Positions 1 to 64,000 of a stretch of DNA of 64,000 bases are shown here, piece by piece. Location: assembly GCA_021613535.1 (NCBI GenBank), contig CP075493.1:2108001-2172000 (forward strand), given 5' to 3'. A program made the translations under genes and the position numbers. Below the pieces are notes generated by a model. The model was given only the letters and a program-made list of their open reading frames with translations. It was not told where the DNA came from and made no database searches. Position 1 is the first letter of the stretch. The number at the start of each line of letters is the position of its first letter. The DNA comes from Adineta vaga (lineage: Eukaryota > Animalia > Rotifera).

Positions 1-401
1 TTCATAGGTCTAAAATATAATTTATCTATTTCAATAATTCGAATGAAATACAAAGATTACGTACAGCTCGACTTTCAACATGAGTTGAACAGAATATTGT
101 TAACGTAATAAATAAAACCGCCAATGTGCAAAATATTTTCAACATTGTCATTTCGAAAATTCTTCAAAAAAATATACGAATTAATCTAGAAAAATTTGCA
201 TATGAAATCTCTATGTGTTCGTCTATGAACGTTCCGAAGAATGTCAAGTAGAAAATATGAAAGAATAAAAAGAAACGTGTAGATATTTACTCAACACTGT
301 GATTTGTCTAATTGACATGCAAACAAATCTTTTTTTTTCTGTCGATTTCTATGAACAACGATACAGTGTCCTTATTCCTAGGTCATCTATAGTTCACTTA
401 C

Positions 402-480
402 CGGTATTATTTTTCCCGAAACTAATCAATGAAAATTTCATGTCAACGTTTAATTCCTCAATTGGATTCGTCATGCGCAT
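402..480 (-). CDS. Possible first coding exon of a gene continuing off the left edge (MRMTNPIEELNVDMKFSLISFGKNNT...)
   Basis: Open frame from ATG 480 (or 474) ends at a strong donor G|GTAAGT at 401. No homology recognised. Confidence 0.25.
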
Positions 481-2278
481 AACACGATTCACTTCGTCAT
501 CTGTATATCAAGTCTCTTTATATTCCCATCTAATTGAATGAAATACATAGAAGTTGAACTTGACTTTTCGTATAGAGAAAAAAAATTCTCACAACAATCT
601 CACTCGGAAACGATCTTAATAATATAAAACTTGTTAGCTTTGTTATTTATATATATAGAAAACTAATGAGGAGGAGAAAGAGAGAGAGAGAGTGAGAGAG
701 AAGGAGAAAAAAGCTCATCTAGTGTTTATCAATATCCGGAATGGTTTGTTTTTCCTAATGTAAATTAACATTTCAGTCTCGTTTTTTCGTTTCTGCATCA
801 TTTCAACATCCAACCGATAAAGTTAATATATACAACACCATGATAAGGAAAACAACATATGGTTTTATTCGACGGTATATAAATGAAATATCATGTCATG
901 AAAACCAACAAATATTTCAAGAGAATTAAATTAGATTTTTATTCTTCAATGTTGCATATCGAACGAAATGATACATAACAAAAATTCGATGGATGAATTT
1001 GCATAACAATATGGAAATGATCAAAATTGGTGATAAAATCTTCAAAGATTTTTCAAGGTTATTGAGAACAAAGTTTCAATCGTATAAATCTAAGCTAACT
1101 AACAATGTGAACTGATTTAATTAATATTCATTTATTCAAATGAATCAATGGGATATCTATTTAGATAATTCATGTGAAATTATTTGACATATTTTCTAAA
1201 TATATCAATTTGGAACATCGAGAAAATGTCTTTTAAGTCAAAGTTTGTGCAAATTCTTCATCATACTGACTCAATTGATAGTAAATACTAAAAGATTTAT
1301 ATTTCTAACTGGAACGAGAAAAATGTTTTGAAATTTTAACTTTGTGTATTCTAGAAATTGTGCTTATTAATAATTCTCTCTGATAAATTAAGAGTTAATA
1401 CTAATAAACGCATGATCAGTCACGTATGCTATCAAAATAACATATTTATTTGATCTTCTTTTTCGACGAACAAAATACTTTAAGGCACTTCAATTGTATC
1501 GTTCAATAAATACGCCTTCTTCTCTACTTCCCAAAATATTTCATAGTAATTGACGTTCAAATTACAAAATAAATACATTACTATAGAATGATCAACATCA
1601 TCAATATAAGAGTTGAATAGAGAGCACTTATCTCTCACAAGAAATGGTTTTGATGATACAGATCTTATTTAAAAAAAAAACTTGTTGAATGTCATGATGT
1701 TTTCTAACGTTCGATCAATCATTACAAACGTCCGCTACATCGCATTGTATTCGAAAGCAATGTCGAGTTTTCTTCATTATCAATAAACTTATTTTATCTG
1801 AAATCTCCTTTTATAATTTTGTTAAGACGATTAAGAAAATGAAATTTGATTAAATGCTCTATTTTAGAAAAATTTGACTTTATTCATCATTCGGTCACGT
1901 TAGGGATAACTAGTACAGACCAATAGTATCAGTTAGAAACAGAATTTCATGCTCTTCTCTAATTCATATCGAACATTTGCTTTTGAAGAACTCAAAATAA
2001 TTTTGTTTTGTACTTTAACAGACGTGTACTTAAATATTTCACTATGCTTTCGTTTCAAAAGAAAATGTTTAGCATAGATTCTTAGAGAGCATGAAATCCA
2101 GCTTTCAATTGATACTTTTCGGTCTACAACAATTGTTTCCAAGTGTCTGAAAAAAATAGACGAATATTTTGTACCATGAATTTCCTTGCCATAGGTTATA
2201 AATACATTTAATTCAAAGATTAATAAAATAAGTATGACAACAACATTTATATGAAGTTTTAAAAAGTGTTAATTTTGA

Positions 2279-3274
2279 TTAAAGATAAATATTTCGATTT
2301 GTAACTGTTTGACGTCTTCTCGAAATACTTTGATCAGGATTTATACGACGAAGATTTCTATAATTTCTAAGAATTAATTGTTTACAATCTTGACGAAATG
2401 ATACTGATGAAATGTAATATGTATAAAATGGGGTTGTACTAAATATATATATCATCAAAAGTCCAGCATTCAATGCAAAATATTCAATTTGAAGTAGTTG
2501 TACACTTTTATTTAGTATAATAAATTGAGTAATCATTCTTTCCAGATAAACTACTGTTAATGGAGTAGTTGTTATTATATAAATAATCACTTCACTCAAA
2601 ACAAGAATCAATAAATCTCGATCTCGTCGTTTTAAACAAGTATTTCTATTATTTAATTCTTGACCTGTTGGTTGAATACGACTACGTAATTGTTTCATAT
2701 TTCTATAAGTTAAATAAGCAAATACACATATTGTAATCGATGGAATTGATCCAATAAATATTATAGCATAAAATCCATAAAATGTAGCATAACCACCCGA
2801 TACAGCACATTGACCATTGTAAACATCTGACCATATAAGTGCATGACTAGCAGCAATTGCCCAAAAAATATATGCATAGAAAGTGAAATATTTTGCTCGT
2901 TTAGGTGTACTGAATGCTCTTAACCCAGCACGATTACTTGTAATCATATAACGATCAATGCATGCAAATATGACAAGAGTTTTTGTAACTTGACCAAGAA
3001 ATGCTGGAGTAAATATTGAAAGTCGACAGAGAATTAATGAACGAATTGTACTGTCAGTATAAGCATATGCATGAATTCGAAATAAACCACAGATTGTTAA
3101 ATAAAGAATATTTGTTACAGCTGAATTCATTAAATAAATTGAACATGCATTATGTTTTTGTCGATAAAAAAGTATGAGAACAAAGATATTGCCAATGTCT
3201 CCTAAAGATAGAAGGATTGGATAACTATAAAAGTTAATTTGAGTTTGAATAAATGGTAATATTGATGTTGACAT
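2279..3274 (-). CDS. Divergent rhodopsin-class 7TM receptor, single exon, 331 aa
   Basis: Seven hydrophobic segments; GN in TM1, 'ACIDRY' (DRY motif), TM7 'TPFYTY', helix-8 'SFRQD'. Confidence 0.85.
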   Translation of the reverse strand: MSTSILPFIQTQINFYSYPILLSLGDIGNIFVLILFYRQKHNACSIYLMNSAVTNILYLTICGLFRIHAYAYTDSTIRSLILCRLSIFTPAFLGQVTKTLVIFACIDRYMITSNRAGLRAFSTPKRAKYFTFYAYIFWAIAASHALIWSDVYNGQCAVSGGYATFYGFYAIIFIGSIPSITICVFAYLTYRNMKQLRSRIQPTGQELNNRNTCLKRRDRDLLILVLSEVIIYIITTTPLTVVYLERMITQFIILNKSVQLLQIEYFALNAGLLMIYIFSTTPFYTYYISSVSFRQDCKQLILRNYRNLRRINPDQSISRRRQTVTNRNIYL

Positions 3275-4773
3275 TATTATGAATGATTAGAAGTTTGAAA
3301 TTTTGTTTAGAAAATTGAAGAAATGTGATTTATCATCATATTTTATCTTGACTTATATTTAGAGAGAACGTTTTTGAAAAGAATCTTGTGCTTGAGTAAA
3401 TCATTCTCTTTCAAGAGTCATTTCCAAGAATTTAAAATATTAAAAGATTTCTCAAAAGTAGTATTAATACTTTAATCTTCTTCTTTGTTAAGATTACTCG
3501 TGACATGAAAGTATTATGATTTTCCACTGAAAGATTGTGATCAATTAGTACTAGTAGTTCAACACAAAGTTATTGCACTACAATTTTCATATATAATGCG
3601 ATAACTAAAGTAGGACATAGATGGATAGTACGCTATCTTCTAGTAAAAACATTAAATCCGTTATGTTTTGGCTCTATGTATCAACCAATTCTATTGTAGT
3701 ATGTAGAAGTTTGACTTTGTTGCTTAAGCAGACGAAAATTTTGAAACAACGCGCTTCTTCAATAAATTTTTGTCTGCCTAAGGAGATTTTGCTTGCAGAA
3801 TGCATAATTTGTGTACTATCATCTGTTTATATTCGATGTCAAGATGCGTTCTGCATATATATACCTGATAATGTGCAAGAATCGGCGTTATATTGCATTA
3901 TCATGTGTATCATTCGTTTTTAGAGATGTTCTACGATTAGAAGGCATTGAAGCGCATTTTGTAGAACTAATGATAAAACAATGCTATAAATTCCAATGTA
4001 ACATAATATCAATTATTTTGATCGTATAGTATGAGTAGAATTTTCAATAAATATCGAACTTTCGGATTGTTTTCGATGTATTTTCATTTTAGACAAGTTT
4101 CTTTATGATACTTTTCAAGAATCAAAAAACTTTCTCTTGAAATTATTTCAATTCGTATATAAATGAATGAACAAGTATCATCAACAATAAACTCGATACC
4201 AAATGGATTCATGTTATAGATATCTCCATCATAGATGCCGTAAGTAGTCTGATAGATTTTCAACAAACATTTCAATATCTTACTATTTATCTGCATGTGT
4301 CTATTAACTAATCTATGTTGTTATTTTTTTTCTTTTGACCGACTGTTATTGTCTATTTCCGTCGAGTCGAACGAATATAATATATAGAAAAAAAAACATT
4401 TCTCTTTTATCGTTTGTATTTGCCATCTTCAAGGCAAAGCAGTCGACCTCTCTACTATAGAACGAAAGAGAAAGAAGAAAACAGAAAGAAAAGAAAAGAA
4501 CGACAACAATAAACATATACGCACAAGCACACATCTACGTCGACCAATTATACCCTTGCACATTCGTTTTTTCTATCGTTGATTTCATCATCGTTTGCCA
4601 ATAGTGAAAATCTCGATCTAGTTGGACCATTTATAACCAATGTAAGTAGCAATAAAGCTCGGGTTGGTTGCCTAATTCCCACCAGTTGATTTAAAGATAG
4701 AATCAGATGAATATCTTATTGAAAATATTGAACGACATGTATAGTTATTTTCTTTGTTCTAGTCCGTTAAATA

Positions 4774-5755
4774 ATGGATTCAGGATTACAGGTAAGAAAT
4801 CTATTTTTAACATATAACAAAATCATGAACATTCTTAGGTTGCTCAGCAAAATTCTTCACCATCAAGTGGTGGCAATGTAATTGTACTTAATAATGATAT
4901 GATGCAACAACGAACAAGTATTGGTGGACAACAAGTAATTTTCACGAAAAAGAAATTATAGTTTTTAAATTTTCATTTTACAGATTATTTTAAAAACAAG
5001 TTCATCGCCAACATCAAATTCTACACAAGGTCAAATTCTTCAAACGGCTGATGGACAATTAATTATTTTACAAAGTGCTGATCAACAACAAAATCAATCA
5101 ACACAATATGTTCAAGTTGGTGGTCAAAGTAAGAAAAAAGAAAGAAAACTGATCTCATTCTCATATGAAACATCTTTATTTAGTTTTACAATTGAGTAAC
5201 ATCCAAAGTTCTCAACAACCTCAAACCATTACGATTCCAGCTGGTGCACTACAGCTCGGTGGTAGTGGACAACAGATTGTTCAACTATCGACACCAACTA
5301 AAATGCAATCTGCATCACAGAATGGTTCAGTAATCATGGTAAGGTTCTTATTAATAAGACTTCTGATAATCATTGAAATATTTAGATGATGCCAGGAAAT
5401 TCAGGTCAATTACAAACTGTTCAGATGCAAACATCTGGTGCAACAGCAACGAATAATTCTCAAACAGCTGTAACATCTGAACCAACTGAAGAAGAACCAT
5501 TATATGTTAATGCTAAACAGTATAATCGAATTTTAAAAAGACGTGCAGCAAGAGCCAAACTTGAAGCAGAAGGAAGAATTCCACGAGAACGTAAAGTATG
5601 TTAGAAAGAATCTTTCTTGTTATTGAATTGTGAAATCAACCTATTGTTTTTTTTTCTAGCGTAAATTTCTTCATGAATCTCGTCATCGACATGCAATGAA
5701 TCGTGTCCGTGGTGCCGGTGGTCGTTTTGCTCCAGGAGCCAAGCAAAAAGCATAA
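4774..5755 (+). CDS. NFYA: Nuclear transcription factor Y subunit alpha (multi-exon)
   Basis: Q-rich N-terminus; core 'EEPLYVNAKQYNRILKRRAARAKLEAEGRIPRERK|RKFLHESRHRHAMNRVRGAGGRF'. ATG 4774, TAA 5753-5755, GT-AG introns. Confidence 0.95.
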
Positions 5756-6104
5756 ACTAAATCTTAAATAATTTTCTCGTATATATTTTTCTCTCTGTGA
5801 ATTGTTTTCTTTCTTTCTTCTTCATCATGTTCGCGCTTGTGTTGTGTATATTGTAAAGTCAAACAAGAGAAGATTTTTGTTTGTTTGTTTGTAGACATCT
5901 AAATGACTGCATTAGAACGAAAACAAACAGATATTTTGTTTCGTTTCCTTTTCTTCTTTTTTTTTGTTCTGGATAGTTAGTGAAAGGAAACAAGAATAAA
6001 AAATGAAAGAAAAAAACAAGTAGTGCTGTTGTTTGATATTTTGCTTTACTGCATAAAAAAAAACCCACTAAATCATCGATATTTCGTTAATTTTAGACAA
6101 TATT

Positions 6105-7482
6105 ATGCAGGAACGACAGCTAATATTTGAGTCCGTTTTACCAAGTGAACTTGATCCAGCGAGATTTTCCAAACCAGTTATTGATGGAATTGAACAAGCT
6201 TTAACAGGTAATTTCGACAGACCGGTCAGAATTAAAGTCGTTTTTCTCTTGTCTTCTAGTTACATGTGCCAATGGTGAAGTTGTTACACGAAATCCTGCA
6301 GAACCAAAAATCGCTCCATCAATAAAAGATGATTTTGATGATGATGAGTTAGTTGCATTTGCTGAAAATTTAGAAAATATACCTCCTGATCTCGCCGAAA
6401 AACGTGAAAAGAAAAAAGATCGACCAAATAATCCTCTATTCAAATATCGTCGTGGTGTTCTTTCTGTTTCGGATTTATCTGCACAAATTTGGTGTGAACA
6501 ACAGTTGAATTATAAATTTCTCTATCCATATGTTCTTAATGATGATGGAGAAATCAAACGTGTTGATGATAAGCCACATATGTTATGCGGAACAGCATTA
6601 CATTTAGAACGTGAACTAGAAATTCAAACAAAAATCACTATTGAATGTAAAACACGTGAAGATTCCTATGGTGTACGTTTATTGAATATGATACAAGGAA
6701 TCAATGGTTTACTAACATGGAATAAACCAAATGAACGATATATAACACGTGAAATGCCTGTAAGATATATGAATTCGACAAAAAAATGAAATATTAATCT
6801 TCGTTCTTTTAGATTTTTGGAAATATGTATGGTGGTAAATTATATTTTCGTGGTATAATTGATGAAATTAATTATGATCCACGAACGAATCAATTAGAAG
6901 TTGTTGAATTTAAAACTCGTGCATCGAAAACACCACCTAAACCTCAACAAACTTATACACATGAAGTTCAAGTGAATATATATCGAACATTACTCGATGA
7001 ACTTATTCAAGGACAAGCGGATAAAACGCTTTATTTCGAACGATACAATTTAGAATCATCGATAGCATTATGTGATTCTGTACGAAATGAATATAAAGAA
7101 CGTGGATTTGCAGATATTAATACATTAGAAAATGCTTTTGATCTATTAATGAAATTAGCATTTCAAATGCCAACAATAACAACAAGTAGAGATATCTCTA
7201 ATAGAGAATCGATTTGACTTTGAAGTTATTTTAGATGGTTCTATTGAATATATTCTTCAATCAGATGCTAGTTGGAAGCATCGGAAAGAATTTGGACGTA
7301 ATGAAAAGCAACTTCAAGAATTACTTGAAAAATCTGAACCATTCTGGCTCGGTACACGTGAACCAGAAGGTGTGGATATCGAAGATGCTTATAAATGTCA
7401 ATGGTGTGATTATAAAGAAATTTGTACATGGCGTGAAGAAAAAGCGAATGAATTTTCACGAAAAAAACGACGTTTAAATTGA
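6105..7482 (+). CDS. EXO5: Exonuclease V (EXO5/DEM1), Fe-S PD-(D/E)XK nuclease, 4 exons
   Basis: Spliced motifs 'LSVSDLSAQIWCEQQ', 'GTALHLERELE', 'REMP|IFG...GIIDEI', 'VEFKTR', C-terminal 'KCQWCDYKEICTW' (1+3 Cys Fe-S pattern). Confidence 0.88.
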
Positions 7483-7634
7483 AAACAAAACTTTTCTACT
7501 TTCTATCATTTGACTTTTGTCATGTATATAATGTAAAGATCTATCTGTGCCTTGTGATATCATTCTCTTTTTTGTTCCTCTTGTCTCAATAAGAAACAAC
7601 TTTCAATGGATATTTCTATGTTTTCTTTTTCTAG

Positions 7635-8726
7635 ATGGCTAATCCAAAACGAACGATTTATGTCGGTGGTTTAGGTGAAGAAGTCGATGAGAAAACATTA
7701 CATGCAGCTTTTATTCCCTTCGGTGATATCTTTGAAATTCAATTGCCTATGGATTACGAAACACAAAAACATCGTGGTTTTGGTTTTGTTGAATATGAAA
7801 CAGCGGAAGATGCAGCAGCAGCTATTGATAATATGAATGATGCAGAATTATTTGGTCGAGCAATACGTGTAAATCTAGCTAAACCAGTTCATCTCAAAGA
7901 AACAAGTTCAAAACCCGTCTGGTCAGAAGATCAATGGCTATCGGAAGCAATGAATTCGGTTGAAAAAGATGGCACATCTACGGATGATATCAATAATAAT
8001 AATAATAATAATCCAGCAGCTGTAGTGAAATCGGTGGAAAATCTTTCGAAAGAAAATGAGACTGATGAAATTGATTTGGATACAGGTCGACCACTATCAA
8101 AACGAATTAAATCAACAACAAATCCACGTGTTTATCTTGATATTGAAATTAATGGTAGTCGAGCAGGAAGACTAGTATTTACATTATATGCAGATATTGT
8201 TCCATTAACAGCGGAAAATTTTCGTTGTTTATGTACACATGAAAAAGGTTTTGGTTATCGACATACATCATTTCATCGTATTATTAGAGAATTCATGGCA
8301 CAAGGTGGTGATATGACAAAAGGCAATGGAACTGGAGGAAAATCCATCTATGGAAGAACATTTAAAGTAATAGAAAGTAAAGATTTCGATTGTTGAGTTC
8401 TATATTGATTATTTAGGATGAAAATTTTAATTTAAAACACACACATGCTGGTCAATTATCAATGGCAAATTCCGGTTCGAATAGTAATGGTTCACAATTC
8501 TTTATAACTCTCGCTAAATGTGATTGGTTAGATAATAAACATGTATGTATCATAGATTGAATCCATGTTTAGTTTTTTTTATAGCAATGTCTTTCATTGA
8601 TTTTAGGTTGTATTCGGTGAAGTAATTGAAGGTTTTGAAGTTTTGAAAAAAATTGAAGATGCTGGGACAAAAAGTGGAACAACAACAAAAACAGTGACAA
8701 TTGTTGATTGTAATGAATTCAAATAA
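7635..8726 (+). CDS. PPIE: Cyclophilin E (RRM + peptidyl-prolyl isomerase), 3 exons
   Basis: RRM '[25 protein letters not shown]...[11 protein letters not shown]' plus cyclophilin '[27 protein letters not shown]', '[15 protein letters not shown]', 'WLDNKHVVFG'. Stop 8724-8726. Confidence 0.95.
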
Positions 8727-9013
8727 TGTATCTGTTTACTGATGCGTGTGTGTATATATATACTATTGTTCATCAAAGAATTTAGTTTTGATGAACTAGG
8801 AAAGTAAAACGAGAAAATTCTGTTATAAACAAGATATGCACATTGATATTATTCTTGTAAAGTCAATTATTAGACCTCAATACTATTTAAATCAAAGATT
8901 GTGTTGTGTAATATCGATGACTATTGAAATTCAAATTTAGACTTTCGCATATTAGACAGAAGTTCATTTTTATTTTCACATAAAGAAAAACTAACTAAAT
9001 AAGTTTAATATTT

Positions 9014-9664
9014 TCAATTTTCATGTGGTGGTGGTGGTGCACTGTCACTCAATTGATCACCTAAAAATAAACATAGCATCAGAAATCTTTGTACTCAGAA
9101 TATTTACCATCGAGTGGTAGAATTGATTTGATCCAAAATGCATTGAGAAGATGATCAATCTTAGGACGACCAGAATTAGGATGTAAAAGAATAGTAAGAT
9201 TACCATGATTGATAGAAATAAAGTTTACAGCATCAATAAATTGTTCTAATGGTAAATAAATACCCCATGAACCAATTGGATGTGGTCTAAATTTAAATTG
9301 TTCTAGAAATGAATATTTTCAAAATGAAATCATACCCAATAGGTGCCATATTTAAGTCCCAATGACAAATTTTTGGACACCAAGTTTCACAATCATCATT
9401 ACAACTATCAACATTAAATTTTTGAAGAAATTGATTTCGTAATACAGTTGCTTCATTGGTTTGATTTTCATTTTTTTGTAAGAAATAAACATGAATATGA
9501 TATGAATAATATGTGATATTATCATTCAATGGTAAATTTCCCAAATTAAATTGATCTTTTGTCATTAACAAATCCTCAAGGGTACCATGTTGTATAACAT
9601 GTGCATTTGAAAATAGATTACTAACGATGTAAATCAATGTAATAAATAAAAACTTAGATGACAT
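9014..9664 (-). CDS. DOPA 4,5-dioxygenase family protein with signal peptide, 3 exons (9664-9336, 9286-9108, 9060-9014)
   Basis: Spliced product has 'YSYHIHVYF', 'PIGPHPIGSW', 'NHGNLTILLHPNSG...DHLLNAFWIKSILPLD', matching the bacterial/fungal DOPA_dioxygen family; hydrophobic N-terminus. Confidence 0.8.
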
Positions 9665-10295
9665 TTTGTATTTTGATGTAAATATCTAAAATCAAGATTG
9701 ATTGTTCGTATATATATATATATGCGCTATATTGCAAAAGATTGCAATTATATAATGACAATGTGAAAGATAAGAATGACGAAGTTTTTTTTTCTCAAGA
9801 AGATAATTTTCATAGTAATGACAAATCAGGGCTCCAGATGGGATGATATGGGACAGAAAAATCAGTCCATAGGATGATATTTCAATATTGTCCCACAGAA
9901 TCTCTTAGTAAAGCATCGTCATTTGTTTACAGATTTCTGTGATATTCTGACATTCCTCGTGCCTTAGTTCTTTCGTCTCTTTTTTATATTTGCTGAAAAT
10001 CGACGGTATTTGCAAAGTATGAGTAGATCACTCATAATTAAATGATACTCCGTTTGTGCTTTCCTTAGATAAATCTGAATCATGTCATGTTCACCAATAC
10101 TTTTTATTATATCCTAAACACTATCGTTACAGAGAACTTGCAAATCCTTCTGAAACAATGGTTTATTATTTCCATTGACTTTTTCTCTATACATAGACTT
10201 TCTGTCCTGGAAGATTTAAAAAAAGATCAGAAAAATTACAAGTAAATAATGATAATGTGGAAGATAATCATCATTGCTGAATGAAAAATAAAGGT

Positions 10296-11153
10296 TTATA
10301 AATATTGCATTGATTCTATGTCAAATCGATTTGATGATGTGTCTTGTCGAGCATCACCTTCTAAAATCATTCCTGAAATTTTTTCTTCTTTCTCATCATT
10401 AATATCTAAGTGTACAATCAATATTCGTTGACTTGTTGGAATCAAATGAATTTCCGAATTTCGAATGATATTTCTTGTCCAAAAAGCAATAGCTGTACTA
10501 ACAGCACCAGTTCCACATGCTTGAGTTTCATCATAAACACCATTTTCATATGTTCGTAAACGAATTGTTTGTTGATCATTGATTGGAAAAGCAATATTTA
10601 AATTTAAATTTCGAATACCAACTTTATCTCGATATGAATTCAAATTTTCATTCGCAAATTGGATTAAATCAAATCGATCAAATTCTTCATTCGATTGAAC
10701 TAGTTCCCGTGCATCGATAATCACATGATGACTACCAACATTCACATACGTCCATGATTCAATCAAACGTAATTCTTTATAGATAGGTAATTGTAAAGCT
10801 ACACGATCATTTCCTACTAACTTTGCTTGATATAAACAACCATTTAATATCAATTCAACTTGATTTGTTTTGAAATTACCCGTTAATATCGCATGTCGAA
10901 CAGCACATCGTGCTCCATTACCACACATAACTCCTGTTGAACCATCAGGATTGTAAAAATCGTAATTACATTTCGAATCCATTGGATCTAATTCAATTAA
11001 GACAAGAAGACCTTCAGCATCTGGTAAATGTTTTCGTTTACATAAACTTCTAACTAATAAACTATTCCATGGATTTTCAATTGTTCTCTGTCGATTATCA
11101 ACTATAACAAAACGATTTCCAGCACCAGACCAATGTTGAACTTCAATGGACAT
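10296..11153 (-). CDS. dapF: Diaminopimelate epimerase, intronless (likely start MSIEVQHW at 11153)
   Basis: 'GAGNRFVIVD', catalytic 'YNPDGS..MCGNGARC', 'VNVGSHHVI', 'RTYENGV.DETQACGTGA'. Confidence 0.9.
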   Translation of the reverse strand: MSIEVQHWSGAGNRFVIVDNRQRTIENPWNSLLVRSLCKRKHLPDAEGLLVLIELDPMDSKCNYDFYNPDGSTGVMCGNGARCAVRHAILTGNFKTNQVELILNGCLYQAKLVGNDRVALQLPIYKELRLIESWTYVNVGSHHVIIDARELVQSNEEFDRFDLIQFANENLNSYRDKVGIRNLNLNIAFPINDQQTIRLRTYENGVYDETQACGTGAVSTAIAFWTRNIIRNSEIHLIPTSQRILIVHLDINDEKEEKISGMILEGDARQDTSSNRFDIESMQYL

Positions 11154-11622
11154 TAGATTCAAACTTTCAATAGACTTATACGAAATGAAGTTAATATTTT
11201 CGAAAGAAAAACACCAATCATATCTTTTTCTTTTATCTTTTGTAATCAAATCTCATACACATACACCGGTAGCATGTTTTTTTTCTCTTCTCCTCAGAAG
11301 AATATGATAGATGTCAAAGTTTTGTTTTTGTTCACCACTGGGTTATTTTATTCTTCTTCCTTTTTTTTTCAAATTTCGTATTGTGATGTTACAAGTAGGA
11401 TACAAAAAATTCATACACACATTTGACCGCTGCTTCTACAGTTGAACATGCTGGTTAGAGGAGAAAGAAAAAGAAAGAAAAAAACAGAAACACAATTGTA
11501 CTATAGAGCCATTCAAAAAAATATTCTACGGTTTTTATAATGCTCAAAAAATATAATAAGGATATAAACGGACAAAAAAATGTTACTGAAGGAGGAGGTT
11601 ATTGTTCTATGCAAGGTTGTCC

Positions 11623-12667
11623 TTAACCACCACCGCTGGTATCTACTTTGATGCCAGCATAAACTTGGACGAGTTTGTCAAAACCGGCTAACACACCAGC
11701 ACCGGCAATACCCCTTAGAATATTAGCACCGGCACCTTTGAATAATGAGATAACACCTTCTGCACGAATGATTTGGAACATACAATCCATTGCTCCTTTA
11801 TATTTAACAGCTTGACCTGATGTCATCATCATACGTCGTCGAATAGTATCGACTGGATATGAGATAAGACCAGATGTAACTGTAACACCATAACCGAGTA
11901 AGAAGGAAAGCATGATACCAGCATCTGGTCCAAGTAAAATTGGTTTTAGTGTATCATAGAAACCGAAGTAACAACCACGATAGATGACGATACCAACACA
12001 TGAAATAACGAAACCACGATAGAGACCAGCAATACCATCGGTAGCTAACGTTTTCTTATAGACATCAACAAGACCGTTGTATTTACGTTCACCACCACCT
12101 TTCTTTGTGCTTTTAACATCATTAGCTAAACGTGTACGAGCATAATCAAGTGAATAAACGAAACATAAGGACATTGCACCAGCAACACCACCACTGGCAA
12201 TATTTTTAGCAAAATTGACCATGTATGGATCATTTTTGTTTTGTTTAAACATTAATTTGATTTTATCTTTAAAAGCAAAATTCAAAGCCTAAAGGTAAAA
12301 CAAAATTGTTTATTACTTTTCCAAGTTTTTCTCTTTGAAAACATACTTGAGTAGGAAAGTATCGGATACAATTAGCTAAATTTCCTCGCCAGAATGGTAA
12401 GAAACCTTCATTTCTGAATGTTTGCATTGTACAGTCGATAACACCATTGTATGGTCGAGTGATGATACCTTGTTTCAACATTTCACCTTGATTCTGTACG
12501 AGCAATTTGACACGTTCAATGGGAGCTGCAGCTGTTTTTGAGACAACAGCAGCTACACCACTGAGTGCAAAGTTTTCAATAAAGCTCAATTTTGGCTTCT
12601 CTTTCTAAATAGATTAGATCATATAGATAGTAACGATTGAAAACTCTCTAAAGATACTTACAGACAT
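11623..12667 (-). CDS. Mitochondrial ADP/ATP carrier (SLC25 ANT/AAC), 3 coding exons
   Basis: '[13 protein letters not shown]', '[16 protein letters not shown]|ALNFAFKD', RRRMMM signature; 6-nt first exon ATGTCT at 12667-12662. Confidence 0.95.
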
Positions 12668-13621
12668 TGCGCGTTAATATGTACGACAAGCTAAAAAACA
12701 AAAGCACATTTTATTCTTGAAGAACAAAAGAAGAATTTCGTCTTTTACTTGTTGTTACTGTTGTTGATGATTCCGGAGTCGTAAAGCGCAGAAAAGAAAA
12801 GTGCCGAGTCAGCCGAAAACACACGATTTTAGCACGTACAAGATGGCTACTTCAAATCTACCTCCTTAAAAACGCGTCGTCTTCGACACTCTAACTCTTG
12901 TTATGATTCTATTCAAGTTATTTATGTATTTTCTAAGTAATATAAACGGCGACATCTATAAAGATGTTCGATTGATTTGCTTCAAAGAACCAAACAGCGA
13001 ATCCAAGATTGGTTTCGATCTCAAACCAAACCACTCAAACAACTCGGACTCGGACTCGGACTCGAACGATGTAGCCTTTTGTTGTTGATTCTTAAAGAAA
13101 CAAATGAATATTTCAATTAGTCAAATCAATCATATCTGTATTCTCAAAAACTAAACCTAAGATAGCAGAATACGAATAAAGGATTATTCTTTCTTGATAT
13201 TCGAATTAATCTTGTGTGAAAACAAATTAGATATGAATTGAACAAAACTATTGTATTTCAATGATTTATTGGAATTATTTGATTTAATACTAATCGTTTA
13301 CATGGTTTTTAATGATTTTACATTTAACATCGTAGAGTATCTATTGGTCAAGGTCGAAAAAATGCTATGTTTTTACACTACACATAAATTTTTCTCAATT
13401 AATATTCTTTCTAAACAGAAAAATATCCATTTACTAACAGTAAACTGATACACATCACTTTTTTCTCTAATTACCGGTATATGTCATGCTCGATATATGT
13501 TACGCATAAGCCAACGTTCGCGTGTATATTTTCTCTACTCAAATATATTTACATACCTGTATATTTCAATATTCTATCATCCTTTACTGATACACGAAAC
13601 ATAAACATAGCTATATAAGTC

Positions 13622-14472
13622 ATGCGCAGTAACGGTACTCTTCGACTTATCGATGGTAATAGAATACCTTTGTTCGGCCTTGGTCTCTATCAAGCAGAAG
13701 CTAATTTCTGGACAGTACGTTTAGTAAAATCAGCAATATCCAACGGTTATCGTCTTTTTGATACTGCTGAACACTATGAAAATGAATATGAAGTTGGACA
13801 AGGTATACGAAAATCAGGTATACCACGTGAACAAGTATTTGTTACAACGAAAGTTTATTCAACTGAGGGTGGACGTCGTCATGTTTTAGATTGCGTTCGG
13901 GAAAGTCTTATGCAACTGATGGTTGATTATATTGATCTTTATTTAATTCATGCTCCGCAAGGTGGACATGTTCTTGAAGCTTATGATACATTACATGAAC
14001 TTCGAAACTTAGGTCGAATACGTTCGGTTGGTGTCAGTAATTTTGGTATTCCACATTTAGAAGTTATTCGACAAACCGGTCGTCCATTACCAGTTGTTAA
14101 TCAAATTGAATTACATCCCTTCTGTCAACAACGTCCAATAGTTAACATTGTCGTCGACATGGTATTATACTAATGGCTTATTCACCATTAGCACGTGGAG
14201 CAGTATTGAATGATCCATTTGTTCTTCAATTAGCAAGAAAATATCGACGTACACCAGCACAAATTCTATTGAGATGGTCTTTACAAAATGGATTTATTCC
14301 TATACCAAAAACAGATCGTTTGAATCGATTAAAAGAAAATCTTCAGATATTCGATTTTCATCTAAGTACAAATGATATGAAACAATTAACTGATTATGGT
14401 TACCAACGACAGATGATGTCAGAATGGGACCCAACAAATAATACTACCGTTCAGTTCGGAGCTATTTATTAA
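13622..14472 (+). pseudogene. Aldo-keto reductase (2,5-DKG reductase-like), intronless, with one 1-nt frameshift near 14145 (pseudogene or sequence error)
   Basis: 'GYRLFDTAEHYENE', 'FVTTKV', 'YIDLYLIHAP', 'SVGVSNF', 'NQIELHPF', 'AYSPLARG', 'IPKT'. The two ORFs join as PIV-x-HCRRHGIILMAYSP if one base is restored. Confidence 0.85.
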
Positions 14473-14515
14473 AACAAATTTAGTTTTCTTTTCATCTATA
14501 TTTAGAATAAAAGTT

Positions 14516-15087
14516 TTAATTCATATTTGTATATTCTTCTATCGGCATAGCAACTAAATCGAGAACTGGCGATGCGTTTTGCCCTTCATATTTAGTAATT
14601 ATTGCAGTAATTTGTCCCCGATGATGCGTATTATGATTAAATATATGATCTAATGTCCTGCACGAATACGTTCGTGTTTCTTGCCTTTCGTATCAAAATA
14701 CGTAAATGTTTCTTCTTTCATTAAAGATTCAGGATCCAGTTGTTGAACATAACCTATCCAACGATTACATTCAATAAAGATTCGTTGTCGAAGATCTTGA
14801 CGATCAGTTACAGCTTGTTCCCATTCATTTGGTGGTCGAACCCAATAAGAATTTAATTCAAATGGATATTGTTCATCATGTAAAGGATTTGATGATGAAC
14901 GAGAATACCAAACTTTACTTGACAGAAGTAAATGGACTAAAGTACCATGAATGGATCGAAAAAAGAGACCATTATCGGCATGATACTTTTCATCAGATAT
15001 ATGTTTGTCTAATTTATCATAAAGTTGACGATAAGCCCATCGATTATAGATGGCCATACGAAGAAAATGTTGTTTATACGCATTCAT
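14516..15087 (-). pseudogene. DinB/YfiT-like four-helix metalloprotein, intronless, with one 1-nt frameshift near 14657 (pseudogene or sequence error)
   Basis: 'MAIYNRWA', 'GLFFRSIHGTLVHLL..VW'; the shifted frame continues 'TLDHIFNHNTHHRGQITAII...PVLDL' to TAA 14518-14516. Confidence 0.85.
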
Positions 15088-16479
15088 TTGTTTATGAATT
15101 ATATTATTTTCTAACTAAATCACACACACACATACACACCATATGGAGAATATATCATAGAGCTTGCCTTCGTAAATAACTTGTTCGTTCTGCCACACAT
15201 AGAGGTCATTGACAGCAGACGCGTAAAACGCTACTTACTTTATTAAAAATTCGAACAGTAAATTGCGGTTGACTATGACAATATCTAAGATGTTTTGATT
15301 ATTACTCTCTTGATTTTATTCATAGAATTTAATTAAAAAGAAATATTTACATGTCAAATAAAGAAAACGAAACCGATTATAATCGCCAAACTGACAAGTT
15401 AGAAAAAAAACAAGTCGACTATATACTTCATAAGTACACAGTTACTTTCACCGGCAAAAATAACATATGAATAAAATAGAATTTATAAAAAAATATAGAT
15501 TGATTACCATAGACTTTGTCAACAGAAAGAAAGAAAACGAACTGTACAAGCACTTCCATATACATACATGATAACATCCGTATACTTTTCAGAGGACCGA
15601 AAACAAAATAAGAACCCATTTGCTGAAATGATAAGAATAGAAAGAAAAACTTCATTTATGGAGGTCAAATCCGTAATATCAATTGCGAGAAAAAAGAACA
15701 AACACATACATCACATCACATCACATCACATCACATTTTGTCAAGAAAACAAATCGGATGAGATTCACACACATACATCACTTGATATCGCAGACAGATC
15801 GTCCAAGAAAGAAAACAGGGAGTGGGTTTAAAACCCTTGATTGTTTGTTTTAAAAAAGAATCAAAATAAATCATATATACACAGAAAAAAAAATCAAACC
15901 AATGTTTTGTTTTTACATACAGAAATATGGGTCAATCGTTAGGGAAAACATATCATCTTTCTCTCTCATCGCAATCGAGAAAATAGGTACTATAGTTATT
16001 TTTTTTCTTTTTCATCAGTATTGCACGAAAGATGAAATCAAATTTACTGTATATTATCTCACGAGCATATGCTGATGTACCTATGTTCTCATTTCAAATA
16101 AGTCCGAACAAAACAATTCAACGCGATCTGACTTAAATCTCTACTCATTGATACAACAAAACAAATTTTAACAAGAATACTTATTTACAATCAAATATTT
16201 TACAGACTACCTTGATGCTATCCATCGACGATGCGATATGTACATAGCACACGGCATTAACAGTAAACCAGCTACTAAAAACAAAACGTTCGATATTCGC
16301 AATCAATTGTTGTTAGTTTTTCAAGTTCGAGATGAGAAAGATAAAGGAATGTAAGAGAAAGAAAAAGCCCGCCTCGGTTTATACCCATATTTAAAATACA
16401 CGCACCCGTTGGTTTTTCGTTATCGATTATTGCTTGAAGCTATACCATAATCTCTATGTACATGTTCATAAAAAAATAT

Positions 16480-17915
<1,436 letters not shown>

Positions 17916-19733
17916 AAATTCGTATTTACAGTAGAAAGAGCAAAAAAATAATTATCGATTAGATCGGGTCTAGTTTGACCTAAAATACATATTTAATCAA
18001 TTTAACACGAAATAGTTTCTATAGAACATTTCTGGTATACTCAAATGTTATCTCTATTAAAAAAAAACAGAAAAAACACTGACGCGTCATATTCGTGCTA
18101 ATAATTTTCGAAAAATAAAAAAAATTGCGAAAGAAAAAAGAAAAATGAAGATATTTACTGTATTACATAATATAGAAAGAGAAAGAAAGTTTTTAAGCAC
18201 ATGACATAAGAATATCATCTATTCTGTTCTGTCAAATGAAAACAAAAAACACGTATGAGAAAGAAATATATAAGTTGTACTCTTATTTATGCGTATGTTC
18301 TATAGTCCCGTGATAGTCAGAACTACGTCGACTATCATCTTTGTACTACGAGTAATGATGAATGAAATAGTTGGCTTCTCGCCTCATGTGATGGTTTTCT
18401 CTCTTTCTCTCTCTCTTTTACTCCATGGCGTACTTTCTTTTCCTTTTTTCCATTGACACAATGTCACGTTCTTCTCGAAACCTACCCCCTTACTTCTTTT
18501 GTTTTTTTTCTCCTTCTACGACGTTGAAAAAAAGTTCTCTTATACTTCGTGTTTTTGTGGTTGTCAAACTAACACTCGATCTTAGTTTTTCGAATCGCAT
18601 TCACCAACTATCGTTTGGCTCGAAATCAAAAAAATGATTTTCTCTTAGCAAAACGAAATCGCGAAATTTTGATGCGTCATTTATGTATATAATGTCTTTC
18701 TTCCTTTCTATTCTTTGTGGTAGTAATATACGACCAAATGAGGTAATTTTTTACCGATATGCAAAAATGAAGAAGAAGAAGAAGAAGAAGAAAAAAAATA
18801 AATATGACGTCATGGAATTGTTTATTTCGGGGGCGTATGTGAATGTTTATAGCAACGAACAGAAGCAAAAGAAGAAGAAGAGAAAAAACAAGAAATAAAG
18901 AGAAAAGCTATGTAGAAAATGTGAAAGATATTTGTAAAATCGTGATTTACATCAATGATTGATACAGTTTGATTGAAATACGGATTGATAAGTAAACATA
19001 AGGAATGCAGGTAAGTAAAAATATGATGAGAATGCGAAAAGGTGTAAGAAATAACTATACTATCAGTATTGTCATCCGACTATATTTCGTGCTTCGTTTT
19101 TTTTTCTCTTCCTTCGCCGTACGATTGACATTTAATCGTCTAATAACGGAAAAATAAGTTGAAATAATACTCTTGAAAGTTAAGTGGTTAGTTTTAATGA
19201 TAATCTAACCGAATGTTAATTTTGAAATCTCATTTTACCTGTACAACTGTCACTCTACACCATATTTAAATCTTCATTGACAATATTAAAAAAAACAGAT
19301 CTTTACGTCCTTTCATTGGTTATGATTCATAGTTAAGAGATCAAATTTCTCTTTTTCTATCTTATATGCAACTTTAACATATATCAATTAATGATTTCTA
19401 GATGATTCTCTCACATTACATCGAAAATATCGAAAGTTAATCTCTATGTCATGTTATTTATAACTATGATTCATAAATCGGACAAATTTAGACACAAGTT
19501 TTTTCTTTTTCTTTTTATCAGATATTTACTCTGTTGCTATTAGAGATATGTATACAACATTGATTCTCTACGTAAGAGCAATTGGTATAAACCTTTCGTA
19601 TTGAGATTTTCTTTATTAATAAATTAACAAAACATCTATACAATTAAAATCTTAAAAATTTGTCTATCACTGTTTAAAGAAGAAGAAGAAGAAGAAGAAG
19701 AAGAAAACAAAGATTTTGTTTTCAATGAAAGAT

Positions 19734-21280
19734 CTATGGTATAATTGTTAATTTTGTTTTCATATCTTCTAAATCAATAATCTGTTCATGTTCATTTTGA
19801 ATTTTATCTAAATATGTTAAAATATTTCCAATAGTTCGTTCTTCATGACAATCACCATTGATTAATGGAATAAATATTTCATAATAGATTTTATTTGAAT
19901 ATAATTTATGTGTAACTAATCGTATTTGTTCATCATTAAGCCATAAATCATCTTCAGGAGTTCGAATTGATAACGTATCTGATTGATTATCATCATCGAT
20001 ATCGTCATTTAAACGATTTAATTCAATAAAATATCGAATAGTTTCAATAGAATAAAGTTCAAATGATGAATTAATTAATAATTCATATAAAAGACGTTTA
20101 ATTTTCACTTGTGAAAAGCCATGAATTGACATCATATATAAATCAAATAAACGTCGTAAACTATCATATGTTCGTTCATGTAAAATAATCGATTTAATTA
20201 CATAAATAATAATTTGTTTATCAAGATGTTCCAATGGATAATCAATACGATAATGATATTTTTTAAATATATATGTTAAACGACGAATAGTTAAACGTAT
20301 ATGATAACATTGTTCTGATGTTATCGAAAGATATTGATCTTCATTATCAAAATCATCAATCGTTAAACCTAAAAGAATAATAGCTAGATTTTGTACGATT
20401 GTATATAATGATATTCGAGAAGTAATCTTCGATGGATTCGTTGATGATGTAACTATAAATGGACCTTTGTAAATATGTGAAGTATTAAGAAAATTTTCAT
20501 ATAATGGATAAACTATTGGATTGGCATAGTTAACTGTACTAATAGCATTGTCAATCTAAAGAAATAGAATGAAAAATTAGAATTGAAATTCATCTTTATT
20601 TGACTTACTGTAGTAATCAATGATTGTTTAGTAATTGCATGTCCATATGTCATTGAATGATAGATTCGTAATAATTCAGCAACTCGATCGATAATTTTAC
20701 CGGAAAAATCATTCATATCATTTAATAATAGATAGAAAAGATTATTGATTTGAAAAATGGCTATTGTTGATGATGAAAATGATAAAACAAATTGAACAAT
20801 TGTATTAAGTTTGCCGGTATTAAAGATGATTTTATTGGTTGTACGTTGATATTTTTCTAATTCTTTACTTATACTTATAATCGAACGAATATTAAATGTT
20901 GAAAAATGTGTTAATTCGACATTATTTAAAATTAAATAAAACAAACGTTCAACAAAAACACGTTCTTGTTGTCGATGATGTTGACTAGAGAAAGAATAAA
21001 ATGAAAAAACCAAGAAAAAGAGATCATTTTACCTAAAACTACGAATATTAACCGGTTGTGTACGAATAAATAATTGAAATAATTGAATTTTTGATTGTAA
21101 TAACATATGTGCATTCTCTTCATCATCCGAATTCTCATTCGTATATAATGAATGATATTTAGTATTCATTAGAAAGTTTCTATATGCATTTTGTAATTGT
21201 TTTTTTTCATGTGGACGAAAAAAATCATTGTCTATTTGATAAGAATCCGGCAAATGCCATACTGTTGTTGATATTGCCAT
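19734..21280 (-). CDS. Hypothetical multi-exon protein, probably alpha-helical
   Basis: Three long open stretches joined by short GT-AG introns (~21030-20986, ~20600-20556); acceptor 'ttcag' ~10 nt before ATG 21280. No family recognised. Confidence 0.7.
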
Positions 21281-21517
21281 GAAGATCGATCTGAAGATTG
21301 AATAAAAATCAATTTGTTAATATATGTATAGATTAGAAAAAGGATGGCATAGGTTAATTCACTAAGTTTTGATTTTGAAGAAAAAAGAAAACGCGTACAA
21401 TACAGAAAATGTCTACAGTGTTAGAAAAGAAATGCCAATGGACGGCGAAGAAAACAGATCTACATTTTGGCACCGATAATTAAAGCATATGGAATGTATT
21501 TTTTGTTTTCTTTTTGA

Positions 21518-24500
21518 TCAATGTGTTCGTAAAATATTTAATTTACGTAATTCAAGTTTCACACTTGATATCTGTTGATCAACACGTTCAATTTCACGTT
21601 CAAGAACATCAAATAATTGTCGATCACTTTTCGTTAATCCACGCATTGGTATACGATTAATTCGAGCTTCTAAATCACGTTTTTTCTTTAATAATTCATC
21701 GAATTTTTCTTCTAATTGTTCACTTTGTTTTAATTGATTATCAATTAAATCCTTAATTAAAAGATTCTATAGCAATTAACTTTTCCACAATTAAAATACT
21801 ATTTACTCGTACTGGCATTTGATCCATTGAATGAGAATTTTGTGGTGATTTTCTTGGAGAATATAATGGTCCTATGAATTAATATTTATGTATTCGATAT
21901 ACAATTGAAGAGAGTTCTTTTACTTGCTGATGGTACATATGTTGGAGGAAATTTGGGTTTATCATTGATATAATCATTAAGAGTTAATAATGGACGTGGA
22001 GAATTACCATGATGAAATATATCTTCGGAATCTAAATTGAATTATTTGTACATTGAAAGTGTTTTCTTTTATTCTTACCGTTGGAGTTATATCTTGTCGA
22101 ATCTCGATTCGTAGATCTTGGTGAAGTTACTGTCGAAGTTGAATATCGTGATGTTGATACGGTAAATCGTCCATATTCTCGTGATGTTGGGATATTCATC
22201 GGTATTGTTGAACCATATTTTTGATTATCCGAATTTCTAGTGGATAGAAAAGAAAAGGAATAAATAGGAAATGGAAACTAAAGATTTACCGTTGTGTGGT
22301 ATTTTCAGTTGAATAACCTGATTGTCGATAAGTTTTATTTTCATTTTCTAAATCTCGATAACGTTCTTCAAGACGAAGAAGACGTTCCTAAATAATCAAG
22401 AAATAATTCATAAGAAGAAAACGAGACAAGTTCTTTGACATACTCGAGTAAGATTCAAATCACTTGTCATTTTTTCATTATCTTGTCGATAAAGTAATGC
22501 TTGTTTATCTGAAAATCGAATCTTTTCATCTTGTCGATCTTTTAACTAGATAATAAACGAAATATTCAACCTGAAGTTTGCTATTCGACAAAGAAATACT
22601 AACATTTCGTGCTTCAGTTATTTGCAGTTGAAGTTCATTGATTATTCGTTGATGATTTTTAAATTCAATATCTTTGGTATTTATTTGATTACGTAATTCT
22701 TCAAGATGTCTTTTCAAACTTTGATTTTCATCCGTCGTTGTTTTCTATTCAATACAAAAAAAGAAGAAATATACAAATTACTTATAGACAATCTATCATC
22801 GCAAATAGATTATGTAAGTTCGACATTTTAAACTCCACTGAAAAACGTTTTCATTTCATTCAACATACTAAAGTATGACGTAAATCTTTCGTTTCATCTT
22901 GTAAACGAAGATTTTCATTTGTAAGACGTTCGAGAGTTTCCAATGATTGTCGATTCGTACTACTACTATGGCTAAATAGAAGAGAAAAAGCAGGTCGCTT
23001 TGTTTTTTTGTTTCTCATCAAATAAAATTCGTATATTCATACCCCATTTTGAGATTATTCAATTGATTTTTAAGTTCTTCAATTTCATGTTCATAATATA
23101 ATTTTAAATCCGATATATGTTTTGCATGTTTAGTTGACAATTCTGTTCTAAGACTAAACAAATAAATAAATAAATAGAATTGATTTCTTCTTTTCGCACA
23201 TTACATTAAAGAAATTTAACACTTAAGAATACTTTCGAAATTAGATTGACACGTTGGAGACTATTAAACACAAGTTTTTATGAAAGTCATGTTAAAGACG
23301 TAAAAACATGTGTGAGATTAAGAAAAAACATCTCGATGTTGATTGACAAATAAATAAATAAATAATAAGAGGAAAAGAAAATCATGAAATATCGAAGAAT
23401 TTCATTTTTGTCAATCAATCAATCGATTGATTGATTTCATAGATGGAAAATGTATAAATGTCTGAGAAAGAACGTTAACAATCATCTAAGTTGATTAGAT
23501 CGAGTTTGTTCGTTCTGTATAGTTAAAAGAGAAGTTTGGTTATTTGATAGGCTTCTTCATCTGTTCTTTCTCTCAATGTCCTTGAAGAAATTATTCAATT
23601 AGAATCGATTTGAAACTTTCTTTTTTTTGTTATTGATTAAAAAAAACATACTTACATTGAAATATCTTCTCTTGAGTGTGATCGTGAAAGATTAGCTTTA
23701 CATGACGGTCGTTTATCTAACGAATAATACGATCGATGTGGTTGAGGATGTGAACCTGTTCGATAGTGTTCATCATTTAAATCATGATTACGACGAAAAT
23801 GGATAGATGAATCGAATGATTCAGATTTTGATTCTTGTAAATTTAAACTTGAGAAGAAAAGAAAAAAAGAAGATTTAAAAGAAAATTCATCAGATGATCA
23901 TTTACCTATTCGTTGATGATAAATATTCTTCAAAACGTCGTTTCATTTTCTCTTCAAGTTCTTGCATATAAACTTCATATTGTTTTTGTTGTTTTTCTAA
24001 ACGTTCTTTATGTTCACGTTCGAGTTTTTCTAACATTGACATCCAAGTTTCCTAGAAGAACAAAGATAATGTTTGATTTTCTCTCGGTTAGGAATTTTTA
24101 CATTATTAAATGATTGATTATTATCTTCATGATTGATATGTCGTGACGAAGAAGATCGATGATGATGATGAGGATGAGGATGATGATGATGGTGATGACA
24201 TTTCTTTTTACTTGGACTTGTCCGATCTATCGGTTGATTTGATAAACGTCGAAGTAAAATATCACTTGCTGATGTACAAGGTCGTGTTTGTTGAGTAAAA
24301 ACTTGTTTTAAATGAGTATTTAAATCATTATAATCTTCATCAATAGAAAGATGTGGTTGAGATGTCGAATGTAATTTATGTTTATTTCGATGAACAATAT
24401 ATTCAGCAACTGAATCTGTATCTGAAGATGCTGATAATTGATGTAAACGAGGACGAGATCGTTGTTTAGGAGAAGTAGGAATTGATGCTTTGGGCTTTTC

Positions 24501-26388
24501 ATGAGGTGGTGAACTTGGTTGTGTTGGTTGTTGTTGTTGAGGTTGTTGTTTCGGTGGTGTACTATGAATTTCATCGATTGGTTGTGCAAATATGACAACA
24601 GTCGGTGATTGCATGTATCCATCTGTACCATTAAGTAAATCATTCCAATTCAATGGAAAATCATGAGCTTGTTCGTGGTTTTCAATACGTACAGTTGAAT
24701 TTGTATTTAAACGTGGTATTGATGATAGAGTTTCATCTTGAATATGAGTTGAATTTTGTGTCGAAAAACGAGAATTTACATTTGGTTTCAATGATGATGG
24801 TGATGTGATGTTCTATATGTGAAAGAGAAAAAAAAGAGATGTGTTATTACAAGGTAAGTTTCACATAAGTTTTGATTGCATCAGTCGACGAAGAATATGC
24901 ATATATGTATGAGTAAGTCTAAGGCCTTTTTTATACGAAGGTAAATAGAAATATGATTATATCCTTGAGCGAAAATCTCTCTTAAATGAATATTTAATAT
25001 CAACAGAATTGAAGGATATATTCTTTTTTCAAAGTCAAAAAATTGATTAATTTAATTAGAGTTTAGATAATCTGTACATAACACTTGTAATTTGAATGTT
25101 AGAAGGCTAACTATGTATTGTAAGACAATGATAGACGAATATTATGAGATTTAAAGTTTCTAAGTTGTTTCTAAATGTCTAGACTTGTAATATGTATCAA
25201 CGTGTTTAAGAAAGGACAAGTGGCGTTAAGGTTTTTTTCTTCATAAAATAGTCTTATTTCCTTCTATATCGTAAATCAAAGATTGATTGTAATCTGTTTT
25301 CATCTTATCAAGAAAATGTCAATTGATATCATCCATTTATGAGAAAAAAAAAGTTCTATTGAATAATCATATCATGTCACAAATGATATTGATCTAAAAT
25401 CTTTGTTTTAATTTTTCAAATCGAAGAACATCAATTCTATGTATTCTTGTTTTTGTCTTCATCTATTTTATTAAGATTCGATTACTAATTTACTATTTAT
25501 CCAAGATAAATAGACTACTATTTCAATCAACATACTTAAATCTTAATAAACTGACATCTTTCGTGAAAACAAAACACAAAAAAAATTAGATACGAACCTC
25601 TTGCTCGTAAAGAGTTCGAAGAGTTTCTTCGGTATGAACATTCATATCAGGATGATTATCATATTCTTCCGATAATTCTTCATGTATAGTTGCAGATATT
25701 GGATCAAAATTTTGTTGTAATTCATATATTGAACTCTCTTGGTCTTTCATGGAATCAATCGTTGGTTGAATATTTGTAGAAGATTGTTGATTGACAAATT
25801 CGGATGAATGATCAGATGATAAATTTTGATTTTTATCATCATTGGAGATTTCTTTGTCATCAACTATCGCATAATTTGAAGTTTCATCTGATAAGAGTTT
25901 GGTCACATCATACTTAATGAACATCAATCATATATATATAGAGAGAAGGGAAAAAAATGCGACAATTCTTTTCTATTACCATTCTTGTCTCACTAAAATC
26001 AAGGTCTTTTAATAATTGACTGTACTTTGGTTGACTAATACGAAGATCATTTGGTTCTTCATTCTCTTCGACTTGATTATCAACTGTATCTAAATAAACA
26101 AAAAAGGAGTCTTTCATTCCTTCTTTTTCTCTATCTAATGAATATAATTACCTTCTCGTTCTTCTTCTTCTTCTTCGACGATAATCTCAGTTGTCATTGG
26201 ATTATTATCATTAAATACTTGAGAATGATTATTAGCAAATGCAAAATGCGTTGTTGGAATAAATACAAATGGGACTAAGAAACCAATGAGAAATATGATA
26301 TTCAAAATAGTCTGAACAAAATTCACTTACATTCATTATGAACATAGAAGGACTGAGTTGGAATCTCTTCTATATTATCGGTTGTCAT
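21518..26388 (-). CDS. MPHOSPH9: M-phase phosphoprotein 9-like centriolar coiled-coil protein, multi-exon
   Basis: 'KHAKHISDLKLYYEHEIEELKNQL' and C-terminal 'LEARINRIP...LEREIERVDQQISSVKLELRKLNILRTH*' resemble MPHOSPH9 blocks. The 5' exons (ATG 26388) are less certain. Confidence 0.7.
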
Positions 26389-27942
26389 CTAGAAGGAAAC
26401 AAATGAATTTCTACATGGCTTTTTGGTGATTTTTTCTAACTCGAAAATGTACGAAGAAAGACAAGAGATACACATTTTTCTTCTGTCTTTCGTATATTCT
26501 ATTTCTTTTTTTCTTACACCTTTACAAATTTCTGTCAATGAAAAGAATGAAAACCTTGAGCTTACTTCTTTTACCTTTTTTCTCTCTTCTTTTCTTAAAC
26601 AATGTACAATATGATGTACATTAAAAGAAACAAAGAAGAAGAGAATATCGGTAATAGAGAAAAACAAAACGAAGACACTTCATAATGATGACATTTGGAT
26701 TTTCATTGGTCAACATGAGTGATATTTTCTTTTAGTATCAACTTGATCAAGGAGAATCTGATTCGTTATCAAGGTAGTCTATTTTACTATGATAATATCG
26801 AAAGCAATTATCAAACAACCGTATCCTATATGTCGTGCTTAGTGATTTAACATATCACTTGACATGTTAACATAGCGATTTGTTCGTTTCTTGCGTAACT
26901 TAACAAAAACTATATATGAAATGGTAATTATTTTTTTGTATATAGATGTACGCGTGAGTCTTGCAAAAAAAATAGAGTAGAACGAATGTATTCATCGATG
27001 AATATCTTTCTATGTAATCTGATCCTTGGATTGGTATTCAATAAGAAATCATTTGTTTAGAATGTAAAATTGAATGATTTTATACCTGAATTAATGTGAT
27101 TGGATTTAGAACTTTGTAATCTCTGAGAATAGCTATAAAATAAAGAATAAATAAATGAGAAAATACATAGTAAAAGAACTTACATTGAACACTTTTGTTG
27201 TAAGGAAAAGCTTCTTTTTTTTTCAAATCTAATTTGAATAGATTATTACTCTTGTTGTTGTTCTTTTCACATTATTTAAGCATAGTAACATCGTATCGTA
27301 TTTCAAAACAATCCATAACAACAAATGAACATCAGCCATGTCTGTTCAATTCAATTGAAAAAAGAAAAGAACATTAACTTCAAATCCATATGACTCATTA
27401 TTTACAAACATTGAATTCTTTTATCAAGAGGTCACTAGTTAACGAATGCAACAATTCATCATCATCATCATAGAAAATAAGTCCATAGTTTTTTTTATCT
27501 GGGTGCTTTTTACTTTACTTAAACTATAGACAACATATAAATGAACGAAAACGGAACAATACATAAATAAATGAAAGAAAGTGTTTGGAAATAAAATACA
27601 ATAAAATGGTAAGACAATAGGAAAAAAAAGAAGAAGATAGGAAAAGTATGAGTATTGCTTGTACTCATCTGACAAATATCGAGTAATTTTGATCTTATCT
27701 CATCACCTAATCGGATTTAACCTTTAGGTTTTTGTTTTGTTTTTCATTCGAAAAGTGGAGATCAATATAAAGAAAAAGACCAAATGAGAATGTGTAACTG
27801 AACGAGAAGAAAAGAAGAAAAAAGATATTTAAATATATACGTGAGATTCTCAGAGATTAAAAGTGACATTCCATGTAGACGAATAAGACACAAATGAGTA
27901 AACAGATTCATCATTTCTATATCTAACATTTACGAAAATGCA

Positions 27943-28795
27943 TTAATATGTTGGTGGTTGATAACTAGATTGTGCTTGTTGAGTTGCCGTAAATGGTGGT
28001 TGAGAAAAACTACCAACACCACCAGCAGGTGGATACCCACCATAAGTTTGTCCACCACCGGCAGAATGATCTTCATAACCGGAACTAAATAAATTTGAAA
28101 CACCTTCACGGTAACGACGAAATGCAAAGAAGGTTAATGCAGCCTAGAAAAGAAAATGAAATAGTCATAATAAAAATACATGTCAATATTTGCATATCCT
28201 ACCCAAACTAAAATTGAAAAGAAGGCAAATGCAATTGCCGCTTGAACACTATTTCGACCATTCCATCCTGCTAAATCCTTTTCATCCTCTTGTCGCCATT
28301 GATCAGTCATATAACAGAAACCAATAAACCAAAAGAATGTCAAGGCACCTTGATAAATTATTCATGAGATTTGAATATATTCACTAATAACTTTTTCCTT
28401 ACCTGATGCTCCTAATTCACCTAAAACAGCACTTCGGCGTGTTTTTACATTCGATATATTTGGAAAATAAATATCCAATGCTGTAAAACCAATAGTTAAA
28501 AGAAATGCAATTACACCAATGCCAACACCATAACCACAAGCATTTGATTCATTATAACGGCATTTCCCATCAACATAACCTTCTTGGGCAATTGATGCAA
28601 AAACAATCGTTGCAAAGACCTATGAAGAAAAAAAACAAAAGATTAATAATTAATCAATTCAAAATAAAGCACAAAATTTTATACCCAAGCAACAATGCGT
28701 AGAATCACTTGAGGTTTTTTAATAAATTCTATTGGATCAAAAGCTGATCCTGTTCGACCAGCACCGAATGCTTGTGGTTCGGAGGATGGATTCAT
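27943..28795 (-). CDS. SYNGR: Synaptogyrin (MARVEL domain), 4 exons
   Basis: 'AFGAGRTGSAFDPIEFIKKPQVILR', 'CRYNESNACGYGVGIGVIAFL', 'WFIGFCYMTDQW', 'QAAIAFAFFS', C-terminal 'YQPPTY*'. Confidence 0.92.
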
Positions 28796-29394
28796 TTAGA
28801 ACGATATCTCTTATCTTATTAATATTAATGTTAATATCTGAAATGAAAATTTTCAAGTACTTCAAAACATAAGATCAATAAAAGAATCGATGAAAAATAA
28901 GTGAACAACTTTGTCTTTAAGTTAAAATGATTCATGTCAAAATCTCAAAGAAGTAAAGTAATAATAACAATAACAACAAAACAAATAGTTCGTTCAAATT
29001 TTCTCTAACTGACATCTATCAAAACTATGTCAATATAGAAAAGTACACTATAATTGAAAAATAGATATTCGATAATTTTGGAAAAAACGTTTTTAATCGA
29101 GAAATCTAGTATCAATAAATATTCTATTCATTATTGATATAACATTTGAAATTAATTAATTAAGAATTTTTCATACTATTTCTAGATGTCGTTAAATTGC
29201 AGATCGATATTTATTTATGTACGTATGTATATTTATTGAATAGAATGAATTTCGTTAAGAATAAAAAAAAAGGAAGAAAATAAATTATCAATGAACTATT
29301 AGAAGGGTTTAATTCTTCTAATGAGAATGAAATCGTTTGTTCGGTATAAGTATATTGTAGTAAATCTTTCATCTTCATTAGATGAATTATATTC

Positions 29395-30592
29395 TTATTT
29401 TTTCTTATCATTTTCTCCTTTGGTTGAAATCGTGGGGGTTGATTTAACAAGGTTGCCAAGACCTTTTTTCTCTTCAGCTGGAGGTGAATCCGCTGCTTCT
29501 TTTGATTTTGATTTGTCAGTTTGTTCTTTTGATTTCGATTTGTCACCTTTTTCTTGGGATTTTGATTTTCCTACTGGCTCTTGGGATTTCGATTTTTCTG
29601 CTGGTTCTTGTGCTTTCGAGTTTTCTTCTTCTTCTTCTTCGTCTTTGTGTTGTTTTTGAGCACTAGCCGACTAAAACAAAAGTATCGAATCGACATACAT
29701 TATACAAAAAGTTTTCTATAGTGAAGATAAAAGAGTTACGCAGAATATAACTTAGAAGAATAGTCGAGGTATGTGTGCCTAGATAAGAATGTCACATACG
29801 CGCTTCACTAGGCAAGTTACACTCATCGATAACCCAGGCCGTTTGTGCTACAATGGGTGAATAAGAAACTTGATGCGATGACTTATGAATATGTAATTTC
29901 TATTAGTTAATCTAATCCGTCTATATAGTTTTTCCTTGTTTAACAGAATCTTACTTTTCGCTCATACCAGTTGACTTCATATTTAGCAATATTGTTCAAA
30001 TAAACATTATTTTGCTGTGAACTTCTTTGCCAATTTTCTCGCGCTAAGATAGGTTTTCGATCGACAATTCTCTTAGCCATTGTACCATTTTCTTTTGAAA
30101 CACGTAATAATTCTCGTCGACGTTTTTCTTGATTGAGACTAAGAAAAATTTTGTTATATTCATTTCAAATCATTTCATTTCTCTTTCAACCTACCTTCTT
30201 GCTTCATAATAATTTCGATTATCAATCTGACCAGTTGTTCTCATTGTATTGGACATTTTTTCTAATAGAATACGATTATCACGTTCAATTGTTGCTGTAC
30301 GTTCCTCTTGTAACTAAGCGTAAACAAAATCAATTAAAAATGAATGTATTGGAAAGAAAATCTACTTGAAGTTTTTTTAATTTCATATGAAGATGCATAT
30401 ATGTTCTTGGAGGACGTGTATCAATACTTGGCCGAGCATCACGTACCTACAAATGAGAAATTTCTTTAGAAAAACAAGAAGATTAGTAATTGAAATTACA
30501 AGAATTCGATGTTCATCAAAATATTTATCATCCCATTTTTTCTTCAAGAGTCGATTCGATGATGGAAGTGTTGATTGATATGCTTTATGCAT
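29395..30592 (-). CDS. CFAP97-domain (Hemingway/KIAA1430 family) ciliary protein
   Basis: 'MHKAYQSTLPSSNRLLKKKWD...H', 'PSIDTRPPRTYMHLHMKLKKLQ|LQEERTATIERDNRILLEKM', 'SLNQEKRRRELLRVSKEN'; charged repetitive last exon. Confidence 0.8.
29500..29620 (-). repeat. ~4 imperfect 27-nt coding repeats (KSKSQEP-like) in the last exon of the CFAP97D gene
   Basis: Translation SKAQEPAEKSKSQEPVGKSKSQEKGDKSKSKEQTDKSKSKE. Confidence 0.7.
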
Positions 30593-31948
30593 TGATGTAT
30601 ATCTTGAAGGAGCCTGATAGAAACAAAAGGAAGAAAGTTGGCTTGTTTTTTCTAGGAGGATTATGAAGTGTGTGTGTGTGTGTGCGTGTGATGGAAAGAA
30701 CAAAAGTATTTTTTTTATAATGTTAACTATGTAAACAGTTGCTTTGACAATTGAAGAATTATTAAAAAAAGTAGCTACAACGATAGATGACTCGAGTTTT
30801 CAGTTCAGCACATTTATTATCCTTTAAAGAAGCTTTTATGATTGATCATTGAAAGAATCGAACTGGAACGTTTGAAGAAATCATAGAATGTATTAGCAAA
30901 TAAATCTACATTATTTCTTCTTCTTCGTTTTTTTTAATCAACAGAAACCATAGTAGCAACCATTGTCTTTTCTATATATTTAACATTGAAATCATCTTGT
31001 ATCTCTTCGGAAACGATAAATCAAATGAATTCTTCTTTTTTTTTAAGTGCTAATATTTCCGAAAGACTGATCATGTCAACTTCGATTAGAATTGAATGAT
31101 ATCGAGAATAATGTCGACATCAACAATTCAAATAGATTATTAATCGTCATGTAAGAAAGATCTCTAGAAAATAACATTAATCAAAGAAACTTTCTTTCAT
31201 GAATTGACCTTGTTTTCCAAAGAAAAGATCATTGCATAGATTTCTGTCTATCAACATGCAATGTGTTCATTTGAAACATTTCGTATTTACATATCAATCT
31301 GACAAAGTAGTGTTCTTGTTATTCTTGTCTATTTGCATAATAAACATCTTCAATGACAAAAGTATTGAATATAATCTGAAAACGAATGACTAATTCGTGT
31401 TCAATTTTATTCTTGCATAGGCAATACTTATTTTGTTTTTTGCTTCAGTCGAAAAGAAAAAGAAAGAAAGAAAGAAAAACTTTGAATAAGAAGTCATGAA
31501 ATAGTAGCGATAACAGACTTATGGAAAGAAAGAAAAAAAGAGAAAATAAGGTATACACACATAGAGAAAAATCAAATGAGTTGGTACTGAAATGTTTGTT
31601 GTTTTTCTCAAAAGACAAGCGCTATACAAATAGAATCACTTTGCAAAAAAAAGAAAACATACACATACAAAGATAATTGCACAATATAGTCATTTGAATA
31701 GGGATACATTGCAACAATTTGGACTAAACATATGTTAGAGATCCACCGGCTGAAGAACAAACAAAAGAAAATTGTACTGTCTAGTTATTGTCATTGAATT
31801 ACATGGAAGTTAGAAGCATAGAAAAAGGAACGAAGAGAAGTGCACAAAAAGAAAATGAGAGAAAGAAAAGCCATTTACCCATTTGATTACAAACAAAAGA
31901 AAACAAGATATTGACCTAAGAGGTATCATAGATATGGATCATTTATTT

Positions 31949-34900
31949 CTATTTAACAGCATTGGCAGTTTCTTCGAACTAAAATTCAGATAAAATCGAT
32001 GAATTTTCCAATAAATCATCATCATCTTATTTACACGTACCATTTATACATTAAAACAACGATACAAGACAACACAAGTACGAAAAGCTATTCAATTTAT
32101 TTCTCGCTTACATGTAATCTTTGTATAATAGTTGTATATGCTTGTGAATTTAGATCTTTTTCTTGAACACCTTGTAATTCAAAACTACCGTGCGTTTTCT
32201 ACAAGACAAAAAATCGATTATTTCATATGAAAATCTATTTCAATCTTACTTTAACAATCAATAATAGACAAGCTAATTGATAGGGATGAAGGCTAATTTC
32301 TGTTCTTTCGCCAAGCCATGTAAAAATAAAATGTGTTTGTTGTCGATACCATTCCTATGTTCAATTGAAAATTTCTCTTCTCTTCTTCGTCATTGAATGT
32401 CTTGACTTACTTCAAAAATATTCAATGTAAAAATTTCATCACTAACTTTTTGTCTTAATTGTTCTAAATTTGCATTGATACATGAAACATATGCTTGTCC
32501 ATCTTCATTAATTGGTTTCTAATATCAACAGAACAAAGGATTGAATAATCAAAGATTTCAAATCTTACTGCTAATGAAAGAATTTGAGCAAAAAATGATC
32601 CTTCATCATAACGTGATAACTTCTTTAATACAGAATCCAGCACACTAACTAATTTTTGTATTAATGCTCGTGACATATCACCAAGAATCTTCTCTAAATA
32701 TTCATCAATACGTGTATGATATTGATGAAGATCACCACTATGCAATGCACATAATTTTAACGCCTACAGAAAAGTTTTTATGAATAAATAAAATGTCATT
32801 TTATTATTATCAATGATATTCATTTACTTGAGCTTTACAATCGAGAATAACATTGACCATTACACAACATTCCGATGGTAATAAATAATCGGAACTTGTT
32901 CCACCGATTAATCCACCTTTTTTTATCCATATTTCAAAATGACGCGATACTCTAAATGTTCAACAACGAATAAGGTCGACATACTTATCGAAAAAAAAAC
33001 CGTTTATTAACATTTGAAGTAGATAGAAATAAGTTAATAACGATAGAACAAAAGATAAAGAACTCTTCTTCTTCTCATCATTCATGTAGAATCTATCGTC
33101 TTATTCAAATTACTACTTCACTTATAAAACAATCCAATAACGACATTATTAAGTTTAGATTCAATAGGAATCGTAATTAATATCTTATTGACATAGATTA
33201 TGAATTTAACGTACCTTTTCCCACATGCTTCGATCATATCTGATGCCATTTGTTTCAATCTTTTCTCAAGATGTTCTCCAAACATTTCATCTGGCTAGAA
33301 GAAAAGAAAAAAAGAAAATAGGATTTCAATTATCTACAACAATGTTTTCCATACCCAATGTAAATCTCGTATAAAACATTGTAAAGCATCAAGTTTCCAT
33401 AGCATATCTTCACTAGTTGCACATCCTCGACTACAATTCAAATTTCTAATTCAATATTTACAAATCAATTTGTTAAACTAACGTTCTTGCTTTCCAATTT
33501 TCTTTTTCGAAACCTTTATGAATCGATTGTGCAATACAAGATTCCATTAGATCAACATAACGAATAACTAATGGAGCAAATGTATCACGTAATTGTTGAT
33601 GAAAACGACCATTCGATAAAGAATCTAAACAATCTCCAGATTTGGTTTTTCTCATCTGAAAGAACAAGTTTTATCTTCATACCATGTACACGAAGGTAAT
33701 CATTTAATAATTGAAATAATGGAAATGAATCCCAACTTTCAATCGGTTGTTGATCAATAACATGTTCCATATCAACAGCAAATAACGACCAAAAGATTTC
33801 TTCATGTTCAATTAATAAATCGTTATATTGTTGAAAAGCTTCTTGATAATGTTCAGAATCTTGTTGTAATAATTCAATACATAATTCAGCTAAATGTATT
33901 AGATCATCGATTTTCTTTCGTGGAGAATCATCAGTATTGTAAATTGTTTCTAAAAAATAACAAGAAAAATAAGTTCCTGGTAAATAGAAATGAAATTTCA
34001 TTTTTAACAGCATGCATTTTACAAAAATAACAACAACAACAACAACTACGAACAAAAAATTTACCATTATCATTTTGTTGCTGACTCTCTCGTTCTCCTG
34101 GAAAAAAATCAAATAGAACTTATTCGAATATCATAGACAATGATGTTTTATAACGAAATTTTTCATGATAAAAGAGAAAAAGAATGAAGTACCTTCAATT
34201 TTAGCTTGATCAGATACTCGAGTATAATTGGTATATGCAGCATTTTCCAGACATTTACGAATGAAAAATCGAATATCTTCACGAGATATTGGAGCAGATA
34301 TGTCTTTAGTGAGTACACGTTCAAGTAAACTTAATGTTGCTTTTAATGCACCTTCCGGACGACCAAATGGAAATGAAAATCTAAATAGAAGTATTACATA
34401 ATATGAGACAATGAATATCAATAGTTTCAAGAGAAATTACTCTACCTAAAACTAGTCACTTGATGTTCAAGAAATTGTCTTAATCGTTCTTTAATTTCAT
34501 TGAATCGATCTTTTTCTTCCATGGTAACTGTTGATGCACTACTATCAGGTCTAGAAAAAGCCAATACAAAGTTCCAGATGTTTGTTTGTTTGTTTATTCG
34601 TTGTTGTATTTACTTACCGACTTCCTGAGACATGAGAGGCACAAAATACATAACTATAATGAAGTAATTGAGGATCAATCATAAATCCTTGTTCAGCTCG
34701 ATCAAGCAAATCATTTAGATAATAAAGATGTCTTAAACAACCACGAACACCATACCGAGAACAATATTCTACAATCGAATTATTTCAATTCATATTCTTC
34801 GAATTTATTATCATTTTACCTTCAAGTACATAACTTTGTCCAGGACTTAACCAACCCTGATGAAAGAAAAGGAAAGAAAAATGATTAATTTAAATATGAT

Positions 34901-37900
34901 ATTAACTATTCTATTGATCACCCGAGCCTATTTGCTTAGTAAATAGAAGCTATGCAACTTACTGTCAATATTTAACTTTTCATTTAGAAAGAAAAGCAAA
35001 TGTGAATGTATGGGTCATTGAGTCGAAAATCTAATGTTGCTGTTTGTAATGTTTTGAATAAATCATGATGATCAAATTTACATGGATCACTTTGAATATA
35101 TTCATCGAAACCAAGTTTTTTCGATCGATCCGCATCTATAGCAGAAGAGAAAAATGAGTATAGATCGAACATTAACATGATTGTTGTATATCTATTCATT
35201 CTAATGTTGCAGGAAAACAACAATAATAAAGTATGTTTTTCTATTTACCTTGTTGATCTTTTTGTCCTGCGGCAGTAGTTCCTTGTGATGATTTATTTGT
35301 TGCAGTTATTGGTGGTGTTGGTTTATGTGATTGACCTGTCGCACGATATAATGCTTGTACCCAACTATGTCGTTCATTTTCTTCATTTGTTGCAAATGTA
35401 ACTACATCACCTTCTCGTACAGCTTTGAAAAAATATTTTGCATCTTGCATAACTAATCCTAAACATGAGAAAGATTTATTTTTAGTAAGATCAATTCTTT
35501 CCTATTGATTTCATCTACCATTATCTGGTTCAGCATAGTCGACAGTATATCCTTCAAGTGGCATCATTTCAGTTGGTTCTGATTTCTTTTCACGATAACT
35601 ACACGTAGCAAAACAATATTGAGAAACCTAAAAGAATTTCATAGAATGAAATCATTATGATTTCGACAGGTTAATTGGAAAACTAATTGTTCACTGTTTG
35701 ATTAATGATTATATTCTATTTCTATATGATCTTTTTTACACGAGAGACCAATGATTATTTAGAAATATAGATTGCATGTTTCAAATCACTAAAATCAATT
35801 TATTCAATGTACATGATCAGTACAACAAATCAAATTAAACCATTGAGACTATTAGAATTCACGAGAAATAAAAGAAGTATATAGAAATTTGTTTTGTTGA
35901 CTTTAATGTTATTATCTTCTAATTTATAATGATCTCTAGCGAATTCCAATCATTTTTCTTTCGGAAAATAGACGGTAATTTTTAATCATATCGAGGCATG
36001 GTTTATGTATGAAGCTCATTTGTAAGAAAAATGATTTCTTAAGCGAAACAATTTGTTTACCTGAACAAGTGCATAATATCGTCGTTTCCATGATTTCCAA
36101 ACATTTTTACCACGAGCATAGCACCAACTATCAATTCAGAGAGAAAAGACATCAACTTATCATTTCTTTATCCTTAATCTTTGATACATACCCACACATT
36201 TTAAGATTCTGTGGTTTTTCCATTCGTACATCTAATTTAACTTTTAATTCATCGGTTAATGTATTTTTACATTTAACCATATCAATCCACCAATTTGTTT
36301 TATTAAATGTTGGATCAATTTGTAAAGATAATTTACCAAGCTTATTATCATCTAAACTGAGTATACCTGGATTTTCCATGTAAAGTTTAACTTTAATAAT
36401 TGGTAAGATTTGATTAGTAGGAAATTCTGCTAATGATTCCCAAACAGGTTTACCAGCTTCGGCATGTTCTGTACGATATTTTTCTCCACCTTCGACTTCC
36501 ATCGTACAATAGACAATACGATTAGTTGGAATAGATTTCAATCCTCGAACTTCTTTACATGTTATATTAACATTAAAATTTAAAACAAATGCTAATTTCG
36601 ATAAACCTGCTTCACTATCATCAAGATTTCCATCATTATGTAATGATTTGGTTGATGAATGCATACCAGATGAACTACTACTTCCATGACGACTATGACT
36701 AGGACCACGTTTCGATCGTAATGGTTTTTGTTCAGATCCACCACGTACAGGCAAACTTTCTAAATTGCTCATTAGATCATTGATACTTTTCTTCAATTCA
36801 TCAACAAATAATGTATCCATTTCTTTATGTACAAATTTAGGCATTAAACCACGTTGCTACGAAAATAAATACGAGATAATTCAATTAATTATAAAATAAA
36901 TATTTACATACTCTTTGTAAGGATTCAGCTTGTTTCATTCGACCATCTAATTCTCGACGAATGGTTGCAGCTTGTTCATCATTATTATCAAGCTACAAAA
37001 AACAAAACTCGAGAATCTACTATTCCAAATTCTTTTTCTTCATTCCTTACCTGTGCACTATTAAAGATCATTCTAAAAGAATAAAAGAGAAAGAAAAACA
37101 AATTTAGAAATGAATTCCAAAAATGATACATAATCGAAGATAGAAAAGGTTTCCTATGCAACAGAATGTATTAGATCTTTACTAGGCTTTTGGAAACCTA
37201 ACATAATTCTAATGATAGCGTCATTATTAATGTCGAATCGCACGAAATAAACTTCATTCTTTACGATGACTTAGGACAAATGATAAACTTGAAAAAAATC
37301 AATCTACAATATCTTTGACTTACTGATGCTCAAATTTTTTAATTGATAAAACATTTTGAAACATATCATAAAGCTGTTCTTTACTCATAATTAATTCTGC
37401 TGATGTTGACATATAATTTGCTTTAGATAGACGACGATTTGAATTGTCTAGATCTTGATCTTGTCCTCGATAGATAGCATCAAATTTTGACATCCATAAG
37501 GTAAGCACCGTATCTTTGCTTATTTTAAGTGAATCAATATCAGGCAAACTTCGAACACGTTTTTCAATATTTATACGAAATACATCACGAAAATCATCGG
37601 AACAAGAACCACCTGATTGAACCATTTTACCAACACGTTCACTTTTAAGAAATACTTCATAATATGACCGAACAGCATTTATAAACGCTAGAAAATGATT
37701 TGAAATTGATTAACAAAGATTGTCTTGTCTTGAGTTTTTTTCCTTACCTTCATCTGCTTCAATATGAGTTTTTCCATTTAAAAAAGCTAGAAATCTTTCT
37801 TTAATAACACCATATTGAACAAGAGTTATTTTTAAATGTTTTCTTGCCATATCTGACGATTGTTTGGAATTAAATGGACATGCAATACAACGACAAATAA

Positions 37901-38663
37901 ATACATAGATTTGTAGACGTTTTCGTTTTAATTCTAGTTCACGTTCGACACGTTCATTTTCTTCACGTTCACGTTCACTTATCAATGATGGAGATGGTGA
38001 TGGAGCACGATCAATAGGTATACCCGTACTGGATGATGTCGTGCCTGTGGATGAACTCGTTGTAGTTGCTAAAGTTTTCGATAGATTACTTGTATTTGCA
38101 TTTGATGTTGTTGTTGTTGGTTGTTGTGAACGAGTTTTTGTTACTGAACCATGTTGTTGTTGTTGTTGTTGTTGTTGAGAAGGATGCAAATGTCCTTCTG
38201 ATAAAGTTGATGAATCATCACTTTTAATACTTGTTGTATCCGTATTGAATACCATGGATGGATTATTTGTTTCAGGAAAAAGATTTGTATTTGTTGATGA
38301 ACGTAATGATACGGAAGGTGAATTATTAGCTGAAGTGGGAATTTTTGGTAATGTACGTTGTGTCGGCGTCGATGGTGCATGGAAATTAGGTTGTGGAGAA
38401 AAATGACTCGGTGTAGTTTTCAATGTCGGTGATGAATGTTCAGATTTAGTTGTTAATGACGGTGAACCAGTATTGACATGATTTGCAGTTGGCCGATTTA
38501 ATGCAGCTACTGCACGATTAATCGGTGGCTGTAAAGAAAAAATGGGTATATTTTTTTTTCGAAGGCTTAAATTTTAAATGAAAATTCGATTATTTACCAC
38601 TTTCTTGTCAGCTCCACCACCTTTTCCACCACCTTCATCCTCATCACTGGAATCATGCAACAT
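31949..38663 (-). CDS. CADPS: Calcium-dependent secretion activator (CAPS/UNC-31), many exons
   Basis: '[25 protein letters not shown]', '[13 protein letters not shown]', C2 and PH domains ('[10 protein letters not shown]', '[15 protein letters not shown]'), '[21 protein letters not shown]', 'KLSRYDEGS'. Confidence 0.95.
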
Positions 38664-41600
38664 AATTTGTGATCTGCATGATTAGATATTACATAATTTA
38701 ATCAACAAGAAAATCTTTAACATATCATTTCGTATTGATAGTGAAAACATTCTTTTGTAAAAATTTTTATATAAAATCTATGAGCGTTTTAGTTTTCTAG
38801 AAGAGAAAAAAAATCCAATTTTTATAAATAGACTGTTCTTTGAAAACAACAACATTATTTTCATTGACATTCAGATAAATGTACTAGGTGATTACCTTAA
38901 AACTCTTGTTGGTACGACTAATTGAAATACGTTTCTTTTCCGTAGCTAAGCCTGTATTCATTCTATCATCACTATTTCTATTTAATGGAATTTACAAGCG
39001 TATGTATGCGACTGTTTCTTTACTCCTTTCCATTGTCTCTCAAGAGAATAATTATATTAGATGACGCGAATCGCCGAAAAAGATGAAGGTTGATGTCAAT
39101 ATGACCAAAGAAATTCATGTAAACTTATTTATAATTTAATGATAATCAAATCGAAAACAAGAAAAAGAAATCTCACCCATCAATCTGACTAAGATAACGA
39201 ATACAAACTTACCTGATCTATTCTAGTCATGGTCTATCTATCTATTAACTTTCTATCATATAATTTTCATCTTTTTTCATTCTCAAATAACATCTCGTAT
39301 ATCAATAGAGAAAACAACATGCGTCCGAGGTACTCGTATACAAGCATTCAGACGCATAAACTCAGTTCTCCTATTTTTTCCTTCTTCTCCTTCTTTTTTT
39401 CTTGTCGTTTGCAACCGATGCTTTGTCATCGGAGGAAAGAGAGAGCAAGAAGAGAGCGAGAGAAAAAGAAATGAGAGGAATAGAGCAATGAGAGTAGGGA
39501 ATTAGTTACTGGCATTGCATCCATCTAAAGTAAAAAGAACTGGGAAGAAAAAAAACGAGAAAAACCACCATCACTACTACTATGATTACTATATACGTTA
39601 CCTGCATGATGCTGATTACGCTTAGTCAGTCTTTTATTCTGATGCGCGTGCATGTAGTTGAACTTATTATGAGGCAAATCTGAATCTGACTGTCAACAAA
39701 AAAAAAGAAAGAATGAGTTGATCATCTCATCAATATGAATGATGACAAAATCGAACTATTGTCAGTAAAATTAGACGAGAAAAATATTCTACATATTCGA
39801 CTCGCTTTTTTTCCTCGACATCAACATTGCAAATGATGAACAGCAAGAAAAAAGAAAATAGATACAGGAAGAATGACAAGAATTGCTAATCGATTAAATG
39901 CAAATCTTTCTCAATAGAAAGATAGTTGGTGAGATGAGACGATCAAGGAAATGAAATAGTCCTCACGAGTTAAAGACAAAAAAACTCGAATGCAACTAAG
40001 AATATTAAAAATCGACACTTTTTCTTTCTTTCTATGACCTTCTTATTGCATATATTGATGATTATTTAATAATAAATTAATGTCAAAAACTCTACTAATA
40101 GTTGAATATATGTATATATGCACTCAACTTGATAGTTATTATCGACCTTGATATACGAACAAAGAAATTGTCTCAGAGAATCATCATTATGTCAAAGCAA
40201 CTTCTTGTTTTAATACTATTTTTTCCACATACACGCACCTGATTAGGAAAAGTAGACTGTTCCGATATATCTGTCGCATGATTGTCTACCCAAGATGAAA
40301 GAATGACGAAACAAAAAAAGAGAAAAAAGCGGATTGCTTTTTGTTTAAAAACTAATCGTGTCCAAAATTGCCTTATCTTAAAGGACATCAATTCTATTTA
40401 TTTTTCATCAAGCATTTTCAAACGTCATCTACAAGATATTTGCTTGTTCACTAAATATAAGATAAATACATCGACTGAATCAATGCATTTTGTGTCTATG
40501 TATAGTAATCAAAAATTGACATAGCTTGCATTTCTTTCTCTATCGACGTACATTCCCACGTCACTACTCACACTCTCCCCAAAGGATCAGTTTTCCTCTC
40601 GCTTGCGCTCTCCTTTTTCCTCTGTCTGTCTGTTTCTCTCTCTCTCTCTCTCCTCCTCTCTTCTTAAAAGACATTCGATGTTTACATACATACAACAAGA
40701 GATAGAGGACGACAACTAAGATGACGAAAAAAGAAAGAAGAGTGATGGAAGCAAAAGAAAAACCCGGAGGCTAACAAAGATGGGCGGAGTATGTGCAGAG
40801 CGGACGCATAAGCGACAGAAAGGAAGAGCTGCTATATCTGACATTTGTTTTTCCAGTTCAACATGCAATGCAATCAAAGACAAACGAGCGCTCCATCCGC
40901 CTTTTCGTTCATACACACATGGGAGATAACTTACATGAAGAAACAAAACGAAGAAGAAGAGAAAATGTCTAGAAATCTGGGACAGATCGTCACTGTATAC
41001 TTAAAAAGATTTGTATTGACATAGTGAGAAGAAAAAAACGCGAATGATCGATCGAATGATGTATTTGATAATAATCATATAAAAAAAATACAATACTCTC
41101 AATCGGAGAAAACTGAAAAAAAAATGTTCTTCATCCATCAAATAAGAAGCGAAAAAGAAGAAAAAAAAACGACAGAACGGAACAAACAAATAAAAAACAA
41201 GGTTTTCATTGGTTTAAAAAATCAATACTGCCATCTAGTTTTAAACCAGATTTTTATTGGTATTCTATTGAACCAAACATGCCATATATTTGGACAAGAT
41301 TTCTATATGTAATTCGGAAATATTGTGTGATAAAACTTTCGTATCGAAGTTTGATTGTTCGAAGAATAACTATGCAAATAATGGGCTGATTCTATTATTT
41401 AGCAATGAAAACTGATGTATTCATTCAATTACGAGAGTTTAGAAGAAAAACTTTTCAGAGTCTCCGAACGATAAATGATGTTTGTTTAGCTTGTTCATTG
41501 TACGAGTAAATTGAATCTGAGCAAGACATATGTGAACGTGACTTATTGATATTACATCTTTCAGGACGTGTAAAAAGTGATAAGAATATCTTTATTTCAG

Positions 41601-41800
41601 AAAAAAAACGTTTAGTTAAACGAGACAATGAGCAACCCATATCCTCTCTTTCTCTCTCTCTCTTTCCCTTTCGCTTTCGCTTTGTTTCAAACAAATAGAT
41701 AACAAGAATACAATCGAAAAAAGAATTCACTAATGTTTTATGTTTTGCTTCGAATCTCCGAAGATATTGATAATGAAATAAACATCAAAACAATCAATGT

Positions 41801-44800
41801 TTATTCAATTATTCGTAAAGCACTATCTTCACCTAATTCTTTCGTTAATTTTGCATCGATTCGATCCCAATCAACATCAACCTAAAAAACAATCATATTT
41901 CGAGAGTAAATTCCTTTCCAACTATAAAACAACATACAGTTTTCATTGCTTGAAGATATTTCGGATTTGTTTCCTTCTTTCCACCACCATATGCTTTCAA
42001 ATATTTTTCACGATAACCAATAACTATTTCTAAATATTGCTGATATCGTTGAGTTAAATCAATTGCTCTAAAGAAAAAAAATCAAACTTTATCATAAAGA
42101 ATCTTTCATGAATTTACTAACCGATCCCAATTGTGTTCATTTAAATGTAACATAATAGCATGAAGAGGTTTGTTTCCTTGTAAATAGTGTCCTTCAGCTT
42201 CTTGTAGATTTCCTCCAGCTAATAGAGCAAGTTCAGCTTCACGTTCTTCTTTCGATGCAATGCTTCGAAGATTTTGTAAACAAAAAACCATTTCCGTCTA
42301 GCAAAAAAAAAGAATGTTCTCTCTAATCGAATATTTGATTAACAAAATACGAAAAACTTACATTCGATAATTGTGCAAATGCATTTTCTGCTGAATCAAA
42401 ATCTCGATTATGTAAAGAAATAACGGCAATCAGTGCATAGATTGAGTCATCCTAAAGAATAATCATGAAATTTTACTAAGAAATCGAGAATGTTTTTTGC
42501 TTACGGAAATATATTGACATAATTGTAATGCTTCTTCAGCACGATTTGCTGACAAAAGATCAAGACAAAGTTCATAATAAATAGGCAAAGCGCATTGAAT
42601 TAATGCACCAGTCGATTTTCGAACTGTTAATTGACAACTGAGAAAATCTGAGATAGTTGGATTTTTACCAAAATCACTGAAAAAATGAAGAAATTCTTCA
42701 ATAAACGATCGAACTAATGAAGAAATTATTCAATATACCCTGATTCTACTTTATATGTTGTCTTATGAATTAAAGTAGAATCAATAAAAACAACACTTGG
42801 ATAAAGCCAAATATGAAGTTTATTATCAGCAAAACCTGATAACATAGCATTTTTATCATTCCATCGAAAGCTACCAATATTCGTGCCTAAAAGTCATCGA
42901 AATTCATGAGGAAATCATAAGGAAAAAAACCGAAATCGTTACATAGTTTTCGAATACGTTGACTATTGGATCGTTGACCTTGACCCGTTGAACGAACCAA
43001 CATGATAAATAAATCTTGAAATTTATCAGCAAATGCTAATTTACGTTCATTCGGAGAACCTGTCTGATCCAAAGACAAATGCATTACTTCATACTATAAA
43101 AGAATTAACAATAGAAATCGAGATAGAAAAGAAAATTTCGAATTTACAGTATGAGAAATAGATTTTCCATCACCAATTGGTTTACCATTAATATCAAAAA
43201 ATGCGATTGCTGAAGAAAAACAAAAAGGTTAGATATTATATACTATTCACGATCATAGTGATCTTGAGTTTTCTAGGTCACTTTTCGATCTACAGCTTAT
43301 AATCATGGAGATGCTATATCATGAACTAAAGAGTTTGTTTTCAAATGAATAGAAAAGTATAGATGTCCTGTCTAGAATCGGAACTGGTGAATATAATTAG
43401 CAATTGAATGATTTGAAAGGAAATTCTCTTTAAAATCATGCCATTGACAACAGAACGATGTCTATACGATCTCAACATGAAAGTTTCTCTTTTCACATAC
43501 ATTTCGTGTCAGTAGCATCTCGAACAGCTATTGTATCTGGACTTAGAGAAACGGTATTAACATTGACAGAATCTGGTTTTGATGCCATTAATTTTGGTGT
43601 TGCAACTAAACGACCTTCGTAAGAATAAATCGATATATTTACTCCATCCGAAAGAAGAAAATATCTAAACAAATCATTTAAGATTTAATTAAATAACTGA
43701 ACTGTCATACTTTTCTGCTTGAACAATTAAACTCATTGACATATCACGTAAATCAAATAATGCTGGATGACCAAGTTGTTTACAACTATAAATGAAAACT
43801 TTTTTTGAAGAATTTTCTTTTGTTTTTCTTAATTTTTACTTATAAATTAATCCTTGATTACTTGTTAAAACAATTAAATAACCAAAACCAACTGACATTT
43901 TAACTAATCGATCTTTTAATTCAATTTTATCTTTTAATTCCGTTTCACAATTACTAACAGTTATCACTTTCGAATCAGTTAAGACAAATTCCAAATGACG
44001 CCAATCAATACGACTAAAATATCAATCAAATTTTATTCTCTAGAATAAACTAACAAATGTTTACCGTTCAATAATATGTCCTATACCAACTCGACCAGTA
44101 CCACAACCACATGCTATCTGTGTACTATCATTTGACCATGATAAACCAAAAACACTACCATCTTTTGGTTTTTCGACTGAATGACACCACTAAAAAATTA
44201 ATAAGAATTAAATTATTTTTTTTTCCCGATTGAAATACATACACCAGCAGTATCACATAACCGTATTGTATTGTATGATCCCACCGCAAAATTTGATCCA
44301 TCTGGTGCCCAAGCAAGACTTGTAATTGGATATTCAAATGCTTGACTGGCATATAATGGTCGACCAACGGTATCCCAAACCTATTTATAATCATGAAAAT
44401 ATGTTTGCTTTTTTTACACGGAAAACAAATATTTTACTTTATAACGACAATCTTCTCCACCTGAGATGATTAGATTATTCACGGTATTCCAATCACATTT
44501 AAGAATAATTTGATCGTGAGCTTTCCACTAGATTGAATAATAGAAAAGAATAATTCTATAATTAGAAAAATAGATTCAATTCCATACCGAGTTTTGTTTT
44601 GAATTGGGTGAAAGTGGTTTGATTACAAGATATTTGCCTGTACAATAAAGTATTGCATCATTGTCCGCTGACCAACAAACACAGAAAATCGGTGTAGCTA
44701 AAAGAAGAAGAAGAGTACTATTAATATTTCTAATCTATCGTAATGCAAGATATTAATTTATTCACTTTTTTTTAATGCGAAATGAACATCTATGAATTCG

Positions 44801-45402
44801 AGAGAGAAAATTTAAACTTACGTGATTGAATTAAATTTGAACGTAACATTCCTGATCGTGCCCAAATTCTAACTTGTCCATCTTCGCCTCCTAAATATAT
44901 CAAAAGAATTCGAAATCAAGTATAACAAACATACAAAATTACCTGTAGCAAATTGACTTCCATCAGGACTCCAACGTACACAAATAGTTGCACCTCGATG
45001 TGCTTCTACAGACTTTTCAACTCGTCCAGTTTTATTGACAAAACAAAATTTTCCTTCAAAAAAAATAAATACACATCTCATTGTGATTCTCATATCAAAC
45101 AAATGTATCTTACCATCACTTGTCGCTAGAATAAAAAGATCTGAACCAATTGTTCGTTTTGCACCTGCACCAGCTGTACCCGTTCCACCAAGCGTTGCAC
45201 CTTTAGGTAACCAATGCATATCAAGTGGATAGAGATCTTGTGGTAATTCAGCAATTTTAATTAATTCATTTTGAATTATATTATATTTATATATAACATG
45301 ATCTTCTCCAACAGAATATAAATCATCGGATGACATCCATCCAACACAATCGCAACGATCAGTATGACGAAGTGTTGGTGGAAATGTAAATTTTAGACGC
45401 AT
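41801..45402 (-). CDS. IFT80: Intraflagellar transport protein 80 (WD40)
   Basis: 'MRLK...', '[23 protein letters not shown]', 'WARSGMLRS', 'WDTVGRPLY', C-terminal 'NWDRAIDL', 'VDWDRIDAK'. Confidence 0.93.
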
Positions 45403-45616
45403 TATTCTATGAGTAATATAGAATGTTCAGTTCAAAATGATATATATATATATATATTTATAAATGTAATCAGCACCATAAGGAAATAATGTTACTTAGT
45501 GAATGCCTTTAACAGGAAGACATCGTGTATTCTGATTGGTTAGAAAAGAATCAAATCAAGTAGAACATAGCAGGAATGGATGACCAGGAGGAGAAAAACG
45601 AACCAGGAGAGGAATT

Positions 45617-46133
45617 ATGATTGATGTGCATAAAAATAAAATGCGAGACTTTATCAAAGAACTATCGTTTCGACGTCTTGTCGATTCATTAAAATTAACA
45701 CCAAAACGTCGTCTTGTCGAATTTGGAGGTAGTGTTTATGAAATTTTCATATGAAAATTTTGACTATTATTCTATTCAGACATATGGGCCGAAATCTTTC
45801 TCTGGTGTTTTATGACATCAATTGTAGTTCATTTAATTGCTAGTATGATCGCTGTTCGATCTTTACGAAGTCATAAGATTGGACGCTGGTATTCGATCAT
45901 AATTCTTCTCGCTGGAATTATAACTCCAATTATTCCATCAGCATTTACTAGTAAATAATTTCATTTCTCCGAGGAAAAGATCAAACATTGCTTTCTTTCT
46001 AGGTGCATTACTTTCCGCGATATTTTATGCTGCTTCAGTAGAAATAAAACCATTCTTTTGCTTTTTACTTGGAGTTGGACAAACTGGTATTATTCTTTTC
46101 TTTTCTTTCTTGAAAATATTATCAACATTATAA
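45617..46133 (+). CDS. TMEM170: TMEM170 family ER membrane protein, 3 exons (start could be 45641)
   Basis: 'DIWAEIFLWCFMTSIVVHLIASMIAVRSLRSHKIGRW', 'GVGQTG..FSFLKILSTL*'; divergent from IFT80. Confidence 0.85.
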
Positions 46134-47347
46134 ATGAATTTTGAATCTCTTTTTTATACTTCTTTTTATGTAAATAAAAGAGAATGATTAATTATTTGTA
46201 TGTATCGTGAAGAAAAGATATTGTCTTCTTTTATTTGATTGACTACTAATCTTCTGAGAAAATTTTCGGAGTTTTGTATAGTTTAATTTCAATAATTATT
46301 GACAGACACGTAGATAATGAAGATGAATACAAATACAGAATCAGAAAACCAGCGCTTTGAACGAGAATTAATAAAGGAAAAATATTTTCTGTCTTCTCTG
46401 GTAACATCGCATTTTACACAGCTAAAAGAAAATCGAAAAATGATATGGATAAATAGTTAATTGAAGTTAGGAATCAGCAATATTTGATATACAGTTGAAT
46501 GATTAAAAACAATTTTTATCATTAATCTGATGTCTGTCACGTGGGAAATGACAGCAAACAATTACAATAATTTTATTTTTCATATTACATCAATACGCAC
46601 ACCTGCCTATGTGATTGAGTATATACATTATTTGTTTTTTGCTGTTCGATTTTGTTTTGTATTACAAAAACTACTTAATTATATATATTGTATAAGAATA
46701 AATAAGTAGAAGCCGAACAACGGATTTCTTATTATGTGTGCTTGATGACAAATAACAGAATCGTACATCCGTTCTTGTTTGATTTATCGCTATTTGTCAC
46801 TGGATCACATCAAAGAATCTTTATATTAATTTTATTAAGAAATATGTAGGCAACAAACTGCACGTCTATTCTCTTTCTATCTAGAATACGATCGAAATCA
46901 CTAGTGAATATCTGTCTATGTGTTGTCGCTAGAAGCAAGCGTTATAGTCTACGATAGCGTGTGTAACACTAAAAAGAAGAAAGAAATGTTCCTTTTTGAC
47001 AGTCGTGAGTAGTGCAAATAATAATGTCGTGAGTCGTCTTTTCTCTTCTTTTTTTTCCTAGGCTCATTGGGTGAAAGAAAAATGGAGGAGAAACTAATGC
47101 ATTGATGCATCAGCTAATGGAATAACAGTCTCTCGTTTAATGACAAATAGTTTCTCTGTAGAAAGAACGAGAGAGAGAAAAAAAATAAATCTATGTAAGG
47201 AAGGACTATATAATATAATCTATCTAGACAGAGATTTATCACAAATGTTAATTATTATCAGATGAAAAATAAAAGAGAAGATAAGAATGTATAGTTTTAC
47301 CTCGATCTATTGATTTATTTTCTCGTTTTAATTCTAGAAAATATATC

Positions 47348-48091
47348 ATGGATGAATCATCATCGTCTTTGAAAAAAAATGATTCTACTTCAAGTTTAAA
47401 TCCATCGGGACAATTCGCACGTAGTCGTTGGTCACATGTTCTCGCATTAGCTGATCAACTTCGACATAACACTGAAGTTCACAAAAATGAACAATTACGA
47501 CAATATGCTTTTGATATACCACCAGTAGAAAATGATCAACAAACAACATCGGCAGCACATGCAAATCATGTTAAAACATTTGAAAATGATCTTCTCTTTG
47601 CTAAGACTGGTAACTTCAATCTCGATAATTTAAGTAAAAAATTTCTTGAACTAAAACGTACATTCAATCATATGTTGGAATTGAATAAAAATCAAATCGA
47701 ACAAGTTACATTAGCAACAACAATAACACGAACAGCTTTATTGATGGTTTTACGTGCGATTGAATCGATTATTGAAGTATCAAGTAAATGTGTATGGAAA
47801 TTTCCAAATTTCAATTCATTAATATCTTATATACGTTCACGTCAAACGGAATTACCAATACATGGTCAACTTTTAGTCGATTGGTATAAGGCAGCACAAG
47901 TACTTGATTTACTTGTTAATGATCCTGATTGGCTTGTTCAACCTCGAAAAGCATATTGGGCAATACAAGTTTGTGATGAAACATTAACATGGACACGAGG
48001 AGTTTTCAATGAAAATTATCGTACGAAAACGACACGTCGACCTGTATTCGATCGAGAAGAAAGTGTTTGTGTTCCTGAAGTTAAAAACTAA
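47348..48091 (+). CDS. Hypothetical protein, 247 aa, single coding exon
   Basis: Intact ORF with host-like codon usage, preceded by a splice acceptor. No family recognised. Confidence 0.75.
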   Translation: MDESSSSLKKNDSTSSLNPSGQFARSRWSHVLALADQLRHNTEVHKNEQLRQYAFDIPPVENDQQTTSAAHANHVKTFENDLLFAKTGNFNLDNLSKKFLELKRTFNHMLELNKNQIEQVTLATTITRTALLMVLRAIESIIEVSSKCVWKFPNFNSLISYIRSRQTELPIHGQLLVDWYKAAQVLDLLVNDPDWLVQPRKAYWAIQVCDETLTWTRGVFNENYRTKTTRRPVFDREESVCVPEVKN

Positions 48092-48237
48092 GAATAGAAC
48101 AAAAAACTGATTTTTTTGTAATCTCAAATGTTAGATATTTTTATTCAAGTATGCGAGCAAAATAGTTCGTTCAAACAGTAGTTCTGATAGAGAACTTATA
48201 TTACAGAAAGAGATAAATAAATAAATATATAGATATT

Positions 48238-49258
48238 CTATAGTTTTTCATTCAATGGAGATTTTTTGAATGATCCTGCTGGTTCAGATTCAAATTTCAT
48301 TTTTAAACTTTTTTCTTTTGATGTATTGATCTTTGATGGCGTGGGTGGTACTAGAGATGGTTCCGGAGGTTTTGTAGCATCACTTGTCGGCGGTTTTGTC
48401 ATATCTATAAAACCAGCATTTGCTTCGTCATCTGCTGGAAATACTGTGAAAGCATTAACATAAACTATGGCAGATGGAACCATTACCATTCCACCTACGA
48501 TAAACGAAGTTAATCATCTTTATAAACGATAAAAGGAAAAGAAGGAATTACTTACGATCTTTTGTTTTCAAATGTACGTATCGAACATCGATTAAATGAA
48601 CAAGACCTTTTCAGTTTATCGAAACAGAATGAGTTTTAGATAAAACGAACTATCGTTATTTTTTACCTTCAATTCCTCCACCACTTCCATGAATTTTAAT
48701 CCGACAACCTCGAACGAACGGTTTATTGATGACGAGAAAAATTCCTGATATAAAATTTGTTGCTACTTCTTTCAAAGCGAAACCGATCGTAAAACCAGTT
48801 ATTCCGATACCAGCTAACAAAGGTTTTGTATCGACTCCAAGTGTACCAAGTGTTGTTACAGTAATAATTGCATAAATAGAAATAGCAGCAGTTTTAGAAA
48901 GTAATCTTGCTAGATCTTCATCCTCAATAATATGAGATCGAAGAAAAAATCGTTCAATCGACGGTGAAATCATTAGAAAACGCTTGATCCTTTGCATTGT
49001 AGTGGCAGGTGGTGGTGGTGGTGGTTGAGGGAGAGTCGAAACAAATGGTTCAGCTCCCCATCCAAACCAACGAAAAAATCGTCGGATACGACCTGATGAT
49101 CGTTTTTTTGATGGTTCTTGAGTAATGTATCGATTGGATTGTTGTGGAAAGTAAAGTAAATGATTGTTATTATTATAGGATGCAACAAGACATCGACTAC
49201 CAATGTGAGAAGTATTTAGAGCTAATCGAGATATCATGCATAATGATCGACCATACAT
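48238..49258 (-). CDS. MscS-family small-conductance mechanosensitive channel, 299 aa, 3 exons (49258-48667, 48606-48556, 48494-48238), predicted mitochondrial presequence
   Basis: 'TLGTLGVDTKPLLAGIGITGFTIGFALKEVATNFISGIFLVINKPFVRGCRIKI..GIEG|LVHLIDVRYVHLKTKD|RGMVMVPSA' aligns by eye with MscS TM2-TM3a/b and the beta domain. Exons sum to 900 nt in frame. Confidence 0.88.
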
Positions 49259-50096
49259 ATCAAAAGATTCTTAGTCTAATCTTAAGACAAAAAAAGATTC
49301 AGTTGATGATAGTTATGTAAACTTCTGAAATCATTTTTATTATTCGAAAAGAAATTACAAATGGAAAAAAATCATTTTAATCGTTTCCGGATGCATAGTG
49401 TAACACAAGAAGGCAATTTAATTTATGAATGAATATTATCCTTAATTTAAAGAAAACAAAAGAGCTTTCACTAGTCCGTAATACAAATCATAAAATAACG
49501 ATGAAAAGTGACGTCTTTCAAATGATGGGGTATGACTAAAAACGAGCATGTATGGTCAAGTAACGCAAAGATTAGAAAAAATAATACATTTACTCGATTG
49601 TTTTTCAAAGAAGATTTTGCACATTTCAGATACATTTTACTTGTATTTTTAACCACAAAAATTGAGTTATCTGTAGATTAGAAACTGACGAAAGATGATT
49701 CATCGTTTATTTCTCAAAGTTAAAAAATGTAACATATCTATGCACTCTGAAATACACTTCTATTTTATATAAAAAATCTTAGCTTAATGAATAGTCATTT
49801 CTTGCTTGTATCAAGAAGCAAATAAAATATCACTCGGAACATGTACATTAATTATGGATTCGAGCTAAAAAAGATTAGATGTATAGCGACATGTATGCTT
49901 ATGCGTTCTTTTTAATCACTAGCTTGATAGATCGTTTTAATGTTTGATCAAAGCTCATTAAGATTAAAAACAGAGACCGTGTGCCACTTTCTCAATATAA
50001 AAATTCATCGAGAATAGTACAAAAATTATTTTAACCGGTGGTGCAGTCAATCTGTTCGTAGTATCAATTTGTATAATCAGGAGAGGATCGTTATGC

Positions 50097-50186
50097 TTGA
50101 GAGTGTGGGTGTGGGTGAGAGAAGAAGGATATATCCACACCCACACCCACACCCTCACCCACACCCACTCTACACCCGCACCCTCA
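50097..50186. repeat. Head-to-head TGTGGG/TGAGGG then CCCACA/CCCTCA repeat cluster (telomere-like imperfect palindrome)
   Basis: ttgagagtgtgggtgtgggtgag, ~15-nt spacer, then ccacacccacacccacaccctcacccacaccc...caccctcaa. Confidence 0.7.
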
Positions 50187-51629
50187 ATATATAAAAACAT
50201 TTATTTTCGCCGACTATACTCATTCGAAGCAAAACGACAGAATTTCTTGTTCTTTTCAGAACACTTTCTCGAAAAACATTGATGATAATAGAGTATACTG
50301 CTGATCTATCGCTCATAGTTTAGATCTTATCAGACACTATTGTTCATTCAAATTATCTCGAAATTTGATTTAAAACTTTTGTTGACTGAATTTGTGAATG
50401 ATATTGTTATTTGAAAGATCAAAATTCTAAAAAATACTATACACAATAATATATACGTTTCTATCATAGCTGTCATAATGTCATTACACCGGGTATCCAG
50501 AGCTGAACGTCTAATACCCAACAGGGTAACCAAATACATACTGCCAGACAATCTCGTTACCCAATAAGCAAACAATATCCTTCAGAATCTGAGGAATTTG
50601 AGTGAATTTGGTCGAATGATCTCATTACCCCATGATCGTACTATATTCTTCAAATGCTTTATGAGAGTGATTGATTCGATACATGCAGTCATTCTTTGGT
50701 ATATTTCTCATTATTTTATTGAAGAAAAAAGCTTTTGATGGTAGTTACTATTGATGAGAAAACTTATTAATATAGAAAAATCAATTAAATATATTTAGTA
50801 ACAGTGGCACGTTTATATGGTATGGTATTGTATCAGTCTATCTATAACTATTCCATTTATCTTCTCATATACATCACCAAGAGTGACACGTTTGTATAAG
50901 CCATTGCATATACTGTTTTAAGTTCAAGTAATACTAAATTTTATTTAGTACGTCATCGAGGACCATCACCAAATAATGCTGAATCTGTTTTATTTTCATT
51001 AATTTCATTTAAAAATCGTTCGGAACAAGCTTGTCCTGAGTCAAATAATCCGAGATGATATGGTGGATTTCTATTTATCGCATTAAACGAAATAAAAGTT
51101 CCATCACGTTCTATTCAAATGAAATCCAGCTGTTAGTAATTGGTCATCATCACTTATTATGGGTGTAGCGAAGGCCCGGCCAGTAGGCAAAGCTCAAAAT
51201 GAGGGTGTAGCGAAAATCTGTAATTCTTTAGAGAAGATCCTGTTCTTTCTTCAGAACCCAGCTCGCAATGCAGCGATTAAGATCTCCATTTTCACACAAA
51301 CCTTGCTGGCCAAACGCGACGTCAAATATTCGTACATCAGATATTTCCATAGCAAGAACTACTCTCCGCATCAGTGTTGTTAAGCATTGACTATAACCCA
51401 ATTCATCCTAATTCCTCAATTTCTGAAAGATACACTGCTCTATTTTAAGAAGGATACCCAGCGTAATGGTATTATGACATCACTCAGATATTTTAATGAT
51501 ATATAAATCATTCGAATCGATATGAAATGAAAGATTATAATATACTGACTCTTTTTTCTTTCCAACCACGAAAAAGTAAATTCATGATTAAAAAACGAAA
51601 ATCAGATGTATATGAATGTTTGTTCAACA

Positions 51630-52735
51630 CAGGGCTGCCATCTGTACCCCATTTTAACGATTTGTACCTCAGAGGTACAACATTTGTACCCCATTTGCGC
51701 TATTTGTCTTTGCACAAAATTACAAGCATCTGTGATTAAAATCAATAAATGTATTGACTCTAGTTAACATATTGATTCGCGAAAAGACACGAAAAGTCAA
51801 TTTCAGTCATATAAAGCACGTATTATCACCAAATAGAAGCTCGATGTCAAGTGAAGGAGTTGCTACTCAGTTGAGGATACGATTAAATATCAAGATAAAA
51901 CCAAAAATTTGTACTCTTTTTTAGAATCTCAACCAGAACACATTAGATCTGCTAAAAGCAAACAGAAATATTGCTCTACAGAAAAAGGTCTATTACTTAA
52001 TGCAAACACAGAAGACTTTCTTTAAGTAGCCATAGTTTTAGACGACATCAGAGAGTTTGATGTCTTGTGGATCGAAAGATTGGGTTCCTGGAAGACGGCG
52101 CAGAATGCAAATATTTTTAATTGTTTTCCTATCAGGTGAAATAACATTTTGTCTGAGAGTTTTGGAATTATTCTTCGAGTTAGCGAAAAGTATGTCGTAG
52201 GCCAATCCTGGACTGGCCTGAATCTTAGTATGGCCTGCGACAAGTATATGCAACCTTCCTAGGCTTTTTCACAGAATTTCGAAAATCTTCAATAAATGTT
52301 TACAAAAATCTTTAAAAATCAAGGCGAATTCCTAAAAGTGTTTGAACATTTGAAATTCTTTTGGAAAATTTTCTAAAAGTTACTGATGTCTATGACGTTT
52401 CTCCGCAATCAAAATATCTCTGTAGTCAATCCGCCAAAAAATTTCTGACTATGTGCTTGGCTTTAAGTAAATATTTTAGTCTTTTTGAACAAATATATAG
52501 CGAAAAAAGATGCATTCGTGAACTACTTGTTTCGAATATAAAAGCTAGAATTCGAAGATTATTTTCAGAACAGAGAAAAATACCCAAAATAGAGTTTTTA
52601 CTTTAAAAAAACTCTTTTTCAAATAGATCTCTCATTGGTAGTTCCTATAACTCACGCAAAAAACTGTGTACCTCATAACGCACCCCATTTAAGAATTTTT
52701 GTACCCCACCTTAAGCCTAAACAGATGGCACCCTG
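51630..52735. mobile_element. Non-autonomous hAT-type DNA transposon, 1106 bp
   Basis: TIRs CAGGGCTGCCATCTGT and ACAGATGGCACCCTG; 8-bp TSD gttcaaca/gctcaaca (7/8); repeated subterminal TGTACC(C/T)C motifs; no transposase ORF. Confidence 0.85.
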
Positions 52736-54182
52736 GCTCAACATCATTATTTATGTGCAATATTGATGAAAATGAACAAAATTGCATAAATAGAAAATTA
52801 TTTTGCATCGTCTTAATTATATATTAATGGAATATAACAAACGAGATTTCTTTCTAGATATATACAGTACATAGTTTCAATTATTTTATTACAGTTAGAA
52901 GTGAACAAAATACTTTACATATTTTCTTCTTTTATTATTCACATAATTCTTTATACTACTATTCAATTCAATTCCATCATTTATAATTAAAAACTCTGAT
53001 TTTAATGTCAATATGATTCTATCCATACTTAGAAAGTCGATACTTATTCACCTTCGATCATAATTATGAAATTAATTAAATGAATTTGTTAACTTATGTA
53101 AATTCTTTCGAAGATCGTTAATCTAATATCAGTAATGCATTAATAATTATAACAACGTTTAAATATGAGTCATGTGAATATTTCATCATAGATAAAAAGC
53201 TTTTCTTGAGTGTTCTTTGTTGGAAAAGATTTGATAAGAGAGCGAAAAAATAAAATTTTAATTGAAATGAAAATATTTTTCAATGTCTTCTTATTCTCCG
53301 ATTGATAAAACTCATTTGAAATTCTTAACGAGTTGAATATTTTCTATTTCATTTTTGTTATTATAGGATGAAAATATAATCAAGAATTTTCTCTTTTTTC
53401 TATGAATTATCTAAAAATGTTCGATAAAAAGAAATATTTGACAATTTAATTCAAAGTTAGTTTTTTATTTTGAAATAAATGAAATCTTGAAAACAAATTA
53501 TATGACAAACAGAAAATTTACTTTTATCGAATTGTTCGTTTTTTTAGATATACGAAACTTTCCACGTGGAATTTTAGACGATAACAACAAGTTTTGTATC
53601 GTTACTTTAGAAAAAAACATTTCATGTCTTTTCTTTGCATATAAAGAGAAATATTTATTATTTCATTATAAATTTGATTAATTTTCCTAGGAAACATAAA
53701 GTAAATCATCAAAGTTCTAGATAGTTTATCCATGTTCAGGATAATGTAAAAAAAATCTAATTTTATGAATTGATTTATATACTAAAAAACTAATGAGAAT
53801 ATTCATTATTCTACTGCTTGTTCTCAAATTAATATTTATTATATAAAGATGAAAAGATGTTACTTGAACTGTATATATTATCATCGATTTATAATGTATC
53901 TGTTGATATAAACAAAAAAGAATTTTTTTCCAACTTTCAAGTCGTCATGTATTAGTAAAGACTAAGAACAAAATGATAAGAAACTTGTCTTCGTTACTTT
54001 TGTTTTCACTTTTATCATATTTGTTTTCGTCGATTTATTCAAGTGTCGTTAAATTGATAACAATAAAAAGTTATATGAAAAGAAGAAAGACTTACAAAAG
54101 TAGCATCTTTTCTCTACTCTCTCATTATAATAACTTCTTCAACTAATTTTACACTACAAAATTCGCATTAGAAACAAAGTTA

Positions 54183-56321
54183 ATGACAAGTAGCAAATCA
54201 ACATCAGTTTCAAAGGAAACACATAGACGTCATCGTCGTCTTGATATTCAAAAGATCCAAAATGTGCTACTTATATGGTTAGATAGCAACATCGATGACA
54301 ATAACGAGGATTGTCAAAATACCATGACACAACTTCGACATATCGTCAACGATCTGAATATTTATACAGATGGTGATAGATGCATTCAATTCATTGAAAC
54401 CATCAAAGATCGTAAAGGATGTATGATTATTTCAGGTTCACTTGGACAGCTTATTGTACCTCAGGTACATGACTTGTCTGAAGTGGACTCCATTTTCATC
54501 TTCTGTGGCAACAAACAACGACATGAAGGATGGGCAAAAGAATGGCCAAAGATCAAGGGAGTCTTCACAGATATCAAACCTATATGTGAAGCTCTCAAAC
54601 AAGCAGCAGCACAATGTGAACAAAATGCTGTATCAATGAGTTTCGTGTCATCTGGCAAAAAGTTGGATCAACTAGATCCTTCTTTCATGTACACTCAGAT
54701 CCTCAAGGAGATCATAATGACCATCAAATTCGACGACACACATATTCGAGATTACGCCAATTATTGTCGTGATGGTTTTAATGATAACAAAGAAGAGTTG
54801 AAAAAAATTAAACAGTTAGAGCGGCAATATCATAGTAGAACACCTATCTGGTGGTATACTTATGAATGTTTCTTATATCCAATGCTCAATCGTGGAATTC
54901 GAATGATGGATGGCGACATCATGACACGAATGGGTTTCTTTATTAATGATCTACATCGACATATCGAATCCGTGCATGAAGAACAACATATTGATCATGT
55001 TTTCACAGTTTATCGTGGACAAGGATTATCAAAGGCAGATTTCCATCAACTAAAGCAAACAAAAGGTGGATTACTATCATTTAACAACTTCTTATCCACC
55101 AGCAAGGATATAGATGTTTCACTTTTATTTGCCAAAGAGAATATTAGTAATCCAGATTTGGTGGCAATTTTATTCGTAATGACAATTGATCCAAAACAAT
55201 CAACAACAACATTTGCATCAATTCGTCATCTTAGTGCCATTGAGGATGAGGATGAAGTGCTATTTTCAATGCACAGTGTGTTTCGTATTCAGGATATCAA
55301 ACAAATGGGTGGAAACAATAAACTCTTCGAAGTGAGTTTGACACTGACCAGTGATAGTGACAAAGATTTACATGCACTGACTGAGCGCATACGAGAAGAA
55401 AGTTTTCCAAACTCGAGAGGGTGGTACAGATTGGGTTTAGTACTAACTAAACTGGGTCAAAATGATAAGGCTGAAGAGATTTATGAAATGCTACTTGATC
55501 AAGCAACGAAGGAGAGTGACAAGGCACCAATTTATCATCAACTTGGTTGGATCAAAAACAATCGAGGAGAATATGAAGAGGCAATTGGATTCTATCAAAA
55601 ATCACTTGCTATCTATGAGAAAACTCTTTCTCCTCAAGATCCTAGTTTGGCTTCATCTTACAACAACATCGGTTTGGTGTATGGCAAGATGGGTGACTAT
55701 CCAAAAGCACTTTCATCTCTTGAGAAAGCCCTTGCAATTTGGCAACAATCACTTCCTCCAAATCATCCTGATTTGGCTTCATCTTACAACAACATCGGTT
55801 TAGTGTATTTCAACATGGGTGACTATCCAAAAGCACTTTCATCTCATGAAAAAGCCCTTGCAATTAGTCAACAATCACTTCCTCCAAATCATCCTGATTT
55901 GGCTTCATCTTACAACAACATCGGTTTAGTGTATTTCAACATGGGTGACTATCCAAAAGCACTTTCATCTCATGAAAAAGCCCTTGCAATTAGTCAACAA
56001 TCACTTCCTCCAAATCATCCTGATTTGGCTTCATCTTATGGCAACATCGGTTTGGTGTATGGCAAGATGGGTGACTATCCAAAAGCACTTTCATCTCATG
56101 AAAAAGCCCTTGCAATTTGGCAACAATCACTTCCTCCAAATCATCCTGATTTGGCTTCATCTTACAACAACATCGGCGCAGTATATGAAGCCATGAAGAA
56201 CTATTCAAAAGCCTGTTCATTTTATGAGCGTGCTGTACAAATTACAGAAAAATCCTTGCCTTCAGGACATCCTAATCTTCGAATGTATAGAAATAACCTT
56301 GCAGACATGAAAAAGAAATAA
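54183..56321 (+). CDS. Mono-ADP-ribosyltransferase (R-S-E class) with N-terminal alpha/beta domain and C-terminal 42-aa TPR array; intronless, 712 aa
   Basis: 'VYRGQGL', 'FLSTSKD', 'EDEDEVLF' catalytic motifs; repeats 'HPDLASSYNNIGLVY..MGDYPKALSSHEKALAI'. Confidence 0.9.
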   Translation: MTSSKSTSVSKETHRRHRRLDIQKIQNVLLIWLDSNIDDNNEDCQNTMTQLRHIVNDLNIYTDGDRCIQFIETIKDRKGCMIISGSLGQLIVPQVHDLSEVDSIFIFCGNKQRHEGWAKEWPKIKGVFTDIKPICEALKQAAAQCEQNAVSMSFVSSGKKLDQLDPSFMYTQILKEIIMTIKFDDTHIRDYANYCRDGFNDNKEELKKIKQLERQYHSRTPIWWYTYECFLYPMLNRGIRMMDGDIMTRMGFFINDLHRHIESVHEEQHIDHVFTVYRGQGLSKADFHQLKQTKGGLLSFNNFLSTSKDIDVSLLFAKENISNPDLVAILFVMTIDPKQSTTTFASIRHLSAIEDEDEVLFSMHSVFRIQDIKQMGGNNKLFEVSLTLTSDSDKDLHALTERIREESFPNSRGWYRLGLVLTKLGQNDKAEEIYEMLLDQATKESDKAPIYHQLGWIKNNRGEYEEAIGFYQKSLAIYEKTLSPQDPSLASSYNNIGLVYGKMGDYPKALSSLEKALAIWQQSLPPNHPDLASSYNNIGLVYFNMGDYPKALSSHEKALAISQQSLPPNHPDLASSYNNIGLVYFNMGDYPKALSSHEKALAISQQSLPPNHPDLASSYGNIGLVYGKMGDYPKALSSHEKALAIWQQSLPPNHPDLASSYNNIGAVYEAMKNYSKACSFYERAVQITEKSLPSGHPNLRMYRNNLADMKKK
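55647..56176 (+). repeat. 126-bp near-identical tandem coding repeats (4+ units)
   Basis: ttggcttcatctta recurs at 55647, 55773, 55899, 56025 and 56151. Confidence 0.95.
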
Positions 56322-57037
56322 TTCGTGTTGTATTCTATTTTTCTGTAATGAAAAGAAAACTATTAAATGAATGAATCGCGCGGGTACAGAAAAACTCTAC
56401 TCACTGTTTGAAAAACACTAACTGGGCAGTATCACCCACCGTATTAGACATGTATATATATTGCTAGAAAAGACCTACACGGTTATGTTTGCTGGTATCA
56501 AACACAACAAGAAGAATTTTTCTGCGTTGAGTGTGAAAGAATAGCCACTCAACAGACTTGTAACAATAAAGTACATATATTTGATGAATAATTCATTTGT
56601 GTTCCGGCAAAAGAATCATTTATCGTATAAATGCATAGAGAAGAAGAAAATCGAAAAAGAATATATATCATTTTAAAATAGTGTGGAACAGTTCACTATT
56701 TTAAGATCAGTATAGACTGAATGACAAGTGAAAGTCTGTTTATATATGGTAGTGTAATTATATCAGACGAGAAAAATCATTTTATCTTGTATTGATGTAT
56801 GAAAAGACGGAGCGGGCAGCATTAATAGATAAGAAACATAAAATCGATTATTCTTTATCTTTGTAAGATATTTCCCTTCATTAAAATCCGTAATTTGTAT
56901 ACTCGCAGAATGTTTAAATCTAATCGCGAGGAAGAAAACATGTCACTTTTTGATAATGCTGCAAGAATTAATATAATTCTATGTGTATAACATTTCCTAG
57001 GGCCGACGGAACGTTTTCAAATAGGACAAGGCTCAGT

Positions 57038-57201
57038 CAATGGCGAATTGAAGGAGATGAGGGGGTGGTTGCGATCGCACCTTATTAAAAGTTTTTTTTT
57101 AATAAATCAAGCCCAAAATAAGTCGAAATAACCTTTATTAGACTTCAAGTGGTTTGTAACCTAAATCGCACCCAGTTATAAAAATAATAGATCCACCACT
57201 T
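57038..57201. mobile_element. Degenerate ~164-bp hAT-like MITE
   Basis: Ends CAATGGCGAATT and GATCCACCACTT (CAGTGGCGGATC-like TIR); flanking 8-mers ggctcagt/tgctcagt; internal ATCGCACC twice. Confidence 0.6.
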
Positions 57202-60134
57202 TGCTCAGTTAAACCCTATATATTGTGCGCCAAACTTGTTTTCTGCTTTTACTAAACAAATGAAAAGTTCTGAACACAAAACTGTAGTTTGAAATGCGAA
57301 CTATTTATTTGTGTTGTGATTTTCGAAACAAAGTACTATCTCCTTCCCAGATAGACAAAACTTGTTAAAATACGCGTTGAAATTTCGTTATAACAGCGTT
57401 TTTACGAATTTTAAGCTATTTTCAAAGATATGATAACTACTTATTTCACATTAGGTCATATGTCCAAAAAATGCTTGTCTTCTTTCTTTTGATGATAAGA
57501 TGTGGAAGAATTATAGCACAGAAGCTCGCATTTCGAAATAAGAGGTACTTTTGATCCAAAAAAGACGATAAAGATGATATTGCTAGTTCTGAAAAAGCTC
57601 CAGGTTATTCATGTTTGGTAATTCATATGCATTACGAGGAAATGTGGACTGCCATTCAGATTCATTAGTTGAGTTCGTTGGACGATCAATAAAATCGACC
57701 AAAAAATGTCATCAGCAGAATTTTCTGTAGGAAACGAGGATTTTTTGTCTCTTAACTTTTCAGTAAAATTCAAGAATTGATCTAGCAGAACGTTTCATCG
57801 ATATAGTTTGTTAAAATCTAAACGTTGACATAGATGATATACCCGGAAGAGATTACTTCTTGTCTAGTAAACATTTATGAAAACATGAACTCGGATTTTA
57901 TTAAGAAGAAAGAAGAGCACTCTTATAGTTTTCTGTCACTCTTGTCACTCTAGCTAACATACGATTTCTGAAACAATTTCGTCGAAACTTTGATAATTAT
58001 TTTAAGTTTCATTTGATGATTAAAATAAAGCTATTGATAAGACGATAAAAGAAATTTAGTCGAAGATGCCTAATTTGTTTGTTTCAGTCATATAATTCTA
58101 CTGTTCATTCAGATAGAACATTGTCTTTTTTCTGTAAATAAACTAAAAGATGTCATTAGAAATCATATTTACATAGTTTATTAGGTCCAGTTTCACATCA
58201 ATGTTCTAATTTTCTTCAATAGAGATTAAACACAAAGCATACGATAAAGTACAATCTTTGTATTTATATAAAACTATTCTTATCGACCAAGTCGATGTTG
58301 AGTAAATTTCAATATCAGAATCTAAATTCGGGTAAGGATGAGCCTCGCTCAGCCTAGGCGTTCCACCGCCTATAGCATTGCCATTCGTGTCAAAAAATCA
58401 ATGAGAAAATGTTGAATAACACAAACCAATAGATTGTTTCACCATTTTATTAAAGACAAACTTCCACAATTATTCATTGATCGTTCTATCTCTATCCTAG
58501 TAAATAATTAAATTAAATTTGAATGTGATTTTCTGTCATTGTGTTGTGTAGAAATGAATCGATCCTATGCTAATCTATGTATTAATTAGATCCCTTGATA
58601 TACATGGTTTCAATTATTTTATCATAGGTAGAAGTGAGCAACATATTTTATGCGTTTTCTTCTTCGATTTATATCTCGTCTTGCTCTCTTTCTCTCTAAT
58701 TCTATACATTATCATACCATAGAGAAATTTCTCTATTTTTTCCTTTAATGAATACAATCTTTCTTAGAAGAAAGTGCCAACTTTTATTATTATTCGTATA
58801 GGTATTTATAATGACGTTGAATTGAATTTCATCATTCATACTCAAAATGGTTTTGAAAACAAATACTAAGAATATTATAATGTACGCTTTATTCATCATC
58901 TTCAATTAATTCACAAGAAGCAAAAACTCTGTTTTAAACACCAATCTTTTTGATTTAATAAAATTAACACAAAAATGATTCAGTTTGAACTATAAAGATA
59001 AAAGAGCTTTTATATTGATTTCGAAATATAATTTCAAATTATTCATAAATATTTCATCAGAGACAACGAATTTTTCTTCCGTGTTGTTTTTTTATTGGAA
59101 AAGATGAAGATTGTTCCTTAAAACTTATCTTTTGATTGATAGGAAAAAGAAATCAACTTGACGTTTCTTACTAAAATTAAATTCGAGTTTTATTATTATT
59201 TGATTCATTTTTCGAAGATTTCTCGCAAAAAAATCTGATATCAGTAATTTAAATTATTAACGACTCGGATATTTTAAAAGTCATTTATGCAACTTTAATA
59301 TGGAAATAGAATCAATTAGAATATAATATTCCAGTAACTGACTTCATGATTATTTTGATTTCTAGTCAACTGATGATAGAAAAAGATAGATAAAGCATGA
59401 AAGTTTTCGTTTATTTCTGATGAGTAATGTAAAAGAAATCTTATTCTATAAATTGATCTGTGTATCGCTCGCTATGAATGAGAAATAATTTTATCTTGTA
59501 TTCATCTATGAAAAGACAAGGCGAATAACATAAATAGAGAAGAAAACACATTTTTGCTATCATCTTGGAATTTTCCGTCGTCACAAAATCGATCGACCCT
59601 TTTCATCTATACAAGGATATTTTTGAGGACAACCTCAGAGTTTAAGCGATATGAAACTAAAGCTATTAAGATAAGATAATCAATATTTTCTAAATAATTG
59701 TATAACGGATATGTCGGACCAAAGTTTTTGTGAAAGATCTATTAAGTATCAGCTGCAATAAAATGAAGAATTTTATAAATATTTTATCTTAAAAGACATT
59801 CTATTCGATTACAAATTATTAATCTAAATTTATTTTTGACTTTAATGACGTCTATATGAATATTCCAAAAGACAAAAAAAGCACATTATATTATTTTCTA
59901 TGTCGAAATTAATGATTGATGATAATTTTAATCTTTTTCAAATGAAATTATTAATTTTTATCACTCTGTTCTCATCTGAAAATTTTTCCTAGATGAAGAT
60001 TTTTTTCCATAAATTTTCGAGAATTTATTTATTCGATAAAAATTAAACGAAAATATTCCGAAATAAAACATAGATTGAACAGTTAATTTGACATTTTTTT
60101 CTGTTAAATTTGTTTTAAGGAGTAAGAATGCAAC

Positions 60135-60169
60135 AATTCCAATTCTAGAATTGATCTAGAATTGGAATT
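60135..60169. repeat. Perfect 15-bp inverted repeat with 5-nt loop
   Basis: aattccaattctaga-attga-tctagaattggaatt, with outer ATGCA/TGCAT. Confidence 0.85.
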
Positions 60170-61343
60170 AATGCATCTCTAATGATTTCGAATTTCTTTA
60201 TATTTCATATCGTCAATTATTAATGAAATTATTTATTAAATATCTTTGTTATATTATTCTTTGTGATACTCAGATCAATCAAATTTGAATCATAATCAAC
60301 GAAGAAAATACAATGTAAAACTTTTTGTTCGTATCTTTTATGATCTCAAAAATGAACATATATCAACATCTAACTTACTCTTTCAAAAGATACACGTTTT
60401 ATCAAATTTCAATTGACTAAACTCGTCGATATATGATGGATAATAACTTCAAAATTTTACATAAGTAATCAAAATTCCTTTAAAAGAAAACATTGATCTG
60501 AATATTCTGATATAGAAATACATACAGTTCGATCAGATAAATGCAATGATGAAATCTTTTTAGCAGTTTCTGGATTTCTTTTGCAAAATATATTTCGAAT
60601 AAGTATGATTGGATGAGATCTTTATTAATCAAATGTTTAAAAAATATCTACAACATTGACGAGAAATTGAAAGCAATCGATCAAACGTTTTTCTTCATTT
60701 GTTTTGTATTCAGCATAATCAAGAGAACCTCAGATGCAAATAAAGATATTGTCTTATGAATGTTATAAATTTTCAACCAGAATTCATTAGACCTATTTCT
60801 TCTTACGTATTCTTAAGTATTTGAGAAGCAAAGTACCGGGAAAAGAAGCTATTCTAGAAATGAGTACTTAAAATTTACTCGCATTTTTCGAAGATTTTGT
60901 CGCAACAAAATCTCGTATTTAATATAGAACTATACGATCAAGAATAGTTACTTTTTACGATAGAACTATGGTGAAGAAGAGAACTTATCCAAAAAAATTT
61001 GATTCAACATGAATTTCTCTATTTTGAAAATAGATTGAATGACAAACAGAAATTTTATTTTTATCGAGTTGTTCGTTTTTTTGTTATTCAAAATTTATCA
61101 CGTGGAGTTTTAAAAATGTTAACAACAAACCTTTTGTCTTTACTTGTGAAAAAACATTTGTTGTCTTTTTTTGCATATAAACAGAGGTATTTATTATTTA
61201 TAATACATTTGATCAATTTCTTCAAAAAAATATATTCAAGTTTCTGACTTCACAGGAGAAGGCTAGCAACTAACGTCTGTATACTCCCACATCCTCAAGA
61301 TTCCACTTGAGCAGATGCCACGTTTATTTACATTCTTTTAAAT

Positions 61344-61996
61344 GAAAGTGTTGCTCTGGCAAATCAGTGTTGCCACCGATTTGCACGATTTCGTCATCGC
61401 AACATGTATTTTTTCGTAATTATATTTACCTCTTGGTAATTTGTAATAAGCAATTTATCTACACAGTGTGTGAACCACGACATCTACTCTGTCTCTACAC
61501 TTTGTACTTTAGCATCATTCACCTACGACGTCAACAGGTTTTAACAAGTACCAGATCTTCTCGCATCTATTCTTGTGCCAACCACTGATGGAAGACATGC
61601 ATCATTAATTAATTTTTCATTATTGTTTATTCTTGTTGTGACGAAAGAAGAACAATAGACATTTATGTTCATTGTACTCATTCATTATCAGTCATTCGAT
61701 AACCGACGATGCATATCAGAGAATCATTATCATTAATACAACTGAAGATCGTGTTCAATTCTGATATGCAGGGTTCATTTGAATACATGATGTGATACTG
61801 GAACACCCCTATTTTGTTTGCTTCTTTCAAAACAATAGATGTAAGGACACTAAAAACCTCTTGCTGCACACCTCATCTAGACAAGTTATTTATTACAATT
61901 TACCAAGAGGTAAATATCCTAACGGATAAAATACTTGTTGCGATGACGAAATCATGCGGATCGGTGGCAACACTGATCTGCCAGAGCGACACTTTC
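61344..61996. repeat. Inverted duplication of ~118-bp arms (61344-61461 and 61878-61996) of decayed coding sequence
   Basis: Both arms encode 'YY.LPRGKY...VAMTKSC.SVATLICQS.TF' on opposite strands. Confidence 0.8.
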
Positions 61997-62817
61997 TTTG
62001 AATGAAAAAAAATATCATCACTTCTTTACATTGCAAAATCAAAGAAACATCAACCGAAAAACGTTTGATTAATTTGTCTCATAAAAATGGAAAGATTGGT
62101 GAGACTGAATTGAGTGTACTCGAAACTCGGCCATAGATCGTTTCGACACGAGCAGTACCATCGAGTTAGGTCCACTTTTACCACAGACATTATACTTGCT
62201 ATGAAATCATTCGTATTAATAGGTTGATTACAAATTGTACATGTACATCGAAAATCTTTAATTACGAATATTCTATAAGTCACTCAAGATAGAATATTTT
62301 GACAGAGAGAAAGTCTCCCAAAGCTAAGAAGAAAGGATATTTTATATTAAGATATTTTATGAGAATATAAATTTTTATCCATTTTCGATCTTCTCTCATC
62401 CACACTCTCAAGTTTGATTACTGTTAGTTGTAAAATGGCTTCGAGAGAAGATCACACGTTCTCGTCACTGTAAAACAAAAACGTATGTGTCTCTATCAAC
62501 CTCATGATATATCCAATGTTTTTATTTTAACATGCAATTACAATTGTTCTATGACACATATTCTATATCCGCTAATCTTATTAAGTAATACAAATGAAAT
62601 AAGAAAGTATAAAATCGTAATGGAAGAGAATGTCGATGAACTATATTTTTCGTTTTCTGTAAACATATACATACACATTTGATTCTTTTGTAGATCATTG
62701 TTATGTTAAGTTTGCTTTAACTACAATTACATATTGAAAAAAAAGGAGTGAAGCTTATCATCTGAGATTCTTCGTATTGTACATCATAGAATATTTATAA
62801 AAATATTTTTATTTTGG

Positions 62818-63018
62818 GCTCCAAAAAAGAAAGGTGGCAAGAAGAAAACGGGAAAGAAAGGATCGAAATGACCAGTCATCTTTGATGGCCGTCCAGCCGC
62901 TGAGGTATATCAATTAATTATTGAGTTATTTCTTCTTCAACAAGAAATTCTTGTGTATCTATAGATGACAAAAGAAGAATTAGAAGATCATTTAGTTCAT
63001 ATCCGTGAAGAACTTGAG
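62818..63018 (+). pseudogene. GAS8: GAS8/DRC4 5' fragment, intron retained, premature stop
   Basis: 'APKKKGGKKKTGKKGSK*PVIFDGRPAAE|MTKEELEDHLVHIREELE' matches the GAS8 N-terminus; TGA 62869-62871; intron 62905-62964; similarity ends abruptly. Confidence 0.75.
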
Positions 63019-63525
63019 AATAATATATGATAACTGGTTCATAGCATGAAAATATATTCATCAGATGCTGATAGAAAAATATTGAATTCCTATGAAAAGA
63101 ATGGCCACCTTATGTTAACAAAAAAAATTTTTATTGAATTAATTATTATACATTTTTTGCACGAAATCTGTGTATAGTATTCTTGTGATTGAAAGTTTTC
63201 TCAATATGATGAAAATAAATTTTTGTTATGTTTGAAGAGTCTTGAATTGCAAAAGAAAGACTAAAACCTTAATATTTAACTAGTAGAAAAAATGTAATAC
63301 AAAGTCTCATTAATATAATTCAAAACTAAAACTTGAAGAAGCATTACAAGTTATACTCATTGAAAAAATCTCGCGCATGATCTTGATGCTTTTGATTATA
63401 AATACATGAACATGTACAGAAAAACAAAGTACTTAAAGAATATGTTAAAAATAAATCGAAAAACGTGAATATTATGGAAAAAAATCGAATATATTGTCTT
63501 GATTACTTTGAATATCAAGCACAGT

Positions 63526-63983
63526 TTATGTCGTACAGTATCTAGTGGAGCAATAGCTCATTGTTGTTAGATAGTAAACAAAAAAATCACCGCAATTAGT
63601 TGCCAGAACGACGTTTACCGAATATGGTGAATAGCATAAATTTCCCGAATAATTAACACATACTGAACCAGTTGTTGTAGTACCAGCAGTTGAAGAGAGA
63701 GTACCATTAAACCAGCCTGGATAACTTGTGCCACAATTATACATACTAACAGGCGATGTGGCTAATCGAGTACCAGATGCGCCGGTAAATCGATACCATC
63801 CTGTTGATAAAGAACTATCGCAATAACAGCCACTACAACTTGTATAAGCAGCATTTCGATCAGCTTCTGATCGTGTAGTATAGGTGCTACATTGAGAAGG
63901 AAGAGTTACAGAACTTCCGCTTGATCCTGAACCTGAGGAGCTATTCGAATTTGTGCTTGCAGTATTGCAATTTCTTGCTGATT
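63526..63983 (-). CDS. Last exon of a uromodulin/GP2/OIT3-like D8C-domain protein (gene continues past the window end)
   Basis: 'CDSSLSTGWYRFTGASGTRL...CGTSYPGWFNGT...VC...TNCGDFFVYYL...CSTRYCT*'; acceptor at 63985-63984. Confidence 0.85.
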
Positions 63984-64000
63984 CTAAAGAAAGTTTGCAT

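Follow-up and report, generated by a model that had tools for sequence, protein, structure and literature searches.

Bdelloid rotifers possess a mini-MscS channel that is a native, selected and pan-bdelloid exception to the published view that MscS-like channels are absent from animals. In Adineta vaga, the gene occupies positions 48238-49258, minus strand, of the window (the entire 64,000-nt stretch of DNA that was analysed). We consider it moderately probable that this expressed gene descends from one transfer that took place before bdelloids radiated, with a Rozellomycota-type eukaryote as its donor, and that its product acts as a mitochondrial volume/stress valve. To an initial annotation made from the sequence alone, the present analysis adds a probable eukaryotic donor, a double-Phe gate, a predicted non-inactivating Leu (as in TcMscS C66L) and two tail motifs found in bdelloids only. 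A literature search, incomplete in coverage, returned no paper linking MscS to rotifers; the term MscS appears neither in the supplements of PMC11258130 or PMC4632278 nor in the accessible portion of those of an A. vaga desiccation study (PMC10809525). The surprise is tempered because bdelloids carry many foreign genes, the Pfam labels were already public and one A. vaga MscL is present in a published supplement.

Gene structure and expression

The channel gene comprises three exons (49258-48667, 48606-48556 and 48494-48238) and encodes 299 aa. Exon 1 (48667..49258, minus strand; aa 1-197 plus 1 nt) carries the predicted presequence, an amphipathic helix, the N helix, TM2, TM3 and the start of the β-domain; exon 2 (48556..48606, minus) continues the β-domain; and exon 3 (48238..48494, minus) contributes its end, a bdelloid-specific tail (aa 235-299) and the stop codon. 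Both introns are GT-AG: intron 1 (48607..48666, minus; 60 nt) has a position common to the second A. vaga copy, on contig C4, and to Didymodactylos, while intron 2 (48495..48555, minus; 61 nt) is present in the C4 copy and absent in Didymodactylos. The 299-aa reading is the longest among all enumerated two-intron models and is letter-identical to A. vaga I4U23_000596 (P0001). When the genome (100.8 Mb in six contigs, with the window on C1) was searched exon-wise with the PF00924 profile, nothing rose above threshold because the introns split the domain.

RNA and DNA contigs were compared over 2,201 letters at the locus. Three probable RNA runs, which come from three studies, yielded contigs in which both introns are exactly skipped, and no intron-skipping contig was found in the DNA run at the same locus; these RNA contigs show junctions and carry no expression level. 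The initial annotation had read a spliced 299-aa MscS frame from the letters and named RNA-seq junctions as a check; database identity and the junctions from all three studies bear it out.

Where does the mRNA begin? One contig from one run, X1-5, stops at 49282 with nine loose letters, which together with the genomic AG are identical to the final 11 nt of an SL-type exon that recurs in the genome. This exon is present in 54 genomic copies versus 2 for the control, followed each time by a GT donor and then a conserved tail of ~90 nt. Bdelloids are known to place a 23-nt leader, derived from SL RNAs of ~100 nt, on more than half of their mRNAs (PMC1925144). On the basis of this one contig, the channel mRNA is leader-trans-spliced 22 nt before the ATG at 49258: the acceptor AG (49281..49282, minus) follows a pyrimidine tract, and the 22-nt 5' UTR (49259..49280, minus) lacks an upstream ATG. 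Because the leader is joined there, ATG 49258 is the first start codon. As to the SL-type RNA gene itself, the 54 copies are spread over C1-C6 (e.g., L016-L021), and many of them form divergent pairs separated by about 168 bp.

IFT80 and TMEM170 (45773-46130) lie near the channel gene; its immediate neighbour is an unannotated, transcribed, intronless 247-aa ORF (47348..48091, plus strand), arranged tail-to-tail, which is context and not part of the channel. One RNA contig spans the 3' ends of both genes. The ORF belongs to no Pfam family and has no match in the ESM Atlas; it has copies on C4 (60% identical) and in Didymodactylos (47%), always tail-to-tail with MscS, and a weak third match on C6. 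Elsewhere in the window, a 724-aa frame is open at positions 54147-56318 (plus strand), in which TPR repeats come after an ADP-ribosyltransferase-like domain (PF03496); the inverted GT/CA-rich repeat at 50100-50190 is short and may mark one end of a small mobile element.

Channel architecture

Two Pfam profiles match the 299-aa protein above their cut-offs: PF21088, the TM2/TM3 pore module, at aa 125-163 (30.1 bits; cut-off, 23.1) and PF00924, the β-domain, at aa 165-223 (31.6 bits; cut-off, 20.2). The MscS pore and β-domain recognized in the initial annotation are thereby confirmed by the profile search it had proposed. Hydropathy agrees with its further claim that a hydrophobic TM1 is missing: over the residues that precede 116, all 19-residue windows stay at or below 1.2. 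The α/β cage family gave no Pfam match in the protein at E up to 1, and the tail is unstructured in the monomer model. The protein thus departs from the EcMscS type, defined by a membrane-spanning TM1 and a C-terminal α/β cage, and conforms to the TcMscS type: a short basic N helix, TM2, a kinked TM3 and nothing beyond a β-domain. By sequence, its closest PDB entry is TcMscS, at E 1e-20 versus about 1e-9 for EcMscS (TcMscS residues 5-158 aligned), and TcMscS structures are the best fold matches in Foldseek (TM-score by target, 0.67); the ESM Atlas, queried with the channel protein, returned generic MscS clusters only.

In the monomer model, the core reaches a pLDDT of about 90-95 and consists of short helices (87-108), TM2 (114-139), TM3 (145-178) and a five-strand β-domain. 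The short N helices (48935..49000, minus) match the TcMscS N helix and stand in place of TM1; TM2 (48842..48919, minus) is delineated by Pfam, hydropathy and the model alike; and the pore helix TM3a/b (48725..48826, minus) bears the putative gate F156/F160 and the kink L162, with the outer-pore D143 just before it. Upstream, an amphipathic basic/aromatic helix with an RRFF motif (aa 56-65; 49064..49093, minus; helix 58-64 in the model) has the top hydrophobic moment in the protein.

F156/F160, L162 and D143 are invariant in alignment A4. Mapped onto TcMscS, D47 and F64 are kept as D143 and F160, whereas A60 corresponds to F156 and C66 to L162, and L97 aligns to a gap within a Gly-rich loop of the bdelloid channel. 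The single-Phe gate (A60/F64) and the L97 cytoplasmic constriction of TcMscS are, therefore, not found here. Double hydrophobic gates are usual in EcMscS, MSL1 and MscK; in TcMscS, C66L abolishes inactivation and raises sensitivity, and smaller residues at L97 raise conductance (PMC12334622). By analogy, the bdelloid channel is predicted to combine a non-inactivating Leu with a second bulky gate ring at F156.

The initial annotation had described a P/K/S-rich tail replacing the cage. The composition stands (28 of the 65 residues at aa 235-299 are P, K or S), as does the unmatched cage, but the tail is not merely low-complexity because it contains two conserved motifs. One, of the LKMxF..EPxG type (aa 278-288; 48274..48306, minus), is present in 13/13 full-length bdelloid proteins tested, that of Didymodactylos among them, and in no non-bdelloid relative compared; a possible role of this motif is to close the heptamer at its lower end.

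Copies, orthologues and selection

Searches with the PF21088 profile and the protein query found exactly two copies in the genome. On C4, the second copy (P0046) keeps both introns and lies in a collinear block of IFT80, TMEM170, the unknown ORF and MscS. At a dS of about 0.9 between the two copies, dN/dS is lowest for the core (0.107), against 0.33 for the tail and 0.41 for the first 47 residues; the channel gene is under purifying selection. Orthologues, found in every named bdelloid genus, occur in A. steineri, Rotaria sordida, R. magnacalcarata, R. socialis, two Silwood species and Didymodactylos carnosus, and both copy types are present in Adineta and Rotaria. The D. carnosus orthologue has intron 1 and the tail-to-tail neighbour in common with A. 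vaga, across the deepest known bdelloid split (PMC7943196). No other animal is among the named matches listed in three homology searches.

Two database entries turned out to be misleading. A “LIM-MscS fusion” in Didymodactylos (L010:8001-15415, P0091) is a gene-model join, the MscS part having its own in-frame ATG and presequence-like N-terminus. A “Nosema granulosis” match (NGRA_3428, P0009), on a contig of 1.2 kb, is 92% identical to the exon-1 core and ends at intron 1; it is almost certainly bdelloid DNA in a microsporidian assembly.

The A. vaga genome has both bacterial-type valve families, MscS and MscL. For MscL (PF01741), seven matches exceed the cut-off, at C2:4255203-4256692, C3:10827442-10828879, C5:260701-261084 and C6:5021323-5023208; three of the loci are tandem pairs, and one match has an internal stop.

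Origin of the channel

Outside bdelloids, the closest proteins have a core identity of 55-65%, compared with 35-40% for kinetoplastid-like and bacterial ones. The named nearest are Mitosporidium daphniae MDAP_000930 and Paramicrosporidium saccamoebae PSACC_03441; further relatives come from uncultured, compact eukaryotic contigs with BUD31, CCT and GWT1 neighbours as in Paramicrosporidium, and because of this synteny we treat them as Rozellomycota. The Mitosporidium gene has other neighbours than that of Paramicrosporidium. On Rozellomycota-type contigs (L005, L006, L007, L008, L012), BUD31 and MscS are kept as a head-to-head pair, with CCT, GWT1 and homeodomain neighbours.

In a tree of 45 rows, from which fragmentary rows were left out and in which bacterial-like and kinetoplastid-like rows were labelled by features or motif, bdelloids are monophyletic (99/98) and group in a eukaryotic clade with the kinetoplastid-like rows, apart from bacterial short MscS (100/99); rozellids come out as their sister with support of only 83/80. 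AU tests do not reject bdelloids with bacteria (p 0.137), with kinetoplastid-like rows (p 0.271) or with the Mitosporidium side (p 0.384); the tree that keeps all rozellids together and bdelloids outside is marginally rejected at p 0.046, a value to which rows without a species label may contribute. Two sequence characters appear to point to the Mitosporidium side: the loop HGxGGG(I/L)EG, found in 10/217 non-bdelloid proteins, all of them Mitosporidium-side, and an RRFF-like amphipathic helix in eight non-bdelloid proteins, seven of which are from the loop-motif set (it also occurs in the full ORF of L007). Taken together, a rozellid source of the transfer is likely. A bacterial donor was considered and set aside, given 36-40% identity and a separate branch for bacterial short MscS, although the AU test did not reject bdelloids joined to bacteria (p 0.137); a third homology search returned mostly bacterial proteins and no new named eukaryotes among the matches listed. 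The initial annotation had proposed a domesticated foreign channel and a phylogeny with kinetoplastid and bacterial sequences as a check. An integrated, spliced, selected gene with foreign relatives stands, and its kin are eukaryotic (Rozellomycota) rather than bacterial, with donor-clade support at 83/80 and AU tests at p 0.046-0.384.

Could the gene nonetheless be a contaminant or a gene-model artefact, or have come by another route? Bdelloid assemblies are rich in foreign genes, and rozellid-like parasites can associate with rotifers; rozellid sequences have been obtained from a putative rotifer body, an assignment about which the authors state doubts (PMC10470594). Yet the A. vaga gene sits on an 18-Mb chromosome contig between IFT80 and TMEM170, and C4 holds its collinear copy. 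Its introns are of host size, its GC3 is 0.19, its mRNA receives the host's spliced leader, and seven named species have it; we regard contamination or artefact as a negligible prospect. The initial annotation had argued the same from the two host-style introns and the metazoan neighbours, and the C4 copy and the leader agree. A donor among other eukaryotes (a stramenopile or protist), or vertical descent of an ancient mitochondrial mini-MscS lost in all other animals, is distinctly unlikely: the family is broad in eukaryotes, the AU tests are low in power, and an Ectocarpus fasciculatus contig sequence falls, with many others, within the same tree cluster, but the top identities occur in just one rozellid subgroup, as do both shared characters, no other animal is among the named matches listed, the tree with bdelloids outside rozellids is marginally rejected (p 0.046), and vertical descent would need many losses. 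The Ectocarpus contig (CAXNAF020000769, L013), which carries the family member, has a single called gene and may represent a contaminant organism.

The N-terminus and a probable mitochondrial location

The predicted presequence (aa 1-45; 49124..49258, minus) contains no D/E and four K/R, the first acidic residue being E48, in agreement with the ~45 acid-free residues noted in the initial annotation; its amphipathicity is moderate (0.44), and an R-3 type site, R43-Y-I-T, lies at its end. Composition and motif tests both find the features expected of a presequence, namely an acid-free, basic/hydroxylated segment with an R-2/R-3 motif. Of the 48 bdelloid N-termini compared, 88% are free of acid in aa 1-30, and 46 (96%; shuffles, 21%) contain a relaxed R-3 motif, mostly at positions 34-45. 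For rozellid-like N-termini, the corresponding values are 70% and 46% (shuffles, 11%), and for bacterial ones 7% and 10%; as the relaxed motif was chosen after inspection and the sequences are related, these figures express conservation rather than independent trials. Rozellid relatives have classic R-x-(Y/F)-S ends, a presequence-like N-terminus being common to them and bdelloids; Didymodactylos MscS has its own similar N-terminal extension, and so do many other eukaryotic members, while a separate clade of the family has signal peptides.

These features suggest that the presequence is cut near residue 45 and directs import into the matrix, and the bdelloid mini-MscS is quite likely mitochondrial. 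The mitochondrial-type presequence claimed by the initial annotation thus gains a conserved cleavage motif, the same features in the nearest relatives and a leader-defined 5' end, all pointing the same way at the level of sequence. The family of presequence-bearing mini-MscS proteins is widespread in eukaryotes and apparently undescribed. A broader, tentative reading, to which we give slightly less than even weight, is that many eukaryotes carry such a channel in their mitochondria, that TcMscS was re-targeted, that animals lack the family, and that bdelloids regained one from a rozellid parasite and added a new C-terminal module; animal mitochondria would in this way have come by a working stretch valve of bacterial type.

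Proposed mechanism and its rivals

In the preferred model, the donor would already have used the channel as a nucleus-encoded mitochondrial protein. The presequence would take the bdelloid precursor to the matrix and be cleaved near residue 45, and the TM2-TM3a hairpin would then enter the inner membrane from the matrix side, leaving both ends in the matrix, the equivalent of the bacterial cytoplasm. In MscS topology, the two ends of the hairpin face the same side when TM1 is absent; because of this, matrix import followed by insertion from inside fits. Seven subunits would assemble around an axial, cage-less pore; amphipathic N helices would anchor it, and two Phe rings, pore lipids or both would close it. 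As the matrix swells, membrane tension would rise and open the pore, ions and small osmolytes would leave, and the potential would fall. Precedents exist for both halves of this scheme: TcMscS shows that the minimal architecture forms a tension-gated heptamer of about 480 pS (PMC12334622, PMC8282336), and plant MSL1, as cited in PMC8282336, is an MscS-family channel that works in mitochondria, reportedly limiting swelling and lowering the potential under stress. The valve envisaged would serve organelle volume and stress in general and would not be specific to desiccation. The initial annotation had invoked desiccation and rehydration; this specific role is unsupported because the obligately aquatic, non-desiccating R. 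magnacalcarata and R. socialis keep full-length copies and because the probable donors already had a presequence. A link of the channel to desiccation is possible.

Two rivals accept the foreign mini-MscS and differ on what it does. One places it in the plasma membrane or the vacuole/ER, its N-terminus being no functional import signal in bdelloids. TcMscS does reside in the contractile vacuole and plasma membrane (PMC8282336), the bdelloid N-terminus is only moderately basic with its four K/R, and freshwater animals need osmotic control at the level of the cell; but the acid-free N-terminus and an R-x-(Y/F/H)-L-type site at aa 34-45 are kept in bdelloids despite a dN of 0.36, Didymodactylos has its own similar extension, the rozellid relatives have classic ends, a hydrophobic signal peptide of the kind seen in the separate clade is absent, and TcMscS itself lacks a presequence. 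We regard this location as unlikely. The other rival keeps the protein in mitochondria and denies it tension gating, making it either a heptamer that shapes or scaffolds membranes, the bilayer being bent by its thin TM domain, or a small leak that is always open. It draws on the strong bilayer deformation by TcMscS-type channels, on two Phe rings that may seal the pore, on the extra amphipathic helix and conserved tail, and on the “new function” proposed for compact microsporidian MscS2 (PMC11262690). It is quite improbable, given that all TcMscS pore and gating positions are kept or substituted as in working channels (D143, G159, F160, L162) and that a double hydrophobic gate is normal for EcMscS, MSL1 and MscK.

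If the bdelloid channel is mitochondrial, it would amount to a minimal inner-membrane valve, gated by tension and already suited to the animal import machinery. It would then give direct access to the sensing and relief of matrix swelling, and might serve as a tool in other animal cells. At three tested gating positions it is a natural variant of TcMscS, and it may be a case of eukaryotic transfer from a parasite lineage to an animal.

Comparison with known systems

The closest characterized system is TcMscS (PDB 9BGQ/9BGT/9BGU; PMC12334622, PMC8282336), which belongs to the same eukaryotic clade, is 32-34% identical, has an N helix for TM1, TM2-TM3a/b and a β-domain with no cage, and keeps the outer-pore Asp and the gate Phe. 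Unlike TcMscS, the bdelloid protein has an 85-aa N-terminal extension with a predicted presequence and an extra amphipathic helix, F156/F160 in place of A60/F64, Leu at the C66 position, a Gly-rich loop without the L97 constriction and a longer tail with two conserved motifs; TcMscS is located in the contractile vacuole and plasma membrane (PMC8282336) and carries no presequence. Rozellomycota mini-MscS resemble the bdelloid channel in their 55-65% core identity, presequence-like N-terminus and identical gate residues, and Mitosporidium-side members also in the loop motif and RRFF-like helix; they differ in being intronless at the loci seen, in ending soon after the β-domain without the bdelloid tail motifs, and in gene neighbourhood.

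Microsporidian MscS2 (PMC3879972, PMC11262690), from the sister lineage of the probable donor, is likewise compact, cage-less and heptameric, but has lost TM1 and perhaps TM2, is described as a bacterial transfer and was not among the matches listed in the homology searches. Might it descend from the presequence-bearing family rather than from bacteria? We raise this as a question. Escherichia coli MscS is homologous in TM2/TM3 and the β-domain (E about 1e-9), and differs in having TM1 and an α/β cage with side portals and in lacking a presequence. Arabidopsis MSL1 combines the MscS pore and β-domain with a double hydrophobic gate and mitochondrial targeting, as the bdelloid channel is predicted to do, but is distant (E 4e-5), is much longer with chains of 428-497 aa, and keeps the cage as other MscS-like channels do; the two likely reached mitochondria independently.
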